Notes under the pieces: generated by a model
What the model was told of the DNA's origin: nothing
Database searches by the model: none
The model's input: the letters and a program-made list of their open reading frames with translations, nothing else
IMG/VR virus record: IMGVR_UViG_3300017783_000009
Reading direction: 5' to 3' (one strand)
Length of the DNA: 64,000 bases
Origin: an uncultured virus (IMG/VR IMGVR_UViG_3300017783_000009)
Lineage: Duplodnaviria; Heunggongvirae; Uroviricota; Caudoviricetes
Part shown: piece after piece, positions 1-64,000 of the stretch
How the letters are laid out: each line of letters opens with the position of its first letter
Numbering within the stretch: position 1 is the first letter of the stretch
Translations under genes and position numbers: made by a program

Positions 1-120
1 ATAAGCATAAAGACGAGCAGCTGAATCTTCATCCAATGTTTTCTGTCCATTTGTGTCAAATAGACGTAATTTTAAATTAGCGCCTTTTAATATATTAAAA
101 AGTTCTTCTGCTAGAGTCAT
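1..120 (-). CDS. Hypothetical late protein, 5' part only (MTLAEELFNILKGANLKLRLFD...), runs off the window edge
   Basis: ATG at 120 preceded by AAGGAG and a GATAAATA motif (139-146); frame open to position 1; not in the ORF track. Confidence 0.75.
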   Translation of the reverse strand, partial: MTLAEELFNILKGANLKLRLFDTNGQKTLDEDSAARLYAY

Positions 121-148
121 AGCGTTGCTCCTTTATACTATTTATCAT

Positions 149-1705
149 TTAGAGTAAACTAAACGGCATTGGTTCCATACCGTCATCGTCTTCAAAATCG
201 TCCTGTAGGTAATCAAATGCAGCTTCTTCGTAACGACTTACTTCCATACACATACGTATTACTAATACTAAAGACATTACCAAGTCATCGTGTTCTCCAT
301 CTTTTGCAGCATAGCTATTTCCTCTACTAATAAATGTTTTTAATTCACGTAGTAAGTTTTTACTTGCAATTTCTAATTTTTCTGTTTCTACCCAATGCTT
401 GAGCTTTGAACATGCGGTAATTTTTGATTTGTGTGTTGTAGTAAATCCTCGTCTATAACGTCTTGCATTTCCATGTGACTTACTTTCTGATAAGAATGTA
501 CCAGGAATAGTCTCTTCGCCTTGTTCTTCTATAACAACAAGTGCAGCTTCACCTAGTGTATTATTTTCAACACTATAATAAATTTCACATTGTCCACTTG
601 TTTCAGTTTCTATATATTGTGCTATTTCACGTAATACTTTAATCTGTCCTTGTACAGTAGTTCTATTGTGCATCCATTCTGCAACTTGTTTCATACCGGG
701 CATTTGATATACCTGTATTGCACTATTGTCTCCGCCTGTACCTAAACTTGGATCAAGTGCAATAGTATAAACATGATTTTTTGCAATAGGACGATACCAA
801 CGTACTTGTCCTAATGTTGCATACGGATCACGTGCTTCCATATTGCTTAGTTTAATACTGTCTATAAGTGTTTCATCAAAAGCAATAAATTCACAATTGT
901 GTTCACGTCTAAATCTTTCTTCGCCTATTTTACCTTCTTCAACAGTAGCCCAATCTTGATCTCTTTCTGGATGTTTGTCCCATTTAACAAGTATGTTAGC
1001 AAACCCATTGCGACCTTCGGTACGTTCATTACCATATTCGTCAATTTTCTTTTCAGCTTCCATCCAAATTTGTGCAAATTGATCATCATCCATGTTGGGA
1101 GTTGATGTAATTATACATTTACCACCTGTTGCAAGTGTTGGCGAAAGCGAAGTCCAAAATTCTTTTGCAATATTAGGACGCACAAATGCAAACTCGTCTA
1201 AGTATGCTAACGAAATACTCAAACCACGTCCGGTATTTTCTGTTGTTGATTGTGCAACTATACGAGATCCATTATCAAACTCTAAACTACCTTTGTTGTA
1301 TGCTGTAACTCCTGCACGAATAAAATCAGGAAGTGTTTCATATGCAAATCTTATACGTTGCATGATCTCGCTAGCACCAGAATATTTGTGTGCTGCAATG
1401 AGAATAGTTTGATCTGGATTAAACATTGCATACCATAATAAGTATCCTGCTGCACATGTTGATTTACCCATTTGTCTAGCAAGCATTGCAATACTATATC
1501 TATTATTATGATAACAATCTACTAGATCATCCTGAAAATCATACAAATCAAACTTCATACGTCCTTTTGTTGGATGTTGAATATAGCAATGTTCCCTCAT
1601 AAAATATTTTGGATCATTAGCACACTTTGCAAGTTCAACCAACTGTTGTTCTGTATACTTTTCTGTTTTGTATGGTGTTTTGGTTAATTTATCATTTACT
1701 GCCAT
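149..1705 (-). CDS. terL: Terminase large subunit (T4 gp17-like)
   Basis: Walker A ARQMGKST, Walker B YLDEFAF, motif III ITSTP, C-terminal nuclease motifs IALDPSLG and HDDLVMS. Confidence 0.97.
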   Translation of the reverse strand: MAVNDKLTKTPYKTEKYTEQQLVELAKCANDPKYFMREHCYIQHPTKGRMKFDLYDFQDDLVDCYHNNRYSIAMLARQMGKSTCAAGYLLWYAMFNPDQTILIAAHKYSGASEIMQRIRFAYETLPDFIRAGVTAYNKGSLEFDNGSRIVAQSTTENTGRGLSISLAYLDEFAFVRPNIAKEFWTSLSPTLATGGKCIITSTPNMDDDQFAQIWMEAEKKIDEYGNERTEGRNGFANILVKWDKHPERDQDWATVEEGKIGEERFRREHNCEFIAFDETLIDSIKLSNMEARDPYATLGQVRWYRPIAKNHVYTIALDPSLGTGGDNSAIQVYQMPGMKQVAEWMHNRTTVQGQIKVLREIAQYIETETSGQCEIYYSVENNTLGEAALVVIEEQGEETIPGTFLSESKSHGNARRYRRGFTTTHKSKITACSKLKHWVETEKLEIASKNLLRELKTFISRGNSYAAKDGEHDDLVMSLVLVIRMCMEVSRYEEAAFDYLQDDFEDDDGMEPMPFSLL

Positions 1706-1710
1706 AACAC

Positions 1711-1718
1711 TATTTATA
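1711..1718 (-). promoter_or_regulatory. T4-type late promoter TATAAATA, 5 nt upstream of the terminase ATG
   Basis: Exact T4 gp55 consensus; variants recur upstream of about 20 late genes in the window. Confidence 0.8.
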
Positions 1719-1720
1719 AT

Positions 1721-1756
1721 AGAAAACGGCGCAGTTAATTATAACTACACCGTTCT
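1721..1756 (-). terminator. Stem-loop terminator
   Basis: Minus strand AACGGUGUAGUUA-UAAU-UAACUGCGCCGUU followed by UUCU. Confidence 0.65.
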
Positions 1757-1768
1757 GCTGGGGGGATT

Positions 1769-1921
1769 CTATTTTTTACTCATATCTAGATGAGTCTTTT
1801 TTCCTGGTTGTCTTTTACGTTTTTTCTCGCCAACAACTTTTTTAGCATTAGGACCAAATTTTGCATTTGGCTTTACTGCACTATCGTTGGCAAGATTTTC
1901 AATTATTTCATTAGCCTTCAT
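1769..1921 (-). CDS. Small basic protein, 50 aa (MKANEIIENLAND...HLDMSKK)
   Basis: Manually translated; start overlaps the end of the upstream gene; fills the gap to the terminator. Confidence 0.6.
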   Translation of the reverse strand: MKANEIIENLANDSAVKPNAKFGPNAKKVVGEKKRKRQPGKKTHLDMSKK

Positions 1922-2918
1922 CTTTGCTTGCCTTGTAAGCAGCTTTTAAATCTTCTACTTTATGCTCTTTGAGACCAACTTTCATATCTTCGGCATCTAA
2001 ATAACGCTTTAGACTTAGATTAACACCTTGTGCAAAATCATATGCATCACCATGCGCTGTTGGCTCTTGTTCGCCTACTAATTCTGGTGATGGTGTGTTT
2101 GCCCATTCATTAATTTTTTGTTCAATAAATTCTTCACTTAAACCTGAATTTTTAAGTAAATTTTGAAGATTAATTAACTGTGTTGTACCCATTGTTGGAG
2201 CTTCATTAACTTCTGTGTTGACATCATCGTCTAGTTTGTGTGCAGTATCTTTTTTCATTGTAGTTTTATGTGTTTTACCACCAAATTCAAATGTATCTTT
2301 TCCTGCACGAGATGCTGCCGCTGCTGCCTGATTAAAAGCATTTTCATCAATGTCTGCTTCATCAATTTCTGCTTCGTTCATGCCCATGTCGTGATGTCTT
2401 TTAAAGTCATCACAAAAATCTTCAAGTTGGTCGCCGCTTAGGTAGCGTACTAGTTCATCAATAAGAGATTTGTGTGCGCCTTCTGCTTCGCCGCCTGCAA
2501 ATGCATCTTGCATATCATAAAAACATTCAGCTGCATCGCCTACTGCTTCTACTGTAGTCTCTTCTTCGGTTTCTTCAACTTCTTCTGCAAATTTGTATTC
2601 AAGGTAATGATCAACCATTTCAGGATCATAACCTAATTGTTCTGCAGCTTCATCTTGTGCTTCTTCAGGTTCCATACCTTGATCATGCAACTTCATTTTT
2701 AATGCAGAGATTTCTGGCCATGCTGCATCAATATCTGCTAAATCAGCCATTCTGCCTTCTTTTACGTTGTGATGGTCTTCACCGCATGTATTACATGGTG
2801 ATTCTCCGCAATCACAATCGCAGTCACTTTCTTCTATTGTTGTTTCATTTGTTGCACCCTGAGCTACGTTATCTGTAGCTAGTCCAGCTAGTGCTACTAA
2901 TCTATCTAAATCACTCAC
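1911..2918 (-). CDS. Acidic putative head/prohead internal protein
   Basis: Very E/D-rich with many (L/I/V)-x-E sites; lies in a late operon. Confidence 0.55.
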   Translation of the reverse strand: MSDLDRLVALAGLATDNVAQGATNETTIEESDCDCDCGESPCNTCGEDHHNVKEGRMADLADIDAAWPEISALKMKLHDQGMEPEEAQDEAAEQLGYDPEMVDHYLEYKFAEEVEETEEETTVEAVGDAAECFYDMQDAFAGGEAEGAHKSLIDELVRYLSGDQLEDFCDDFKRHHDMGMNEAEIDEADIDENAFNQAAAAASRAGKDTFEFGGKTHKTTMKKDTAHKLDDDVNTEVNEAPTMGTTQLINLQNLLKNSGLSEEFIEQKINEWANTPSPELVGEQEPTAHGDAYDFAQGVNLSLKRYLDAEDMKVGLKEHKVEDLKAAYKASKDEG

Positions 2919-3402
2919 TGTCTTTCTCCTTTTGTTTACGCAGCTTTAATAATTCTTGCACAAAACTTGTGTTAAACTTATCGCCATAATAATCTTCACT
3001 ATCTACTTTTTCTGCATCTTTGTATTCGCCATCGGCTAAAACACTTTCAACATCTTTTTGCTCTACATTTTCATCTGGATCTACTTCATGATCGCCTTTT
3101 ACTTTAAAAACTGAGTCACTTAGTCCTAGCATATTGCCTATTTCAATTTTTATTTGATGACTACTCACAGGTAGTGCAGTTTCAAATTCGTATGTAAAAA
3201 CTTCATAGCCTCTATGGCTTGGAAAATCACGTGGTGTGCTTTGCAGCATTGTTTTCTTCTCAGCACCGAGTCCTTTTGAGTCGTATTTCATTAGGTGCTT
3301 TTCTATTCTATCAGCATCATCATCGCTAAGTTGAGTCACTGATTTGATTTTAAATTTCCACGTTTGTTTTGATTCTTGTAGATATTGTAGATATGATTTC
3401 AT
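2911..3402 (-). CDS. Hypothetical late protein with capsid-targeting-like N-terminus
   Basis: RBS AGGAG; late promoter at 3424-3431; N-terminus MKSYLQYLQE. Confidence 0.7.
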   Translation of the reverse strand: MKSYLQYLQESKQTWKFKIKSVTQLSDDDADRIEKHLMKYDSKGLGAEKKTMLQSTPRDFPSHRGYEVFTYEFETALPVSSHQIKIEIGNMLGLSDSVFKVKGDHEVDPDENVEQKDVESVLADGEYKDAEKVDSEDYYGDKFNTSFVQELLKLRKQKEKDSE

Positions 3403-3422
3403 AGCATAGTTCTCCTATAATA

Positions 3423-3968
3423 CTATTTATCGTTTTCTTTTATATTTTGCATAATTTCAGCAAGCATAGCAGTTCTATCGCCTATAAACTTGCCTTCAAC
3501 TGATTCTGGATCTTCTATTCCAATTTCTTTGTTGCGAGCAGCAACATATGCATCAATTTTTTCACTTTCTTTTTCAAGTTTATGTTGACGCTGTTGTAGC
3601 TCAAGCATTTTCATTTTTTTATCTAATTTTGCAGTCTTTGCTTGTAATGCTGCTGTAATCATTTTAGCCGCACTATCAAAAATAGGTGCTGCATGTCTAT
3701 CTTCTACGTTTTTTCCTAAATCAACTAGATCATCAAATGTATCCATTGCCTTTTGTGCATACTGATCCATTTCTCTGTCTAATTCTTGCAAACCTTCTAC
3801 TGTAGGTAATGCAGCATCAACACGATCTAGCATACCCATATCACCTTGATATTCTACAATATTTGCTTGAATTTCTTCAGCAGTTGGCTCTACTTCCTGT
3901 TCTTCATCTTTTGGAAGCATATCTTCAATTGCTGGTAAATCTAATTCTTCTTCTAGTTTTTTTGTCAT
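3423..3968 (-). CDS. Probable terminase small subunit (gp16-like)
   Basis: 181 aa helical/coiled-coil protein upstream of terL in the same orientation; assignment from context and overall pattern. Confidence 0.5.
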   Translation of the reverse strand: MTKKLEEELDLPAIEDMLPKDEEQEVEPTAEEIQANIVEYQGDMGMLDRVDAALPTVEGLQELDREMDQYAQKAMDTFDDLVDLGKNVEDRHAAPIFDSAAKMITAALQAKTAKLDKKMKMLELQQRQHKLEKESEKIDAYVAARNKEIGIEDPESVEGKFIGDRTAMLAEIMQNIKENDK

Positions 3969-4141
3969 TTTCTTTTACCTGGTCTATTAGTTTTAGGGTA
4001 AAATTTACCCTTTCTTTTTTCCATATGTTTTTGTTTTTTCTGTTGTCTACGTTCTTCTGTATTTAACTTAGATGTTTCTAAACTAATTCTAAGCTCTTCT
4101 TCAATGGCAGGCCATACTTCGTGAAAGTATTTTTTTGTCAT
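3965..4141 (-). CDS. Small basic protein, 58 aa (MTKKYFHEVWPAIEEEL...RPGKRK)
   Basis: Manually translated; ATGA overlaps with both neighbours. Confidence 0.7.
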   Translation of the reverse strand: MTKKYFHEVWPAIEEELRISLETSKLNTEERRQQKKQKHMEKRKGKFYPKTNRPGKRK

Positions 4142-4578
4142 TTCTTTTTGCCTTTTTTGGGCCTATTAAAGATTTGATTTTCTGTTATTACTCTAAATCG
4201 TAGTCCATTGCTTTTTGCCCATACATTTGCAGCTTCCCACTTGGCTTGATTTACAATTGCTGCTGCTTTTTGTGCCTGTGTTCTCGCTTCACCTAATGTT
4301 TGACTTGCTGGTTTAATTTCTACAATTTCTGCATGATTTCTACCTTTTCTATCTTTGTATACTATTAACAAATCAGGAACATATGTGCTTTGCTTACCTG
4401 TTAAAGGATTACGATATGGCACTCTATGTGTTTCTGACCCCCAACCTAATATAGCAGGATGATTATCACACATACGAAATACAGCAAGCTCCCATCCACT
4501 TCTATAATGCGGAACACGCTTACCTAAATACTTATCTGGATTTATTGGAGCATATTTGCCACTTTGATACTTTGGCAT
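4138..4578 (-). CDS. gp4: Head completion nuclease (T4 gp4-like, TnsA-type PD-(D/E)XK)
   Basis: NPDKYLG, YRSGWE, YVPD and VEIKP motifs. Confidence 0.9.
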   Translation of the reverse strand: MPKYQSGKYAPINPDKYLGKRVPHYRSGWELAVFRMCDNHPAILGWGSETHRVPYRNPLTGKQSTYVPDLLIVYKDRKGRNHAEIVEIKPASQTLGEARTQAQKAAAIVNQAKWEAANVWAKSNGLRFRVITENQIFNRPKKGKKK

Positions 4579-4581
4579 TTG

Positions 4582-5355
4582 TTATTCGCCTTTGGTGTCA
4601 AATACGTTTTCATCTGTAACTGGAGCATCTATACCAACTAATGCTCCTTGTTCTTGTCCATTGGTTACATCAGTACCTGCTAATCTGTCGTCTTGAGTAA
4701 TAAAACCTCTTTCAGGAGTAAAACCTCTATTACCTGGATCATATATCTGCTCTGTTAAAATAGGATTATTGTTTGATTTAATATCATATCCCTCGTATAT
4801 AAATGTAATTCTATATTGAACTAGCCCGCTTTCACTATAATCAAGTGTATCAGCATCAATATTAGTAATCATTGGATTATATACTTTTATGATATTTGTG
4901 TCTTCATTACTGTTTACTCTAATAATAGATAGTTCAGTAATATAATTTTTATCTTGTTGTAATTTAGTACCAGCAAGTGCATTATTAAATTCAACAAAAC
5001 TACTACCGTAATTCATTGATCCAGCATAATAATATTCAGAGTATTGTTTTAAAAACATTTCAAATTCGCCATCTCTGGTATCGTAAGCGAGCATAGTAAT
5101 AGGAGCATAATCAATACCCGTTTGTATTACTCTTTTCTTATTATACTGGTTCAGTGTTTGTGCTTTTTTATTATAGCCAGGCATACTGATACTAGCAATA
5201 CGCTCAAAATCAGTAGTAACTAGTCCACCTAAAGCTGATGGATTTCGATGAGTCATATTTACTGTAAAGTTAAATTTAGATCTTGGAACTAGTGTCACTG
5301 ATCCAACTGTCAGATTCTGACCGTATACTTCGTGTGCTTTACTACCTAAACCCAT
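4582..5355 (-). CDS. Tail tube-fold paralogue (gp19/gp54-like)
   Basis: Shares the SxSxP...NxYN...Y/WxP(I/V)T...LxY pattern with the adjacent tube protein. Confidence 0.65.
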   Translation of the reverse strand: MGLGSKAHEVYGQNLTVGSVTLVPRSKFNFTVNMTHRNPSALGGLVTTDFERIASISMPGYNKKAQTLNQYNKKRVIQTGIDYAPITMLAYDTRDGEFEMFLKQYSEYYYAGSMNYGSSFVEFNNALAGTKLQQDKNYITELSIIRVNSNEDTNIIKVYNPMITNIDADTLDYSESGLVQYRITFIYEGYDIKSNNNPILTEQIYDPGNRGFTPERGFITQDDRLAGTDVTNGQEQGALVGIDAPVTDENVFDTKGE

Positions 5356-5368
5356 TGGCTATATCCTA

Positions 5369-5977
5369 TTAACCTTGAGCGAATTCACCGTCTGCGCTAC
5401 GTGTTTCTTTACTTAACACATCAGTTGAATCGATAATATGTTCTGCATGATCGTAACGTAAAGTAAGTGTTACCTGAACCATATCAGATGTAGCATAATT
5501 TAAATCACCATATTGAACGTTTTGAATAAAACAACCCATTAGTTTCCAATTATCAAATTGTGCTGGTGCAGAGTTTTGACCGTTGTTACCATCTAGTGTT
5601 TGAATTTCAACACCAAACTTATAACCTTCGCCTGCAATTGCCGAAGCTTGGTCACTGTGGTCTACTTGCTTGTTAAGTTGTTCACCTAGTGCTTTAATTA
5701 CATTTGATGTCATATCATCACGGAAAACAACTGTTACTGGTTCCCATGTATGCTTACCAGCAAGGTAAGTTTTTGAGTTGTATGAATCTACTATCACTTC
5801 TTCGTGTGACATATTTGGACGAGATACACTAATTACATTTTGTGTAAGCTCTTTTTTAGCATTTCCTGCTTTACCAATACCATTAAATATCACACGAAAG
5901 CGATACTGTAGTTTTGGCATTAATGTTGTGCCATCGTTTCCATTAACCGGCACACCAAAGTTTGAAATAACTGGCAT
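5369..5977 (-). CDS. gp19: Tail tube protein (gp19-like)
   Basis: LQYRFRV, AGKHTWEPVTVVFRD, GDLNY, TLTLRYD; directly downstream of the sheath. Confidence 0.9.
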   Translation of the reverse strand: MPVISNFGVPVNGNDGTTLMPKLQYRFRVIFNGIGKAGNAKKELTQNVISVSRPNMSHEEVIVDSYNSKTYLAGKHTWEPVTVVFRDDMTSNVIKALGEQLNKQVDHSDQASAIAGEGYKFGVEIQTLDGNNGQNSAPAQFDNWKLMGCFIQNVQYGDLNYATSDMVQVTLTLRYDHAEHIIDSTDVLSKETRSADGEFAQG

Positions 5978-6035
5978 TTTATATCTCCTATAAACAATCT
6001 AGTTTGTTATACTATGTATTTATCAAAGTTTGGCC

Positions 6036-6073
6036 AAAAAAAAGAGACCGCTTAAAAACCACGGTCTCTTTTG
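6036..6073 (-). terminator. Intrinsic terminator after the sheath gene
   Basis: Inverted repeat AAAGAGACCG...CGGTCTCTTT with a long U tract on the minus strand. Confidence 0.8.
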
Positions 6074-6089
6074 TATTTTTTAACTATTT

Positions 6090-8525
6090 TTAGCCAAGTT
6101 CTCCAGTATTTACAATACGAATTGGAATGTAGATAAATTCTGCTGATTTTGTAGGCTCAATAGCTACATCAATGTAGAATTCATTAGCATCTATTCTTGC
6201 TGGAGTGTTGTTTGTTTCGTCACATACTACTGCAAAGTCATATAAACCACGCTGTTGCATAATGTTTCCTAAGAAACCATCAAAAACCTGTTTTGCATTT
6301 GTTCTTGTTAGTTCGTCATTTACTTCAAATAAGAATGGACGAGCAATTACTGCAAAACGTTCTCTTAGGTATGCTGTTAAACGAGCAACATTGACGCGGT
6401 CCAGTGCGCTTGCGCCCGAATGTAAAGTCTTCTGACCAAAAATAACAATACCATCTGATGGGAAGTTAGCAATTGGGTTTAATTTTGCTTCATACATTGC
6501 ATCACGAGCACCTTGTGTTAATGATACTGGTGTAAATTCACCTTCACTGTTAATGTAACCAACACCTGCTGCGTTTTGAACAACACCACGTGTTAAACCT
6601 GCTGGAGCAAACCACTGAAAGCTGATGTTATCTGAAAATGCAAATGTAAACAATGCCGAGTGAGATGCTGGTGCAACTACACTATCACCTGTTACAGGGT
6701 TTGTTGCAAGAACATGAGGATAATATGTTGCTGCATATGTATTATTTGTAAGTAACCCGGTTTCTCCATTTTCTGCTGCACCGTTACCTTTAATCCATGC
6801 TACTGCTTCTGTTGGATTTAAGCGGAATGGTGCGTCAACAATAACAAAACCTGTTTCGTCACGGTCGCTGTTTAATGCGACCATTTCATCCATCATTTCT
6901 GGATAACCTGGAGCTGCAAGTAAACGCATTGCAATTGTATCTTCACGTAGTTCAGAACCTGATGCACTTGCTTGCATCGCTGCTACTACAACTTTACGCT
7001 GTGCAAGTCTACCAAACGAGCCTGAGCCGTCAGCTTGATTACCTGCGTGGTTACGCCATTTCCAAGTTGTGCTAGCGTCTGCATCGTACATTCTTACAGT
7101 GTTTGCTGAACGACACATATTAACTGCACTTGTTCCCACTGGGTATAGTAATGGGTTTGGAGCGCCTGCTAATAGAGTAGCTTCAAAAGTGCCTGCTGAT
7201 GTATCATTTGCTGTAATGTCGCCAAATACAATACCATTTGATGTTGATTGATCTGTGTTATCTTTACGAACCCATGCCGAGCCGTTATGACGATACATTG
7301 CTGGATATCCATCTGCATCTGTATCAATCCAATAATCACCATCTGCTAATGCTGCACCACCTGAATCGCTTGTTGGTGCTTGTGTACTATATTGAATATC
7401 AGTCATACGTTTCCATTTTTGGACACCGCTATCTAATGCAACTTCGTAAATTGCTAGATCGTTTACATCTGGATCAAACCAAATTGTGCCATCTACTGGA
7501 TTACCTGTTGGCTCTGCTATTTGTACTGTAATTACATAGCCGCCTGTTGCTACTGAGCTATCAGTTGCAATATCGTCCCACTGTGATTGAACACTGTCAT
7601 AACGTTTGATTTCAAAACTACCGTCACCTAAATCCATCCATAGTTCGCCTTCTGCAAAACTACGTGCAGTGGCTGCTGTGCCGTCTGCAAATGTATCTGA
7701 TGTAGTGCCTGCTGGTGTAGTTGCTTGTGCATATACTACACTTTGTTTTACAAATGCACCCGCTGTTGTTGTAAACAAGCCTATGTCAAGTTCTGTACCT
7801 GCACCTGGGCGTGTTGTTTTTATCCATACGTCACCTGCTGAAGGTGATGATGGAACTGAATAATGTGGCGCTAGTGTAGCTGTACCTGTTCCCCAACCTG
7901 AGTCGAGATTTTCCCATGCACCGCCTTCGCCGATATAGTATTCTACTTTTGTAGATGTAGTTGAATTTATAATAAGCACCAGGTATGAACCGTTAACTGC
8001 TGCTACTGTTGGTGCACCGCTAGCTACGATTTCAACAGTTGGTGTTTTTGCTGTCCAGCCGCTTGCGCTGTATTCAAAAATACCCCAGTCACTTGCTGAA
8101 GGGTTCAACCAATATGTGTTATTAGCTGGATTGCCCACTGGCGCTGTTGCCTGTGGACGTAAAGATGTTAAGTCAGTGTTTGCACGAACAATATATGCCG
8201 CCGCACTTTGACCTAAGAATGAGTAAGCTGCTAGCAGACCATATTCGTTAGTTTCATCACCTTGCATTACTGAGCCCGCTACTTTGCGGAAATCACAATT
8301 ACCAAAGTATTGTGTTAGCTCTCTTTGTGATGTAACTAGAATTGGTTTGCCGGCTTCCGCTGACTTGGTATATTTTGCAATACCGTCAACTTCCGTACCA
8401 GTAGGATCCACCTTGTCTGCACCTGTAGCAATGAATAACATTGGTACAGTGCCTGCACCAGCTGGACCGTAAACTGATTCGTCTGAGATAGTAACCTGGA
8501 CTCCAGGTGAAACAAGATTTGCCAT
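6090..8525 (-). CDS. gp18: Contractile tail sheath protein (gp18-like); start refined to 8525
   Basis: MANLVSPGV start with AAGGAG RBS; WFAPAG, FGQKTL, DRVNVARL, FLFEVND and CDETNNTP motifs. Confidence 0.96.
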   Translation of the reverse strand: MANLVSPGVQVTISDESVYGPAGAGTVPMLFIATGADKVDPTGTEVDGIAKYTKSAEAGKPILVTSQRELTQYFGNCDFRKVAGSVMQGDETNEYGLLAAYSFLGQSAAAYIVRANTDLTSLRPQATAPVGNPANNTYWLNPSASDWGIFEYSASGWTAKTPTVEIVASGAPTVAAVNGSYLVLIINSTTSTKVEYYIGEGGAWENLDSGWGTGTATLAPHYSVPSSPSAGDVWIKTTRPGAGTELDIGLFTTTAGAFVKQSVVYAQATTPAGTTSDTFADGTAATARSFAEGELWMDLGDGSFEIKRYDSVQSQWDDIATDSSVATGGYVITVQIAEPTGNPVDGTIWFDPDVNDLAIYEVALDSGVQKWKRMTDIQYSTQAPTSDSGGAALADGDYWIDTDADGYPAMYRHNGSAWVRKDNTDQSTSNGIVFGDITANDTSAGTFEATLLAGAPNPLLYPVGTSAVNMCRSANTVRMYDADASTTWKWRNHAGNQADGSGSFGRLAQRKVVVAAMQASASGSELREDTIAMRLLAAPGYPEMMDEMVALNSDRDETGFVIVDAPFRLNPTEAVAWIKGNGAAENGETGLLTNNTYAATYYPHVLATNPVTGDSVVAPASHSALFTFAFSDNISFQWFAPAGLTRGVVQNAAGVGYINSEGEFTPVSLTQGARDAMYEAKLNPIANFPSDGIVIFGQKTLHSGASALDRVNVARLTAYLRERFAVIARPFLFEVNDELTRTNAKQVFDGFLGNIMQQRGLYDFAVVCDETNNTPARIDANEFYIDVAIEPTKSAEFIYIPIRIVNTGELG

Positions 8526-8627
8526 AATAATAGCTCCTTTACTAGTTAGAATCATTTTCTAACTGTATTTATTCGCTATTGGGTAAAAAGGGGTGGTTAC
8601 AGAATTATAGAGTCTATATTTATCAAA

Positions 8628-9254
8628 TCAGACAAAAACTTCAAGAGTTCTTGATTGCAAATCTTCTAATGTTCCAGTGTTGTTTATTTTATAATCAAAA
8701 TTCCAACCTGCCCAACTCCATTCACTTGGGTGTACTTCGGGGAATACAATATTCATTGAATTATTTGAACTAGGTGTTCCTGCTTTGTTTACACCACAAG
8801 CGGTAGCCCACCAATCAGGTTTATCTAATCTCCACACTACCGCAGTAGTTCCTCCTAATTTTTTTATTACACCAAGTTCATTAAAAAATCTACAATCACT
8901 AATTACAACATTTCTATTTGTCATTTCTATTTGACGCTCGCATGCCGCTACCCATATATCAGGATGAAAGTGTGTTCTTAAAACATCTGTGCCTATATAT
9001 TGTAAAGCATACCTAGGAGTAAAATTTTCAATGCCTAATCTATCAGCCCACCATTCGTCTACTGTTTCTCTCCATACACGAGATTCTGTTGTATTGCCTT
9101 CTAGTAATATTCTATCCCAACTAAAAATATTAGCACAGGCATCTTTTAATACACCAGCAAAACTAATACGCTGATATCCTTGTTCAATTAAAAAACCTGC
9201 TGCTGTATCTTTACCGTGTCCTATTAACCCACAAATACCTACAACTTTTTTCAT
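8628..9254 (-). CDS. gp1: Deoxynucleoside monophosphate kinase (gp1-like)
   Basis: GLIGHGKDT P-loop, TPRYALQYIGTD, ISDCRFFNE, HPSE. Confidence 0.92.
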   Translation of the reverse strand: MKKVVGICGLIGHGKDTAAGFLIEQGYQRISFAGVLKDACANIFSWDRILLEGNTTESRVWRETVDEWWADRLGIENFTPRYALQYIGTDVLRTHFHPDIWVAACERQIEMTNRNVVISDCRFFNELGVIKKLGGTTAVVWRLDKPDWWATACGVNKAGTPSSNNSMNIVFPEVHPSEWSWAGWNFDYKINNTGTLEDLQSRTLEVFV

Positions 9255-9574
9255 AAAATCCTCAAAACAATATTAAATAAAATTATTGTAACTAAGATAC
9301 CAAGTCCCATACTTGGCCAAAAACCTAGTTTACCAATTCCTAATCCAAATATAACAAAAAAAACTAAACTTGTCAAGACAAAGTATATCGTTTGAAAACT
9401 AAATTGTGCAAATGTGTTCGAATCAACACCGTTGTAATACATAAATGCCATACTCAGTAATGCTGTAAAAGGAATTCCCATAACTACTGCTGCAATGGTT
9501 GCATTTTTTAAAGATAGTGAACTTACTGTCGCAACAATAAGTCCGCTTATTAAAGCCTTAAATAAAAATTCCAT
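9251..9574 (-). CDS. Small four-helix membrane protein (DUF3147/GlpM-like)
   Basis: Four hydrophobic segments; KALISGLIV and GIPFT pattern. Confidence 0.6.
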   Translation of the reverse strand: MEFLFKALISGLIVATVSSLSLKNATIAAVVMGIPFTALLSMAFMYYNGVDSNTFAQFSFQTIYFVLTSLVFFVIFGLGIGKLGFWPSMGLGILVTIILFNIVLRIL

Positions 9575-10311
9575 TAGCCTATTATGAAACCTAAGCCTGC
9601 TGACCCATCATTGTATACTGTAAGTTCAGTTTCTAGCTTGTCAATTTCCTGTAATGCATCAGTACGTAACTGATCTGCGTTCATTGTAGTTCCGCCTTGC
9701 GGACCTGCAATTTGTGTAAACTTACCACGTGCTTCAGCAAGCATTAATCTAGCATGAGCAAATGAATAATCTTTAATCCATGGTGCCGCATAATGATCAG
9801 TTAATAAGTCTTCGTCAATTCTATTCATGTATACATGTAACACCGCTGTATCTGGTGCTTTTATTTTACGATGAAGTATTAGACGACTTTCTTGTGGACG
9901 CCAAGTAAACATAATTTCAGCACCAAATAGTTTACCCATTGTTTCTCTGTTTTGTTGTAGAAAGTCAAAAGTAGCAAGTCCACCATTTCTACTAGATCCG
10001 AGAAGATATGTATTCATATATGCAGCTTGAAACGGTTCAATATTATTACCCGTCCCACTACTAATACCTGTTGTTCTGCGATAAATGTCTTTTACTTCTA
10101 TAATTTCTTTTGGAAGTGTATATTCACTTTGTTCCTTTTGCATTTCGAGAATTATAAAACTCTCTTCTACTGCATTTTCTGCACGTTGACGATATTTTGC
10201 AAGTGCTTTATCAGTAGCAAGTTCGTAGTGCTCGGGATCAAGTTCTACATCAACCATACCTCCGCCTAAACGAAGTTCTATTTCTTTTGATAATTTATTT
10301 CTTGCCGTCAT
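9574..10311 (-). CDS. gp13: Neck protein (gp13-like head-tail adaptor)
   Basis: LRLGGGMVDVEL, WIKDY...ARGKF...PQGG motifs. Confidence 0.88.
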   Translation of the reverse strand: MTARNKLSKEIELRLGGGMVDVELDPEHYELATDKALAKYRQRAENAVEESFIILEMQKEQSEYTLPKEIIEVKDIYRRTTGISSGTGNNIEPFQAAYMNTYLLGSSRNGGLATFDFLQQNRETMGKLFGAEIMFTWRPQESRLILHRKIKAPDTAVLHVYMNRIDEDLLTDHYAAPWIKDYSFAHARLMLAEARGKFTQIAGPQGGTTMNADQLRTDALQEIDKLETELTVYNDGSAGLGFIIG

Positions 10312-10345
10312 TACAATGTATCTCCTACATTGTATTTATCGACTT

Positions 10346-11614
10346 TTACTTGTTAAACGCCGCAATCAAAATTGTTTCACTATTCATACGTCCATTGAGC
10401 TTTGTTTCTGTAGTTTTTATACTATCAAACAGTTTTTCTGTTTTTGCACGAGTTGTTTTCTTTACCTGTGGCAAGAATTCACTAGGTTTACGTATAGTTC
10501 TTTGTAAACTTCTCTTTTCATCATAACCAATAATAGTTGTACCTTTTACACTTAGTCCTGTACCATCTCGCTGTAGTCCTTTAGGATCAATATTACTTGC
10601 ATAGTATAATCCAAGTTTACGATTCTTTGTATTAAAAACTACAAGTATATTTGCACCAACAATATCTGTTGCTGGAATACTTGCAACTCCATATGTGCTA
10701 TCACTTGCTTTAAATTTAAGTTTCTTTACAACATCATTTGCAGTTCTAACTTTTGCTTTTCGAGGCTTCCTTGTTGCTTTACTTTCTGCAATAATAATAT
10801 CACAAGCATCTATAACTTTACGATAAACTTCTAACCATGCTTTTTTTTGTTTTGCATCTAAATGCGAATAACCTTCTTCGAGTTGTTCACGCATATCATC
10901 CATATCACGCTTACCAACTTTTGTATTAAGTTCTACTGCTTCTTCTAGTTCACCTTCGTAAAATTTACGAATTTGTCTCGCATGACCCATTTTACATCCT
11001 ACACCACGTAAAATTTTTACAGGCTCAAAATCTTTTACTACACTAGGATCTGTATTACGGACAAAATCATCAAGGAATTCTTCAATACCTTCAGTCATAG
11101 CACAACTAGCCTCAAACATGAGTTCTTGAATGCTAGGCTTGTAAGGTTTTTTAGACTTTTCAGCATCTGCTTTTGCTTTTGCTTCTTCTACATACGGTTT
11201 ACCGCCTTCGATTGCAGCTTCAATTTTTTGCTTAATCCATGGAATAGAAGGTTGGATTTCTCCACTTGTACCTGGACAAGATTTCCAATGCTCATTATGT
11301 GGCTCATAATAATCAGGCATACCACAATCAAGCATACGACATACATATCCTACTGGCTGTGATATATTGTAACTCTTATCTGCTTTAGCACAACGTACAT
11401 CTTCTCTAGTATAGCCGTTATTGATCATCCATTTATATGTAAACTCGTTTAGATCACTTGCTTTATAATTTCTATAATAATAATCGCTAGCGGCTTGTTT
11501 AGCACGATGGAACTCTAAACCAGTCCATGTTTCATATCCAGCCCACGATGGATCTTGTAATGCACCTTTACGTATTTTTTTAAGTGCTTTTGCTTTTACA
11601 GGTTTACGTGCCAT
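10346..11614 (-). CDS. Hypothetical basic protein, 422 aa
   Basis: Long ORF with AGGAG RBS; no function recognised. Confidence 0.8.
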   Translation of the reverse strand: MARKPVKAKALKKIRKGALQDPSWAGYETWTGLEFHRAKQAASDYYYRNYKASDLNEFTYKWMINNGYTREDVRCAKADKSYNISQPVGYVCRMLDCGMPDYYEPHNEHWKSCPGTSGEIQPSIPWIKQKIEAAIEGGKPYVEEAKAKADAEKSKKPYKPSIQELMFEASCAMTEGIEEFLDDFVRNTDPSVVKDFEPVKILRGVGCKMGHARQIRKFYEGELEEAVELNTKVGKRDMDDMREQLEEGYSHLDAKQKKAWLEVYRKVIDACDIIIAESKATRKPRKAKVRTANDVVKKLKFKASDSTYGVASIPATDIVGANILVVFNTKNRKLGLYYASNIDPKGLQRDGTGLSVKGTTIIGYDEKRSLQRTIRKPSEFLPQVKKTTRAKTEKLFDSIKTTETKLNGRMNSETILIAAFNK

Positions 11615-11626
11615 TTCTATCTCCTA

Positions 11627-11776
11627 TTAATCTATCCATTCAAACGCATCTTCTACGCTAATATTAAGAGCATTACATACTTCTTCAATTTTGTCAAGTG
11701 TTTCATTTTCATCGCCAGGCCATTGACCAGCCATCTGTGCTTGATAAGTTTGAAGAAGTTGTTTTATATATTCCAT
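11627..11776 (-). CDS. Small protein, 49 aa (MEYIKQLLQTY...FEWID)
   Basis: Manually translated; GGAG RBS. Confidence 0.65.
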   Translation of the reverse strand: MEYIKQLLQTYQAQMAGQWPGDENETLDKIEEVCNALNISVEDAFEWID

Positions 11777-11789
11777 TATTTACTCCGTA

Positions 11790-11915
11790 TTAGTTATCAT
11801 AAGTATCTTTCATACATTCATAGTTCCATAAATTACGAGATATGGGTTCAATTCCAAATCTTATACAGTCTTTTAAATAATCACTGTATTTGGAATATGA
11901 AGTTATTTTTTTCAT
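11790..11915 (-). CDS. Micro-protein, 41 aa (MKKITSYSKYSDYLKDC...TYDN)
   Basis: TAATG overlap with the upstream gene; resembles 12510-12635. Confidence 0.6.
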   Translation of the reverse strand: MKKITSYSKYSDYLKDCIRFGIEPISRNLWNYECMKDTYDN

Positions 11916-12289
11916 TATACAGTTTGTAGTTCCATTACTTCCTTGAAACCATAATCTGCAACAACCCAGACAATATTGTTTCCATCAATGACAATATCAC
12001 CTACACTAATACTTGCCATACGATCAAGGCGTTCAATGTTTTCTTCAGGACCAATGTTACCGATTTCAAAAACATGCTCTAAATCGCTTGCAGTAATGTT
12101 TGCAACATGTGTATAAAATCCGCTATTAAATGCATCTTTTGCAAGAGCTTCTACAGTTGATTTTACAAGTATAGGAAAAGACATATCACGTCTTGCTTTA
12201 ATTTTTGGAACAGCATCATAATCTTCACTTGAATTAAAAAGATCAATTTCAGCGTCTGTAGCACGAATTTGTAATATCTGATATTTCAT
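11915..12289 (-). CDS. Early hypothetical protein with a YodL-like motif; start refined to MKYQIL
   Basis: LEHVFEIGN...RMASISVGDIV motif; AAGGA RBS; follows a sigma70 promoter. Confidence 0.65.
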   Translation of the reverse strand: MKYQILQIRATDAEIDLFNSSEDYDAVPKIKARRDMSFPILVKSTVEALAKDAFNSGFYTHVANITASDLEHVFEIGNIGPEENIERLDRMASISVGDIVIDGNNIVWVVADYGFKEVMELQTV

Positions 12290-12318
12290 TGTTTGTTCCT
12301 TTTTCAACTTATATAACT

Positions 12319-12347
12319 ACTATATAGTAAGATATCTTACTTGTCAA
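12319..12347 (-). promoter_or_regulatory. Sigma70-type early promoter
   Basis: TTGACA-N17-TATAGT with an A-rich UP element. Confidence 0.85.
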
Positions 12348-12366
12348 CCTTTTTTTTAATTATTTT

Positions 12367-12519
12367 CTAATTCTTCTTCTTGTAAATCTTGTATGCTTTA
12401 GTAATACTGTTATTTTCATCAAAGCCATTATCCATAGCATCGACCAACCAATTAAACGACTTACCATAAAAATCTTCTGCTCTTTTTGTTAGAACATTAA
12501 TTGCAGTATTTAATTGCAT
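12367..12519 (-). CDS. Small early protein, 50 aa (MQLNTAINV...)
   Basis: AGGAGG RBS upstream of ATG 12519. Confidence 0.7.
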   Translation of the reverse strand: MQLNTAINVLTKRAEDFYGKSFNWLVDAMDNGFDENNSITKAYKIYKKKN

Positions 12520-12635
12520 AATTCTTCCTCCTGTTCTTTTAATGCATTCCAAAGATCTTCTGGAAATGCGCCATAACCTTTAGCACGGTTGTATGCTACA
12601 TAATCTAAATACGTTTTATGATCTATTGCTAACAT
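12510..12635 (-). CDS. Micro-protein, 41 aa (MLAIDHKTYLDYVAY...ELCN)
   Basis: Manually translated; TAAGGA RBS; first gene after a sigma70 promoter. Confidence 0.7.
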   Translation of the reverse strand: MLAIDHKTYLDYVAYNRAKGYGAFPEDLWNALKEQEEELCN

Positions 12636-12663
12636 GTTATATCCTTATTTGCAACTTATATAT

Positions 12664-12692
12664 AGCTTACACTAAGATGTCTTGCTTGTCAA
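12664..12692 (-). promoter_or_regulatory. Sigma70-type early promoter
   Basis: TTGACA-N17-TAAGCT; near-duplicate of the promoter at 12319-12347. Confidence 0.8.
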
Positions 12693-12693
12693 C

Positions 12694-12722
12694 AAAAAAG
12701 CGCAAGATAAAATCCTGCGCTT
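12694..12722 (-). terminator. Intrinsic terminator after the SbmA-like gene
   Basis: GCGCAGGAU-UUU-AUCUUGCGC followed by UUUUUU. Confidence 0.8.
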
Positions 12723-12751
12723 TCAATAACTTATAATTTTTTTTAAAAAAA

Positions 12752-13738
12752 TTACATAGCTACTTTTGATTTTTCTTCAATTTGGCGTTCAAATTCTCTT
12801 AAACGTCTATATACACTCATTAATTCAATAATTGTAGGCCACGCTTTAAGTAAATATTGCATACTACCTTCAACACGACCAAATGCACGTATAATTTGTT
12901 GCATTACACCTAATGTAATTGCACCTGTTACAATTGCCGGTGCTAAGAATACATAGGCACTTAGCACATTTGCTTGTAAATATGCAATACGACCCACATT
13001 AAAGTAAAGATAACGTATATAACTTAAAAAGTGTATACTACGCACCCCATCAAACAATTCTTCAATTGATTTAGGACGAATTTTTTCATCGTCTTCTGCA
13101 ATCACTAGAATTTTTCGATAAGCGGCTTCTTTCTTTTGTAAATCATATTCGATTCCAACTAAACGAAATGCCCATCCTAATCCAATAAGGAATAGTGTGC
13201 CACCTATACTCCAAAGTAGAGCACCTGTAACAAGTCCATATTGCCATTCTCCAAAGAACATAATAGTTAGTCCTGCACTTAGTCCTAATAAAATTGGAAC
13301 AAACTGAATAAGAATCATTATTGCTTCGATGAAACTTGTTCCAAGTCCTTCCATGATACGACTAAATTTAATCGTATCTTCTTGTACCCTTTGTGCGGCA
13401 CCTTCTATGGTTCTTGCTTTATCATATACACTATGATACCACTCTACCATAGCCGTTCTCCAACGGAATAGATAATGAGCTGTAAAGAAACTTACTATCA
13501 CAGCAATTAGTACATATATACCTGCTAGATATATAAATTCAATTAAACTACTCCAATATTCACCCATAGTAATTGCATTTGGTGTGGCTAGTGCTTTTTG
13601 AATCATATCGTAAAACGTTCCAAACCATTCATTGATTTTTACATCAATTTCTACTTGAACCCATAGTGAACTTAAAATTGCAGCTGACCCTAGCCAACTC
13701 CATAACCACCATTTTCGGTTCTTAAAAAACCTAAACAT
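12752..13738 (-). CDS. sbmA: SbmA/BacA-family inner-membrane peptide transporter
   Basis: INEWFGTFYDMIQKAL, HYLFRWRTAM, IEGAAQRVQEDT, QKKEAAYRK, ELMSVYRRL; multiple TM helices. Confidence 0.85.
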   Translation of the reverse strand: MFRFFKNRKWWLWSWLGSAAILSSLWVQVEIDVKINEWFGTFYDMIQKALATPNAITMGEYWSSLIEFIYLAGIYVLIAVIVSFFTAHYLFRWRTAMVEWYHSVYDKARTIEGAAQRVQEDTIKFSRIMEGLGTSFIEAIMILIQFVPILLGLSAGLTIMFFGEWQYGLVTGALLWSIGGTLFLIGLGWAFRLVGIEYDLQKKEAAYRKILVIAEDDEKIRPKSIEELFDGVRSIHFLSYIRYLYFNVGRIAYLQANVLSAYVFLAPAIVTGAITLGVMQQIIRAFGRVEGSMQYLLKAWPTIIELMSVYRRLREFERQIEEKSKVAM

Positions 13739-13773
13739 ATGTTTTCCTTTTCTTTTCTTATCTAGATGTTATT

Positions 13774-13801
13774 ATTGTAAACGAAATTAAAGAATTGTCA
13801 A
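13774..13801 (-). promoter_or_regulatory. Sigma70-type promoter for the SbmA-like gene
   Basis: TTGACA-N16-TACAAT; back to back with the late promoter CATAAATA at 13825-13832 (+). Confidence 0.65.
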
Positions 13802-13852
13802 GTAAATTTTTATATACACATTGTCATAAATACACTATATTAAGGAATTATT

Positions 13853-14920
13853 ATGCCAAGACTCAGTTTATACAAACCATACAAAGGCAATGACTTTAAA
13901 TTTATGGACAGAGGCGTCCGTGAACAATTTGACATTGGTGGAACAGCAATACATGTTCATAAATACTTAGGTCCAAGTCCACAATCAAATAATGAAGATC
14001 CTAGTGAACCAAATTATGGAAGTGGATTAGAAAAAGATTTTATAACTGGAGAAGAAATAAATCCAGAAGGTCTTATTGACGAAACACAAATACAGGATCT
14101 ACTGTTTATGGAAAACAGAGATCGTAAATATGATCCTGATATTTATGAATTACGTGGTGTATATAATGTAAGTGATAATGATTTTGATCTTACACAGTTT
14201 GGATTATTCCTTACAAACGATACATTGTTTATAACATTTCATATCAACGATATGATTGAAAGATTAAACAGAAAATTAATGCCAGGAGATGTTTTAGAAT
14301 TACCTCACTTACGTGACGAACTGTTACTTACAGCCGAAAAAGATGCAATTAACAAATTTTATGTTGTTCAAGATGCTGCAAGAAGTGCTGAAGGATTTTC
14401 TCAAACATGGTATCCACACATTTGGAGAGTGAAAGTAGCACCATTGACAGATACACAAGAATATGCAGATATATTAGGCACAGCCGCAGATGAAAACTCA
14501 CTTAAGAATGATATAAGTTCTTATAAAACAGAACTTAATATTTCAAATGCAATTGTTGCTAGTGCAGAAGCAGCTAATCCAACTGGACTACCACTTGCAG
14601 ATCATTTATTTGGTGTTGATAGTGAAAATAACGAATACGATCACGGAGAAACATTAGAGACAGGTGATCAATTTCCACAAAATCCAAATGATAGTGATTA
14701 TTTTGTAAGAACTGATTTTACACCTAATAGATTATTTGTATTTCGAGGCAGCAGATGGCATAGATTATACGATAATGTTACAGACGACACATGGAGTGAT
14801 AGAACATATAATGCTAGCTCGTTTATAAACAACAATTCAACTACTGTAGTTGATAATCAAGAATTTCCTGAGCGTCAATCTCTATCACAGGCGCTTAAAC
14901 CAAAAAGTGATTTTGAATAA
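13853..14920 (+). CDS. Neck/head-closure protein (gp14-like)
   Basis: Late promoter and AAGGA RBS; DLTQFGL...PGDVLELP pattern; directly upstream of the gp15-like gene. Confidence 0.65.
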   Translation: MPRLSLYKPYKGNDFKFMDRGVREQFDIGGTAIHVHKYLGPSPQSNNEDPSEPNYGSGLEKDFITGEEINPEGLIDETQIQDLLFMENRDRKYDPDIYELRGVYNVSDNDFDLTQFGLFLTNDTLFITFHINDMIERLNRKLMPGDVLELPHLRDELLLTAEKDAINKFYVVQDAARSAEGFSQTWYPHIWRVKVAPLTDTQEYADILGTAADENSLKNDISSYKTELNISNAIVASAEAANPTGLPLADHLFGVDSENNEYDHGETLETGDQFPQNPNDSDYFVRTDFTPNRLFVFRGSRWHRLYDNVTDDTWSDRTYNASSFINNNSTTVVDNQEFPERQSLSQALKPKSDFE

Positions 14921-16278
14921 TGGCACAATATTTTTACGACAAACAAATAAGAAGATATATTCAACAGTTCATTAGACTGTTTAGCGGCTTTAATGTTCAA
15001 ATGGGCAAAGACGATGAAAGTTTACCTATATATCAAAAAGTTCCTGTAAGATATGGCGATATAAATCGTATGGCAGCACATATTACACGTGAAAACAGTG
15101 AAAATGTTGTTAACAGTGTTCCATTTATAAGTTGTTACGTAACTGCACTAAACATGCTACCAGAAAGAAGAACATATCAAGATTACACTGAAAAAATGCA
15201 AGTGTATGAAAAGAAATTTGACGAAGACACAAACGAGTATATAAACGAACGTGGTAATAATTACACCGTTGAAAGACATGCACCTGTACCTTATATGCTC
15301 CAGATGAATTGTGATGTTTGGACTTCTAATACAGATCAAAAATTACAATTATTGGAACAGATACTAGTATTATTTAATCCAACATTAGACATTAGAACAA
15401 GCAATAATATAGTAGACTGGAGTGCTTTATCACATGTGGAAATGACAAACACAAACTGGTCTAGTAGAAGTGTTGGATCAAGTATAGATGATATTATAGA
15501 TGTAAGCACTTTAAGTTTTGACATTCCAGTGTTTATAAACCCACCTGCAAAAATACAAAGACAAAGATTAATACATACAGTAATTAATGAATTATATAGT
15601 CTTACAGATGAAGACTTAGAAGACTTTAAAGAAAATTTACCTTTTAACAAAAATACACTAGAATACACAATTGTTACATATGAAGATAAAAAATCCAGAT
15701 TTGAAAACGCACAACTATTCCTTTTAAATAAAGATGGAACTAGTTTAAATGATAACGGACAACCTCTCAATTGGGCAGAAGAAACTAAACCTTTTGGCGT
15801 GATAAGAGACGGAATAAGTCAAGTAAGGTTAAGAAAAAATGGGTCAGATCCTAGTGATAAATCAAATGATATTGTAGGTAAAGTAAGTATTAATCAAGGA
15901 AATATAAATATATTAAATGTTGATATTGATTTAACAACATTACCAGCAAACACAGTAGTTGCAGTTAATGCATTAGTAGATCCAACAAATAATTATCCTG
16001 GAGATGGAACAGTTCCTGCACAAATTTCAGGACAGCGATATCTCTTACTAAATGATTTACCAGTTAATTCATATTGGGGAGGTCTAACTGCAAATAGATT
16101 TGATATAATTCAATATGATGGAACAAACTGGACTATAACATTTGATAGCTCGTCAATAAATACCACTGAATATGTTACTAACGTTGCAAACAACGATCAA
16201 CTAGAATGGAACGGATCCGAATGGTTAAATAGTAACGAAGGCGTGTATAACGCAGGGTATTGGCGATTGTATCTATGA
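14920..16278 (+). CDS. gp15: Tail terminator/sheath stabiliser (gp15-like) with C-terminal extension
   Basis: YFYDKQIRRYI...LFS, VPVRYG, PVPY, QLLEQILVLFNP. Confidence 0.85.
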   Translation: MAQYFYDKQIRRYIQQFIRLFSGFNVQMGKDDESLPIYQKVPVRYGDINRMAAHITRENSENVVNSVPFISCYVTALNMLPERRTYQDYTEKMQVYEKKFDEDTNEYINERGNNYTVERHAPVPYMLQMNCDVWTSNTDQKLQLLEQILVLFNPTLDIRTSNNIVDWSALSHVEMTNTNWSSRSVGSSIDDIIDVSTLSFDIPVFINPPAKIQRQRLIHTVINELYSLTDEDLEDFKENLPFNKNTLEYTIVTYEDKKSRFENAQLFLLNKDGTSLNDNGQPLNWAEETKPFGVIRDGISQVRLRKNGSDPSDKSNDIVGKVSINQGNINILNVDIDLTTLPANTVVAVNALVDPTNNYPGDGTVPAQISGQRYLLLNDLPVNSYWGGLTANRFDIIQYDGTNWTITFDSSSINTTEYVTNVANNDQLEWNGSEWLNSNEGVYNAGYWRLYL

Positions 16279-16703
16279 TTGAAGCAAGTGGCTGTATTTT
16301 TTTAAGTTTAAATACTGGAAGAATTTTATTACAACAACGAGGAAGTAAAGTAAAGCACCCAAACACTTGGGGCTTTTTTGGTGGCAAAAGCGAAGGTAAC
16401 GAAAGACCAAGCGAAACACTTTATAGAGAAATTTATGAAGAATTAGGAACTTTACCGAGTATAATAAAAGTAATACCTTTAAACAAATTTACATCGCCAA
16501 ATAAAAAATTTGAATATCATAGTTTTGTATCTATTGTACAAAAAGAATTTATTCCTATTCTAAATGACGAAAGTAATGGATATGCTTGGGTTAAAATAGG
16601 AAACTATCCTAATCCATTGCATCCTGGTGCTAATATACAATTAAGAGATAATGAATTTAATAAAAAAGTTAAAATAATTTATAAAACTCATAAAGCTGAG
16701 TAG
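16275..16703 (+). CDS. Nudix hydrolase; start refined to 16275
   Basis: Nudix box GGKSEGNERPSETLYREIYEELG; ATGA overlap with the upstream gene. Confidence 0.9.
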   Translation: MIEASGCIFLSLNTGRILLQQRGSKVKHPNTWGFFGGKSEGNERPSETLYREIYEELGTLPSIIKVIPLNKFTSPNKKFEYHSFVSIVQKEFIPILNDESNGYAWVKIGNYPNPLHPGANIQLRDNEFNKKVKIIYKTHKAE

Positions 16704-16704
16704 A

Positions 16705-17784
16705 TTAATTTTCTGTAATACGTTTTTTCATACTAGCAACAAATTGCTCACGCAACCAATCAAAATCATTAATCTTGCTAAGAGCTTCAACATCACCTTT
16801 ATGTTCTAATCCGTATGCTTTTCCTTCTAATGCACCCTTTATACAATAACGACCAAAACGTTCTCCATTGTCTACAGTTGTCCATGTTTCAAGTCTAGCA
16901 TCTGTTTCGTCTTGTTTTTGATTTGGATTTACACTTGATGCAAGTTTAACACATTCACGGAATGCACTACGCCATGTTCTATAAGGATCTCTATTAAATC
17001 TTGTATAATTGCTTACATCAGCAACAGGTTGATAAAATGCAACACCTGTTGTAAAGTCAGGAAGTTCATGTCCCATATCTAACAATTGTTGTCTTGGAAA
17101 TAATTTTACAGCACCATATCCATATTCTAATCCATTAATTGGGTTACGTGCGCTCCATACATATGTTGTATTGTTACGTTTGCTCATAGGTGGAAGATAA
17201 TTAAAATAAAAATCATCAACAATATCTGCATCAGCATCAACTATATAAACCATTTCTGTTTCAGATTGTTTAGCACATTCTTTATGTGCATTTGCAATAC
17301 CTTCTACATTTTTTACGTGTTTTGCATCAGGAAATTTTTGTTTTAGTTTTATAAAGTTTGCATCTGCTTCTGCTTCATGATAACTAATCATAAACACATC
17401 AAAGTCTGTTTTTTGATAAGAAGCAATAATTCTATTTTTGTAACTGCCCAGATATAAGCTACCTGTTGGAACCAAATATATATCTCCGTGTAGTAATGTA
17501 GATTTGGTTCTTTTTGTTACTGTTGGAAATTTATGTATGTAATTTCTACCATCTCCACTTGGTCTATAATGCCAAGGAAAATCTTTTCTTATATTTGCAC
17601 TATCATTTACAACCCAAACCATTTCACTTTTATCTCTATGCTCATTTGCTAATGTAAGAAGTGTATCGTCTCTTGTTGCTCTTTTATCAACTCTAACTAT
17701 AGGGTATGAATTAAAAATATATTTTTTTAACCTGTCCCAAGGTGTTACTACACTTTGTCCTTGGAACTCTTTCATATTAATCAT
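16705..17784 (-). CDS. GT-A fold glycosyltransferase-like protein with a degenerate duplicated N-terminal domain
   Basis: VFMISYHE...AHKECA...YIVDAD (DxD); the N-terminal half repeats the SEMVWVV pattern. Confidence 0.7.
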   Translation of the reverse strand: MINMKEFQGQSVVTPWDRLKKYIFNSYPIVRVDKRATRDDTLLTLANEHRDKSEMVWVVNDSANIRKDFPWHYRPSGDGRNYIHKFPTVTKRTKSTLLHGDIYLVPTGSLYLGSYKNRIIASYQKTDFDVFMISYHEAEADANFIKLKQKFPDAKHVKNVEGIANAHKECAKQSETEMVYIVDADADIVDDFYFNYLPPMSKRNNTTYVWSARNPINGLEYGYGAVKLFPRQQLLDMGHELPDFTTGVAFYQPVADVSNYTRFNRDPYRTWRSAFRECVKLASSVNPNQKQDETDARLETWTTVDNGERFGRYCIKGALEGKAYGLEHKGDVEALSKINDFDWLREQFVASMKKRITEN

Positions 17785-18427
17785 TGCAATCATCCTTTAT
17801 TGTAAATGCACGTGTACCTACGTGTGCAATTTTATCACTTAATGCGTGATCTACAAATACTGTATAACCATATTTATGTGCGCTATTACAGAAGTAAACA
17901 TCTTCTCCTACAAGGCTATTATAATTTTCATCGTATTCAATTTTATAAAAAGGCTTTGGTATGTCTTCGTATACTTTTCTATTTACAAGCATCATACCAC
18001 TACCTACTGCCCAAACTTCTTCGAGACCTGTTCCTAGAAAACATCTACTATCTAAATCTTTTGGATTTGTAAAGGCAACTGGCCTATACGGAGGAACTCT
18101 TGTTGAATAATTTCCTGCTACAATATCTTTTTTATGGCTTAGTAGCATATTTAATACATCTACGGGAAACTGCATATCTGAATCTATCCACATAATATGT
18201 GAACAACTTGTTTGTAATGCTTGATCTACTAGTTGCTGTCTTTGCATAGCTACTTCACTACCCATGTTAAAATGTAAGGTAGTAGATAAACCAGTCTCGC
18301 CACACTTTTTCATAAGCATAGCGAGACTATGTGCAAAAACCGCTGTAACTGTATCACGCACAGGAACGCAAATTGCTACATTTGCGGATTTATCAGTTTT
18401 GTAATAATGATTAGGTATACTTACCAT
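17777..18427 (-). CDS. Family 2-like glycosyltransferase
   Basis: AICVP, HIMWIDSD (DxD), VGSGMMLV, GEDVYFC. Confidence 0.85.
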   Translation of the reverse strand: MVSIPNHYYKTDKSANVAICVPVRDTVTAVFAHSLAMLMKKCGETGLSTTLHFNMGSEVAMQRQQLVDQALQTSCSHIMWIDSDMQFPVDVLNMLLSHKKDIVAGNYSTRVPPYRPVAFTNPKDLDSRCFLGTGLEEVWAVGSGMMLVNRKVYEDIPKPFYKIEYDENYNSLVGEDVYFCNSAHKYGYTVFVDHALSDKIAHVGTRAFTIKDDCND

Positions 18428-18439
18428 TATTATTATATG

Positions 18440-18856
18440 TTATGCTAATTCTGATTCTAGTTCTGCTTCAATTTCTTGAACACTTGTATTAAGTGATTTT
18501 GCAAGAGCAGTTGCAGATTTTACTGTTGCAGCAAATGCTTCATCTGACATTGATGCCATGTATGACATATGTTCTGGTTGAACTTTACCAATTGTTAAAA
18601 TATCAATAGCTGCTAATTTTGCTAAACGATTTACCCAGTATTCTTCTTCGCTTTCTTCAACATTAGCAATAAGCGAATCAATCGAACCGTTTTCAGATTC
18701 AAAGTTTGTTGCTACTAATTCTAAGACAGCTAAGTCTGGATGACTTGACGCACGTGCTGACATTAGTTCAGTTTGTAATGCCATTGCTTTACGTGCAATG
18801 GACGGATGTGCTCCTAAAACAAATGTTTCAATTTCATATTTTGTTCTAATACTCAT
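18440..18856 (-). CDS. Hypothetical helical protein
   Basis: AGGAG RBS; first gene of the glycosyltransferase operon. Confidence 0.75.
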   Translation of the reverse strand: MSIRTKYEIETFVLGAHPSIARKAMALQTELMSARASSHPDLAVLELVATNFESENGSIDSLIANVEESEEEYWVNRLAKLAAIDILTIGKVQPEHMSYMASMSDEAFAATVKSATALAKSLNTSVQEIEAELESELA

Positions 18857-18900
18857 AGTTTTCTCCTGTGTTGAGTTTACTTGTACATATATTTAGTTGT

Positions 18901-18949
18901 ATTTTAAATGAAAAATAAATCACTGTCAAGTGTTTTTTTGACAGTGATT
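18901..18949 (-). promoter_or_regulatory. Terminator-like hairpin overlapping a sigma70-type promoter
   Basis: Inverted repeat AATCACTGTCAA...TTGACAGTGATT; on the minus strand its 3' arm supplies TTGACA-N17-TAAAAT. Confidence 0.6.
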
Positions 18950-18966
18950 ATAGATTATCGGGAATA

Positions 18967-19224
18967 TTAGATTGTGTTTACGCCGTCCGGTGTTGGGTAA
19001 ACTGCTCCTGGCCCTTCGTCGTTTGCTGGATCTACACCTGATGCTGTACCATAAGCATTAGGGTTTTGCCATCCGCCAAACGTAGCTGAAAGAGCTATGT
19101 TTGTTGTTACTGATGGTGAAATAAAATTTCCGAGTGTCGACATAGAGATAGTTCCACTTAAACCAAAATAGTTACGAACTGTACCCATTGACAGTGTCGA
19201 ACCTGTTCCTGGTAATGCTGCCAT
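18967..19224 (-). CDS. Small fibre-tip-associated structural protein
   Basis: MAALPGTGSTLSM...ISMS pattern seen in proteins following S74-chaperoned fibres; late promoter 19281-19288 and AAGGAG RBS. Confidence 0.55.
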   Translation of the reverse strand: MAALPGTGSTLSMGTVRNYFGLSGTISMSTLGNFISPSVTTNIALSATFGGWQNPNAYGTASGVDPANDEGPGAVYPTPDGVNTI

Positions 19225-19309
19225 TCTTAAATCTCCTTGTTAGTTTATTAATGTTAACATAGGATAAACCTATCTACAGTTATTTATCTACTATGAATAA
19301 AAACTAATG

Positions 19310-19990
19310 TTAGTAGTTTTTATTTTGTATTTCTTGATAAATTGATTCTGCAAATTTTTCCATAGCTAAAGGACCTGGATGATGATTATCTAATGCCTTA
19401 GGATAATTATCTCTCATAGTATCCATATCTGTTTTTAAGAAAGGCACTTCATTAAAAGATGCAACTCTGTCTGGCTCAGATGCTTTTAGGTTATATACTT
19501 TTGATACTCTATTATTAAGCCAGGTATTTGCATGTGCTACATGTAAATAATATTGTAAAGTCATATCGAGATCTGTGTGAAAATGTTCATACCACATGTG
19601 CATTAATTTGTCTTCGTCATTATAAAAACCTGGGTTTAAATTTTTCATGCCTACAGTTGTTTTTGATGTAGTATTTCTATATTCTTCTTTTTGATTAGGA
19701 TATATATCCCAATCTTGATAATCAACATCACCTCGATGGTCTTCGTATACAATACACCATCTATCCATATGTGTCCATAAAATTACCACTATATCATCTG
19801 GTTCAAAATTAGTTTCAAGAATATTATACCATATTCTTTTAGCACTAGCACCATTTTCACCGTTATTGACACATGTCTTATCTAATTTTTTTGCTAATAC
19901 ATAAGGCCAGCTTAGTTCTGAAAATTCAGTGTTTTCTTCGAGTGCTTGACCTTGTGTTAAACTACAACCAAATGTAACTAGTCTAGACAT
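19310..19990 (-). CDS. SGNH/GDSL-like hydrolase or acyltransferase
   Basis: Block I FGCSLTQG, block II NGENGAS, block V DNHHPG. Confidence 0.75.
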   Translation of the reverse strand: MSRLVTFGCSLTQGQALEENTEFSELSWPYVLAKKLDKTCVNNGENGASAKRIWYNILETNFEPDDIVVILWTHMDRWCIVYEDHRGDVDYQDWDIYPNQKEEYRNTTSKTTVGMKNLNPGFYNDEDKLMHMWYEHFHTDLDMTLQYYLHVAHANTWLNNRVSKVYNLKASEPDRVASFNEVPFLKTDMDTMRDNYPKALDNHHPGPLAMEKFAESIYQEIQNKNY

Positions 19991-19997
19991 ATAAACC

Positions 19998-21248
19998 TCA
20001 TTTAATTTTAGATTTTAATTCTTCAATTTGCTTTTGTTGTTCTTTTATTGCTTCAATAAGAACACCCACAATGTTTCCATATGCTACACTACGCATTCCA
20101 TGTTGATCTTGTTTTACAACTTCTGGTATAATTAATTCTACTTCTTGAGCAATAACACCAAGTCCTTGTTTTTGATCTTTCTCAAATGTAACTCCACGCA
20201 TTTGCATAACTTTATCTAAACTGTTTTCTATTGTCTCTATATTACGCTTTAATGCTCTATCTGAGTACGCAGTAACATCTCCTGTTGCTGTAAAATCACC
20301 TGTGTAACTTCCACTCATTAAAAATTCTGTTCCACTTAATGATAATCCATTACCTGCTGTATAAGCAGTATCAACATATGATTTTGTTGCAGCATGATTA
20401 GCATTTGTTGGAGCACCTGGAAGTGTTAAGGCTCCAGCCATAGTATCACCGGCTTTGCTTACTCTGGTTCCAAGATCGTTACTTACAGTTGTTGCAAAAT
20501 TTGCATCATCGCCTAATGCCGCTGCTAGTTCATTTAATGTGTCTAATACTGCTGGCGCCGAATCAACAACATTTGCTACCGCTGTATCTGTGTATGCTTC
20601 TAAATTAGTTGTTGCTGTTGCTATTTCTGCATCTGTGTATGCATTTGAAGTTGTGCTGCTTGAACTACTACTATTTGCAATTGCTGTAGTATATGCCGAG
20701 GTTATAGCTGTTTCTCTTGTATCTGTGTATGCTTTTGCATCTGTTTCTGCTGTATCAACATAACTTTCATCAGCATAAGAATTAGCTGTTAAGTAGGTAT
20801 CAACTCTTGTATCTGTATAATATAAATTGCTGGCTTCTGCAATATCATCTGTTGTAAGTGCGCCTGTTGTAGTAGAAACTGCTGCATCAGCATATGCTTG
20901 ATATGCCGTTGTAATTGCAGTTTCTCTTGTATCTGTGTATGAATTAGCTGTGCTTAGTGTAGTAGCATCACCTGTTGTTATTGCTGTATTTAATGTTGAA
21001 ATATCTGTCGCAAGTGCTCCTTGCGCTAATGCATCAGTAAAGTATAAATTAGTTGCGCCTTCTGCAATATCGTCTGTATCTAGTAATGCTATAGACTGTG
21101 TCATATCAACAGTAGCACCATCTAGTATAACGTTTTGTACTAATACTTTTGTAGCAGGATCTCCATCGCCTACTAATACAGGCATACTATCAACCTGAAC
21201 ATTTGTATTATTGTGTATTACTGTATCATTTACTATTTTAAAAGCCAT
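19998..21248 (-). CDS. Tail fibre with C-terminal intramolecular chaperone (peptidase S74)
   Basis: AYSDRALKRNI autocleavage motif, GVIAQEVE, C-terminal coiled coil. Confidence 0.88.
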   Translation of the reverse strand: MAFKIVNDTVIHNNTNVQVDSMPVLVGDGDPATKVLVQNVILDGATVDMTQSIALLDTDDIAEGATNLYFTDALAQGALATDISTLNTAITTGDATTLSTANSYTDTRETAITTAYQAYADAAVSTTTGALTTDDIAEASNLYYTDTRVDTYLTANSYADESYVDTAETDAKAYTDTRETAITSAYTTAIANSSSSSSTTSNAYTDAEIATATTNLEAYTDTAVANVVDSAPAVLDTLNELAAALGDDANFATTVSNDLGTRVSKAGDTMAGALTLPGAPTNANHAATKSYVDTAYTAGNGLSLSGTEFLMSGSYTGDFTATGDVTAYSDRALKRNIETIENSLDKVMQMRGVTFEKDQKQGLGVIAQEVELIIPEVVKQDQHGMRSVAYGNIVGVLIEAIKEQQKQIEELKSKIK

Positions 21249-21276
21249 TTTGTCTTCTCCAAGTTACATGTATTTA

Positions 21277-21726
21277 TCAAGTTTCTTGGTATTCGGACGG
21301 TATTAGCTGTTTCCATGCTGTACCGTTATAACCTTCAAACATTTTAGTTTCTGTGTTAAAATACATTTGTCCTTCTACAGGACTTGCTGGTCTATTAGCT
21401 GCTGTTCCTTTTGGTAAAACAAATGAACTATCAGCAGTTAATGAGGTTACTTCTATAGTATCTAATACCAATGTTGCTTTACTTATTGATGAATCTGTTG
21501 CACTAATATCATTTGTTGCTTGATTAGTCATATCAATACTATCAATTAAATAATATTTAGAAGTGTCACTATCTCTAATTAATCCTGTATATGTATCATT
21601 TCCTGTTCTACTTAAAAATCCAACATCTGTAGCTGTGGTGCCATCTTTGTTAAGGATTATTAAAGGATCTGTAAAAGCCGTTTCTGTGCTAACAAGATTT
21701 GTTGTTTGTATTTTTCTAAATGTCAT
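21277..21726 (-). CDS. Fibre-associated structural protein; start refined to MTFRKI
   Basis: LPKGTAANRP...GQMYFNT...FEGYNGTAW fibre motif; GGAG RBS; late promoter 21759-21766. Confidence 0.7.
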   Translation of the reverse strand: MTFRKIQTTNLVSTETAFTDPLIILNKDGTTATDVGFLSRTGNDTYTGLIRDSDTSKYYLIDSIDMTNQATNDISATDSSISKATLVLDTIEVTSLTADSSFVLPKGTAANRPASPVEGQMYFNTETKMFEGYNGTAWKQLIPSEYQET

Positions 21727-21785
21727 TGATATTTTCTCCAAATGGACTTAATATAATGTATTTATCATAAAATACTTTGTTTATA

Positions 21786-21816
21786 AAAAAAGAGAGTGCA
21801 ATTTCTCACACTCTCT
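21786..21816 (-). terminator. Intrinsic terminator
   Basis: AGAGAGTG...CACTCTCT inverted repeat plus U tract on the minus strand. Confidence 0.75.
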
Positions 21817-21836
21817 ATATTGTTAAGTAATATAAA

Positions 21837-23939
21837 TTACTTTTTTAGTTCTGCTACTTGTGCAGATAGTTCTTTTACTGCTTCAATTAGTAGACCAGTA
21901 ATGTTACCATAAGCAACATGACGAACTCCGTTGTCGTCTGTTTTAACTGCCTGTGGTAATACTGCTTCTAGTTCTTGAGCAATAACACCTGTTGATGTTG
22001 AACCGTCTTCGATACGATCAAAAGTAACACCACGTATAGCTTCAACTCTGCCTAATGCACCATCAATAACTTGAACGTTAGTTTTTAGTGTATCATCTGA
22101 GTATGCTGTAACATCACCAGTTGCTGTAAAGTCGCCAGTGAATGAACCTGACATAGCAACTGAAATACTTCCAGAACCAGTTTGGTTTGTAGAGAATGTT
22201 CCACCACCTGACATACCGTTGCCTGCTGTAATTGTAATTGTGCCGTCACCAATTGTTAAGCCACTGATTGCTGCTGTTAATTCAGCATCTGTTGCCATAG
22301 CATCTTGGATTTCTTTTAATGTATCAAAAGCTGCTCCTGCACCGTTTGTTACTGCTGAAATAGCCGCCGCTTGTGCCGCATCTGCTTTACTTGTTGCATC
22401 TGCCGCCGCTGTAGCTTCTGCTGCTGATTGTGCCGCATTTGCTTTACTTGTTGCGTCTGCTGATGCTGTATTAATTGCATCTGCTTCTGCTGTATCAGCA
22501 TATGTTTGTGCTGATGCAAGTGCTGCGTTTGCTTTTGAAGTTGCGTCTGCTGCTGCTGTTGTAATAGCATCTGCTTCTGCTGAATCAGCATATGTTTGTG
22601 CTGATGCAAGTGCCGCATCTGCTTTTGAAGTTGCGTCTGCCGCTGCTGTTGTAATAGCATCTGCTTCTGCTGCATCTGCTTTACTTGTTGCATCTGCTGA
22701 TGCTGTAGCTTCTGCTGCTGCTTGTGCCGCATCTGCTTTAGTTGTAGCATCAGATGCCGCTGTAGCTTCTGCTGCCGCTTGTGACGCATCAGAGTATGCT
22801 TTGTTAGCTGCATCAGTAGTTGCTACTGGTGTTGCTACTCCTTTTAGAACAGTGCTGCCTAATGTGATTGCACCGCCTGATCCCGGACGTAAGTTAAGAT
22901 CAGTTTGACCACTTACTGGACGGAATGTAGAAGCACATACTGTTGGATTACCACCATTATCTGGATCATCGCCAACAATACCTACGCCTTCATACTCAAC
23001 ATCACCATCTGCTAGGTTAATATTACCACCTGAACCTGCTTTTAGGTTAAGGTCTGCTTGACCTGCTGTTGGACGAAATGATGACGCACAAATTGCTGGG
23101 TTACCAGCATTGTCTGGATCGTCACCAACAATAACTGATGCTCCAAATTTTGCTTGAGATGTTGTATCTAATGTAAGATCAACGTCTGTGCCAAGAGCTA
23201 CGTTACCACCTGTAAATGAAGCACCACCTGACTGTAGTGTTGCTACGGCCGCGTCAGCATAGTTCTGAGCTGCTGTTTGAGCAGATGCAATATTTGTTGT
23301 TACTGTGGTAGCAAAGTTTGAGTCATCACCTAGTGCTTCTGCTAGTTCATTTAATGTGTCTAGCGCAGCTGGTGCTGAGTTAACTAAGTCTGCTACTGCA
23401 CTGTCAGCATATGCTTGATATGCTGTTGTAATTGCAGCTTCTCTTGTATCAGTATAAGCTTCTGCTTTTGTATCAACATATGTTTTGTTCGCCGCATGCC
23501 CATCTGCTGTTGGAGCAGAAAGGTTAATCATTTGGTTGTTGTCCATGTCAATTTTATCACCGAACTGAACTGGGTTACCAGCTGAGTTAGTGATTTTCTT
23601 ACCATCTTCCATTTGAAGAGTAGCTTTCATTTGCACATTACCTGTGCCTTGTGCAAAAAGTTCTAATGAACCTGTGCCGTGTGTTGTGATACGAAGATCT
23701 TGATCAGTATCTGTTGAAATAGTGATTGTATCAGAATCATCTTCAAGAACTTTCTTACCGTTAACATATAAAGATCCCGGACCAACATAAACATCTTTCC
23801 AGACTTTTGTTGGAGATCCAAGGTCATATGTATTATCAGCGGATGGCAGGATATCACCTGTCATCGTTAGGTCGCCAGTGATTACAGAATCGTCGTTTGT
23901 TTCAAAGCCACCATCGATAATAAATTTTTTCTGTGCCAT
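21837..23939 (-). CDS. Tail fibre with Ala-rich coiled-coil repeats and S74 chaperone
   Basis: AYSDDTLKTNV, GVIAQELE; repeated ADATSKADAA units. Confidence 0.88.
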   Translation of the reverse strand: MAQKKFIIDGGFETNDDSVITGDLTMTGDILPSADNTYDLGSPTKVWKDVYVGPGSLYVNGKKVLEDDSDTITISTDTDQDLRITTHGTGSLELFAQGTGNVQMKATLQMEDGKKITNSAGNPVQFGDKIDMDNNQMINLSAPTADGHAANKTYVDTKAEAYTDTREAAITTAYQAYADSAVADLVNSAPAALDTLNELAEALGDDSNFATTVTTNIASAQTAAQNYADAAVATLQSGGASFTGGNVALGTDVDLTLDTTSQAKFGASVIVGDDPDNAGNPAICASSFRPTAGQADLNLKAGSGGNINLADGDVEYEGVGIVGDDPDNGGNPTVCASTFRPVSGQTDLNLRPGSGGAITLGSTVLKGVATPVATTDAANKAYSDASQAAAEATAASDATTKADAAQAAAEATASADATSKADAAEADAITTAAADATSKADAALASAQTYADSAEADAITTAAADATSKANAALASAQTYADTAEADAINTASADATSKANAAQSAAEATAAADATSKADAAQAAAISAVTNGAGAAFDTLKEIQDAMATDAELTAAISGLTIGDGTITITAGNGMSGGGTFSTNQTGSGSISVAMSGSFTGDFTATGDVTAYSDDTLKTNVQVIDGALGRVEAIRGVTFDRIEDGSTSTGVIAQELEAVLPQAVKTDDNGVRHVAYGNITGLLIEAVKELSAQVAELKK
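22350..22790 (-). repeat. Degenerate coding tandem repeats (ADATSKADAA...)
   Basis: About 7 copies of TGCTTTxxxxGTTGxxxCx-containing units on the + strand. Confidence 0.8.
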
Positions 23940-24016
23940 TTTTCAAATTCCTTTTTGAATTTTGTAAACCTCGTGGTTTATGTAAAAGAGAGGGGTTACC
24001 CCCTCCCTGGCTTTAA

Positions 24017-27000
24017 TTAAACATCAATGTAAGTTGCAATAACCTTCACTGTTGCGTTACCTGAAGCTGTTGTATATTTTAGTTCTACATTAGAGCCATT
24101 CATAGCTACTGTTGCATCACCTAACAGAGCTGAACCTGTGTATACAAGTGCATATTCTGTAATGTATGCTGCAGAACCGTCATGCACAACTAGTGCTTCA
24201 CGTGTTTCGTATTCTCCGCTGCCGTTGTCTACCTGAATGATATACTTAGCTGAACGATATGATGATCCATCAAATGTATCAATTGTTGTTGCAGAGTTAG
24301 TTGCTGTTGTAGGTGTTTTCTGAACGTATGCTTTAATATTTGTAGCAAACTTATCAAAAGAAACTGACCCAGCTTGTAGTGACGGTACCGACGCTACTGT
24401 TGGGTTAATTACAACTGCCGCTGTTCCTACTGGAATAGCTGCTGCAAACGTAATTGATGAACCAGTAATTGTGTAGTGAGTTGTTGGATCCTGAATGATA
24501 CCACCAACAAATACTTGTGCATATGCTTGGTTAGCTGTGAACCCTAGTGAGTAAGTAGCTGTGTTGCTACCCGCAATAGTTGTTCTGTTGTAACCTGCCC
24601 ATGCTACTGTTGCTGGATCTACAAGTTCCATCGCATCTTCTGCATCATTAACTTGTAAGATATAGTTATCTTTACCTGAGAATGAGTTATCAGTTACGTC
24701 ATTTAGTGATAGAACTGAAATCTGTGAACCAATAGTTGCAGTAGTAAATTCACTATTACCTGCATCATATACTAGGATCTCACCGTCTGCTACTGATGAA
24801 GTATCTACATCTGATAAATCATTAATCGATGCTGCTGCAATACGTGCATCAGCACGTGCATTAGTAAAGTAAAGATTTGAACCTTCTGCGATATCATCTG
24901 TATCTAGTGCTGCGATTGTTGAGTTAAGCGAGTTAACTTCACCATCAACATAACCTTTTGTTGCTGCATCAGTGTTGTTTACTGGAGCACCAAGACCTGT
25001 GATCTGGTTTGTTCCCATAGCAATATCTGCTGACATTGTTGCACCTGCAAATGTTGGACTTGCTGATGTAGCAACATCTTGACCAATTGCAATTACACCT
25101 ACGCCACTGATTGTTACACCTGTACCACCTGATACGTGAGCTAATACTTCAGCTTGTGATGGACCTGTGTATGTGATTACACCAGTTGCACTATTGTAAG
25201 CTAATGAGCCGTCACCGCCTGAATCAGTTACAGAAATAGCACCACGTGCTCTTGCATCTGTAAAGTATAGGTTAGCTGAGCCTTCTGTTAATGCATCAGT
25301 GTCGTGATTTGAAATGTCTGATACAGTGCCTGTTACGTCACCAATTAGATCACCAACTACGTCACCTGTTACATCACCAGTTAAATCACCAGTTACGTCA
25401 CCTGTTACATCACCAGTTAAATCACCAGTTACATTACCTGTTACATCGCCAGTTACATTACCAGTTAAGTTACCTGTTACGTTACCTGATACACCACCGT
25501 TTGCACTGATAAGACCTGAAGCACTAATTGATGTGAAAGCACCAGTTGATGTTGTTGTTGCACCAATTGCTGTTCCGTCAATTGCACCACCGTTGATATC
25601 AACAGTTATAAATGTTGATGTGCCAGTTGATGTAATATTACCAGTTACATTACCAGTTACATTACCTGTTACGTTACCAGTTAAATCACCAGTTACATCA
25701 CCAGTTAAATCACCTGTTACGTTACCTGTTACATCACCAGTTAAATCACCAGTTACGTTACCTGTTACATTACCAGTTACATTACCAGTTAGATCTCCAG
25801 TTACATCGCCAGTTACGTCACCTGTTACGTTACCAGTTAGATCTCCAGTTACGTTACCTGTTACATTACCTGTTACATTACCTGTTAGATCTCCAGTTAC
25901 GTCACCTGTTACATCACCAGTTAAATCACCAGTTACGTTACCTGTTACGTTACCTGTTAGGTTTCCTGTTACATCACCTGTTACATCACCAGTTAAATCA
26001 CCAGTTACGTCACCTGTAAATGTAGCATCTGTACCATCTGTTCCATTTTCAAGAACTTTATTTGTTGCATCATCTGCATAAATGTCGCCAGTTAAATTAC
26101 CAGTGAACATTGCCGCTGCAACCGCTGACATGTTAACAGGAGCTGCTACGTATGCTGAGCCATCAAATACTTCAGCTGACCAACGATCATTTGTCTCATC
26201 CCATACAAATCTTGCATTACCTGATGTACCTCTTTCGACTTCAATACCGCCATCTTGTGATGGTGCACCTGTTTCGTCTGAGTTTAGAACAATGATATTG
26301 TCACCAATGTTAACTTCGTTTGAGTTAACTGATGTTGTTGTACCTTTAACTGTTAAGTCACCTTCAATTGTAACTTCACCATCAAAAGTAGCATCGTTAA
26401 ATGTAACGTTTGCTGTTGTTGCAACATCTTGACCAATTTCAATTACACCAGTACCAGCTGTATATGTTACACCTGTACCACCGCTTACTGAATTACGTGC
26501 GCGAGTTGTTGTATGATATTGGTTAGTTGAACCTTCTGCTAATGCATCAGTGTCGTGGTTTGAAATGTCTGATACTGTTCCTGTTACGTTACCTGTTAGG
26601 TTACCAGTTACATTACCTGTTACGTTACCAGTTAAATCACCAGTTACATCACCAGTTAAATCACCAGTTACATCACCAGTTACATCACCAGTTAGATTGC
26701 CAGTTACGTTACCTGTTACGTTACCTGTTACGTTACCAGTTAAATCACCAGTTACATCACCAGTTACATCACCTGTTAGATCGCCAGTTACATTACCTGT
26801 TACGTTACCAGTTAAATTACCAGTTACATCGCCAGTTACGTCACCTGTTACATCACCTGTTAGATCGCCAGTTACGTTACCAGTTAGGTTTCCTGTAACA
26901 TTGCCTGTTACGTTACCTGTTACATTACCTGTTACGTCACCAGTTAAATCACCAGTTACGTCACCTGTTACTGAGTTAAATGTAACATCATCTGTAGTAC

Positions 27001-28942
27001 CAACAGCTTGACCGATTGCAATTACACCAGCACCGCTTACTGTTACACCAGTTCCACCTGAAATGTGAGCTAATACTTCAGCTTTAGATGGGCCTGTATA
27101 TGTAAATGCACCAGTTGCATTGTTGTATGTTAATGAACCGTCACCACCTGCGTCTGTTACTGAAAACAAGCCTGTGATGTCTGTGTTATTGATTGTTAAG
27201 TCAATAGCACCAGCGTTAAATGATAATGCACTAGTTCCAAATGTTCCTGAATTGGACGCTGAAAATAAACCAGTAATGTCTGCTTCTGAAAGATCTGATG
27301 CAATCTCACCTGTTGCACTGTCGTATGTTAAAATAGTCATATCACCATCGTTAGCAACTGAGAATAGAGATAATAGGTTTGCTGATGTTACTTTTGTATA
27401 TGTAAAAGTGCCACCTGAGTATGATAAATCACCAAAACCTGTTCCTGTAGTAGCTGCAGCAAAGTGTGCTTGTGTTTCTGCTGCTGATGGACCTGTGTAT
27501 GTAAATGCACCTGTGCCTGAATCATAAGCAAAAGAACCGTCACCGCCAGCATCTACAGCTGATATTTCGCTGCGAATGTTTGCTGATGTTACTGGAGTAA
27601 AATCAATTACGCCTGTTCCTGATGTATATGAAATAGCACCATGTCCTGAGCCAGTGTTAGTAGCTGAAAGTGAGCCTCTTGCTAATCCAATTACTTCTGC
27701 ATTTGTACGTTCTGTAAATGATACAACACCTGTGCCTGCATCATATGAAAGATCGCCACTTGCTGAAATAGAATTACGTGCGCGAGCTGTTGTGAAGTAT
27801 TTGTTAGTTGCACCTTCACTTAGATCATCTGTATCTTTTGATGCAAGCTCATTGTTAAAGTCTACACCATCAAAGTGATCAGCTGTTGTAAATGTAGATC
27901 CATTCCATACAACTGTGTTACCTGAAGCGATACCTGTAATATCAACATCTGATAAAGCACCAATTGATGCTGCTGCAATACGTGCATCAGCACGTGCTTG
28001 AGTAAAATATAGGTTAGATGAACCTTCTGTTAATGCGTCTGTGTCATGGTTAGCAAGTGATGATACTGTACCTGTTACGTTACCTGTTACATTACCTGTT
28101 ACGTCACCAGTTAAATCACCAGCTACATCACCAGTTACGTCACCAGTTAAATCACCAGTTACATCGCCTGTTACGTTACCTGTTACGTTACCTGTTACAT
28201 TACCTGTTACGTCACCAGTTAAATCACCAGTTACATCGCCTGTTACGTCACCTAGTAGGTTACCAATAAACTGTCCACCTGTTTCTAAAATAAAGTTACC
28301 AGCTTTTATGTCTTCACCCTCGGTTGTCCAACGGTCGTCTGTTTCATTCCAGATGAAACGTTTGTCTCCATCTGATCCTCTAACAACGCTAATACCAGCA
28401 TCTAATGCTGCGCCAGTTGCGTCTTTTTGTAATTCAAGAATGTTATCACCAAGTGCAACTGTTGTTGAATCAACTGTTACTGTAGTACCTTGTACAGTTA
28501 AGTTACCTGTAACGATCATGTTACCAGAAGCAGTAACGTTTGTTGCAGTTAAATCGTCTGTTGATAGAACACCGTCAACTGTAACATCGTTAAATGTAAC
28601 ATCTTCTGTTGTACCGACGTCCTGTCCGATGCTTATCACACCACTTGCGACATCTACACCCGTGCCGCCAGTTATGTAAGCATCTACTGCTGACTCAACA
28701 CGTGCATTGGTAAAGTATAAATTACTAGAACCTTCTGCAATATCATCTGAATCATAAGCACCGATCAGATTAGCTGAGGTAATTTTCTTTACCGCGCCAT
28801 TAGCTGAATCGTGAACTAAGAATTCATCCGCTGCAATAAGAGTTGTAAGAGCACCTTGGCCTGAAATTGCGCTTACGTCTAGTTTGCTCGTGTTGACCGA
28901 CTGATCAGCTAGAGCAGGACTCTTAATTTGTCTAAAAGCCAT
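24017..28942 (-). CDS. Very long fibre-like structural protein with TG(D/N)(V/L) tetrapeptide arrays
   Basis: 1641 aa, Gly/Thr-rich; four repeat blocks separated by DTDxxxEGxxNLYFT modules. Confidence 0.85.
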   Translation of the reverse strand: MAFRQIKSPALADQSVNTSKLDVSAISGQGALTTLIAADEFLVHDSANGAVKKITSANLIGAYDSDDIAEGSSNLYFTNARVESAVDAYITGGTGVDVASGVISIGQDVGTTEDVTFNDVTVDGVLSTDDLTATNVTASGNMIVTGNLTVQGTTVTVDSTTVALGDNILELQKDATGAALDAGISVVRGSDGDKRFIWNETDDRWTTEGEDIKAGNFILETGGQFIGNLLGDVTGDVTGDLTGDVTGNVTGNVTGNVTGDVTGDLTGDVTGDVAGDLTGDVTGNVTGNVTGTVSSLANHDTDALTEGSSNLYFTQARADARIAAASIGALSDVDITGIASGNTVVWNGSTFTTADHFDGVDFNNELASKDTDDLSEGATNKYFTTARARNSISASGDLSYDAGTGVVSFTERTNAEVIGLARGSLSATNTGSGHGAISYTSGTGVIDFTPVTSANIRSEISAVDAGGDGSFAYDSGTGAFTYTGPSAAETQAHFAAATTGTGFGDLSYSGGTFTYTKVTSANLLSLFSVANDGDMTILTYDSATGEIASDLSEADITGLFSASNSGTFGTSALSFNAGAIDLTINNTDITGLFSVTDAGGDGSLTYNNATGAFTYTGPSKAEVLAHISGGTGVTVSGAGVIAIGQAVGTTDDVTFNSVTGDVTGDLTGDVTGNVTGNVTGNVTGNLTGNVTGDLTGDVTGDVTGDVTGNLTGNVTGNVTGDLTGDVTGDVTGDLTGNVTGNVTGNVTGNLTGDVTGDVTGDLTGDVTGDLTGNVTGNVTGNLTGNVTGTVSDISNHDTDALAEGSTNQYHTTTRARNSVSGGTGVTYTAGTGVIEIGQDVATTANVTFNDATFDGEVTIEGDLTVKGTTTSVNSNEVNIGDNIIVLNSDETGAPSQDGGIEVERGTSGNARFVWDETNDRWSAEVFDGSAYVAAPVNMSAVAAAMFTGNLTGDIYADDATNKVLENGTDGTDATFTGDVTGDLTGDVTGDVTGNLTGNVTGNVTGDLTGDVTGDVTGDLTGNVTGNVTGNVTGDLTGNVTGDVTGDVTGDLTGNVTGNVTGNVTGDLTGDVTGNVTGDLTGDVTGDLTGNVTGNVTGNVTGNITSTGTSTFITVDINGGAIDGTAIGATTTSTGAFTSISASGLISANGGVSGNVTGNLTGNVTGDVTGNVTGDLTGDVTGDVTGDLTGDVTGDVVGDLIGDVTGTVSDISNHDTDALTEGSANLYFTDARARGAISVTDSGGDGSLAYNSATGVITYTGPSQAEVLAHVSGGTGVTISGVGVIAIGQDVATSASPTFAGATMSADIAMGTNQITGLGAPVNNTDAATKGYVDGEVNSLNSTIAALDTDDIAEGSNLYFTNARADARIAAASINDLSDVDTSSVADGEILVYDAGNSEFTTATIGSQISVLSLNDVTDNSFSGKDNYILQVNDAEDAMELVDPATVAWAGYNRTTIAGSNTATYSLGFTANQAYAQVFVGGIIQDPTTHYTITGSSITFAAAIPVGTAAVVINPTVASVPSLQAGSVSFDKFATNIKAYVQKTPTTATNSATTIDTFDGSSYRSAKYIIQVDNGSGEYETREALVVHDGSAAYITEYALVYTGSALLGDATVAMNGSNVELKYTTASGNATVKVIATYIDV
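25325..28255 (-). repeat. Four blocks of 12-bp coding tandem repeats (about 25325-25490, 25630-26015, 26575-26970, 28065-28255)
   Basis: + strand unit ACC(A/T)GTTA(C/A)(A/G)T(C/T) repeated; encodes TGDV/TGNV/TGDL/TGNL. Confidence 0.95.
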
Positions 28943-29099
28943 TTAGATTTCTCCAATCAAATATATTTGATCGTATATATCTTTATATACGAGAGTTATT
29001 AAATTAATAACTACACGGGAGAACCGTGTAACAATATTTACCGAATTTTGTGATTGATTATGTATTATGATAATGACTGATACAAAAAAAGTTTTGTAA

Positions 29100-30334
29100 T
29101 TAAATAGGCATGTACCTAATGTCAATAACTGCACTTGTGCTTGGACTTGTATTTAACGTCAATGTTGTTCCATTAACTGAATACTCATTTGGTGAAATTA
29201 TTAATCCATCAATGATAACTAAAATGCTATCAACTGTATGACCTGTTTGTATAGTGTAAGTTGTTGTGCTTGATCCTGTAAACTGATTACTTGTATATGT
29301 TAAATTTAACATTGTATTGTCTACACTGTTTACCGGTAAAACAGCAATTGTGGCATGAGATGATCTATACTTTACATATATTTCGTCACCTGTAAGAGGT
29401 GTAGTGCTAAATGTAATTACTGCTCCACTTAAAGTAAATACATCATTGTGTTGTAATACGCTATTCACATAAACATCAATTGCTTCTACTTGTCCAGGTG
29501 TATCATTTAAAGTAAAATCTACTGTGCTACCATCTCCATAGAAAAACTGAGGTGCTTCATATGTAGCAACTGGAATTGCTAAATCACTTCTAAGTGTTGC
29601 TTCTAGAGTTGTAGCTCTGTTGATGTAGCAAATGCTGTATCTGCTGATTGAAAAGCCGTTACAATTTCACTAAGCGAATCAAGTGTTGCTGGATCAGTAT
29701 TACTAAGAAGATCATCAATTTGATCTTGTAAGTTAGTATCTGCATTTGTTCTATCTGTAATTTCTTGAGTTAATGCAGCATTAATATTATTTGTTACGTT
29801 GCTATCACCAACGCCAAATCTTCCATCATAAGTAGCACCAGTGATGTAAACACTTTTACCTGTAAAACTTTTACCGTCAGGTAAGTTAGTACCAATAAAA
29901 TTTAAAACACCAGATTGATAATCAAAGAACCATTCATCATTGTTGTTAGTTCCTGTAACAAATACTTTGTTAGCAATAACTTCAGCGCCTGCAGCGTCTC
30001 CACTTGTATGAATATATACACTTACTAGATATGTAGATCCAAACTCAGGTGGAATCCAATCTGTAATATCAGTTTTCCAAGTTCTATTACCTGTAGCAGT
30101 AATATCTTCTGTGCATTCTACGGCAGTATAAAGTTTAACTTGATCAGTGTCACTTGATGGTTTTACACTTGGAATATCTCCAGCTTCTGCCCATACTTTA
30201 TCTCCACGTAGTAAAAGTGGACTTGCAATACTTTCGTTTGGTGCTAATTTATTAGCATTAGTATCAGTTTTAGTTACACCAAAACCAACTTTCTTAAATA
30301 GGTAGTCTACCTTTTGTGTGTCGGAAATAGCCAT
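29100..30334 (-). CDS. Single structural gene (about 411 aa) interrupted by a 1-nt frameshift near 29610; combines track ORFs 29603-30334 and 29100-29468
   Basis: The -1 frame across the gap reads TTLEATLRSDLAIPVATYEAPQFFYGDGSTVDFTL...VYVNSVLQ and joins the downstream ORF. Confidence 0.75.
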
Positions 30335-33300
30335 TAACTAACATCCTCCACATCAATATTTGTAATTTGTTGTCCACTTGAAATAGCAACTCTAACTAAT
30401 ACAACATTATTTGTTGCATTACTCATATTCTCACTACCTAATGTCATAGTATAAGTTCCATTCAAGCCTGTGCTAGTAGGAACAACATCTGCTCCAGTAA
30501 ATGCACAACCGTCTGAACCATTGCCCCCATTTGCTGTGTCGCTACCTGGAACACCAACACCGGCATACTGCACTGTACAATCAATCCATCCATTTAGACC
30601 GCTTGCACTATCAATTGCAGTTCCTGGTGCTGCTATCCACAATCCCTCAATACCTGTTGCTGTAATATCAATGCCAAAATTGGCAACAACTTGTCTTTGA
30701 AAGGCAAAAGTAAAATACTGTGTTCCAGTATCTGAACTTCTGTCTGGTCCTACTGGCAAATAGCCTGTACTATAATCTGTTGTATCATGTATAATGTTAC
30801 CCCATCTTACAGTAGCTTCTTGCGTACCCGATACTGTAATTGCACCTGTAAACGGTGTAGAAGTATAGTTTGTAGAACTATTAATTGTTGGAGTATCTGT
30901 AGAGTCACTCACAAAGTCTGCAACACGTGTTCCAGCCGATGTAATAACCCCATTACCAAGCGATGACTCTACAGGTATGGATAACTCCAAAATACCAAAC
31001 GGATTGGATGTATGTACTTGCAGTTTTGTAGGAAGCGATTCAAAATTGCTTGTGCCGTTTACATTATACGCTTTGACTTTGATATCTTCAACAGCAGCAA
31101 TATTACTACTAGTAATATCTACTGTTTGATCTGCAAAGCTATAGTTTAGCGTGTTTGCGTTTGGAATACCACTGGTTAAATATGGGGTATCTTGTAAATC
31201 AGTATATGTCTTATACTGAGTATTAATTGTTGCACCACTAGTGCTTTCATAGTTGGTGCCATTTTGTATTTCTAATACACTTGTAGTATCTCTATAGGCT
31301 TGTCCTATCCAATCACTGATAGTAATTCCACTTACAGTAATTTGTGGACTACCTGAATTGTAATACGGTATACCACTAATGTATCTATATGTGCCACTGT
31401 TGCTTTCTGTCATAGTAGCACTTGATGTATCTACTGTAGGAACGGCAGTGTTGTCATCACTTACCACTGTTACATAGTTTGTATTGCCAGTTTCACTGTG
31501 TTCAATTCTTTGATCATTTACACCTGTTGTGTATTCGCTAAAAGATTTTGTAATTTTAGCATCAAATGTTTGATAAAAATCTGTGGGATATGTTGTGCTG
31601 CTGATACTGTCATTTGCATCACGCTGATCACTAATTACAAGACTATCAAATGTTCCATTTTCATTTAATGCTGTTGTAAATGCTTTTGATCCATCTGCAG
31701 ATCCATTTACAATAGCTGTGGCTGTTCCACTTAACCCATTATATGCATTTTGTGCCACAGACGTGTCAATTGTACCACTTATATATCTTCTTGCTGTTGG
31801 TGTTGATAAACTATCACCAGAACTCAAAGGAGATGTTGCACTATTATCTGTAAACCCATGTGCTAGTGCAGGACTATATCCTTGTGCAGAATCTGTTAGT
31901 TGTATTGTTTTACTACTAAGTCCACTTGGTGCGCTAGGTACAGCATTAACTTGAAAAGTAAGTGTATCTGTATCTGTTTGTGTTGTAATATCAGGTTGTC
32001 CTGTTGCTGTCATTACAAGTTGGTAATTACCTGTAGCAACTCCACTAAAGTCATGAGCTACACTACTTAAATCTGAAGTTGCATCGTTGGCACTACCATC
32101 GTTCCAATTCCAATCAAAAGTATCACCATGTTGTGTTGTATTACTAACTGTAACTAATGCACGATTTACGCCATTATAATCAACACCATCATAAACATCA
32201 TATTGGTTATCTCCATTACGATCGCTAACAGTATCAGCACTACCATTTATACTTGCTCTTACATCTGGCTCAACATGAATTACAAAATCACTACTAAAAA
32301 ATGGACTATTTGTATGTTGACTTACAACCTGTAAATTTCCAGTATAGTCTGTTGCTGTATTATTTCCTGATAAAGTATATTTGTGTGTAATAGACCCACT
32401 TGTATCACCCGACGACCCACTGCCTACATTTACAGTTTGTGTATCACCATCGCCAAATGTCCAAATATATTGTATACCGTATTGCGAATAGCTGCCAATT
32501 GTATTTTCTGTATTATTTGTAAATGTAACTGTTAATCCATTGTTAGCTTCTTCATTTATACCTGTTGTTATATCACTACTTACATCTGGTGTATGTGTAT
32601 CATAAATTTTAAACGATGTATCATCATCCAATGGAACAATACCTGGTGTTGCTGTACTATGACTATCTAATGTAAGTGTAACTTGTCTAGTTACTTCTTG
32701 TTCTGTGCTGGCTGCAAAGGTATGAGAAATTCTTACACCATCTGCTCCGCCTGCTACTGTATCATCTGTAATTACATCATCACTTGAACCATCTCCCCAT
32801 TCCCATGTGTACTGAATTGTTGCACCATTGGTATTTGTAGTTGTGTTTTCAAAGTATACAGTATCACCATCATCCCATGTCGTAATTGCATTACCACCAG
32901 TTAGTGCATCATAAACTGCAAAACTGACCGCAGGATCAGCAGTAAAGATAGTAATATAATCTTCTCTTAGTTTTGATACAGTAGATCCGCTACCGCTACC
33001 CTGATTATTAAATGCTGTAACTTGAACATCATATGGACTACCAGCATTGTTAGCATATGTATGTGTTGGTGTACTATCAGTGGTAGCTGTTGTAACATCT
33101 CCATCACCCCAATTAATAGTATACCTATTTGCATTGCCTTCTGTGGTTATAGTTAATGTAGTTGTTAGTCCTGCACCGCCAACAGTTTGATTAGCTAAAA
33201 AATCAATTGTTCTTACAAATGTATCATTACGAACATTTTCAATTACTTCATTTAAATCATCAATAGCTTCTGTGAGAGTTTGTGCAGAATCAAATCCTTG

Positions 33301-33543
33301 ATATGCACCATCAGTAAATTGACCATCCGGTGGTGTACCTAGCAAAAGATTTGCTTGACCTGTTGCACCACTTAATGCATTATCTAAATAAATTTTTGTT
33401 ACAAGGTCTTGATTATCAACTGGATCTGATGCATTTTTTACAATCTTAGTAGAAACATCTATATTGTCTCCAACACCAGCATCTAGTTTTAAATCTGATT
33501 CAGATGAAATTTTGCCTGTTGAATGATTAATATTAATTGCCAT
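30334..33543 (-). CDS. Large structural protein with PKD/Ig-like repeats
   Basis: Repeated YTINWGDG, YTWEWGDG, YIWTFGDG and FDWNWNDG motifs; AGGAG RBS. Confidence 0.85.
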   Translation of the reverse strand: MAININHSTGKISSESDLKLDAGVGDNIDVSTKIVKNASDPVDNQDLVTKIYLDNALSGATGQANLLLGTPPDGQFTDGAYQGFDSAQTLTEAIDDLNEVIENVRNDTFVRTIDFLANQTVGGAGLTTTLTITTEGNANRYTINWGDGDVTTATTDSTPTHTYANNAGSPYDVQVTAFNNQGSGSGSTVSKLREDYITIFTADPAVSFAVYDALTGGNAITTWDDGDTVYFENTTTNTNGATIQYTWEWGDGSSDDVITDDTVAGGADGVRISHTFAASTEQEVTRQVTLTLDSHSTATPGIVPLDDDTSFKIYDTHTPDVSSDITTGINEEANNGLTVTFTNNTENTIGSYSQYGIQYIWTFGDGDTQTVNVGSGSSGDTSGSITHKYTLSGNNTATDYTGNLQVVSQHTNSPFFSSDFVIHVEPDVRASINGSADTVSDRNGDNQYDVYDGVDYNGVNRALVTVSNTTQHGDTFDWNWNDGSANDATSDLSSVAHDFSGVATGNYQLVMTATGQPDITTQTDTDTLTFQVNAVPSAPSGLSSKTIQLTDSAQGYSPALAHGFTDNSATSPLSSGDSLSTPTARRYISGTIDTSVAQNAYNGLSGTATAIVNGSADGSKAFTTALNENGTFDSLVISDQRDANDSISSTTYPTDFYQTFDAKITKSFSEYTTGVNDQRIEHSETGNTNYVTVVSDDNTAVPTVDTSSATMTESNSGTYRYISGIPYYNSGSPQITVSGITISDWIGQAYRDTTSVLEIQNGTNYESTSGATINTQYKTYTDLQDTPYLTSGIPNANTLNYSFADQTVDITSSNIAAVEDIKVKAYNVNGTSNFESLPTKLQVHTSNPFGILELSIPVESSLGNGVITSAGTRVADFVSDSTDTPTINSSTNYTSTPFTGAITVSGTQEATVRWGNIIHDTTDYSTGYLPVGPDRSSDTGTQYFTFAFQRQVVANFGIDITATGIEGLWIAAPGTAIDSASGLNGWIDCTVQYAGVGVPGSDTANGGNGSDGCAFTGADVVPTSTGLNGTYTMTLGSENMSNATNNVVLVRVAISSGQQITNIDVEDVS

Positions 33544-33650
33544 AAACTACTCCTGGTTTGGAGTATTTGTGGCATTTTATAAAATTTACGTCACACGACA
33601 TTTTACTACTTCCTCTTTGTAACATCCCTTCTGGGTTCTTACGTATTTTA

Positions 33651-34241
33651 CTAGTTTACACTAGCTCGGAAGGTAGAAATTATGTTCCAAGAGCCATTTA
33701 CAAATAACAATGTAGCACTGTCTCCCACATTTGTAAATGTAACACTTGCAAAACTATTAGCATTAGTTGGTGTTACTACAACTGGCGCAGTTGGTTGCAC
33801 CGTTGTTACAATAATTTTTACATCCCCATTGGTTGTGTCAGCCAGTGTTACTGCTGCATTTGTTGATGCATTAATTTCTATGACTGTATTATTGGATGTA
33901 AAATCTGTAGTAGATGATTGTGAGATATTTACTGTATTCGCATACAATGCGCTCCAGTATTTCGTTGTGCTTCCTAAATTATAAGTATCCGTGGAACTTG
34001 GTTCTACGTTACTCGATATATTACTGTTAAGTGTAAGTGTGCCGCCTGTATTACCTAAACTTATTACATCGCCGTTTACTACTAGCGTCCCATTTACAAA
34101 TAAATCGTTGTTAATAAATGCTCCACCTTTTACAATTAGTGCAGATTCTGGATTATTTACGTCAACGTTATTTAAATCGCTAAAATTGAGACTACTTTCA
34201 ATTACAAATCGATCAGCATCTGGTTTTACATGCGTAGACAT
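33651..34241 (-). CDS. Fibre-like structural protein
   Basis: PSSTDTYNLGSTTKYW motif resembles PSADNTYDLGSPTKVW of the 21837-23939 fibre; late promoter 34269-34276. Confidence 0.7.
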   Translation of the reverse strand: MSTHVKPDADRFVIESSLNFSDLNNVDVNNPESALIVKGGAFINNDLFVNGTLVVNGDVISLGNTGGTLTLNSNISSNVEPSSTDTYNLGSTTKYWSALYANTVNISQSSTTDFTSNNTVIEINASTNAAVTLADTTNGDVKIIVTTVQPTAPVVVTPTNANSFASVTFTNVGDSATLLFVNGSWNIISTFRASVN

Positions 34242-34301
34242 TGCTTCCTTACTTCCTTTATATAGTTTTATTTATGACAATTCTGTTGTAGTATAATAGT
34301 T

Positions 34302-34850
34302 TTATTTTTTGAATAAATTGTATACTTTTTCATGCCATTCTACACCAGGATGTGCATTATCATTGCCTAATTTATCATTTGGTATACAGTTAACATCTGT
34401 GCTATACAAACGTATATTTTTTATTTCACAAAAACTTTGTAATAATAATTTGTTTTTTTCATAATTATATTGATCGCTATAATCATTGATCAGTTCTGCA
34501 CTTGCTTTATGCCATACATAATTTTTTGATCCAGGATCAAATGCTTTAAACTTTAAAAATGTTCCAGTATCATCAACAACTTCTCTACGATTTTTAAAAG
34601 TCCACATTACATATATTTTTCCAGGACTATACTTGTTACAATACTCTATTGCAGTTCTGCATATTTTATCATTACTAGCACCATTTAATCCACAATTAGC
34701 TATGTTAAGTAAAAAGCTCCAAGTTTGATCAGCATACACACCTACACCTTCTGTAAAACTACAACCAAATGAAGCAGATACACCGTTATCAAAATCAATA
34801 AGTGATCTAAAGTTATCCGATGTAGGGGGATTCCAATTATTAAAATACAT
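34302..34850 (-). CDS. Second SGNH/GDSL-like hydrolase; start refined to MYFNNW
   Basis: FGCSFTEG, NCGLNGAS, DNAHPG. Confidence 0.75.
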   Translation of the reverse strand: MYFNNWNPPTSDNFRSLIDFDNGVSASFGCSFTEGVGVYADQTWSFLLNIANCGLNGASNDKICRTAIEYCNKYSPGKIYVMWTFKNRREVVDDTGTFLKFKAFDPGSKNYVWHKASAELINDYSDQYNYEKNKLLLQSFCEIKNIRLYSTDVNCIPNDKLGNDNAHPGVEWHEKVYNLFKK

Positions 34851-34856
34851 ATCTCT

Positions 34857-34885
34857 ATTATACAACTTTTAGATTTACAAGTCAA
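34857..34885 (-). promoter_or_regulatory. Sigma70-type promoter
   Basis: TTGACT-N17-TATAAT. Confidence 0.85.
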
Positions 34886-34886
34886 T

Positions 34887-34913
34887 AAAAAACCCCACCG
34901 AAGTGAGGTTTTT
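34887..34913 (-). terminator. Intrinsic terminator with cUUCGg tetraloop
   Basis: AAAAACCUCAC-UUCG-GUGGGGUUUUUU. Confidence 0.9.
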
Positions 34914-35087
34914 AAAAGTGGGCAAAGGATACCACCCTCTAAAGACGCACCGACAAAACTTGGTTCTGCTAACTGTCATCTTACCTGCCTGCACCCGCTA
35001 AGGCGAACCGCTAAGTTCCTTTGGCATTGCCTTAGTTCCGCTTTGTTAGAACTTATTCGGCCAACCCGTATAACAACGTCTTGTTAT
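34887..35087 (-). ncRNA. Candidate ~200-nt structured non-coding RNA, family not recognised
   Basis: GC-rich island bounded by its own sigma70 promoter and UUCG terminator; several helices; no convincing ORF. Confidence 0.7.
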
Positions 35088-35093
35088 GTTACT

Positions 35094-35122
35094 AATATAA
35101 CAAAGTTATACCAGGATGTCAA
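35094..35122 (-). promoter_or_regulatory. Sigma70-type promoter of the candidate ncRNA
   Basis: TTGACA-N17-TATATT with an A-tract UP element. Confidence 0.8.
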
Positions 35123-35142
35123 CCTTTTTTTAAACTTTTTTT

Positions 35143-35700
35143 TTAAATGTTATTAATAAATTGTTCTAGATCGTTTGGCAGAACAGGATTTTCCATTCTC
35201 TCTGGATGCCAAACTATACCCCATACTTTATTAATATTATGTTTGAATGCTTCAATGTCACCTTCTTTTGTGATAGCAGTAGGTAAAAATCCCTCTGCTA
35301 ATTTTAAAATTTTGTTTTGATGATAGCTGTTTACTACAACAGATTTATTATCCATTGTAACTTCATGTTCCGTTTTATAATGATCCTCACATTCTATATT
35401 AATACCTTCTTCAAGTTGATTAATTAAAAATGCTCCGTGGCAAACTCCTAGTACAGGTTTTTTTTGTTTATAACACTCGGTAAGTAGTCTTATTTCTGTT
35501 ATTATCCTAGGACTACTCGCATCGCCACCTGTAAAGATTACCATGTCTAAGTCTTTGATTACATTAGAAAAATCTTGTTCTGGATTGTTTGCTATATTAA
35601 AAAGCGTATGATCGCTTAGTAGGTTGTACCAACCATGTTCTAAACAATCATACGCAAAATCATTGTAATGGAATATGCGTTGCGTTAACCCAATATTCAT
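35143..35700 (-). CDS. Class I glutamine amidotransferase / peptidase C26-like (gamma-glutamyl hydrolase)
   Basis: FTGGD, GVCHG (catalytic Cys), VNSYH, WHPE. Confidence 0.88.
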   Translation of the reverse strand: MNIGLTQRIFHYNDFAYDCLEHGWYNLLSDHTLFNIANNPEQDFSNVIKDLDMVIFTGGDASSPRIITEIRLLTECYKQKKPVLGVCHGAFLINQLEEGINIECEDHYKTEHEVTMDNKSVVVNSYHQNKILKLAEGFLPTAITKEGDIEAFKHNINKVWGIVWHPERMENPVLPNDLEQFINNI

Positions 35701-35712
35701 TACAATTAATCC

Positions 35713-36414
35713 TTACCAACCGTAAGCTTCATTAACTAGTTCACGTGAACCAGATGCTTCAACTGTGTTTTCACATGAAACTTCGAATAGGTCTTTTCTC
35801 ATACCGTCAACGATTTTTGTTACGTGTGCTTGAACTTCTGGTGTAGTTGCAATTGATTCTAATTTCATTGCACCAATAGTTGAATGGAATCCTTCGTCTT
35901 TAGCAATTTTAGCATATGACTTTGCAATGAATGAATCTTCAATTGTTTCTGCCATTTGTGACCATACTGCTGCCGCACGACCTTCTGCAACGATTTGATA
36001 TACAGCTAGAGCTGCTGGATCTTCTGCCGCTTCATATGCGTCTAGTAGATCTGCACCTTTAGCTTGTGGCTTAGCCGCTTCTTTTGCCATAGCATCAGCA
36101 ACGTCTAGTTCTTCGCCAGTGATTTTTTCGATGCATTCTTTTACCATACGGAAGTGAATTGCTTCGTCCATCGCTTGCTTTGAAAGGTTTTGTAATTCAA
36201 CAGGATCTGCATCAGCTGGCATGTTAGCCACTTGTGCTGAAATCTCAACCATGTTCATTCTTTCGTTAACCATACGTCCAGTGAAATGCTCAACTAGAGC
36301 TTCCATTGAATTGTCTTTTGACTCAAAGTATGCTTTAACGTTCATTTTTGAAGCTGTGAAAAGTGCTTCGTTGTCTTTTTGTAGCTGTGCTACAAATTCA
36401 GTTGATGTAGTCAT
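35713..36414 (-). CDS. Ferritin-like di-iron four-helix-bundle protein; start refined to MTTSTE
   Basis: E...DEAIH...E...DEGFH carboxylate/His ligand pattern; GGAG RBS. Confidence 0.8.
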   Translation of the reverse strand: MTTSTEFVAQLQKDNEALFTASKMNVKAYFESKDNSMEALVEHFTGRMVNERMNMVEISAQVANMPADADPVELQNLSKQAMDEAIHFRMVKECIEKITGEELDVADAMAKEAAKPQAKGADLLDAYEAAEDPAALAVYQIVAEGRAAAVWSQMAETIEDSFIAKSYAKIAKDEGFHSTIGAMKLESIATTPEVQAHVTKIVDGMRKDLFEVSCENTVEASGSRELVNEAYGW

Positions 36415-36584
36415 TGTAATATTCTCCATTTTGACTTAATGTAAGTTTACTTTTGTAAACCATGAATAAAACATTTATTTTTAATGAATAAATGAGTCAC
36501 ACCCTTTAATATAACAACTCTGTTATAATCAGTGTAAACCATCATTGATGATGTAGCACAACTCTGTGCTACACCATTATTTAT

Positions 36585-37544
36585 CTAAAGCCCGTTTGGA
36601 ACAATTATATAATGAATTGTTAGCACAACACCAACTGATGCTGCAAGTCCAATCATCATTTTAAAGAAGTCACGTGTAACAAGTGGAAACACTGTTTTAA
36701 ACTTGTGCTTGCCTGTCATTGTTGCCATAGCTAATTCTCTACCACATAGCAAACCAACAAACACCCAAGTCGTTGACATAGGAATATCATTTAGCTCTTT
36801 GAAGAACCAAAGTATTAACCAATATACTAAATCAATTATTGTAGCACTTCTTACATATCTTGTATTGTGTTTTTCAATGACAATATTTTGTATTTTGCCT
36901 CCACCTTCTCGAAACATAAAATAAAGTCCACCAACAAATATTAAACTTACTAATACCATTAAATCCCAAGGAATTTGACGTGGTAAAAATACAGCAATAT
37001 TTGCCATATCATGTGACAACCAAGTAAACCACAACAATCCTGTTGTTATCCATTGTCCAATGCGCCACAAATGTTTGTGTTCTTCTTTAACTGGCTTTGC
37101 TTCGTTGAGTAACTTGCTTACTACAAGCCAAATGGTGTAAGCTGCAACTGCGGCTACTGCATATCCCATCATAGATTTCATTAGCATTTTTTCTAGCACA
37201 AATGTACTTGCAAATGCACTCAATACTAGGAAACTTGTACTAACTGGTACACCTATCCTTGTAAGTATTAGTAATAGTCCAGGCGCCATTGCATGGTACC
37301 ATTTTATTTCTTGAAAAGGTATTTTATTTAAGCGTCCATAACTAATGTCGCCTCCGTTCATATACCACCCATACCAAAGTGTATATATTAAAACCGCTGA
37401 AGCAGCGGCCCACATTGTTCTCCAATGAAATTTTTCGTTGTTTGATGCAATCCAAGTGCCCAACGTTTGCACCGAATCATTTGCTATAACTGCATAGGCC
37501 GCAAATAAAAAGCCTACCAGCATCCATACTGTGAGTAGTTCCAT
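36585..37544 (-). CDS. Polytopic membrane protein, probable PiT/PHO4-family phosphate transporter
   Basis: Two GANDxAN-like signatures (IANDSVQ, LSHDMAN) and paired PVSTS/PMSTT motifs. Confidence 0.65.
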   Translation of the reverse strand: MELLTVWMLVGFLFAAYAVIANDSVQTLGTWIASNNEKFHWRTMWAAASAVLIYTLWYGWYMNGGDISYGRLNKIPFQEIKWYHAMAPGLLLILTRIGVPVSTSFLVLSAFASTFVLEKMLMKSMMGYAVAAVAAYTIWLVVSKLLNEAKPVKEEHKHLWRIGQWITTGLLWFTWLSHDMANIAVFLPRQIPWDLMVLVSLIFVGGLYFMFREGGGKIQNIVIEKHNTRYVRSATIIDLVYWLILWFFKELNDIPMSTTWVFVGLLCGRELAMATMTGKHKFKTVFPLVTRDFFKMMIGLAASVGVVLTIHYIIVPNGL

Positions 37545-37639
37545 AATTTTCTCCTTTGCTTGATGGCTTTACCCCATCGCTCACAAATGTAACATTATGT
37601 TACATTTTATTTATAGCATAGAAAATAAAATAGATCAAT

Positions 37640-37668
37640 AAAAAAGCAGGACCGAAGTCCTGCTTTTC
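37640..37668 (-). terminator. Intrinsic terminator after the capsid gene
   Basis: AAAGCAGGAC-UUCG-GUCCUGCUUUUUU. Confidence 0.92.
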
Positions 37669-37692
37669 TTGTTTTTGTATTCCAAGTAATTC

Positions 37693-38856
37693 TTACTGGA
37701 ATGATAGTGCTGCTGAGTCAACATCGATTTTAGCTAGGTAGTCTGCTGCATTACCAAGTGATGAAGCCTGGTTGTTTAGCTCTACGTAACCGTAACGTGT
37801 CATGAATGACACTGTTGGTTCGAATGTTGCTGGATCTAGGACTGTGCCTGATGACATTAGTGGGATATATGGGCAGTAGAATGCTGCTGCGTCAATCTCG
37901 CCGTCACCTTTGTAGCCTACTAGAAGCGGTGCGTTGTCTGCTGCATACTGGTCTACGAACACTCTCATTGTGTTGTTTAAAGTACCTACAAATTTTGTAT
38001 TTGTTGGTGCTTCAAAAGGACCTTCAGTTGTACGTGCAAATGCTGATGTTGTTGCTGACTGTAGTACAGTTAGCATTGTTGGTGAGATAACAACATAGTT
38101 ACCTGCGCCTCGGCGTGTTCTTGCCGCGATTAGGTTTGCTGCTCTGTTGATTAGCACTGCTAGTGCCGCATGCTGATCACCAACGAATGTTGCAGTTCCT
38201 GATACGTTCGCTTGATCGTATGTGTCAGTTGCTGCACCTGCTAGTGTGCGTAGTGATGTTAGAACTTCTTGGTCGATTTCAGCAGTAATCTCTTGTGCAA
38301 GTGCTTGCATGATTTCTGCTTCAACGTCTAGACCGTGCATTGAATTAGCATCTTGTGCCGCTTCAAATGTCCAACGTGCTGATAGCTTACGTGTTTTAGC
38401 TTCCACTGTCTGCTTTAGAACTTGGATGCTTAGTTTACGTCCTGCATCAGCTTCTAGGTTTGCAGTTGCGTCTGCTGTGCCGTTTGATGCATCGCCTGAA
38501 TAACCTTTTGCGATTGCAAATGGTGATAGTGCTTCGTCACCAGCTGATACACCAGCTGCTGTTTGACCGTATCGCACACGTAGAGTGTGAATTTGGCCCA
38601 CTGGACCTGTCATTGGCTGAACACCAACTAATTCGTTTGCAATAACTGTTGGCATTACACGACGAATTACTGGTAGGATCACTTTGTTAAGTGATGCAAT
38701 GTTGCCTGCCATAGTTGAGCCTGCTGCTGCTGATTCTGAAAGGTAGCTCTTTGTATTTTCTAGAACTGATTCCATTACCACCTTCTTGTTGCCAGCTAGA
38801 CCATCTGTTAGGGCTTCTCTTGTTACGTCCCAATTTTCAAATAGATTCTGTGTCAT
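37693..38856 (-). CDS. gp23: Major capsid protein (gp23-like)
   Basis: VGVQPMTGPVGQI, VEAKTRKLSARWTFEAAQD, FYCPYIPL, TRYG. Confidence 0.98.
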   Translation of the reverse strand: MTQNLFENWDVTREALTDGLAGNKKVVMESVLENTKSYLSESAAAGSTMAGNIASLNKVILPVIRRVMPTVIANELVGVQPMTGPVGQIHTLRVRYGQTAAGVSAGDEALSPFAIAKGYSGDASNGTADATANLEADAGRKLSIQVLKQTVEAKTRKLSARWTFEAAQDANSMHGLDVEAEIMQALAQEITAEIDQEVLTSLRTLAGAATDTYDQANVSGTATFVGDQHAALAVLINRAANLIAARTRRGAGNYVVISPTMLTVLQSATTSAFARTTEGPFEAPTNTKFVGTLNNTMRVFVDQYAADNAPLLVGYKGDGEIDAAAFYCPYIPLMSSGTVLDPATFEPTVSFMTRYGYVELNNQASSLGNAADYLAKIDVDSAALSFQ

Positions 38857-38869
38857 TTTGGTATACTCC

Positions 38870-39970
38870 TTATTTGATACCTGCTAACTTTTTAAGGTTA
38901 ATAATCTCGGCTTCACTTTCAGATGACTGTGTGTGAGCCTTGTTACCTGTGATCTCAGTCTTCTGAGATTCTGTAATTGTTTGCGTCTTTTCTGACTTTG
39001 GTGCTGATTCATTAAGCACTGTTGGAAGATACTTATTGTATGCAGCTTTTAACTTTGGAGTCTGTACAGACTCTAGTAAGTTAGTCATTAATTCACGCTT
39101 ATCTTTAGCTAGAGGAGACATAAGTTCAGCCATAACTGACTCACGCTCGCGGCTTTCGTTGATTCTAGCAACTTTTTTGTTTGCTTCCTCAATTTTTGCC
39201 TCTCTTTTAGCAATTCCCTGACGTGCCTCATCTAATTGAGTTTTAACGTCAGTGATTTCTGCTGATAGCTTAGAAATATGTGTGCCTTCTGCAAGGTGTG
39301 AACCCATAAATTCTGCAGCAAATGTTTCGAAGATTTTTCTTCCAAACATGTTCTCTTTTGCTGATTTAATGTCTTCTTTAAGCGTTCCAAGCTCTGTTGA
39401 AAGTGTTGTTTCAACAAGACCTGCTAGCTTTCCAGAAGCTTTATCAATGAATTCGGACTTTGCTTCAGCAATCATTTTTTTCCCTTCAGCTACAAGTTTT
39501 ACCTTCTGTTCAATTAGGTCTTTCTTGTCCTGATGGAATTCGTTAAGTTCTGAAGTAAGTTGTTCCATTACGAAATCTTCTAGCTTCTCGAAGTTACCTT
39601 CTTGTAGCTTTCTGTCTTCGCGCAGCTCTGCAATTTCACCCTTTAGGGTTTCCATTACAAAACTATCTAGAAGTTCTGCATGTTCTGCAACTTTTTTCTT
39701 GTATTCAACTTGTGCAGAAACTGCTGCTGATTTGTCTGCGTGGAATTCTTGTAGCTCTGACTTAATTGTATCATTAAGCATTGCATCCATAGCCTCTACC
39801 ATCTGCTCTTTGTCAGTTTCGTAGCGGTTAGCGAATTCTTCACGTAGTTCAGTAGTAATCTCTTCACGAGCTTCTACAAGTTTTGCTTCCCATGCCTCTG
39901 AAAGTGTTGAACGCACTTCCTCAGATAGCACTTCTGAACTTAGGAGTTGTTCGATTGCATTGTTAGCCAT
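38870..39970 (-). CDS. gp22: Prohead core scaffolding protein (gp22-like)
   Basis: E-rich coiled coil between the protease and capsid genes. Confidence 0.85.
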   Translation of the reverse strand: MANNAIEQLLSSEVLSEEVRSTLSEAWEAKLVEAREEITTELREEFANRYETDKEQMVEAMDAMLNDTIKSELQEFHADKSAAVSAQVEYKKKVAEHAELLDSFVMETLKGEIAELREDRKLQEGNFEKLEDFVMEQLTSELNEFHQDKKDLIEQKVKLVAEGKKMIAEAKSEFIDKASGKLAGLVETTLSTELGTLKEDIKSAKENMFGRKIFETFAAEFMGSHLAEGTHISKLSAEITDVKTQLDEARQGIAKREAKIEEANKKVARINESRERESVMAELMSPLAKDKRELMTNLLESVQTPKLKAAYNKYLPTVLNESAPKSEKTQTITESQKTEITGNKAHTQSSESEAEIINLKKLAGIK

Positions 39971-40608
39971 TACTTTCTCCTAATATCTAAAGTTTCAATG
40001 AACTTTAATACTTCCTTCTGGAGGTATTGTTCAGCTAAATCGTCTTGATTTACTGCATTAGCAACGTCTAATAGAATGTTACCTCGATGCCCATTCATGA
40101 TTTGCTCATATAGTGGATCGGGGTATGCATCCGGTGCGCTAGGGTTAGCAACAATATCAACTGTTTGAATTTCAAAATCACTAACTTTACCGCTTTCATT
40201 AACGTTGCCGGCACCTCTTGACGAAACGCCAAGTTTAACACCGTTTTCTATAAGGGTTTTACAAATATTTCCCATTGGTGTTGGTAACAGTTTTAAACGA
40301 CCATAACCGTCTTGACCGTTCATCCACATTTTTTCAATCATATGTGAAACCCGATCTAAATTTACTTGCAAATCATCTGGATGATCTGCTTCACCTAATA
40401 CAGAGATACCCTCTTCAATACGCTGTTGAATATTCTTAACAGCCCTTGTGATTTCATTTACAGGGTATACTCTTTGGTTCTGATTGCGCTTTTCACCTTG
40501 CACAAAAATACCTTCCATATACAGGCTTTTGCCGTCCTGAGATGCCTCAGTAACGACTCTAGCTTGATCAAATGTCAGATGTTCTGTTAATGGTGTAGTA
40601 TTACGCAT
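39970..40608 (-). CDS. gp21: Prohead protease (gp21-like)
   Basis: NQNQRVYP, LGEADHP, GVSSRGAG, DIVANPSAPDA. Confidence 0.96.
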   Translation of the reverse strand: MRNTTPLTEHLTFDQARVVTEASQDGKSLYMEGIFVQGEKRNQNQRVYPVNEITRAVKNIQQRIEEGISVLGEADHPDDLQVNLDRVSHMIEKMWMNGQDGYGRLKLLPTPMGNICKTLIENGVKLGVSSRGAGNVNESGKVSDFEIQTVDIVANPSAPDAYPDPLYEQIMNGHRGNILLDVANAVNQDDLAEQYLQKEVLKFIETLDIRRK

Positions 40609-40610
40609 AA

Positions 40611-41477
40611 TTATTCAGCCTTGCCTTTTTTCTCAGCGCCGTGACCTTTTGGTTCTGGCTTCATAGCTGCTCCGTCACCTGGGTGTGTTACGCCCATGTC
40701 TTTTGGTGCATCTACTAAACCTGACTTGTTGCCTTCTGAACCTTTTGATGACATATCAACTGCATCGCCGCCCATATCATTTTTGCCTGCTACTGGTGAT
40801 GATTTACCATCGTCACCTGCTGGCATATCTGCTGGGTGCATGCCGTCTTTACCAACTTTTTTAAGTTCTGCGCCTTCTTCTAGGTTTTCTTCTTCTGATT
40901 CATCAGTAGCTTCTTCGATTTCTTCGTCTGCTTCGTCTGTTGACTCTTCAAGTTCTTCTTCTGATTCGTCTGCTTCAAACGCAAGCTCTTCTTCCATCTC
41001 TGGTGCTTCTTCTGCATCATCACCCATCATTTTGGCAAATTCTGCTTTAAGATCAGCTAGTGCATCTTCTACACTCATTAGCTTATCTTCAATTTCTTCG
41101 TGTTCTTCTTCGTGATCATCTGATTCACCGTCGCCGTCGAAGTCCATTTCGCCTTCATCGTCTGAAAGTTCCATCTCAGCATCCATGTCATCCATGTCTT
41201 CTTCGTCAGCATCTTCTCCAAATGCTTCCTCAGCTTCAATTTCATCTTCATCTTCTTCGATGTCGTCAATAAAGTCATCAGCTTCTTCTCTGCCGAATCC
41301 TTCTTCTAGTTCTTCTTCCGCTACTTCATCTTCTACAATCTCGTCGGCTTCAACAAGATCATTCCAAATTTCACGTGCTTTTTCTACGAAAGCTTCATGT
41401 AGCAGCTCTGACGCTTTTGCATCTTCACCCTCTACAAGGCTCTCAATTACTTTTATATAACGTTCGCGAGCACTCAT
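40611..41477 (-). CDS. Highly acidic prohead core protein; start refined to MSARER
   Basis: AAGGAG RBS; extreme D/E content; between the portal and protease genes. Confidence 0.75.
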   Translation of the reverse strand: MSARERYIKVIESLVEGEDAKASELLHEAFVEKAREIWNDLVEADEIVEDEVAEEELEEGFGREEADDFIDDIEEDEDEIEAEEAFGEDADEEDMDDMDAEMELSDDEGEMDFDGDGESDDHEEEHEEIEDKLMSVEDALADLKAEFAKMMGDDAEEAPEMEEELAFEADESEEELEESTDEADEEIEEATDESEEENLEEGAELKKVGKDGMHPADMPAGDDGKSSPVAGKNDMGGDAVDMSSKGSEGNKSGLVDAPKDMGVTHPGDGAAMKPEPKGHGAEKKGKAE

Positions 41478-41546
41478 GGCATTCTCCTTCATAGGTTATA
41501 ACACATGTATTTAAGACGTCTTGCCATATACCGATGTATTATACAC

Positions 41547-41572
41547 AAAAAACCGCAGTTTTGAACTGCGGC
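41547..41572 (-). terminator. Intrinsic terminator
   Basis: CCGCAGUU-CAA-AACUGCGG followed by UUUUUU. Confidence 0.8.
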
Positions 41573-41644
41573 TTGCTATAGTTCTCTATTAGTATTTACT
41601 ATACACTATTAATATAGCGTGATAATAGCTTTTTTTTGACGGTT

Positions 41645-41845
41645 TTATTCTGCTGAATCACCGCTTGAACCGTATTGTAGTTGCACTTTTTCAACTTTTG
41701 TAGCATGTTCGCTACGTGCAAGCTCTCTACGATTACGCATTTTATTTAAATGACGCAATGTAATCTTTGGTCTACGTGTATCATCCATATCCCATTTATT
41801 ATATTCGTCTTGTGTTGCATCTTGTGCTAGTTCATTAAATCTCAT
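41645..41845 (-). CDS. Small head-associated protein, 66 aa
   Basis: AGGAG RBS; overlaps the end of the portal gene. Confidence 0.75.
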   Translation of the reverse strand: MRFNELAQDATQDEYNKWDMDDTRRPKITLRHLNKMRNRRELARSEHATKVEKVQLQYGSSGDSAE

Positions 41846-43502
41846 CTGAATCAGCTCCTATATCTGTATCACCTGGAGTATCTATATCTGTATCGATATC
41901 ATCATCTCCTAAATCATTTTCTGCATCAACATCAGTTGGTGTAAAACTATCCATATCGCCTGATCTTACGCCTACGCCACTAAGATCACCAATTGCATCA
42001 CCTGATGGTTTGTTTTCTGGATCATTTTCTTCGCCCCATAGTCTTTCGTTTTCAAGAACTTCTTCTTCAGTGAGTCCAAGATAGCGTGATAATATAAATC
42101 TTTTAGAAAGGTAACCTGCACCTTCCAAGCTACCAAACAAGTTAGCACGTTGTTGATCAATTTCAATTTCTCTATACTTACTAAAGCTCTGTGGCTCAGA
42201 GAAATTTAAATCAAACAAGCTAGCACTTACATCTATGCCTCTATATTTGCAGAATAATTTAAATTCTTTATCTAGTGTTTTCTGCACAGTCATCTGTAAG
42301 CGTTCACAATATTTTGCAAAACGAAATTCTTGAATCATTGCTGTGCCAACTCTACCATCGTTGAATGCAGCAATACCATCCTCACTGCCTGTAGGCAAAT
42401 AAGAAGTAGGAACACGCAAACCACGCATTAGTTTGTTGTTGAAATATTTTAAATCATCAATTTCGCCTAAATTTTCACCACCCGGTAATACCTCAACTTT
42501 TGAGCCTCTACCTTCAGCAGTTTGTGCAAAGAAATAATCTTCCATAATTGACAATGGATTATATGCACTGTCCATAACTTTTGTTCCACCACCACTCATA
42601 TTGGGAATACGTGTTTGGTGAACTTCATTTTTTGTACGCTCTACAAAGCTCATAGCTTTGTGTGCTGGCATATTACCTACGTCAATGTAAAACACACGTC
42701 TTTCAGGCGCACGTTGTACACGATATATAATAATACTATCTTCTAATAATTCTTTTTGCTTGTATACTTTAAAAATTGGTTCAAGTATACTGTTACCAAA
42801 CGGCCAGTTTGCATTTAATCCATCACTTAGGCTTACATGTACAACATTACTTGAGTCAACAGCATATTCTGTGTTTGAACCACTGTTTTTACTATCATAT
42901 ACACCACTATTTGATTTGCTTGTGCTATATCCTGTTTGAGGATTTACACTAGTAGCATCTGTGTGATTTTTTGTATCAACAGCAACTAGGTCTTGTAAAT
43001 TTAATGCAATATTTTTAATGATATATTGATCAATTTCTCTTCCTGTTGATTCATTAACAATAGCTTTACTAACATCATTTGAATTTACCCATATTAGCTT
43101 GTATGTTTCGGGATCTCTTATAAAAAATTGATCACCGTATTTTACACATGAACGAAACATGCTAAACACTCTGCGGTCAAATTCATTAATCGATACCCAC
43201 TGTTTGAGTGCGGTTTCTAATGCACTTATTTCACTGTCAGTGGGTTCGCTTTTATAATGAATTTTAAAAGGTAAATCAGTTACCTGATCATGTTGTGTGC
43301 TAAATTCAGCAATAGTATCAAGTGCAGCATTTATTTCACTGTCTTGATCCATTTGATCGTATTGACTATAACGTTCAATACGATTAGGCTGACCGGAATA
43401 TACTTCTGGGAGCCAACTTTGCCATCTACTGGCTTTTGCATGGCTACGACCGTCTGTACCGTCAGCTGTATTATATCTTGTAAAGTGTTTTTTCCAACTC
43501 AT
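41835..43502 (-). CDS. gp20: Portal protein (gp20-like)
   Basis: LLEDSIIIYRVQRAPERRVFYIDVGNMP, EDYFF, VEVLPGGENLGEIDDLKYF. Confidence 0.97.
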   Translation of the reverse strand: MSWKKHFTRYNTADGTDGRSHAKASRWQSWLPEVYSGQPNRIERYSQYDQMDQDSEINAALDTIAEFSTQHDQVTDLPFKIHYKSEPTDSEISALETALKQWVSINEFDRRVFSMFRSCVKYGDQFFIRDPETYKLIWVNSNDVSKAIVNESTGREIDQYIIKNIALNLQDLVAVDTKNHTDATSVNPQTGYSTSKSNSGVYDSKNSGSNTEYAVDSSNVVHVSLSDGLNANWPFGNSILEPIFKVYKQKELLEDSIIIYRVQRAPERRVFYIDVGNMPAHKAMSFVERTKNEVHQTRIPNMSGGGTKVMDSAYNPLSIMEDYFFAQTAEGRGSKVEVLPGGENLGEIDDLKYFNNKLMRGLRVPTSYLPTGSEDGIAAFNDGRVGTAMIQEFRFAKYCERLQMTVQKTLDKEFKLFCKYRGIDVSASLFDLNFSEPQSFSKYREIEIDQQRANLFGSLEGAGYLSKRFILSRYLGLTEEEVLENERLWGEENDPENKPSGDAIGDLSGVGVRSGDMDSFTPTDVDAENDLGDDDIDTDIDTPGDTDIGADSDEI

Positions 43503-43530
43503 GTGTAGGCGCCTTATTATCTATGTGTAT

Positions 43531-45705
43531 TTATGCACCGCTGGCATCTATTGCTGCCTTTAGCCTATCATCCATCATTTTATTCTTAGCATATCTTCGC
43601 ATTTTGTCTAAAACTGCGAGTGTTTGCTTTTTAGTCGCAATGGCTTGTTTGTATTCTTCTTGGATATTAACTTCCATTATACTACTATCTGCTCCATCTG
43701 TCAACGATTCTGTCATTAGATCGTTTAATTCTCTGTTTGATAGGATTTTACCATCAACTTCTGGCACAAACAATTCAGCTTGGTCCATATTTACACCATC
43801 ACCCACTAGATATGGATTATTAGCAGCTACAGGACCTCCAAAATAATTTCTATTACTATAACTTTCAACAAGTTCGTTAGTAATTTTACCTGTATCAAAA
43901 TTTTCAAGACTATTGAGAAGTTCAAGAGCGTCTATGTATTTCTGACCGTTTGGATCTAATTCTGTATAGTATGCCAATTGCGTACTGTTAAGCCCCATAG
44001 CTCTAACTTTTAAAACTTCTTCCATTGCCTTAATATGCTCTTCTGTAATATCATCTCTAAGGAACATTTTATCAGCATTATCATTGAAATATTGAATAAT
44101 ATCATTCACAACATCAGCTGCTCCACCAAATGCTGTTGCAAGTGTATCCATGTTTAATGTAAATGTATTTTGTATTTGTAAAAATGCTTTTGTTGCATCG
44201 TTGAGTAGTTTTGTGCTAGTGCCTGCTTCTGCTAGTGCTTCCGCTGCATCTACTCTTGCTTGTCTATATTCTTCTACAGTAATATCACCAAACGTTTGTT
44301 TGATTACTAACATTGCTTTTGCTAATTCATTAGATGAACCAGCTAAATTATCTGTAAAACTTGCCTGTTGTGTTCCCAATCTTGTTAAATCTGAACCTAT
44401 CAAATCATCAAAGATTACTTGTCTAACTTTTTCAACATCACCGCTTTGTAAAGCTGCTTCAATGTCATCAAAAATACTTTGACCAAACGCATTTTTAAGT
44501 GCTGCAACATCAGTAGCATTTAATGCTTGTGCAACTTCTTCTACATCTAATGCTGATAAATCACCATTTACTACTGCTAATGATCTTGCTAATGCATTAC
44601 TCAATGTGCTTAATGGCGTTGTAGTTCCTACAAGAGTTTCAAAGTTTTGAAATAATTGTCTTGCTTCATCAACTGCGTCTTTTTCAGCACCTTGTAAATT
44701 TACCATACCTGCTGCAAAATCAATGTTGTTAACTTGTAATGCATTTTGCAGTAGTTGACTTCTTTGCATACCTGTAATACTTGCTAAGCCTGCTGTTTCT
44801 AGTTGTAGTTGTGTAAATGCAGTTGATAAATCATCTTCTAATCCCACTGTGCCTCTGACTAAACCACCTGTCAAACGTTGGTATTCTAAAAACTCGCCTG
44901 TTTGTTGCAACAATTCTGCATTGCTTATACCAAAGTCTCCTAGTGCATCGGCACTTTGTTCTAAGTCTCTGAAAAAGTCAGCAAAACGTCTTGTTCCCAA
45001 ACTAACATTTCCGCCAAATGCATTTATAGCACTACCATTAGCGGCAATTGTTTTACTGAATGCATCATATGTAACACCACTAGCATTTACACTCAATCTT
45101 AATTCGTTAAATGCTTTTCCATTTTCAAATATGATTGCACCGTTGTCTATCATCTGTTTTTGCACTTCTGCAAATGCTTCTAATTTACCAACATTCCATC
45201 CTAACCACATAAATGCTGCATCAGATATTACATCACCGTTCTTTTTAATCATTGACCCTAGAGCACTTAGACCTCCATTTTCCATTTTGCCAAATGCTTT
45301 TCCTAAAGGTCCAAAAAATTGCCCCAATGCACCTGCAATCGCGGGTCCTGCTTCTTTCATAGCACCAACAATGCTAGTAAGAGGTCTTTCTGTGTTGCCC
45401 ATAAAACTTGTCGAGTCAACTATTTTTCTAGCTAACCTTTTTGTTTGTTTTGTAGTATTTTTAGTTACAGCAGCAGTTTCGTTGTTACCCGCTGTGTCAG
45501 CTGTTGCACTATCTGTGACTTTGCTAAATGCTTCTCCGAGGTCTTTGCTAAATTCACCGATAGTTTTTGCAAGTGTTTTATCTATCTGAGACATTACACC
45601 TATGTCAGTTGCAATATTTCTCATAGTTTCTTCGCTTGCCCAAGCAGGTATATTCAAAGGCGGTCCACCTGTGGGATTATCTATTTGATAAGTTTCTTTA
45701 GCCAT
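43531..45705 (-). CDS. Tape-measure-like helical tail protein B
   Basis: A/G/L-rich helical protein; C-terminal GGPV...YLVGD...ELFVP motif typical of tape measure proteins. Confidence 0.65.
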   Translation of the reverse strand: MAKETYQIDNPTGGPPLNIPAWASEETMRNIATDIGVMSQIDKTLAKTIGEFSKDLGEAFSKVTDSATADTAGNNETAAVTKNTTKQTKRLARKIVDSTSFMGNTERPLTSIVGAMKEAGPAIAGALGQFFGPLGKAFGKMENGGLSALGSMIKKNGDVISDAAFMWLGWNVGKLEAFAEVQKQMIDNGAIIFENGKAFNELRLSVNASGVTYDAFSKTIAANGSAINAFGGNVSLGTRRFADFFRDLEQSADALGDFGISNAELLQQTGEFLEYQRLTGGLVRGTVGLEDDLSTAFTQLQLETAGLASITGMQRSQLLQNALQVNNIDFAAGMVNLQGAEKDAVDEARQLFQNFETLVGTTTPLSTLSNALARSLAVVNGDLSALDVEEVAQALNATDVAALKNAFGQSIFDDIEAALQSGDVEKVRQVIFDDLIGSDLTRLGTQQASFTDNLAGSSNELAKAMLVIKQTFGDITVEEYRQARVDAAEALAEAGTSTKLLNDATKAFLQIQNTFTLNMDTLATAFGGAADVVNDIIQYFNDNADKMFLRDDITEEHIKAMEEVLKVRAMGLNSTQLAYYTELDPNGQKYIDALELLNSLENFDTGKITNELVESYSNRNYFGGPVAANNPYLVGDGVNMDQAELFVPEVDGKILSNRELNDLMTESLTDGADSSIMEVNIQEEYKQAIATKKQTLAVLDKMRRYAKNKMMDDRLKAAIDASGA

Positions 45706-47780
45706 TACATAGTCTCCGTTACTGATTCTTGATCAGTAAGTCTTGTATTTACTTTATTAATTTGTTCATCCAGTATTCTCAACTGCTGATTATATAATGC
45801 TATCTCTTCTTGAGTAAGCGGTCTTCTACGGCTGTTGGTTCTTCCCGTTGGATTTTGCATCAAAGCAGCAACCTTTGATTTCATTTCATTTAACACATCG
45901 ACTCTATCTGTAAGAGTATTAGTATCTGCGCCGCCTATTGCATTATCACTTAAAAAGTCTCGTGTGGTAGTAATAAAGTTTTGATAACTTAATGCTGTAA
46001 TATTACCCGATGGTGATTTCCTCATTAGGGGATTTGCTGAATTATATTCAGAAGAACCTGGTTGATATATTACAACATCTTTTATTAACGCATCTTTTAT
46101 CTGTTTTCTAATATCTGATACCTTACGCTGTCCACTGCCAACATCAATACCCATAATTTTACCTAAAGCTGTGATTAATTTCTCTGTAAAATTCATAGCA
46201 CCATACACTAGGTCTAAAGTTTCATCCATTGTATCAATGCCAGGCAAAATAGCCTCAAGTGTTGTTGTTAAAGCAATAGCAGTATCGTCAATTGCTTTTA
46301 TAGCTTTGCTTGCTTCGGGAATTGCATTGTTTGTCTCTTCAATACTTTTCCTAATTTGTTCCATATCCAAATCTTTTGCGGCATCGTTGGCCACCCTTGC
46401 CGCTGCCATAGCTCTTGCAGCTGCCTCAGTTATGGGATCAACACTTGCAAACCTTCTTATTCCCGCATCAGACTGATCACTAAAAATTCCCAACAATCTA
46501 CTGGTATCAATTACTGCACCTTCTTGTGTTGTGTTTCCAGCGAGCATTTCATTACCTTGTTTGATAAACTCCTGTAATGCCCCACCACCAACTTCATTGA
46601 ACAATTGCACCAATTCTGGCGTCATGTTGTTGATTATATTTTGATCATAGTTGATATCATAGATTGCACCCTTCATAGTTTTTTCAATTTCTTGATACAT
46701 TGGACTATCTTTGCCAAATCTACTAGCAAGTGTTGCAAGATACATTACTGAACTATTTTTTAGGTTCTCAAATGCTACTGGGCCTCTTTCTTCTATGTAT
46801 TGATTTTGTGCAATTGCAAAGCTAGTGTTAAGGTCTCTATCTTGTCTCTGTTCTTCTAACTCGTCTAACAGTTTCATCCTGTTTTCGCCAGTAGTTGATG
46901 CTAAACCTAATGCAATTTCGTTGGTTGTTGTAAACAAATCAATAATTTTTTGTTGTGCTTTAGCATCCAAACTGTTAATTTGATTACTTCTATATAATGC
47001 ATCTGCTGTGGTAGCCAATCTCAAGGTCAATTCGCTTGTTCTATATCCAAATTTATTGATACTGTCATCTCTTGCTACTGTATTTGCCAATTCTCCAAAA
47101 ATTGTAGCACCTTGTATTGCACTATCATGTCCTGCACCTATTAGGTTACTGCTTACTTGTAAAACTTTTGCATACTCGTCAAAACCCATGCCTAGGCTAG
47201 CTGCATCTCTACGTAAACCAGTTAACAGTTCCATATTTGCATCAGCTAAACCAACATCTATCATTGTTTTCAATAATTTGTCTTGACTGTTTATAAATGA
47301 TGCAACAAATGTAGCAACACCGGCTGCCATACCAAGTGTACTGCTAGCAACATCAGCTACTCCAGACCCAATATTGCCTATTCCCTTGATAATTTTATTT
47401 TTACTACCAGTTAAACTACCAAATGCACCGCCAACTGCACTTCCTACACCTAATTCTGAGGCTGCTGTTGCTAATTGTTCAAACAAACCAGTCATTGCAC
47501 CAAGTCCATCAACGTTTTGCACCATAATTGCACGTTGAGTACCAGCCATTGCGGTTGCTAGGTCTTTTTTGGCTTGTGATTCTTTCTTTTCACTACGTTT
47601 TTGCTTGTTTAGCTCGTCGGACATGTGTTGTAGAGCTGCTGGACTAATTGCACTAGTAATACTCATGGCAATTTTGCGTCTACTATTTGGACCACTAGAA
47701 ATAGCACTGGCTATTTGGTCAGCGGTAAGCTCGCTTGCCCAAGGATACTGTTGATATATGTCTAATATTTCTTCTTGCAT
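45705..47780 (-). CDS. Tape-measure-like helical tail protein A
   Basis: Shares N-terminal P(A)WASE and central motifs with the adjacent gene; late promoter 47831-47838. Confidence 0.6.
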   Translation of the reverse strand: MQEEILDIYQQYPWASELTADQIASAISSGPNSRRKIAMSITSAISPAALQHMSDELNKQKRSEKKESQAKKDLATAMAGTQRAIMVQNVDGLGAMTGLFEQLATAASELGVGSAVGGAFGSLTGSKNKIIKGIGNIGSGVADVASSTLGMAAGVATFVASFINSQDKLLKTMIDVGLADANMELLTGLRRDAASLGMGFDEYAKVLQVSSNLIGAGHDSAIQGATIFGELANTVARDDSINKFGYRTSELTLRLATTADALYRSNQINSLDAKAQQKIIDLFTTTNEIALGLASTTGENRMKLLDELEEQRQDRDLNTSFAIAQNQYIEERGPVAFENLKNSSVMYLATLASRFGKDSPMYQEIEKTMKGAIYDINYDQNIINNMTPELVQLFNEVGGGALQEFIKQGNEMLAGNTTQEGAVIDTSRLLGIFSDQSDAGIRRFASVDPITEAAARAMAAARVANDAAKDLDMEQIRKSIEETNNAIPEASKAIKAIDDTAIALTTTLEAILPGIDTMDETLDLVYGAMNFTEKLITALGKIMGIDVGSGQRKVSDIRKQIKDALIKDVVIYQPGSSEYNSANPLMRKSPSGNITALSYQNFITTTRDFLSDNAIGGADTNTLTDRVDVLNEMKSKVAALMQNPTGRTNSRRRPLTQEEIALYNQQLRILDEQINKVNTRLTDQESVTETM

Positions 47781-47808
47781 ATTATATATTATGTACGTAG
47801 TTAATGAT

Positions 47809-47838
47809 GATAAATACTTCTAGTATAGTGTATTTATC
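47809..47838. promoter_or_regulatory. Pair of opposed late promoters
   Basis: GATAAATAC (47809-47817, +) and GTATTTATC (47830-47838, -), 12 bp apart, between divergent genes. Confidence 0.8.
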
Positions 47839-47851
47839 GGAGAATTAAAAC

Positions 47852-48691
47852 ATGAGTAATCCCCTAATTAGTGCATATAGGAAACCTAGTCTATATATTG
47901 ATCTACCAAGTGGTGGAAAATACTACAATCCTGCACCAAAACTAAGTGTAGACGGCGAATTAGCTGTTTATGCAATGACCGCACGTGATGAATTAATTAC
48001 AAAAACACCTGATGCACTGTTTAACGGTGAAGCTAGTGTGAGTCTAATTCAGAGTTGTTGTCCAGACATTCCTAACCCAAGTCAAATACCTGTAAACGAT
48101 TTAATGGTTATAATGTTAGCAATAAGACAAGCAAGTTATGGCAGTGAAATAGAAATAGAAGTGACTTGCGAAAAATGTGAACATGTAAACAGTGTTGCGG
48201 TAAACTGTCAAAGTATTATAGATACTGCTACATCAAAGACAAAGCCAGATAACATAGTTACAATAAACGAAGGTTTTGAAGTTACACTTAAACCTTACAG
48301 CCTGGAAGATAGAAATACTATACAAATTCAACAAATCAAGCAAGTAAAAATGATAGAGGGATTACAAAATCAGAACATTGACGACCAATCACGTCAACAA
48401 CTTTTTGGAAAAACTTTTGTAGAAATGGCCGAATTAACTGTTGATCTAGTAACAAACTGTGTAGATAGTGTTAGGACACCTGGTAGTGATAACGAAACAG
48501 TAAGTGACAACGAAACGATCAGAGAATGGCTCAAGACTATTACTAGCAAAGATTACGAAATAATCAAAGCCAAAGTAGACGAACTAAGTAACGATGGTGT
48601 AAACAACAATTTTACTATTACATGTGAAAGTTGTGAACACTCTTGGCAAACTGAAGTAGAGCTAGATATTACAAATTTTTTCGCAGGCTGA
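47852..48691 (+). CDS. Baseplate hub assembly protein (gp26-like)
   Basis: YIDLPSGG, AIRQASYG, two CxxC pairs, C-terminal NFF. Confidence 0.8.
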   Translation: MSNPLISAYRKPSLYIDLPSGGKYYNPAPKLSVDGELAVYAMTARDELITKTPDALFNGEASVSLIQSCCPDIPNPSQIPVNDLMVIMLAIRQASYGSEIEIEVTCEKCEHVNSVAVNCQSIIDTATSKTKPDNIVTINEGFEVTLKPYSLEDRNTIQIQQIKQVKMIEGLQNQNIDDQSRQQLFGKTFVEMAELTVDLVTNCVDSVRTPGSDNETVSDNETIREWLKTITSKDYEIIKAKVDELSNDGVNNNFTITCESCEHSWQTEVELDITNFFAG

Positions 48692-48912
48692 TAGCTACCA
48701 GTCAGCCTGAACAAATTCCTGATATATTAAAGAAATACACAGACCAACACAAAAAATTAGAAGAAAATTATCTCGACATCGTGATAAACAGTGATGGCGC
48801 ATTCAGTTATCAGGATATTATTCAGATGCCTTTGCCAAGTATTGTTTTACTGGTAGAAAGGCTTAACAAACGTGCAGAAAGAATGAGCGGTAACGCTAAA
48901 CAGATGTTATAA
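48682..48912 (+). CDS. 76-codon -1 frame extension of the gp26-like gene (position and size similar to gp51)
   Basis: Open frame RRLIATSQPEQIPDIL...FSYQDIIQMP...KQML with no ATG/RBS at its start; begins at a slippery sequence. Confidence 0.7.
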   Translation, partial: RRLIATSQPEQIPDILKKYTDQHKKLEENYLDIVINSDGAFSYQDIIQMPLPSIVLLVERLNKRAERMSGNAKQML

Positions 48913-49336
48913 GTTTATAATAGTCTATTGGCCAACTATCATAGTATTTTGTTGTGTGTAGATACTTGCGTTTCTCTGTCAAATCATCTCTCAATTGAAT
49001 AAAAACACAATTTGTAAAGTTCTTTGCAAAATGTCCGCTGGTTGTTGTACTGGTAAAATACAACAAATCATTGTGTTTTTGCATCTGTTGTTCAATTATA
49101 GTTTCAACCTCAGACATGTTACATCCATCAACCCAAGCAATTCCTATCTCATAGATTTCCTTGTCAAATGTTTCATATGATTGTGTAAGATTATCTCTAG
49201 CATCAATAAATTGAATTTTATTTTGTAATCGTGCTTTCCTTGCAAAAGGACAAATGGGAAATCCATCCAACTTCTTAGCTTCAATTTCATTTTCTGTCCA
49301 CTCTAGAAATTTGTTCTGGAATTCTTGGAAGTTCAT
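48896..49336 (-). CDS. Hypothetical protein (CPFA motif, possibly DUF1415-like)
   Basis: WTENEIE...PICPFARKA; late promoter 49467-49474. Confidence 0.65.
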   Translation of the reverse strand: MNFQEFQNKFLEWTENEIEAKKLDGFPICPFARKARLQNKIQFIDARDNLTQSYETFDKEIYEIGIAWVDGCNMSEVETIIEQQMQKHNDLLYFTSTTTSGHFAKNFTNCVFIQLRDDLTEKRKYLHTTKYYDSWPIDYYKLITSV

Positions 49337-49489
49337 ATATGTCTCTGTTTTCTTGATGTCTACGACATCATCATCTTCATAAAGCTATCGCTTTATTCGA
49401 TGTTTTTTGCTATCGCTTGTAATACTTAAAGAATAGTTATTACTAAAGAAATGATTTCTATATTGATATTTATCGAGGTAACTTGGTAT

Positions 49490-49834
49490 GATGTTTCAGT
49501 CACACTTAGCCAACTAACGGCTAGGTGAAACTGAAAGTCTTGGATTAGACGTCCCTCTACACATACTATAGCAAACCTAATTTTACACTTAGGAGAGGCG
49601 GTTACGCTGTACCTCTATTACATGCTGCTCTTAAGCAACGCAGGACCACCCATTGCCATAGTATGCGACTTTGGGCTACCTGTGAGTTCCAATTTTCCAG
49701 GAGAGCTCACTCTTTTTGGTTTGTCAAACCAGTGCTTTGACATTGTGGCAACACCAGGATCTGATCACACAGATGTGTAATCTCAAGGTGAGTCGAGCAA
49801 TCCCGACCAAACTGAGCCTTCAGCCTGTATTAGC
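49490..49834 (-). ncRNA. Candidate ~345-nt highly structured non-coding RNA with two predicted pseudoknots, family not recognised
   Basis: About 10 contiguous helices plus a 14-bp long-range pairing; imperfect pairs are G-U on the minus strand; no ORF in the track. Confidence 0.8.
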
Positions 49835-50386
49835 CTAAACTATATGATTTGTATTTGAGCCATTAATTGACAAATTCTTAATTTGTCTAGTATTAGATTC
49901 TTGTGCCTGGAAGTCTTGCCAAAAAGTTATTGTCCATGAGCCATAATTTTTACTTGTATAATATATATAGCGTTCAGATTTAAATTTGTCAACCAAATCT
50001 TTTGGAAAAGCTATATAAATGCCTTTTCTATTAAATTTCATAAACAGTAGATCTAAATCGTTGTCGTCATGTGCATCTAATGTTTGTTCTAGCCATTGTT
50101 CTAGTAGTGGTATTGGTTTTTCTTGTAATAATTGATGAAATGGAAAGTCTGCATAATTTTTACATTCGCAGTTAAAATATTTCCAGTCATCTGGAGGGAT
50201 TACATCACCCTTAAATGCCTTGATTTGATTTTCTGTAAGTGTACTCTTACGTGCAGCATTTATGCCGCCAACAAATGCGCCACTATACGGCACACGTTCA
50301 AAATTGTCTTGGTAGATCTCGCTTAAAATGTTACAGACTTCTCTTTCAAAGCCTTTACCCTTGTTTTTACTTTTTGATCCACTCAT
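49835..50386 (-). CDS. Hjc-like PD-(D/E)XK nuclease, probable Holliday junction resolvase
   Basis: KGKGFEREV...SGA...GDVI...ECKNY; downstream of gp46/gp47. Confidence 0.82.
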   Translation of the reverse strand: MSGSKSKNKGKGFEREVCNILSEIYQDNFERVPYSGAFVGGINAARKSTLTENQIKAFKGDVIPPDDWKYFNCECKNYADFPFHQLLQEKPIPLLEQWLEQTLDAHDDNDLDLLFMKFNRKGIYIAFPKDLVDKFKSERYIYYTSKNYGSWTITFWQDFQAQESNTRQIKNLSINGSNTNHIV

Positions 50387-50591
50387 CTATTTTTTTCTTC
50401 ATTTTGTAGATTATGTCTTTTCCTAACATGCCTTCTTCTATTGTGTATACAGCATGTTTTATATGAGAACCTTCTGGCTCTAAATCTAGCTCTAAGTTCT
50501 TTATTTTTTGGGCAGGAAGTCTTAGTGTTTTTCCTGTATCCGGATCAATTAAAATTAAGTCACCGTCTTCTAACCCTTCATATTTAGGCAT
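50367..50591 (-). CDS. Small hypothetical protein (MPKYEG...)
   Basis: Overlaps both neighbours and fills the gap in the operon. Confidence 0.6.
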   Translation of the reverse strand: MPKYEGLEDGDLILIDPDTGKTLRLPAQKIKNLELDLEPEGSHIKHAVYTIEEGMLGKDIIYKMKKKIDEWIKK

Positions 50592-52356
50592 CAACAATTT
50601 CTACTTCTGTATTAAATGTAGTAAATCCATTTTCTTTAGTAACTTGTAAAACATTATTCACACGACCAACTAACTCATCTCTGTGAGATATAAGTAGAAT
50701 ATTTTTATTACGGTCTCGTTCCATTTTCTTCAAAATACTAAGTGCGCTTTCTACACCTATTGTGTCCATTCCACTATCAACTAGTTCATCAATGCAAACT
50801 AAATTAATAGGATGGTTCATACTTTCAAACACATCACGGAAGCTCCAACTAAGTCCTAAAATAAGTCTATTACGTTCGCCTCTACTTAAATTATCAAAAT
50901 CTAAATCTTGACCAAGTTGTGTAATAGTTACTGTAAGATCACTTTGGAATTGCACCTCATGTGGTAAACCTAGTCTTGTAATATAGTATTCAAGACGTGT
51001 GTTTAAGAATTGTAAGTTTTGTTCAATAATTTTTTTACGTATAAAACTATCTTTGTTTGTTAATAGTTTTAGTAAAAAATCCTGATGTTCTTTCAGTTCC
51101 GTAAGTCTATTTACCTCCGACCATTCTACCTCTTGAAGTCCTGTCTCTTTTAGTGCTTCAATTTGTTCTGTATATGGATCAGTTTCTTCTTCTGTGTTAT
51201 CTATGTTTGTACGCAATGTACTTAGTTTGCTCTGATGCTCGTATACTTCTTGTAATGTATTGTATTCCATACGTGGTGCATCACTAAGTTCACCTAGCTC
51301 AGCTAGTGCGCTTTTATAATCTTCTATTTTAGCAGTATCTTCGTCAATGTGTGATTGACTTTCATTTACTGCTTCTGTTTTTGTTGCTACAACATGAGTA
51401 TGTTTTTCATCATGTAGCTCTTGTCCACAAGCATAACATTTATGGCCAAGTGTTGTATCTAGATCTTTTTGTGCTTTGTTAAGACGTTTTTGTTCTCTAT
51501 CAATAGCACTAGTTAGTCTAGCTATTTCTGCATTTAAAGTATCTAATTGATTTTTTTTACTAGTAAAATCTTCAAAGTCTGCATGAGCTTTAATTTCTAC
51601 ATCAATATCTATATGTTCTAATGCAAGTAATTCGCTTTTTAGTTGTTTTCTTTTATCTTCTTTATTTGTCCCCCACACACGCTGTCTACGTTGTAGATCA
51701 GATATGCTTTTATTAATTCTCTCATTTGCTTCTTCTACTGCACTTATTCTAAATGTTTCTTGTTGTATTTTATCTTTTGTATTTTTTGCAAGTTCTTTTA
51801 AAATATCTGCTTTTTCACTAAGTTGTGTTATACCTAGTAGTTGTTCAATAAGTTCTCGCTGATCGTTTGCTCGCATACTTAAAAATGGTTCTGTATATGT
51901 GTTCAATGCACATATATGCTTGAACATAGTATGACTCATACCTAGTGTGCGTTCTATAACAGTTTGCGTTTGACGCCCTTCACCCTGTGACTCATCTGTG
52001 CCATCTGTTGTATCTGCATCATTAACAATAAACCTAAAAATATTTGGCTTGCGACCACGTTCAATACGATATTGTTGACCATCTTTTTCAAAGTCAACAG
52101 TAACTATCATTTGCTTATTATTTGTTTTATTAACAAGATTATCTTTTTTAATGTTGTATAATGCATTACCATAAAGTGCATAACTCAATGCGTTTACAAT
52201 TGTTGTCTTACCTGTACCGTTACGTGAACCATCACCGCCCAAGTCTATGTTGTTACCCAACACAAGTGTTAATCCTGTATGGTCAAATGTTACAGCCTGT
52301 GTAACATTGCCTACACTCATAAAATTTTTTACTGTGATATTTTTAATAATTAACAT
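50584..52356 (-). CDS. gp46: Rad50/SbcC-like recombination ATPase (gp46); start refined to MLIIKN
   Basis: KNFMSVGN, NGTGKTT, CYAC zinc hook, LSRGE signature, CIDE, ISH. Confidence 0.95.
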   Translation of the reverse strand: MLIIKNITVKNFMSVGNVTQAVTFDHTGLTLVLGNNIDLGGDGSRNGTGKTTIVNALSYALYGNALYNIKKDNLVNKTNNKQMIVTVDFEKDGQQYRIERGRKPNIFRFIVNDADTTDGTDESQGEGRQTQTVIERTLGMSHTMFKHICALNTYTEPFLSMRANDQRELIEQLLGITQLSEKADILKELAKNTKDKIQQETFRISAVEEANERINKSISDLQRRQRVWGTNKEDKRKQLKSELLALEHIDIDVEIKAHADFEDFTSKKNQLDTLNAEIARLTSAIDREQKRLNKAQKDLDTTLGHKCYACGQELHDEKHTHVVATKTEAVNESQSHIDEDTAKIEDYKSALAELGELSDAPRMEYNTLQEVYEHQSKLSTLRTNIDNTEEETDPYTEQIEALKETGLQEVEWSEVNRLTELKEHQDFLLKLLTNKDSFIRKKIIEQNLQFLNTRLEYYITRLGLPHEVQFQSDLTVTITQLGQDLDFDNLSRGERNRLILGLSWSFRDVFESMNHPINLVCIDELVDSGMDTIGVESALSILKKMERDRNKNILLISHRDELVGRVNNVLQVTKENGFTTFNTEVEIVDA

Positions 52357-52363
52357 ACTATTA

Positions 52364-53383
52364 CTATAACGCAAGTCCACGGTATATGTCAACTAGCATT
52401 TCTTTTTTAATTGTTTCACTTTGTATACTATCTAATTGACTCATAACAATACTATCAACGTTTTCTACTTGAATATCAACACCCTTGTTCCAATCTTGTG
52501 TATGTTCTTCTTTTTTACTAGGCATTAATGCAATCTCACGTAAATTAAATTGCTGAGCAAAAGTCTCTTTGATAAAATTAGCCTCTTCGTATGTGATACC
52601 TACATCAAGTGTTACACGACAGTATGTTTTTTCTCCCAAGTATTTTATAGGATTGTCAATTAGTCTACTTAAACTAATTGTTCTATATTTTGGTGCGTTT
52701 GGCCATGGAACAAATTCCATTGTTCCATCCCAATCAAGAAACATACAACCACGTTCGTCATCCCATGCATCAGCATAGTTATGTGCAAATGCATTACCTG
52801 TGTAAATTACATTGCCCTTTTCTTGTCTTTTGTGAAAATGTCCAGTAAACACTTTCTCTGGTTTACTTAAATCTTTTGCTGTTAAGCCTCCGTGATCTGG
52901 CATTTGAACAAGTGCGTTCATGTAAAATGTAGGGAGTTCAAAATGACCAAACATATATTTGCAGTTTACTTCTTTTAATTTCTTCCACTCATCATCTACT
53001 AGCCACGGAACTAGTGCAACATTATCATCTATATACATTTCGTCATTGACAATGTTGATTTTTGAAAACTGTTGTGTCATAGGAATACTATGAATTTCAC
53101 GTTTTTCTCTATAGTAAAGATCGTGATTTCCTGTAAGCATGTGAATTTCATCAAATGCATCATTTAATCTTTCAAGGTTACTCACTGTATAATTTAGTGT
53201 ACTAACATTAATGCTGGCTCTATTATGATGCCAGTCACCCATAAAGATACATTTTTTAATGCCACGCTTATGTGCCTCGTCGATCATCCAAATTAGATAA
53301 TCTTCACAATCTTGATTGTGCAATCTACTGTTATTCTTCATGCCGAAGTGGATATCAGTAAAAATTACTGCCTTATCAAACAA
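52364..53383 (-). CDS. gp47: Mre11/SbcD-like nuclease (gp47)
   Basis: TDIHFG, GDWHH, GNHD, FGHFE and GHFH metallophosphoesterase motifs. Confidence 0.95.
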   Translation of the reverse strand: MFDKAVIFTDIHFGMKNNSRLHNQDCEDYLIWMIDEAHKRGIKKCIFMGDWHHNRASINVSTLNYTVSNLERLNDAFDEIHMLTGNHDLYYREKREIHSIPMTQQFSKINIVNDEMYIDDNVALVPWLVDDEWKKLKEVNCKYMFGHFELPTFYMNALVQMPDHGGLTAKDLSKPEKVFTGHFHKRQEKGNVIYTGNAFAHNYADAWDDERGCMFLDWDGTMEFVPWPNAPKYRTISLSRLIDNPIKYLGEKTYCRVTLDVGITYEEANFIKETFAQQFNLREIALMPSKKEEHTQDWNKGVDIQVENVDSIVMSQLDSIQSETIKKEMLVDIYRGLAL

Positions 53384-53386
53384 AAC

Positions 53387-54268
53387 TTATTCTCCAGATT
53401 TTTGTGCTGCTTTTTCTTGCTTTTCTTGCTCTTTTTTGAGATCTTCTTGGATAGTTTCCCATTCAGCATTAAAGATACGTGTCATTGAAGGATTTAATCC
53501 ACCTTCTTCTAACAAATCATCTCGTATATTTTGACTACGTTTTTCTAAATTTAGAACTCTTGTAAAGGAGTTATTAATAGCCGCTGTGTAATAAGCAAAA
53601 GGATTCTCACTTTTTGCTTCATTAAACTGTAATCCAATTTGTGATAGTTGTAACAGTGCCTGTCCACGCATCTCATCTACATAAGTGTATCCACGCCAGT
53701 TTGCTCTCATACTGTAACGCTCGCATAACTTAATATAAGCACGAGCAAGTGCAGGAGTTGTGATTCCATGTTCTACACTAAAGTATCCATTATCTTTTCC
53801 GCCTGCCCAATGACTACGAGCAACCTCTTCCCACTTACCACTTATTTTTGCATAATGTTTAAAAGGAGGAAAGTTACACTTTGAATGATAATCTGCAACT
53901 GTCTTTGGTTTGTTTTTTCTTTGCTCTTCGGGTATATGTTCAAATGTCATAACACGAACTACTAAATCTTCATCAGCTATATCATCAATATTTACTGCAA
54001 AATCTGCACCACGTGGTTTTGTTTTCTTACCTGTTAGACCTTGTTCCCAACGTCTAACTTCAGCTTCGTGTGCAATTTTTTGTAATCTTTTTGCTCTATT
54101 TTGTTTGGCTGTAAAAATACTATCTTCGTTTATATCATCAAATGAACTAATAATTAAATCATAATGTTTAAAATCGTCATCACGTGTCCAACAATAAGTC
54201 ATTTTGCTATTGTGGATTTCACGCAACAAGTCTTTGTTTGTTAAGTAATGTTGCCTCGTTTTGGTCAT
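53387..54268 (-). CDS. gp55: Late-transcription sigma factor (gp55-like) with a long insertion
   Basis: HYLTNKDL, NWRGYTYVDEM, FNEAKSENPFAYYT...NSF; upstream of gp47/gp46 as in T4-like phages. Confidence 0.85.
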   Translation of the reverse strand: MTKTRQHYLTNKDLLREIHNSKMTYCWTRDDDFKHYDLIISSFDDINEDSIFTAKQNRAKRLQKIAHEAEVRRWEQGLTGKKTKPRGADFAVNIDDIADEDLVVRVMTFEHIPEEQRKNKPKTVADYHSKCNFPPFKHYAKISGKWEEVARSHWAGGKDNGYFSVEHGITTPALARAYIKLCERYSMRANWRGYTYVDEMRGQALLQLSQIGLQFNEAKSENPFAYYTAAINNSFTRVLNLEKRSQNIRDDLLEEGGLNPSMTRIFNAEWETIQEDLKKEQEKQEKAAQKSGE

Positions 54269-54291
54269 TATTATACTCTCCTATGTGTAAC

Positions 54292-54320
54292 ATTATATGG
54301 AATAACTTATTGTAAGTCAA
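54292..54320 (-). promoter_or_regulatory. Sigma70-type promoter of the gp55-gp47-gp46 operon
   Basis: TTGACT-N17-TATAAT; back to back with late promoter CATAAATA 54336-54343 (+). Confidence 0.88.
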
Positions 54321-54360
54321 CCGGTTTTTTAATTGCATAAATACTAGTGGAGAAAATGCT

Positions 54361-54972
54361 ATGCTATTAAGAGAATTAACAGAATTAATGGAAGATGCTA
54401 GTGGATACGTAGTATTCTACGGTGGCAGGTTCCAACCAATGCACAAAGGACACAGTGATGTATACAAACATCTAGTAGAAAAGTTTGGCAGAGACAATGT
54501 ATATATTGCTACTACGTTTAGTCAAAAAGCTGTAAAAGCACATTCATCGGGTGACTACAGTAACGATCCTTTTACATTTGAAGAAAAAAGAGATATTATG
54601 AGCAGAATGTTTAGCATACCTGCAGATAAGATTGTTAACAGCAATCCGTATAGAAGTGAACCAAGTGTAGTAGGCAAAGATAACAACACAACATCCACTA
54701 TATTAGTCTATGGTGCAAAAGATCCTATGCGACTGTCAGGTGACAAAGTTAAACCAGTTCCACAAAACATGGAAGGTATGACTCCACACAGCGAAGGAAT
54801 TGTTTTTGCATACGAAGCACCTCTTATGCAAGGTGGTATGAGTGCAAGCAATTTTCGAACAACGCTAGCAAGTAATGCTAGCGAAGAAGAAAAGAAAAAA
54901 TCATTTCAACAGTTTTTTGGAAAGTTTGACCAAAGTGTTTTTGAATTTATTGTAGGTAGACTAACATCATGA
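54361..54972 (+). CDS. HxGH-family nucleotidyltransferase (cytidylyltransferase-like)
   Basis: GGRFQPMHKGH, DPFTFEEK, MSASNFR. Confidence 0.82.
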   Translation: MLLRELTELMEDASGYVVFYGGRFQPMHKGHSDVYKHLVEKFGRDNVYIATTFSQKAVKAHSSGDYSNDPFTFEEKRDIMSRMFSIPADKIVNSNPYRSEPSVVGKDNNTTSTILVYGAKDPMRLSGDKVKPVPQNMEGMTPHSEGIVFAYEAPLMQGGMSASNFRTTLASNASEEEKKKSFQQFFGKFDQSVFEFIVGRLTS

Positions 54973-55583
54973 GCGGCGGTATAGGTGACAATCAAAAAGT
55001 AAGATTACAAGTAAAAAGTCAAGGTGGATTAACATTTGATGGATTGCTATCACCTCTTAGAAATGATAGAGGAGTAATATTTCCATATACTCCAACTATT
55101 GGGATTGGTCATAGTGCAAACTATGGTAGCTATGAAACAACTCACAGTATATACCAACCAAACTATTATGTTAACACACCTAACCCAACAATTGGAATTA
55201 CAGCAACATTTACTGCCAACGAAATGAGCGAAGCAAGATACACAGCAGCGGCACTACACTTTTTTAAAACACTTACCAAATCAGACTTTGGTGAAAATGC
55301 TGTAAATCCAGGTAGTCCTCCTAAGACACTTATTTTTAATGCATATGGACATTTACATGCAAACAATGTTCCTGTTATTTTAACAAGTGTCAACTACAAT
55401 TTAGTTGAAGATATTGATTATGTCGAAGTTGACTTTAATGGAGCAAAAACAAGTATACCAACAAGTTTACTTGTTACCTTGGATTTAAGAATTCAAATGC
55501 CTCCTAGATATACTAAACAAAAATTTAATCTTAGAAACTATGCAAACGGTAGTGCATTAAAACGTGGGGATGGATTTATCTAA
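54969..55583 (+). CDS. Baseplate tube-initiator/cap protein (gp48/gp54-like)
   Basis: FPYTPTI, GSPP...FNAYG, NVPVILTS tube-fold pattern; precedes the gp53-like gene. Confidence 0.65.
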   Translation: MSGGIGDNQKVRLQVKSQGGLTFDGLLSPLRNDRGVIFPYTPTIGIGHSANYGSYETTHSIYQPNYYVNTPNPTIGITATFTANEMSEARYTAAALHFFKTLTKSDFGENAVNPGSPPKTLIFNAYGHLHANNVPVILTSVNYNLVEDIDYVEVDFNGAKTSIPTSLLVTLDLRIQMPPRYTKQKFNLRNYANGSALKRGDGFI

Positions 55584-55861
55584 TGACAGAATATAGATCA
55601 GACAGTATGTATAGAAATACAAAAATAATTGGAAACAGGTTTCTCGATGTTTATAAATCACCTGTTCCTAATGATATAGAAATAGATGAGATGGTGCTAG
55701 AAGCCAAGTATAATCAACGACCAGATAAGTTAGCATTTGACCTTTATGGAAATGCAAAACTATGGTGGGTATTTGCTGAAATTAACCAAGATAAACTTGT
55801 TGACCCAATCATAGATTTTAAAAGCGGAATTACAATAAAATATCCTATAAGGTTCTCGTAA
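55583..55861 (+). CDS. Baseplate wedge LysM-like protein (gp53-like)
   Basis: RPDKLAFDLYGNAKLWWV...N motif. Confidence 0.85.
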   Translation: MTEYRSDSMYRNTKIIGNRFLDVYKSPVPNDIEIDEMVLEAKYNQRPDKLAFDLYGNAKLWWVFAEINQDKLVDPIIDFKSGITIKYPIRFS

Positions 55862-55862
55862 A

Positions 55863-58664
55863 ATGGCAACAAGAACACCAGACATCAAAGACAAGCAAAT
55901 ATTAGATCTTGTAGCCGGTGGCGAAAGCAACGGTGACTATAATGCTGTCTATGGTATTCCTGTTGGTAGTTCTAAACAGCCAGATTTTAGTAATATGACT
56001 ATCTCACAAGTTCAACAATTTCAACGTAATCAGATTACTAGTGGACAGGTTAGTAGTGCAGTTGGCAAGTATCAATTTATTCAAAGCACACTTTCTGAAA
56101 CAGTAGACCGTGCTGGCTTTAATCCAGAAACAACATATTTTACACCAGAAGTTCAAGATCAATTAATGACAACAAGATTAGATCAGCGTGGATTGTCAAG
56201 CTGGAAAGGTGGCAGCATGGATAATGCTACTTTCCAAGATAATCTTGCCAAAGAGTTTGCAAGTGTTCCTGTTGCTACTGCACAACAAGGTGCTCACGGA
56301 AGAATTTTTCCAGGACAAAGTTATTACGAAGGTGACGGTATAAACAGTGCCAAGCATGTTGATGCTACAAAGTTTACTAATAGTCTCAGTCAAATCAACA
56401 ATGAATCTGGAACACAGTTTATATCAGACAGTCAACCAGACGGACAGTTTGAAGGTCCAGACGCACCAAGTGGAGATTTATCAGATAGAGAGTATATTCC
56501 TTTTTCTCCAATTATGACTAACGAAGATGCTGATCGGTTAGCTAAAGGTTCAAACTTCCGTGAGTTTCAATTTGATCAACCTAGAGACAAAGGCACTGAA
56601 GCATTTCAAGAACTAACACAGTCATACTACGAAACATTTGAACAGCATTTCAAAAACAACCCACAATTAGACCCTGCAAAAGAAACAACATCTGGACCAA
56701 TGATAAATCAAGCAGAACAAATGATAAAATCAGATGATAAAGTTGAGCAGATTAAAGGTGAGGCAATATTAGAAGCGGCAAATCAATATGCTGCAAACAA
56801 TATAGACGAAGATACCTCAACAGTAGAAACAGCAACTGAAGAAGCAGTGTCAGACAAGATGGAAGAGGCTATTGAAAAATTTTATAATAAAAACCTTGTA
56901 AAGAAAAGCCCAGAACCTAACTGGTATACCAGTGTTGATTTACCGACATATAACTGGACATTCTATCTTACAAACAAAGAAGTATTTGACGAACCAGAAA
57001 ACTTTTTGAAAACCAAAGAACCAGATCCAAGTAAGGCAATTATAATTGCAAAATCAGGTGTAGAAGCAACTTACAGTATTGATAATTTTTTGTTTAATGC
57101 AATTTTATTTGGAGATGACACAAAAGGTTCAGCACAAACAAGCACTATGCAATTTGAATTAAAAGAGCCAATGGGATTTACATTATTGGATGGAATTTTA
57201 AGTCAAGCAGGAACATTCAATTTTAAAACTATGAAAGATGCGACATATGTTTTAAAACTAGAATTTCAAGGCAGAGAATTTCAAACAGGCAGAGTAGAAA
57301 AATATGATAGCATACATTTCTTTCCAGTTATTCCATATGGTGTTACTAGTGAAACAGGACCAGATGGTACTAGTTATATGTTTACATGCTTAACAATACC
57401 GAGTCTTGCAGCTATCGAAAATACAACATCTGCAGGTGAAGTACATGTAAAGGCTGTTGCTACACTAGGAGAATTTGCAGAAAAGTTAGAAGTAGGATTA
57501 AATCAAGTTGAAAAGTCAGCAATTAATCCACCACAGCCGGATAAAAGGGACGCACCAACACTTGAGCCAAGAAAAACATGGCAAATAGAATTTGGTGATA
57601 CAAGTGGATTTTCTTTAGATCAAATGCCTATAACATTTGCTAACAGTTCTGGCACTGCTAAAAATACCGAAGACTCTGATAAAATCGATGTAAGGATTCC
57701 ACACAACAGTAATGTTGTTTCATTTGTTAAAACGTTTATTACAAGACAATCGGCTTGGAATGAATATGTAAAAAAAGCACAAGACGAAGGATACACTACA
57801 CCTACAATAGAAATCACACAAGAAGTTGTAGGCACGTCTGGCAAAAAAGACAAACCAGATAATGTTACTCAACAAAAACCAATTACAACAATAATTACTA
57901 TTGGCATTAAGCAAAGATACGGTGTTGTAAGGACAGATGGATCAGACAATGGAAAATTATCAGACAAAAGTTATCAACAGACAAGATTTGATAAACTTCC
58001 CATAGTAAAAAAATATGATTATCTTTATACAGGTAAAAATACAGAAGTTCTAAGTTATTCTGCACAATTTAACATGCTATTTTCTATAAGCACAGACCCT
58101 AGACTTGCTTTTAATACAAGTAACAATCAAGTCGAGAAAGCTGGAACAAATTTACTACCTGCTGTATATTTGAGTGATATACCTGTTAATACAAATTCTC
58201 TAAATGTAATGGAAAACTTACCAAGAGATTATATAGTAAACACTCCAATAGATCAACAGCTTACAGAAGAAACAATTACAGTAAATCAAAGAGAAGCAGC
58301 ATATGCAGAAAGCTATGCTAACAGAACCGCAGATACGCAAATTATCGAAGTAGATATTATAGGTGATCCTTATCTATTAGGAGTACCCGGTGTGACAATT
58401 TCAGGCATGCCTAGTAAAACATTAAAAAATATAAATGCTACCAGCGATATATTTGTTGCATTTGTGAGTTATTTTCCATTAAATAAAAACACATTGGATA
58501 ATGCGTTTGACAAAGGTCCTATGGATTTATACACAAGTGGTGTATATGAACTTAGAGAAATTGAACATAGATTTCAACAAGGACAGTATGTAAGTAAATT
58601 ACGTATGTACAGAGACCATAAATCAAGCACATATTTTTTACAAGAGGAATTAAAGAATTTATAA
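55863..58664 (+). CDS. Baseplate hub protein (gp27-like) fused to an N-terminal lysozyme-like domain
   Basis: N-terminal GESNGDYN...SSAVGKYQFI...QD motif; C-terminal IIGDP...SGVY...IEHRF hub pattern. Confidence 0.75.
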   Translation: MATRTPDIKDKQILDLVAGGESNGDYNAVYGIPVGSSKQPDFSNMTISQVQQFQRNQITSGQVSSAVGKYQFIQSTLSETVDRAGFNPETTYFTPEVQDQLMTTRLDQRGLSSWKGGSMDNATFQDNLAKEFASVPVATAQQGAHGRIFPGQSYYEGDGINSAKHVDATKFTNSLSQINNESGTQFISDSQPDGQFEGPDAPSGDLSDREYIPFSPIMTNEDADRLAKGSNFREFQFDQPRDKGTEAFQELTQSYYETFEQHFKNNPQLDPAKETTSGPMINQAEQMIKSDDKVEQIKGEAILEAANQYAANNIDEDTSTVETATEEAVSDKMEEAIEKFYNKNLVKKSPEPNWYTSVDLPTYNWTFYLTNKEVFDEPENFLKTKEPDPSKAIIIAKSGVEATYSIDNFLFNAILFGDDTKGSAQTSTMQFELKEPMGFTLLDGILSQAGTFNFKTMKDATYVLKLEFQGREFQTGRVEKYDSIHFFPVIPYGVTSETGPDGTSYMFTCLTIPSLAAIENTTSAGEVHVKAVATLGEFAEKLEVGLNQVEKSAINPPQPDKRDAPTLEPRKTWQIEFGDTSGFSLDQMPITFANSSGTAKNTEDSDKIDVRIPHNSNVVSFVKTFITRQSAWNEYVKKAQDEGYTTPTIEITQEVVGTSGKKDKPDNVTQQKPITTIITIGIKQRYGVVRTDGSDNGKLSDKSYQQTRFDKLPIVKKYDYLYTGKNTEVLSYSAQFNMLFSISTDPRLAFNTSNNQVEKAGTNLLPAVYLSDIPVNTNSLNVMENLPRDYIVNTPIDQQLTEETITVNQREAAYAESYANRTADTQIIEVDIIGDPYLLGVPGVTISGMPSKTLKNINATSDIFVAFVSYFPLNKNTLDNAFDKGPMDLYTSGVYELREIEHRFQQGQYVSKLRMYRDHKSSTYFLQEELKNL

Positions 58665-59881
58665 TGGCAGGACCAGGATATAACGTAAAAGGATCAAAAA
58701 GTAGACCGTCAATGTCTACTAGAGATGAGAAGTTTGGTATTAACAACATCACAGGTGTATACGTGGGAACAGTTGTTAATAATGCAGATAGTCTGTACAC
58801 AGGTAGAATAAATGTTAGAATACCCGAGTTTGGTAGCCCAGTAGATGGTGAGGATGTTGGAACAATTTGTTTGCTTACAACTCCATACGGTGGTATAACA
58901 AGCATCAAAGGTAGCAGCCAAGAAATTACCAATTACGATGAAAGTCCAAAAAGTTATGGCATGTGGCCGCAGCCACCAGAAGTAGGGACACAGGTTGTTG
59001 TAGCATTTACTGGTGCAATGCATCAAGGTATACTAATAGGTAGCCTTATTGCAAAAGATAGAAACTATATGATGGGCGGCAATGCTAGCAGTTTGTCTTA
59101 TGCAGGTGATACACAAACTGTAACACCATCTAGTGAAAAAAATCCATACGACACTGTTGATCCAGATACAAGACCAGCAGATCCAGGATCAGCTATTAAT
59201 TTAGTTGAACAAGGACTAGCCGGTGATTTGTTAAGAGGACACAGTCAAAGTAGTGCAAGAAGAGAAAGTCCAAGTAAGGTTTTTGGAATTACAACCTTAG
59301 GCGGTCATACGCTTACATTAGACGATGGCGATGCTGAAGGCATTAGTAAAAACATTCGTATTAAAACCAGAGGTGGTGCTCAAGTTTTAATGGACGATAC
59401 AACAGGCACAGTGTTTATCAACAACCATGCTGCAAATGCTTATATAGAAATGGACAAAGATGGACGTATAGATATATACAGTCAAGAAGGTGTAAGTGTG
59501 CATACAGAAGGTGATTACAACATACACGCAGGCGGTAATATCAATATGCAAGCTGATTTAGGTATTAACATGAAAAGCACAGGTACAGGAATTAAATTGC
59601 ATAGCACAGTCGGCAACATAGATATTCATTCACAAACTGATATAAATTTACAAGCAGACGGCAACGGTAACTTATTAGTCGCAGGAAACTACACAGAAAC
59701 TGCCGGAAGGATAGACATGAACGGACCGCAAGCAGGTAGTACAACTGATCCTACATCAAGCCAGTTAGGAGAAAACACAGGTGTAAAAGAAAGTGTTGCA
59801 ACAAGAGTTCCAGAACATCATCCTTGGAAAGGTGCAACAGGTCAATATGAAAAGTTTACAACAGGAGAAGGTAACAAGTAA
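58664..59881 (+). CDS. Baseplate central spike (gp5/VgrG-like OB-fold plus beta-helix)
   Basis: GTVVNNAD...GRINVRIP, PEVGTQVVVAF, beta-repeat region, RVPEHHPW. Confidence 0.85.
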   Translation: MAGPGYNVKGSKSRPSMSTRDEKFGINNITGVYVGTVVNNADSLYTGRINVRIPEFGSPVDGEDVGTICLLTTPYGGITSIKGSSQEITNYDESPKSYGMWPQPPEVGTQVVVAFTGAMHQGILIGSLIAKDRNYMMGGNASSLSYAGDTQTVTPSSEKNPYDTVDPDTRPADPGSAINLVEQGLAGDLLRGHSQSSARRESPSKVFGITTLGGHTLTLDDGDAEGISKNIRIKTRGGAQVLMDDTTGTVFINNHAANAYIEMDKDGRIDIYSQEGVSVHTEGDYNIHAGGNINMQADLGINMKSTGTGIKLHSTVGNIDIHSQTDINLQADGNGNLLVAGNYTETAGRIDMNGPQAGSTTDPTSSQLGENTGVKESVATRVPEHHPWKGATGQYEKFTTGEGNK

Positions 59882-60600
59882 TGCCAGTAATAAACTTACC
59901 AAATATTATTACAGATGATATGCTAATTGATTACACTATTTTTAATGTAGTCAATACTTCCTATGTGAATGATACCAAACCTACAAAAGAGTTTGAAGCA
60001 AGTGAAGAATTAGTTAATTTTATTCTTAGAACAGAAAATTATACACCGTACTCGTATTTAGATATTGACGGCGTAATGAAAATAGGATATAATCTAAACA
60101 TCAATACAGACAGTAATGGACTCACAGAAGTAGAAGCCCATAACATTTTTATTGATCAATTAAAAATAGCAGAAAGAAAACTAAAACAATTATTACCAAT
60201 AGAAACTCTTTCCCAATCACAATATGATACATTATTAAGTGTTTATTATAAAACTGGTGACTTTAAAAAAATAGGAACCGAGCAACGTAAATTTGATGTA
60301 TATGATTATGTTAAAAATAAGCAATGGAATTACTATGCTACTGCACTAACAAACTGTGGCAATAATAGAAGTACACGACAACTAGAAGCAAGAATACTAA
60401 TGCTAGGCGATTATGGTAATGAGAAAAAAAGAGACTTTATCAAAGCTGCAAGTTTAAAAGCACTAGAAAGAGATTACCCTCTAAAAATGAAATCTGATAA
60501 ACAAAAGTTGCAAGCAGAAAGAGTTTACTTTGTAGAAACAAGCCGCTTCCTACCAGGAATGGATCAAGCAAGAATGCGCCTAGTAAAACAATTAGGTTAA
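59881..60600 (+). CDS. GH24 lysozyme-like protein, possibly degenerate
   Basis: E-x8-D-x5-K-IGY (Thr normally at the K position), LSQSQYDTL, RQLE. Confidence 0.6.
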   Translation: MPVINLPNIITDDMLIDYTIFNVVNTSYVNDTKPTKEFEASEELVNFILRTENYTPYSYLDIDGVMKIGYNLNINTDSNGLTEVEAHNIFIDQLKIAERKLKQLLPIETLSQSQYDTLLSVYYKTGDFKKIGTEQRKFDVYDYVKNKQWNYYATALTNCGNNRSTRQLEARILMLGDYGNEKKRDFIKAASLKALERDYPLKMKSDKQKLQAERVYFVETSRFLPGMDQARMRLVKQLG

Positions 60601-60628
60601 TAAATATAGTTGAATCGAGGAACATGTT

Positions 60629-61177
60629 TTGCCCAGTGTATTACTTTTAAATGCAGATGCATTACCATTGAGTCTATTACCACTAAGCACAATCAGTTGG
60701 CAAAGTGCTATCAAGACAATGTTTGGACAAAAAGTTCATGTAGTAAAAAACTATGAAGGTAGATACATAAGGTCTACAAGTTTAAGCATACCCATGCCCT
60801 CTGTGGTGATGCTCAGTAAATATCACAAACAACCAGCAAAAGCAAAATACACACGCCGCAATGTTTACATAAGAGATGATTATCGATGTCAATATTGCGG
60901 TAATTCTTTTAGTCACGACAATCTTACGTTAGATCATGTTAGGCCTAAATCAAAAGGCGGCAAACTGGGATGGACTAATACAGTTGCAGCATGTGGACCA
61001 TGTAATGTTAAAAAAGGTAGTAAAATTATTAAACCACTTAATATACCATATAGACCAACATGGCACGAAATAAACAACAACAGCAAGTATTATCCACTTA
61101 GTATACCGGATCCTAGCTGGCAAGATTTTATAAATTGGCCAGAAGATCAGCTTAAAATTGTCCCGTTAAGTATATAG
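60629..61177 (+). CDS. HNH endonuclease (McrA-like)
   Basis: RDDYRCQYCG, TLDHVRPKSKGG, WTNTVAACGPCNVKKG; TTG start after GAGG. Confidence 0.92.
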   Translation: MPSVLLLNADALPLSLLPLSTISWQSAIKTMFGQKVHVVKNYEGRYIRSTSLSIPMPSVVMLSKYHKQPAKAKYTRRNVYIRDDYRCQYCGNSFSHDNLTLDHVRPKSKGGKLGWTNTVAACGPCNVKKGSKIIKPLNIPYRPTWHEINNNSKYYPLSIPDPSWQDFINWPEDQLKIVPLSI

Positions 61178-61201
61178 TTAATTTTTCACATAAATAGTTG
61201 T

Positions 61202-61585
61202 ATGAGTAATATTATTGGCTATACAACAAAAAATACAAAATCTACTGCAAAAATTCTTGTAGGTTTAGATCTTGCAATGCAAGACCTCGAAAACCATTTC
61301 CACATTCGCAAAGGCGAAAAGTGGACGAACCCAGAGTTTGGTAGTAACCTACCTTATTTGGTATTCCAACCTTTAGATGATCTTACTATAAACGAAATAG
61401 AAGAAGATGTGATTAGCATTGTTAATTACGATCCACGCTTTCAATTAAGCGATTCTACTATTACTATAGATCAAGATGCACATTTTGTATATGTAAGTGC
61501 TAATTTAATATATCTCCCTACTAAAACTGCAACAGAGTTGCAACTTAAATTTGATAAAGAGTTTGAAGAAACTCTAGAGTATTAA
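61202..61585 (+). CDS. gp25: Baseplate wedge subunit (gp25-like)
   Basis: RKGEKWTNPEFGS...LVFQP...YDPR. Confidence 0.9.
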   Translation: MSNIIGYTTKNTKSTAKILVGLDLAMQDLENHFHIRKGEKWTNPEFGSNLPYLVFQPLDDLTINEIEEDVISIVNYDPRFQLSDSTITIDQDAHFVYVSANLIYLPTKTATELQLKFDKEFEETLEY

Positions 61586-61586
61586 A

Positions 61587-64000
61587 ATGGCACAAAACAC
61601 TAGACAAACAAAACTATTTGCGGCCGAAGACTACACAGTAGTATACGATAGCTTTATCAATGCAAATTTACAAGCATATGATTTTGACACTATACGTTCT
61701 GCTATGGTAGACTATGTTCGCAACAACTATCCTGAAAATTACAACGACTGGATTGAATCAGCAGAATTTGTTGCACTACTTGATGTAGTTGCACAGTTTG
61801 GACACAACTTGGCTTTTAGGGTTGATTTAAACACACGCAACAACTTTTTAAGTACAAGTGAAAGACAAGAAAGTATATTTAAACTAGCAGAATTTTTAGG
61901 CTACACACCAAAAAGAAATGTGCCAGCATTTGGTGAAATGAAGATTGTCAGTGTAAAAACAAACGAAGCAGTAATTGGTAGTGACGGAACAAGTTTAGGT
62001 GGTAAAGAATTAAGATTTGAAAACACATCTAATGTAAACAGCATGGATGATTTTATCACTGTTATGAATGCATTAATGCAAGACAGTAACACATTTGGTA
62101 GTCCTGTAAAACAAACAATTATTGATAACATCACTCATCAATTTTACAAATTAAAGAATAATGTTAATCAAATTAAATTTAACTTAATTGGTAGTGCTGC
62201 TGGTACTTCTAGTGTGTTTAATGTAGTAGGACTAGATGTAAACCAAAGAAGTATTATTGAAGAAGTTACACCAGATAAAAACAATGCATTCAGTATTGTA
62301 TACAAAAATGACGGTCAAGGTATAACAAGTGCAAACACAGGATTTTTAGTTGGACTAAAGCAAGGCGATTTACAATCTAGAGATTTTCCTATTTCAGATC
62401 CTATATCAAATATGAAACTTGATATAGACGTTTCAGATATCAACAACAGTGACGTATGGGTAGCTACCGTTAACGACACAGATGATACATTAACATATTG
62501 GACTAAAGTAGAAAATGTATATGGACAAAATGAAATTTACAATGCATTGCCAGGAACAGACAGAAATATATTCAGTGTAAAGACACGTGAGAATAATCAA
62601 ATAAGTGTATGCTTTAGTGATAGTAATTTTGGTAATCCACCTAAAGGAATTATTAGAGTATGGTTTAGAACAAGTGTTAACAATACATACACTCTACGTC
62701 CTGATGATTTAGGACCACAAAAAATTACAGTAAACTATATTGGCTCAGACGGTAATCAATATCAAGCAGTTATGGGATTACAATTAAAATCACCAATTGT
62801 TACAGCATCAGAAAGCGAAACTGCTAACAGTATAAAAGAGAATGCACCTCGTTTTTATAGTTCCCAAGGTAGAATGATCACTGCAAGTGATTATAATAAT
62901 GTAATTCAAACACAAAGCGAAGATGCACTCAAGATAAAATCTATTAATAGAACACACAGCGGACACAGCAGATTTCATCATACAATGGATCCAACAGGTG
63001 CATACACAAGTGTAAACATATTCAATAAAGACGGTAAAATATATGCATACAATGTTACAAACAATATATCAACTGCAACTAATGAATCGTCTAGTCAAGT
63101 TTACAACAAGTATTTAAAAAATATTTTTAACAACAGTGAGTTTTTAAATTTATACTATACTAAGTTTCCTTTTGATAGTTTAAAGCCAGCAGGCTATAAC
63201 ACAAACACATATGAATGGATACCAACTGGCTCAAATGCTTTAGGTGCAAACAATGGTTACTTTTTAGAAGGACCTGATTATGTAAAAGTAGGAAGCTCTC
63301 AGGCAGCATATACTAAACACATAGAAGTAGGTAGTTTGATTGAGTTTTCAGATGCTAACGATAGTAATCCTATGTGGGCAAGAGTTGTAAGAATATACAA
63401 CAACGGACTGGGTATATATGATGTAAATGGTGACGCTACAGGTCTTACTTCAGTAGGCAAAGGTAGTATTGTTTTAGATAGTGATATTCCGCCAACCAAA
63501 TATATCAAATCAATATATCCTGCATTTAACAGAGTGTTCAGTGATAGAGAAACACAAATTATACTAAATTTTTTAAAGTCACAAAAAACTTTTGCAATAT
63601 ATTATAACTTCGAAAAAACAAGTTGGGAAATATTTGAACCAGGTGTAGATGCAGTAAACACTAATCCATTTGCTACTTATAATACAACACAGTTTGACGA
63701 AAACTGGTTAGTTTGGTTAGAGTATAACAATGGTTCATATGATATATTAACAAGAACAATTAGATTTGAATTTGGTAGTGCTAATGTTGAGTTCAGTAAT
63801 ATATCAAACGAATACGAACTAGACACTTACACATTAAAAAGAGAAAAAGACACAATTACAGTTTTAAATGATCAATTTGATCCAGCAGGAACATTTTTCA
63901 TAAGTGGGTATTTTATTGACCAGAATGGTATATCAAATTCCCATAGAGTAATTATATCTTTAGAAGATTCAAACAACGATGTAAGACCAAATAATCCAAG
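61587..64000 (+). CDS. gp6: Baseplate wedge subunit (gp6-like), 5' part; runs off the window
   Basis: Manual translation MAQNTRQ...YDFDTIRSAMVDY...LLDVVA...NFLSTSERQESIFKLAEFLGYTPKR; absent from the track because it is truncated. Confidence 0.9.
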   Translation, partial: MAQNTRQTKLFAAEDYTVVYDSFINANLQAYDFDTIRSAMVDYVRNNYPENYNDWIESAEFVALLDVVAQFGHNLAFRVDLNTRNNFLSTSERQESIFKLAEFLGYTPKRNVPAFGEMKIVSVKTNEAVIGSDGTSLGGKELRFENTSNVNSMDDFITVMNALMQDSNTFGSPVKQTIIDNITHQFYKLKNNVNQIKFNLIGSAAGTSSVFNVVGLDVNQRSIIEEVTPDKNNAFSIVYKNDGQGITSANTGFLVGLKQGDLQSRDFPISDPISNMKLDIDVSDINNSDVWVATVNDTDDTLTYWTKVENVYGQNEIYNALPGTDRNIFSVKTRENNQISVCFSDSNFGNPPKGIIRVWFRTSVNNTYTLRPDDLGPQKITVNYIGSDGNQYQAVMGLQLKSPIVTASESETANSIKENAPRFYSSQGRMITASDYNNVIQTQSEDALKIKSINRTHSGHSRFHHTMDPTGAYTSVNIFNKDGKIYAYNVTNNISTATNESSSQVYNKYLKNIFNNSEFLNLYYTKFPFDSLKPAGYNTNTYEWIPTGSNALGANNGYFLEGPDYVKVGSSQAAYTKHIEVGSLIEFSDANDSNPMWARVVRIYNNGLGIYDVNGDATGLTSVGKGSIVLDSDIPPTKYIKSIYPAFNRVFSDRETQIILNFLKSQKTFAIYYNFEKTSWEIFEPGVDAVNTNPFATYNTTQFDENWLVWLEYNNGSYDILTRTIRFEFGSANVEFSNISNEYELDTYTLKREKDTITVLNDQFDPAGTFFISGYFIDQNGISNSHRVIISLEDSNNDVRPNNP

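Follow-up and report, generated by a model that had tools for sequence, protein, structure and literature searches.

ROOL and GOLLD are large, intricately folded non-coding RNAs of phages and prophages, several hundred nucleotides in length, often free-standing and of unknown function. Both form RNA-only nanocages, and both are named in a preprint (10.64898/2026.07.01.735769) according to which RNAs of the manA family also form RNA-only assemblies in vitro, as 8-, 10- and 60-mers, by way of the kissing loops L5-L7', L8-L9' and L3-L8' together with a GNRA-receptor contact; the accessible text of the preprint assigns manA no role in vivo. Since 2010, manA has been carried as a cis-regulatory riboswitch candidate with no ligand in the accessible parts of the papers concerned (PMC2864571, PMC9964418), and the literature searched held nothing further on its function in cells beyond that status.

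The RNA described here lies in a 64,000-nucleotide stretch of DNA from an uncultured virus (the whole of the stretch analysed, hereafter the window), in which an initial annotation had flagged a stand-alone RNA gene. The gene is genuine, and its folded RNA is a shortened member of the manA family. Sequence comparison establishes its homology to manA, the conservation of its fold and the conservation of a cassette made up of promoter, RNA and terminator, and the product is probably a stand-alone, early, non-coding RNA of the manA type. It resembles ROOL and GOLLD in being phage-borne, folded and non-coding, and is unrelated to both in sequence and fold; Rfam returned no match to either in the window.

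The manA-type RNA and its carrier

The window corresponds to the structural region of a T4-like myovirus, with genes for terminase, sheath, portal, prohead protease, gp15-like and baseplate proteins. The capsid proteins closest to its own, at 65-70% identity, come from Sinorhizobium phage Phosso, Vibrio phage 2.275.O and the Pseudomonas PA5oct group. The carrier is an uncultured marine T4-like giant phage and not a cyanophage. When the RNA unit, its 1.4-kb neighbourhood and a canonical relative were used as blastn queries, GenBank phages gave no DNA-level match to the region, and four 30-nt GenBank matches of the unit were discarded as terminator-like chance matches. Elsewhere in the window (12752-13738) there is a phage-borne gene for an SbmA/BacA-like inner-membrane transporter (Pfam PF05992, 457 bits).

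The RNA unit occupies a gene-free stretch of 255 nt on the minus strand, between a gene for an amidotransferase-like protein and one for a protein of 187 aa (Table 1). The latter protein had no match in Pfam, PHROG or the PDB, and its gene is present only in the window's closest relatives; its N-terminal GCSFTEG and C-terminal DNAHPG recall what we take to be blocks I and V of the SGNH hydrolases. The gene has no evident Shine-Dalgarno sequence and the -10 element of a second promoter ends 6 nt before ATG 34850, such that the gene would be leaderless, or its TTG start would lie inside the promoter. On the other side, three genes that separate the capsid gene from the RNA (35143-37544; a 319-aa membrane protein, a 238-aa protein and the amidotransferase) are missing there in the related loci L009 and L010, and this segment looks like an island of accessory genes. 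The 238-aa protein has a weak match, below the cut-off (E 0.0016), that is ribonucleotide-reductase-small-chain-like.

Table 1. Features of the RNA unit and the genes on either side of it, in window coordinates.
Feature	Position	Strand	Remark
Upstream gene, class-I glutamine amidotransferase / peptidase C26-like	35143..35700	-	outside the RNA unit
Sigma70-type promoter: -35 TTGACA (35122-35117), 17-nt spacer, TG-extended -10 TATATT (35099-35094)	35094..35122	-	
Predicted start A35087 and 5' hairpin AUAACAA-GACG-UUGUUAU	35070..35087	-	manA model positions 1-16
manA-type RNA body, 172 nt	34915..35086	-	full-length RF01745 match; R1 match
Closing helix GGGU (35067-35064) / GCCC (34923-34920)	34920..35067	-	around all inner domains
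Domain with junction GAAUAA, hairpin GUUCU/GGAAC, conserved CUAAGG and outer helix GCC/GGC	35029..35061	-	
Reduced central domain: stem UGCC/GGCA, hairpins GAAC-UUAGCG-GUUC and GC-CUUAGCGGGU-GC	34986..35026	-	
Two-tier stem with outer helix AAGAUG/CGUCUU	34942..34982	-	interior contains ACCA
Last hairpin AGAGG-GUGGUAU-CCUUU	34924..34940	-	loop UGGU complementary to ACCA of the preceding domain
Intrinsic terminator AAAAACCUCAC-UUCG-GUGGGGUUUUUU (GUGGGG) and U6	34887..34913	-	
Separate sigma70-type promoter TTGACT-17-TATAAT, serving the next gene	34857..34885	-	kept in L149, L152 and L153
Downstream gene, 187 aa (TTG 34865) or 182 aa (ATG 34850)	34302..34865	-	outside the RNA unit

The sole Rfam match at E<=0.05 in the 64 kb is to manA (RF01745), with 35.7 bits and E=1.5e-5 (E 1.4e-7 over a 601-nt region), and it is full-length, running over model positions 1-192 of 192. 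This score lies below the RF01745 gathering cut-off of 55.2, as do those of the other four short copies described below (37.9-43.2), and at its curated thresholds Rfam gave no match in the window; as such, routine annotation will miss the short form. R1, a covariance model of our own that was built with the Rfam structure from two near-identical sequences (L082 and L083), scores the window RNA at 41 bits (E 2e-11). Rfam rows for istR, RNAI and rsmX align mainly to the terminator hairpin, far below their cut-offs, and were rejected, and ARAGORN found neither tRNA nor tmRNA in the window.

The window RNA has in common with the manA family the 5' GACG hairpin, the GGG...CCC closing helix, the GAAUAA junction, a hairpin followed by UAAGG, the CAGGUA motif, the two-tier stem and a last hairpin ending in ...AUCC, and also its occurrence in a marine phage and a promoter that abuts the 5' hairpin, as in P-SSM2. 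It differs from canonical manA in three places. In the center, the stem is kept and carries two short hairpins with other loops instead of three; the canonical central hairpins (loops GUGGUG, GNRA-like and ACCA) are absent, and the central inserts measure 9/9/14 nt against 12/16/18 in the manA model. The last loop has 7 nt rather than 11, and the 4-nt CUU segment after GAAUAA is missing: the manA junction GUG-N-CUGAAUAA-N-CUU reads UUGGCCGAAUAA in the window, with GAAUAA kept, GUG and CU altered and CUU absent. Furthermore, the window RNA appears to be closed by a constitutive terminator and is followed by a separate promoter, unlike the manA family as described, which is a 5' UTR element. A manA member of 173 nt was already present in the 2010 seed alignment (PMC2864571 supplement), and thus short forms as such are not new. 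What is new is this particular below-threshold short form, together with the count of cassettes, which are the rule in the giant-phage group and the exception in cyanophage-type loci.

Relatives and conservation of the fold

Relatives were sought in 80 IMG/VR loci fetched around relatives of the capsid gene. Rfam identified manA in six of the seven loci tried first, with 79.9 bits in L082, 78.6 in L083 and 55.7 in L069, and in 10 of 11 later ones, where L094, L108, L087, L010 and L009 score 57.8-85.4 bits; the scores of L042, L050 and L046, which belong to the first set, fall just below 55.2. R1 gave 16 matches in 81 sources, the window included. A first pattern scan recovered only the phage itself, and a pattern for the shared 5' element recovered 58 viral stretches, with all of the 57 loci searched matching R1. 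A loose first-look search missed manA in G001, the nearest record, whose sequence is identical, so a "no match" from that search does not amount to absence, and the same applies to its "no match" for Vibrio phage 2.275.O.

The relatives link the short form to the canonical one. In L087, L100 and L108 the first 27 nt are identical to the window RNA and the sequence then continues as canonical manA, L087 and L108 scoring 79-81 bits in Rfam, above the 55.2 cut-off. In L134 the short form of the window recurs at about 83% identity (43.2 bits), again behind a promoter of its own; the site is the canonical one, with the capsid gene on one side and a freshwater-2 leader on the other. The terminator stem in L134 is entirely different in sequence and still paired. 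Three further short copies of about 95% identity (L149, L152 and L153) came from a metagenome pattern, nine of whose 12 hits had no R1 match and were dropped as chance; in L153, another gene (239 aa) stands between the amidotransferase-like gene and the RNA.

Across the five short copies the manA-like fold is paired in 255 of 255 cells with seven compensated pairs, three in the body and four in the terminator, against 44-50% of cells and 0-1 compensated pairs in slid controls; these five sequences amount to two effective lineages and themselves served, in part, to derive the fold. The closing helix is paired in 20 of 20 cells, with G-C/G-U and U-A/U-G changes, and the outer helix AAGAUG/CGUCUU in 30 of 30, with one U-G -> C-G change. 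Two of the four pairs in the central stem are compensated (UGCC/GGCA -> UACU/AGUA, by G-C -> A-U and C-G -> U-A), as is one pair of the outer helix GCC/GGC (C-G -> U-A in L134); the GUUCU/GGAAC helix is invariant. The 5' hairpin is likewise invariant in the five copies, and its helix covaries across the wider group, in which the closing helix changes from GGGU/ACCC to AUAG/CUAU with 4/4 pairs compensated. For 15 distinct RNAs of that wider group, in an alignment that was fitted to the manA model, 94.2% of cells are paired under the family structure, with compensation at 45 of its 52 pairs; slid controls gave 39-48% of cells and 12-22 compensated pairs. A MAFFT alignment of the divergent members was unusable for structure, and noise made a search for covariation among unpaired columns unusable.

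The same comparisons bear on what else the RNA might be. The initial annotation had suggested a 6S-like decoy of RNA polymerase, on the strength of the size and of a rod with a central bubble, and had noted a loose resemblance of the 3' segment to RNase P RNA. Like 6S RNA, the unit has its own sigma70 promoter and a size of about 200 nt, and the rod can indeed be drawn in the single window sequence, where all of the listed pairs are standard. However, the rod does not hold up in relatives: in the five copies none of its pairs outside the terminator is compensated, 14 cells are broken, and the change of G57 to A in L134 breaks CUAAGGC/GCCUUAG, yet is compensated in the manA helix. The 6S, RNase P, SRP and tmRNA models found no match at E<=10 in the 601-nt region, the only Rfam match being to manA, to which the RNA is homologous, and we consider a 6S-like or RNase P-like identity highly improbable. 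That the locus instead encodes a small protein is scarcely credible. Both of the internal ORFs concerned (9 aa and 34/39 aa) exist in the window, and the three closest relatives retain the shorter one; at the start of the 34-aa ORF all four relatives have ACG, a stop follows after 3-4 codons, and in L134 the 9-aa ORF has TTA in place of its start and an early stop. Substitutions follow base pairing and not codons. The check for conserved ORFs that the initial annotation had named thus found neither of them conserved, an outcome that favors an RNA.

A promoter-RNA-terminator cassette

The promoter of the unit, TTGACA-17-TATATT, matches at 11 of 12 positions, with TG before the -10 element and an A-rich stretch upstream, and the -10 element ends 7 nt before A35087, where the GACG hairpin begins. 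At the other end, the terminator hairpin has a dG of -8.0 kcal/mol with a T6 run (calculated with our own script), and its pairs have a mean probability of 0.90 in the equilibrium ensemble of the whole window transcript; a simple terminator scan did not list this hairpin. The GC fraction over the unit is 0.45-0.47 against 0.26-0.38 in the flanks, and the next gene has a promoter of its own. Since promoter, start-proximal hairpin, GC-rich body, UUCG terminator and second promoter are all present, the observation in the initial annotation was correct. Taken alone, each single feature is weak and could arise by chance: the window has 8 instances of the promoter pattern where 4.3 would be expected, and the fold z-score of the unit is only -1.67. 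The unit stands above chance because promoter, RNA and terminator recur together in distinct relatives, as detailed below.

The AAAAGGTTGAC head of the RNA promoter is found again at 12343-12353, ahead of a protein gene. At this second site (12319-12353), the promoter head AAAAGGTTGACA...TATAGT precedes a gene of 124 to 130 aa with a good ribosome-binding site. The recurrence supports the idea that this head represents the early-promoter type of the phage.

Among 46 distinct full-length RNAs of the giant-phage group, 44 were analyzed (L107 and L132 were dropped for short flanks). A TTGACN-16..18-TANNNT promoter lies just upstream in 43 of them, its -10 element usually ending 7-8 nt from the RNA (range 7-22), and a hairpin with a T-run follows the RNA motif by 22-43 nt in all 44. 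The stems of these terminators differ freely in sequence between copies, and their pair probability is >=0.90 in every one of the 44 full transcripts. No pairing that competes with the terminator was found in any of these RNAs by equilibrium folding, which is no test of a kinetic or ligand-driven antiterminator. Antiterminators picked out by eye (CCCAC/GUGGG and GAGG/CCUC) pair in the window and are lost in L134, L153 and L082, and were rejected. After the terminator, 36 of the 44 have the sequence [TG]ATAAATA, which we take to resemble the T4 late-promoter box TATAAATA; a sigma70-type promoter occupies this place in the window and in L149, L152 and L153.

The genes around the RNA vary from copy to copy. 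In L009 and L010 the order is capsid gene, sometimes a glutamine riboswitch, manA, and lastly genes for homologues of the 196-aa and 1069-aa proteins encoded in the window. Compared with this order, three additional genes precede the RNA in the window and one follows it. In L082 and L134 manA is followed by a freshwater-2 leader and a gene whose product starts MGRPVNKR. Several loci show a run of structured RNAs after the capsid gene (L082 7233-7772, L083 4502-4857, L069 7666-8313, L010 2935-3335 and L134 1497-1819), in the order glutamine riboswitch aptamer (47-49 bits), manA cassette and freshwater-2 RNA (41-75 bits), the last of which ends in AAGGAGAAAACAAAUG and leads into the MGRPVNKR gene. 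Neither the glutamine riboswitch nor freshwater-2 has a match in the window at E<=0.05.

A contrast set of 80 cyanophage-type loci was collected with the family consensus junction, of which 37 were analyzable, 43 rows being set aside for short flanks or for want of a recognizable 3' end; R1 gave only 12 matches in 81 cyanophage-type sources, and these loci were analyzed by pattern anchors instead. Under the same criteria, a promoter is present in 26 of the 37 and a terminator in six; six more carry a long AGACC...GGUCU hairpin with a U-run that the terminator criterion missed. In Prochlorococcus phage P-SSM2, whose manA scores 181.6 bits, TTGACA-16-TATAAT ends 8 nt before the RNA, which itself ends 15 nt before purL with no terminator. 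Promoters thus occur in both sets and the terminator mainly in the giant phages, such that the promoter is a trait of the family and the closed cassette is typical of the giant-phage group. Just after the 3' end of manA, eight cyanophage-type loci (L171, L173, L182, L200, L205, L206, L216 and L236) carry AGACCUAAGAUGCAACU...GGGCAGAUGGUCU and then a U-run, an element that could represent a further structured RNA or a long terminator. In S-CREM1 an abiF sRNA is listed about 100 nt after manA (PMC9964418).

These arrangements are the natural place to consider manA in the window as a cis-acting riboswitch or leader, in which a ligand-sensing fold would set read-through into the 187-aa gene and beyond. 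Rfam and Weinberg et al. 2010 (PMC2864571) class manA as a cis-regulatory riboswitch candidate, and such a role accords with the 187-aa gene lying on the same strand 37 nt past the U-run, with P-SSM2, where the same promoter placement is followed by purL and no terminator, and with the 31 of 37 cyanophage-type loci that have no terminator by the criteria used. In the giant-phage group, however, nothing pairs in competition with the terminator in any of the 44 RNAs, and variation in the terminator sequence is not tied to the conserved 3' part of the RNA. All copies examined have a separate promoter for the following gene, and that gene is not the same one throughout: it is p187, a homologue of p196 or, preceded by a freshwater-2 leader of its own, the MGRPVNKR gene. 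We therefore regard a cis-acting role in the window as unlikely.

One metatranscriptome run (X1) contains this phage. In it, a contig of depth 79 reaches from beyond 35700 to 34990 and so spans the promoter and roughly 100 nt at the start of the RNA, next-gene contigs have a depth of 3.8 and 34864-34957 is without contig cover. Data of this kind are assembled contigs, which give neither ends nor levels and hold one depth per contig that cannot rank genes. The X1 contig could stem from upstream read-through or from DNA present in the library, and the contigs neither prove nor refute a discrete RNA. In runs X3, X5 and X7, from different studies, contigs of relatives with 95-99% similarity cover the amidotransferase gene (35143-35700) at depths of 75-723. 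The notion that metatranscriptomes with a small share hold only the small RNA was wrong; the three examined contain only the amidotransferase gene of relatives.

It might be argued from the X1 contig that the RNA is a 3' end element of the upstream operon, serving to stabilize or end the glutamine-amidotransferase mRNA, with the promoter incidental. The contig is unbroken from the amidotransferase gene into the RNA, next to the far shallower contigs of the following gene, and no terminator lies between the stop codon at 35143 and the RNA. However, a single depth figure per contig cannot order genes by expression, and the promoter recurs in 43 of 44 copies whatever stands upstream, be it the capsid gene, a glutamine riboswitch, a 66-aa ORF or the 239-aa gene. 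A plain terminator, moreover, needs no covarying fold of 172 nt, and this explanation seems to us distinctly improbable.

The reading that we favor, and consider probable, is of a free-standing non-coding gene for a shortened manA RNA that is started by sigma70, terminated and active as a separate molecule. Host sigma70 RNA polymerase would start at about A35087, early in infection, as the promoter sequence suggests, and the transcript, predicted at about 200 nt, would fold in the manA manner, with the 5' GACG hairpin and a closing helix around four domains, the central one reduced to two hairpins. Folding and comparison suggest that transcription would then stop constitutively at the intrinsic terminator, with no competing structure. 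The product would act as a separate molecule and not as the leader of the next gene, because the terminator is unopposed and the next gene has its own promoter. The stand-alone character proposed in the initial annotation is in this respect supported by the comparison of relatives, with promoters in 43/44 and unopposed terminators in 44/44.

Loop contacts and possible assembly

For a manA-type RNA acting as a free molecule, the most likely mode would be self-association or the binding of a partner. Relative to the manA assemblies described in the preprint (10.64898/2026.07.01.735769), the window RNA belongs to the same family and keeps a loop complement, UGGU/ACCA, and is without the canonical central hairpins taken as L5-L7; here L8 and L9 are equated with the last two hairpin loops, and L5-L7 with the central hairpins, by helix order. 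The two-tier stem and the last hairpin (GGUA...AAUCC) of canonical manA carry complementary loops, the contact marked "pseudoknot?" in the figure legend of 2010 (PMC2864571). In our alignments many members of the family show this complementarity between the loops of the last two hairpins, which covary (CUGUAG/UACAGG, AGGAUU/AAUCCU, CUGAU/AUCAG and GGUAU/AUACC). Over 43 distinct pairs, a loop pairs better with its own partner than with foreign loops (mean -3.80 vs -2.55 kcal/mol, Wilcoxon p=1.4e-6, a figure that is no true probability because the sequences are related and two entries are duplicated). In the window the 4-bp UGGU/ACCA duplex has -4.3 kcal/mol, and 5 of 39 foreign loops do as well; L134 has no loop-loop complement (-2.3 kcal/mol, with 31 of 41 foreign loops doing as well). 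For the central loops of canonical members taken as L5-L7, own and foreign partners gave -2.79 vs -2.47 kcal/mol, which is not significant (p=0.35, n=16), and the second loop pair of the manA family has no counterpart in the short form.

It is tempting, if doubtful, to combine these elements into a single proposal, that a minimized manA RNA made from an early promoter, having given up the central kissing-loop module and retained one loop-loop contact, might form in the infected cell an RNA-only oligomer, smaller or of another kind, that would hold or sequester a component of host or phage. If this were true, manA would be a trans-acting structural RNA and not a riboswitch, and its short and canonical forms would provide a natural deletion series for the loops that build cages.

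The short form itself shows which parts of the manA fold are dispensable. The giant-phage group deploys manA as a promoter-to-terminator cassette among late structural genes in 44 of 44 cases, which argues that manA works as a free molecule, at least in this group, and the cassette of these phages gives the cage idea a concrete setting in vivo.

Follow-up and report, generated by a model that had tools for sequence, protein, structure and literature searches.

What does a phage genome keep in a gap that holds no gene? The window, by which we mean the whole 64,000-nt stretch of DNA from an uncultured virus analyzed here, contains such a gap directly behind the stop codon of a small nuclease gene. 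An earlier note, made from the sequence alone, had described the gap as GC-richer than its surroundings and free of ORFs, and had proposed that it encodes a large folded RNA on the minus strand. Both observations held. The GC content of 49480-49834 (minus strand) was 45-47%, against 30-34% in the flanks, and the homologues shared no ORF. According to blastn searches and alignments, the conserved region starts just after the nuclease stop codon and ends just before a conserved ATAAATA, and the RNA element in the window is about 340 nt long on the minus strand. ORF conservation was absent from the stop of the PDDEXK_15 ORF to about position 49480: in the 44 homologues, the median number of stops in each frame was 3.5-5, only four of them had a stop-free frame, and their lengths were spread over all three residues modulo 3. 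An open frame kept among homologues, the mark of a protein-coding gene, was not found.

The predicted minus-strand fold (-124.1 kcal/mol; z = -4.09) was better than those of all 100 shuffled sequences, in line with the folding claimed for this strand; the plus-strand fold reached -107.8 kcal/mol (z = -3.57). Selection on an RNA of the minus strand had been read from its G-U pairs, and these proved to be frequent and conserved: a U-G pair was invariant in 41 of 41 sequences, and another pair was G-U in 21 sequences and A-U in 18. The interval is a non-coding, RNA-strand-specific element.

Covariation and fold of the RNA

Among 42 distinct sequences gathered through gp46 alone, 93.8% of cells paired, compared with 37-43% in slid controls, and both sides had changed at 35 of the 43 pairs. 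The raw MAFFT alignment of 44 sequences gave 80% (34-44% when slid); none of 500 shuffles matched it in percent paired or in covariation score, and two of 500 reached its observed value for further pair types. A 41-sequence set gave 86.2% (38-45% when slid). The family occurs in more than 100 viral contigs, among which base pairs have changed extensively in a compensatory way, and we have hardly any doubt that it is a genuine structured RNA family. The reading of the gap as an uncharacterised large RNA of the minus strand is borne out by this strong conservation and covariation and by the lack of any match to an Rfam family, tRNA or tmRNA.

The core comprises, in this order, helix Hb with an invariant internal loop, the pseudoknot hairpin, CUGCGUU, the three-way junction and, last, a long terminal stem (Table 1). 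Most helices drawn from the single sequence were supported by covariation. Those with GUGAG/CUCAC and CAGG-GCCCA/UGGGU-CCUG correspond to Hb, in which 100% and 99.2% of cells paired with seven of eight pairs changed on both sides, and to Hc/Hd (96.7% and 89.6% of cells; both-side change at seven of eight pairs). The hairpins AGAGG/CCUCU and CCUAA/UUAGG and the terminal stem found the same support. Pairing reached 97.1% of cells in junction hairpin Hf and 89.9% in Hg, and in the terminal stem Hi, where the alignment is unrefined, 73.7% of cells paired over 17 pairs, 10 of them with both-side change. Hairpin Hh, in a poorly aligned part, showed 52% pairing.

The 14-bp loop pairing proposed in the earlier note was retained in part. 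Ten of its base pairs form a long-range pseudoknot (49667-49658 with 49569-49560), in which 94.5% of cells paired and both sides changed at eight of ten pairs, this helix having been left out of the model that aligned the 42 sequences. The GGCAA/UUGCU part of the 14-bp pairing is taken over by the 6-bp helix Hx (86.3% of cells paired, compensatory changes at five of six pairs), whose register came from a register-free test. Hx, which is better supported and closes the three-way junction, also displaces the proposed hairpin GUUGCU/AGCAGC. A first register of Hx, with AGCA at 49629-49626, was dropped, as only 52% of cells paired.

The 5' domain kept two of the helices seen earlier, GGUCGG/UCGACU and GAUUACAC/GUGUGAUC, both supported by covariation. 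The helix CUGGUGUU/AGCACUGG fell outside the consensus fold, in which CACC pairs with GGUG instead. Both strands of UGUCAA/UUGACA, for which pairing had been suggested, were invariant, and UUGACA sits within the covarying hairpin GGUUUGACAAACC (G-C in 18 sequences and A-U in 10). A loop contact between GUCAA and this hairpin is possible; GUC and UUGAC are invariant.

Table 1 Features of the RNA element and its upstream neighbor in the window
Feature	Position	Strand	Evidence
Whole RNA: 5' leader, 5' domain, 3' core, conserved tail; RNA ends approximate	49480..49834	-	Conservation limits, GC
PDDEXK_15 nuclease ORF, upstream neighbor outside the RNA	49835..50386	-	Pfam PF24608, E 1.3e-24; phrog_244
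CUAAUAC, one copy of the CUAAYAY unit	49827..49833	-	Alignments
5'-domain hairpin GGUCGGG/CUCGACU	49791..49808	-	RNAalifold consensus; one pair G-C in 18, C-G in 9
Long-range helix CACC (49790-49787)/GGUG (49755-49752)	49752..49790	-	28-sequence consensus fold; one compensatory CAUC/GAUG
Variable hairpin GAUUACAC/GUGUGAUC, inside the CACC/GGUG helix	49782-49763	-	Sequence varies, pairing kept across rows
Invariant GUCAA (49741-49737) and hairpin GGUUUGACAAACC (49730-49718)	49718..49741	-	Hairpin covaries
Core helix Hb: GUGAG/CUCAC and UCC/GGA; invariant internal loop GCUCU ... AAC	49682..49710	-	Covariation
Core hairpin Hc/Hd: AGG/CCU and GCCCA/UGGGU; loop is pseudoknot 5' strand (49667-49658)	49642..49681	-	Covariation
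Joining strand with near-invariant CUGCGUU	49627..49641	-	Columns invariant or at least 90% conserved (90 and 41 sequences)
Three-way junction; closing helix Hx (49626-49621/49575-49570)	49570..49626	-	Covariation
Junction hairpins Hf (near-invariant 11-nt loop) and Hg	Hf 49616-49594; Hg 49593-49576	-	Covariation
Pseudoknot 3' strand AUAGUAUGUG, partner 49667-49658	49560..49569	-	Covariation
Hairpin Hh (49550-49537) and long terminal stem Hi (49536-49494), near-invariant GGCUAAGUGUGA strand	49494..49550	-	

Distribution and modular architecture

Of 39 nuclease-anchored loci, 27 had the element after the orthologous gene according to blastn. The RNA was also present downstream of gp46, on the strand of that gene, in 58 of 58 gp46-anchored loci that extend 1700 nt or more in this direction. 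A two-part core pattern matched at least 120 viral stretches. Model R1, a 154-position covariance model of the 3' core (Hb, Hc/Hd, three-way junction and pseudoknot), gave 72 matches among gp46-anchored loci. Its only match in the window (49559-49716, minus strand, 142.9 bits, E = 2.8e-38) has a score that follows by construction, because the seed contains an identical sequence (L001); the 72 matches and the pair counts given above support membership independently. The core pattern had three matches in the genomes of 185,579 prokaryote species, which were rejected as chance since neither the sequence profile nor the covariance model confirmed them; within the reach of this strict pattern, the RNA is absent from these genomes. 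Three family members had no blastn match among 50,697 phage records, and model searches of three complete genomes, those of the cultured phages Phosso, PA5oct and Atu_ph07, gave no convincing match (best, 24 bits in Atu_ph07). The RNA family is phage-specific and is hosted by an uncultured clade of big aquatic T4-like phages, and the RNA was present in every member examined.

Judged from the sequences, what is conserved as a unit is a 3' core, some 230 nt long, to which interchangeable 5' domains are joined. The model of RF01718 (Polynucleobacter-1), whose gathering score is 37 bits, matched six of 47 related loci at 38-95 bits. Each match was on the strand of the shared 3' core and immediately preceded it; in L082, for example, the match spans 1277-1418 and the core begins near 1431. 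Therefore, RF01718 is one domain of the same RNA family. The domain has diverged in one group of marine relatives. The window itself had no RF01718 match at the gathering score, nor any in 49300-50000 up to E = 10, and its own 5' domain has a different fold, with three helices in the consensus of 28 sequences. The earlier view of the RNA as uncharacterised is right for the element, which has no Rfam match, but needs a qualification in that some relatives have RF01718 as their 5' domain.

The published alignment of Polynucleobacter-1 (Weinberg et al. 2010, PMC2864571) ends, in its rows of 135 and 172 nt, where the core begins, and the habitats given there (fresh water, estuary and marine) agree as well. 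The 230-nt core is absent from Rfam 15. On Polynucleobacter-1/RF01718, our literature search found Weinberg et al. alone, and a search for covarying structured RNA in T4-like phages found nothing. Fragments of the family may be listed in a catalogue of more than 10,000 viral structured-RNA candidates, the models of which are described as 29-151 nt long (PMC10690425). The family is almost undescribed.

Genomic context and possible roles

Among 73 distinct loci, the gene before the RNA encodes a GIY-YIG (SegE-type) nuclease in 43 and a PDDEXK_15 nuclease in 25. Such a small nuclease gene ends at most 500 nt upstream on the same strand in 68 of them, and among the other five the nuclease was one ORF further up in all four that were examined. 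This neighborhood, together with the filling of the same slot by two unrelated nuclease folds, speaks for an RNA that guides, activates or restrains the small upstream nuclease, and the earlier note had likewise named a scaffold RNA partnering it as one possibility. However, a single core, and even a single 5'-domain type, occurs with both nucleases, so that the core follows either of them; three of the four copies in a 318-kb contig (G002) have no nuclease-domain neighbor, and 10 loci with PDDEXK_15 homologues at 48-50% identity lack the RNA. A partnership with the nuclease is therefore very doubtful. The alternation of the two nucleases could presumably also mean that a recombination nuclease was replaced by a non-orthologous one, or that free-standing homing endonucleases come and go at this site. 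Since every gp46-linked copy has a small nuclease upstream, the link to nuclease function is weakened only.

The RNA might instead act in cis, either as a 3'-UTR stabilizer or insulator at a convergent junction, or as a leader or riboswitch for the downstream gene. Its place on the gp46 strand at the operon end, kept in 58 of 58 loci, would suit such an element, as would the same-strand ORF that lies 190-450 nt downstream of three of the four G002 copies. In the table of PMC2864571, Polynucleobacter-1 is also marked as possibly cis-regulatory ('cis-reg: y, switch: ?'). However, the RNA is not followed by a same-strand gene in a consistent way. Many loci lack the downstream 146-aa ORF and have a convergent gene next instead, and in at least 27 of 101 loci neither this ORF nor a known same-strand gene lies downstream, the next gene again being convergent. 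The conserved ATAAATA in the window separates the RNA from the next ORF. In addition, protection of a 3' end would need a hairpin only, not conserved loops and a pseudoknot. We thus consider a cis-acting mRNA element to be highly improbable.

RNA-library contigs, which cannot show RNA ends, strand or level and may contain DNA, covered the element in two cases: an oligo-dT library gave a 229-nt contig (49486-49714) coincident with the core, and another library gave a contig that extends from gp46 across the nuclease gene to 49615, spanning the first 220 nt of the element. Runs X18 and X19 covered neighboring ORFs only. The gp46-to-element contig lends weak support to the co-transcription with upstream genes claimed in the earlier note; the copies in a relative have promoter-like sites of their own. 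A promoter scan of the window found fewer sigma-70-like sites than in shuffles, the sole site being TTGTCA-18-AATCAT with 9 of 12 matches; therefore, the scan gives no evidence of a promoter. No intrinsic terminator (a GC-rich hairpin followed by a U run) was found in 49480-49840, and the terminal stem is followed by A-rich sequence.

The core might be a self-processing ribozyme, which would cleave itself or the operon transcript and thereby define the 3' terminus of the gp47-gp46 mRNA or free the RNA. Catalytic RNAs are typically of such a size, with a pseudoknot and with invariant nucleotides in junctions and loops, and most copies lie at an operon 3' end without a promoter or terminator of their own. 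The contig ends at 49615 and at 49714/49486 could be taken as a weak hint of processing, but contig ends are not RNA ends. Because the G002 copies have their own promoters, release from an mRNA would be unnecessary there, and no similarity to an Rfam 15 ribozyme was detected up to E = 10. Self-processing thus appears improbable.

The four copies in G002 are dispersed, and a second contig carries two copies. By eye, a sigma-70-like TTGAC(A/G)-17 nt-TAnnn(T/A) lies 95-250 nt upstream of each G002 copy; the strict promoter pattern was found at three of the four, whereas about 0.16 sites would be expected in 300 nt of non-ORF sequence. Very AT-rich DNA follows right after each copy. At the 5' edge of gp46-linked copies are one to seven CUAAYAY units with a spacing of about 11 nt, which in one locus (L249) are placed between a sigma-70-like promoter and the RNA body. 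Transcripts at replication origins, such as ColE1 RNA II and the R-loops of T4 oriF and oriG, provide precedents for a role in replication. A promoter-driven folded transcript could form a persistent RNA-DNA hybrid in the downstream AT-rich DNA and prime replication. The dispersed copies with promoters, the AT-rich sequence after them, the iteron-like units and the site at the end of the gp47-gp46 recombination module would all be consistent with such an origin or primer RNA. Nevertheless, the conserved pseudoknot, junction and loop nucleotides far exceed the needs of hybrid formation, the CUAAYAY repeats are missing from the three other G002 copies and from Polynucleobacter-1-type loci, and the positions of the G002 copies showed no consistent pattern relative to gene-strand switches or blocks or to the tRNA array. 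We therefore give this role only a small chance of being correct.

The reading that we prefer is a free-standing RNA that acts in trans. In this reading, the interval in the window is a minus-strand gene whose product is a non-coding RNA of about 340 nt with a stable fold, which would be freed from a longer transcript or made separately as a precisely folded molecule. It could serve as a scaffold for a partner common to the whole phage clade, or its core could be ribozyme-like, and it would neither serve the adjoining nuclease nor regulate a neighboring gene. A free-standing trans-acting RNA is preferred to a nuclease guide because two unrelated nucleases precede the core and copies exist without a nuclease. 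The copies in G002, with promoter-like sites and in three of four cases no nuclease neighbor, support a free-standing gene, and the absence of the 146-aa ORF from many loci indicates that the RNA is independent of its neighbors. We put forward the trans-acting mechanism, whether scaffold or ribozyme, and its target as a tentative proposal, of which we are slightly more doubtful than confident.

Binding of a protein, binding of a ligand and catalysis would each account equally well for the invariant loops.

A bolder reading, which we hold to be rather unlikely, is that the RNA represents a new large class essential to uncultured aquatic jumbo T4-like phages, as a modular ribozyme, a self-assembling machine or an origin-specifying RNA. 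If this were true, a universal core of about 230 nt would have been overlooked while one optional 5' domain was catalogued in 2010 as the orphan Polynucleobacter-1, and the several paralogues per genome would suggest that its role, early in infection, depends on dosage or on site.

Comparison with known systems

At the gathering score, no Rfam family matched the window, and a search of 49300-50000 up to E = 10 gave only two chance matches, both outside the element. Diverse relatives searched up to E = 5 matched RF01718 only, apart from scattered weak matches elsewhere. A DUF805b candidate at the 5' edge of the core (22.9 bits in L248 and 15.7 in L082) was rejected as chance, being below the gathering score of 35.6. 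ARAGORN detected no tRNA or tmRNA in the whole window or in the four G002 loci. Over the element, there was no match up to E = 10 to the Rfam 15 models of group I and II introns, RNase P, glmS, HDV-like, twister and hammerhead RNAs, or to those of GOLLD, ROOL, OLE, HEARO and raiA.

The family resembles origin transcripts in being promoter-driven and structured, in the AT-rich DNA that follows, and in having several copies per genome near replication and recombination genes, but its tertiary structure is far more elaborate and more conserved. OMEGA systems (TnpB/IscB omega-RNA and HEARO) likewise have a structured RNA of a few hundred nucleotides that immediately follows a small nuclease gene and has its orientation. 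However, the nucleases here are PD-(D/E)XK or GIY-YIG enzymes, not RuvC-type TnpB/IscB, and the RNA, instead of overlapping the 3' end of a RuvC-type TnpB/IscB gene, begins after the stop codon; its core is shared by two nucleases, and some copies have none. The alternation of two unrelated nucleases before the RNA poses a further small puzzle.

Group I introns, RNase P RNA and glmS are of similar size and also combine a long-range pseudoknot with invariant junction nucleotides. In group I introns, P3 and P7 flank P4-P6 and P8, and in RNase P the corresponding long-range helix is P4. The helix order is different here: the pseudoknot is made by a hairpin loop and the strand that comes after a three-way junction. 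The element also differs from the large ribozymes in that it interrupts no gene and has no Rfam match up to E = 10.

GOLLD and ROOL have been linked to phages and tRNA genes. Like them and OLE, the present family is large (340 to more than 500 nt), multi-domain, pseudoknotted and phage-borne, and can be multi-copy; it differs in having no Rfam match to them and in not lying beside tRNA genes. Homo-oligomers are described for GOLLD and ROOL in PMC12286853. The complementary invariant loops GUCAA and UUGAC may in principle join RNA molecules. Large, intricately folded RNA classes are rare, and RNase P, introns, OLE, GOLLD, ROOL and HEARO/omega-RNA each opened new biology. The orphan RF01718, unexplained since 2010, gains a context and a much larger partner domain, and the core of about 230 nt offers a compact target for in vitro folding, cleavage and binding experiments and for cryo-EM, although the phages are uncultured.

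Conserved RNA downstream of the nuclease gene

The element (49834-49480) is a genuine, strand-specific RNA with an elaborate fold, and it is a core feature of its phage clade. The first ~350 nt of the gap between the PDDEXK_15 nuclease gene and the next ORF, a 146-aa ORF, have a GC content of 45-47%, compared with 30-34% in the surroundings. The minus strand folds with an energy of -124.1 kcal/mol (z = -4.09), which was equalled by none of 100 shuffled sequences, and the plus strand with -107.8 kcal/mol (z = -3.57). Comparison of homologues showed that the element does not encode a protein. Rfam 15 gave no match in the whole window at the gathering score and none inside the element at E values up to 10, and ARAGORN detected no tRNA or tmRNA in the window, in agreement with an earlier note that recognised no such family. 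That note had also proposed an uncharacterised large ncRNA under selection on the minus strand. Conservation, covariation and the empty Rfam search bear this out, and the G-U pairs are conserved on the minus strand, so that selection acts on RNA of the gp46 strand.

Only a 3′ core of ~230 nt is common to all family members, and the 5′ domains vary. With the nuclease protein as bait, 39 viral-contig loci were collected, and blastn found the element directly 3′ of the orthologous nuclease gene in 27. The match spanned ~245-367 nt with 73-100% identity in 16 of these loci, was limited to the common 3′ part (query nt 139-286) in nine, and comprised only short 5′ pieces in two; compensatory changes were already visible in these alignments. 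Ten loci with PDDEXK_15 homologues of 48-50% identity carried no RNA. A pattern of two parts, taken from the best-conserved stretch of the core (CUGCGYU ... GGUAYMGCNYAACCGCC), matched at least 120 IMG/VR stretches and only three prokaryotic stretches (185,579 species, one genome each). These three and one viral match (L065) were dismissed as chance, as the profile and the covariance model see nothing in them beyond the 17-nt loop. A sequence profile of the core matched 148 of 163 sources, the misses being one incomplete locus, ten distant nuclease loci (L030-L039) and four chance matches. Of more than 608 gp46 relatives, the best 80 (55-100% identity) were examined. Wherever their downstream flank reached 1700 nt or more, in 58 loci out of 58, the core lay 699-2597 nt beyond gp46 and on its strand; the 12 gp46 loci lacking a profile match all end too early. 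Since blastn with three family members found no match in 50,697 deposited phage records, the family seems confined to uncultured phages. No convincing match to the RNA was found in Phosso, PA5oct and Atu_ph07, the cultured jumbo phages nearest in gp46 (46-50%).

Two contigs assembled from public RNA runs give weak hints of expression: a metatranscriptome contig of 2035 nt that reaches from the gp46 end across the nuclease gene to position 49615 in the element, and a contig of 229 nt from an oligo-dT RNA library covering 49486-49714, nearly exactly the core. Such contigs do not reveal transcript ends and may stem from carried-over DNA.

Architecture and covariation

The structure was named from the window's sequence and its pairs were then counted on three alignments. 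Over the whole 228-nt core, in an unrefined MAFFT alignment of 44 sequences (maximum identity 88%), 80.0% of cells paired versus 34-44% when partners were slid, with change on both sides at 47 of 62 pairs; no shuffle of 500 reached the observed percentage paired or covariation score, and two reached the further pair types. With one helix re-registered, 41 sequences over the first 160 nt gave 86.2% versus 38-45%, with 34 of 43 pairs changing on both sides. The cleanest test used 72 matches (42 distinct) from loci gathered through gp46 alone, with no selection on the RNA and a model that left out the pseudoknot. Here 93.8% of cells paired versus 37-43%, and 35 of 43 pairs changed on both sides. 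In the same alignment, eight of the ten pseudoknot pairs changed on both sides and 94.5% of their cells paired.

The 14-bp loop pairing proposed from the sequence stands as this pseudoknot, except that its GGCAA/UUGCU end is replaced by helix Hx, which also takes the place of a proposed hairpin GUUGCU/AGCAGC. In the register-free test of Hx, the mean best native helix was 4.28 versus 3.32 for non-native ones, with 14 different complementary sequence pairs. The consensus fold derived from 28 sequences for the 5′ domain (49834-49717) gave no support to the proposed helix CUGGUGUU/AGCACUGG, and the bases of a suggested H-type knot (UGUCAA with UUGACA) were invariant across the aligned sequences.

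At the 5′ edge of gp46-linked copies, CUAAYAY units occur one to seven times with ~11 nt spacing and resemble iterons or an array of protein-binding sites. Those of locus L249 lie downstream of a sigma-70-like promoter and are therefore probably transcribed.

Features of the element and its surroundings (window positions unless a related viral-contig locus, L, is named)
Feature	Position	Strand	Remarks
PDDEXK_15 nuclease ORF	49835-50386	minus	Pfam PF24608, E 1.3e-24; phrog_244; ends at 49835
146-aa ORF	48896-49336	minus	next ORF downstream; start ~500 nt beyond nuclease end
CUAAYAY sites	49827-49833; L008 3544-3580; L013 3538-3640; L249 about 1290-1360
5′-domain hairpin	49808-49791	minus	supported by consensus fold
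Long-range helix CACC/GGUG, 5′ domain		minus	consensus fold; one compensatory CAUC/GAUG
Variable hairpin inside CACC/GGUG helix	49782-49763	minus	consensus fold
Hairpin GGUUUGACAAACC, 5′ domain		minus	consensus fold; covaries, GC:18, AU:10
Helix Hb	49710-49682	minus	invariant internal loop GCUCU ... AAC
Hairpin Hc/Hd	49681-49642	minus	loop holds pseudoknot 5′ strand
Pseudoknot	49667-49658 (Hc/Hd loop) with 49569-49560	minus	pair counts
Strand CUGCGUU		minus	near-invariant; between Hc/Hd and three-way junction
Hx, closing helix of three-way junction	49626-49621 with 49575-49570	minus	register-free test
Hf, hairpin of three-way junction	49616-49594	minus	U-G closing pair and 11-nt loop almost invariant
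Hg, hairpin of three-way junction	49593-49576	minus
Small hairpin Hh		minus	precedes terminal stem
Long terminal stem Hi	49536-49494	minus
ATAAATA	49467-49473	minus	20-45 nt after terminal stem
Leader hairpin AAAGCGAUAGCUUU	49381-49394	minus	146-aa ORF leader
Leader hairpin GAUGAUGUCGUAGACAUC	49355-49372	minus	146-aa ORF leader
76-aa ORF	50367-50597	minus	overlaps gp46 end and nuclease gene start
gp55-like late sigma factor	53387-54268
HNH endonuclease ORF	60629-61177	plus	phrog_16726, E 8e-35; within baseplate gene cluster

Genomic context and possible roles

The gene directly 5′ of the RNA encodes a SegE-type GIY-YIG nuclease (Pfam PF19835, E = 3e-33 for L082) in 43 and PDDEXK_15 in 25 of 73 distinct loci with enough upstream sequence; in four inspected loci of the other five, a nuclease of either type lies one ORF further upstream. 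One 5′-domain type was found with both nucleases. This alternation of two unrelated small nucleases in the gp46-RNA slot (L040-L242) could mean that a recombination nuclease was replaced by a non-orthologous one, or that free-standing homing endonucleases turn over there. The window's HNH endonuclease ORF is probably a free-standing homing endonuclease. The 76-aa ORF had no Pfam or PHROG match, and a good part of the relatives have an ORF of 70-98 aa at its position.

The 317,722-bp viral contig G002 (gp46 55% identical) carries four core copies, at ~12, 120, 252 and 315 kb; a second contig has two, and four fragments have one each. By eye, TTGAC(A/G)-17 nt-TAnnn(T/A) lies 95-250 nt upstream of all four G002 copies; three of these sites fit a strict pattern, of which 42 kb of non-ORF sequence contain 44 instances. 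A nuclease gene adjoins the gp46-linked copy alone; next to the others are genes with LPD29, dCMP-deaminase or poly(A)-polymerase-head domains, or with no domain. The contig has 24 tRNA genes (137-150 kb), none of them close to a copy of the core; 22 form one array, and one with a CUA anticodon, called tRNA-Pyl by ARAGORN, may be an amber suppressor. CheckV completeness, as reported for G002 and five further virus records, was 85% at 318 kb, 66% at 236 kb and 34-55% at 124-192 kb, implying genomes of roughly 350 kb. The clade is therefore probably made up of jumbo phages, not of ordinary T4-like phages with 170-kb genomes.

These data disfavour the RNA-nuclease partnership raised in the earlier note: the RNA occurs irrespective of the type of nuclease before it, and promoter-bearing paralogues lack a nuclease neighbour, so that a role as guide or partner of the nuclease next to it is quite improbable. 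A cis-acting mRNA element is equally doubtful, as a leader would call for a constant downstream gene; the 146-aa ORF is often missing, the next gene then being a convergent baseplate-hub gene. Independence of the nuclease type, nuclease-free paralogues with promoters and the lack of a constant downstream gene lead us to favour, tentatively, a free RNA that would act in trans as a scaffold or ribozyme-like molecule. Two further candidates, an origin or primer RNA and a self-processing ribozyme, both appear unlikely.

ATAAATA is the same in all 14 close relatives compared and is similar to TATAAATA, the core of T4 late promoters. As the window also encodes a gp55-like sigma factor, the 146-aa ORF is probably a late gene, expressed from a start of its own. 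The two small conserved hairpins in its leader both covary in relatives (e.g. CAAAGCGUUAGCUUUG and UAUUGCGUUAGCAAUA) and may form a translational operator.

Relation to the Polynucleobacter-1 motif

The core has no Rfam 15 entry, and our literature search found no description of it. The searched part of a 2023 catalogue of viral structured-RNA candidates holds models of only 29-151 nt (PMC10690425); fragments of the RNA may be listed elsewhere in it. Rfam was run on 47 related loci, and six of them have RF01718, the Polynucleobacter-1 motif, as their 5′ domain (38-95 bits, gathering score 37), the match stopping a few nt 5′ of the core; a diverged form is present in one group of marine relatives. 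In the literature searched, this motif is named only by Weinberg et al. 2010 (PMC2864571), whose table lists 16 sequences from Burkholderiales and fresh water or estuary, graded 'RNA: y, cis-reg: y, switch: ?'. Rows seen in its alignment, of 135 and 172 nt, end at the point where the core begins (PMC2864571). The window RNA lies outside RF01718 as defined, yet, since the core is common to all and RF01718 forms some of the 5′ domains, it belongs with Polynucleobacter-1 to the same larger, undescribed RNA family.
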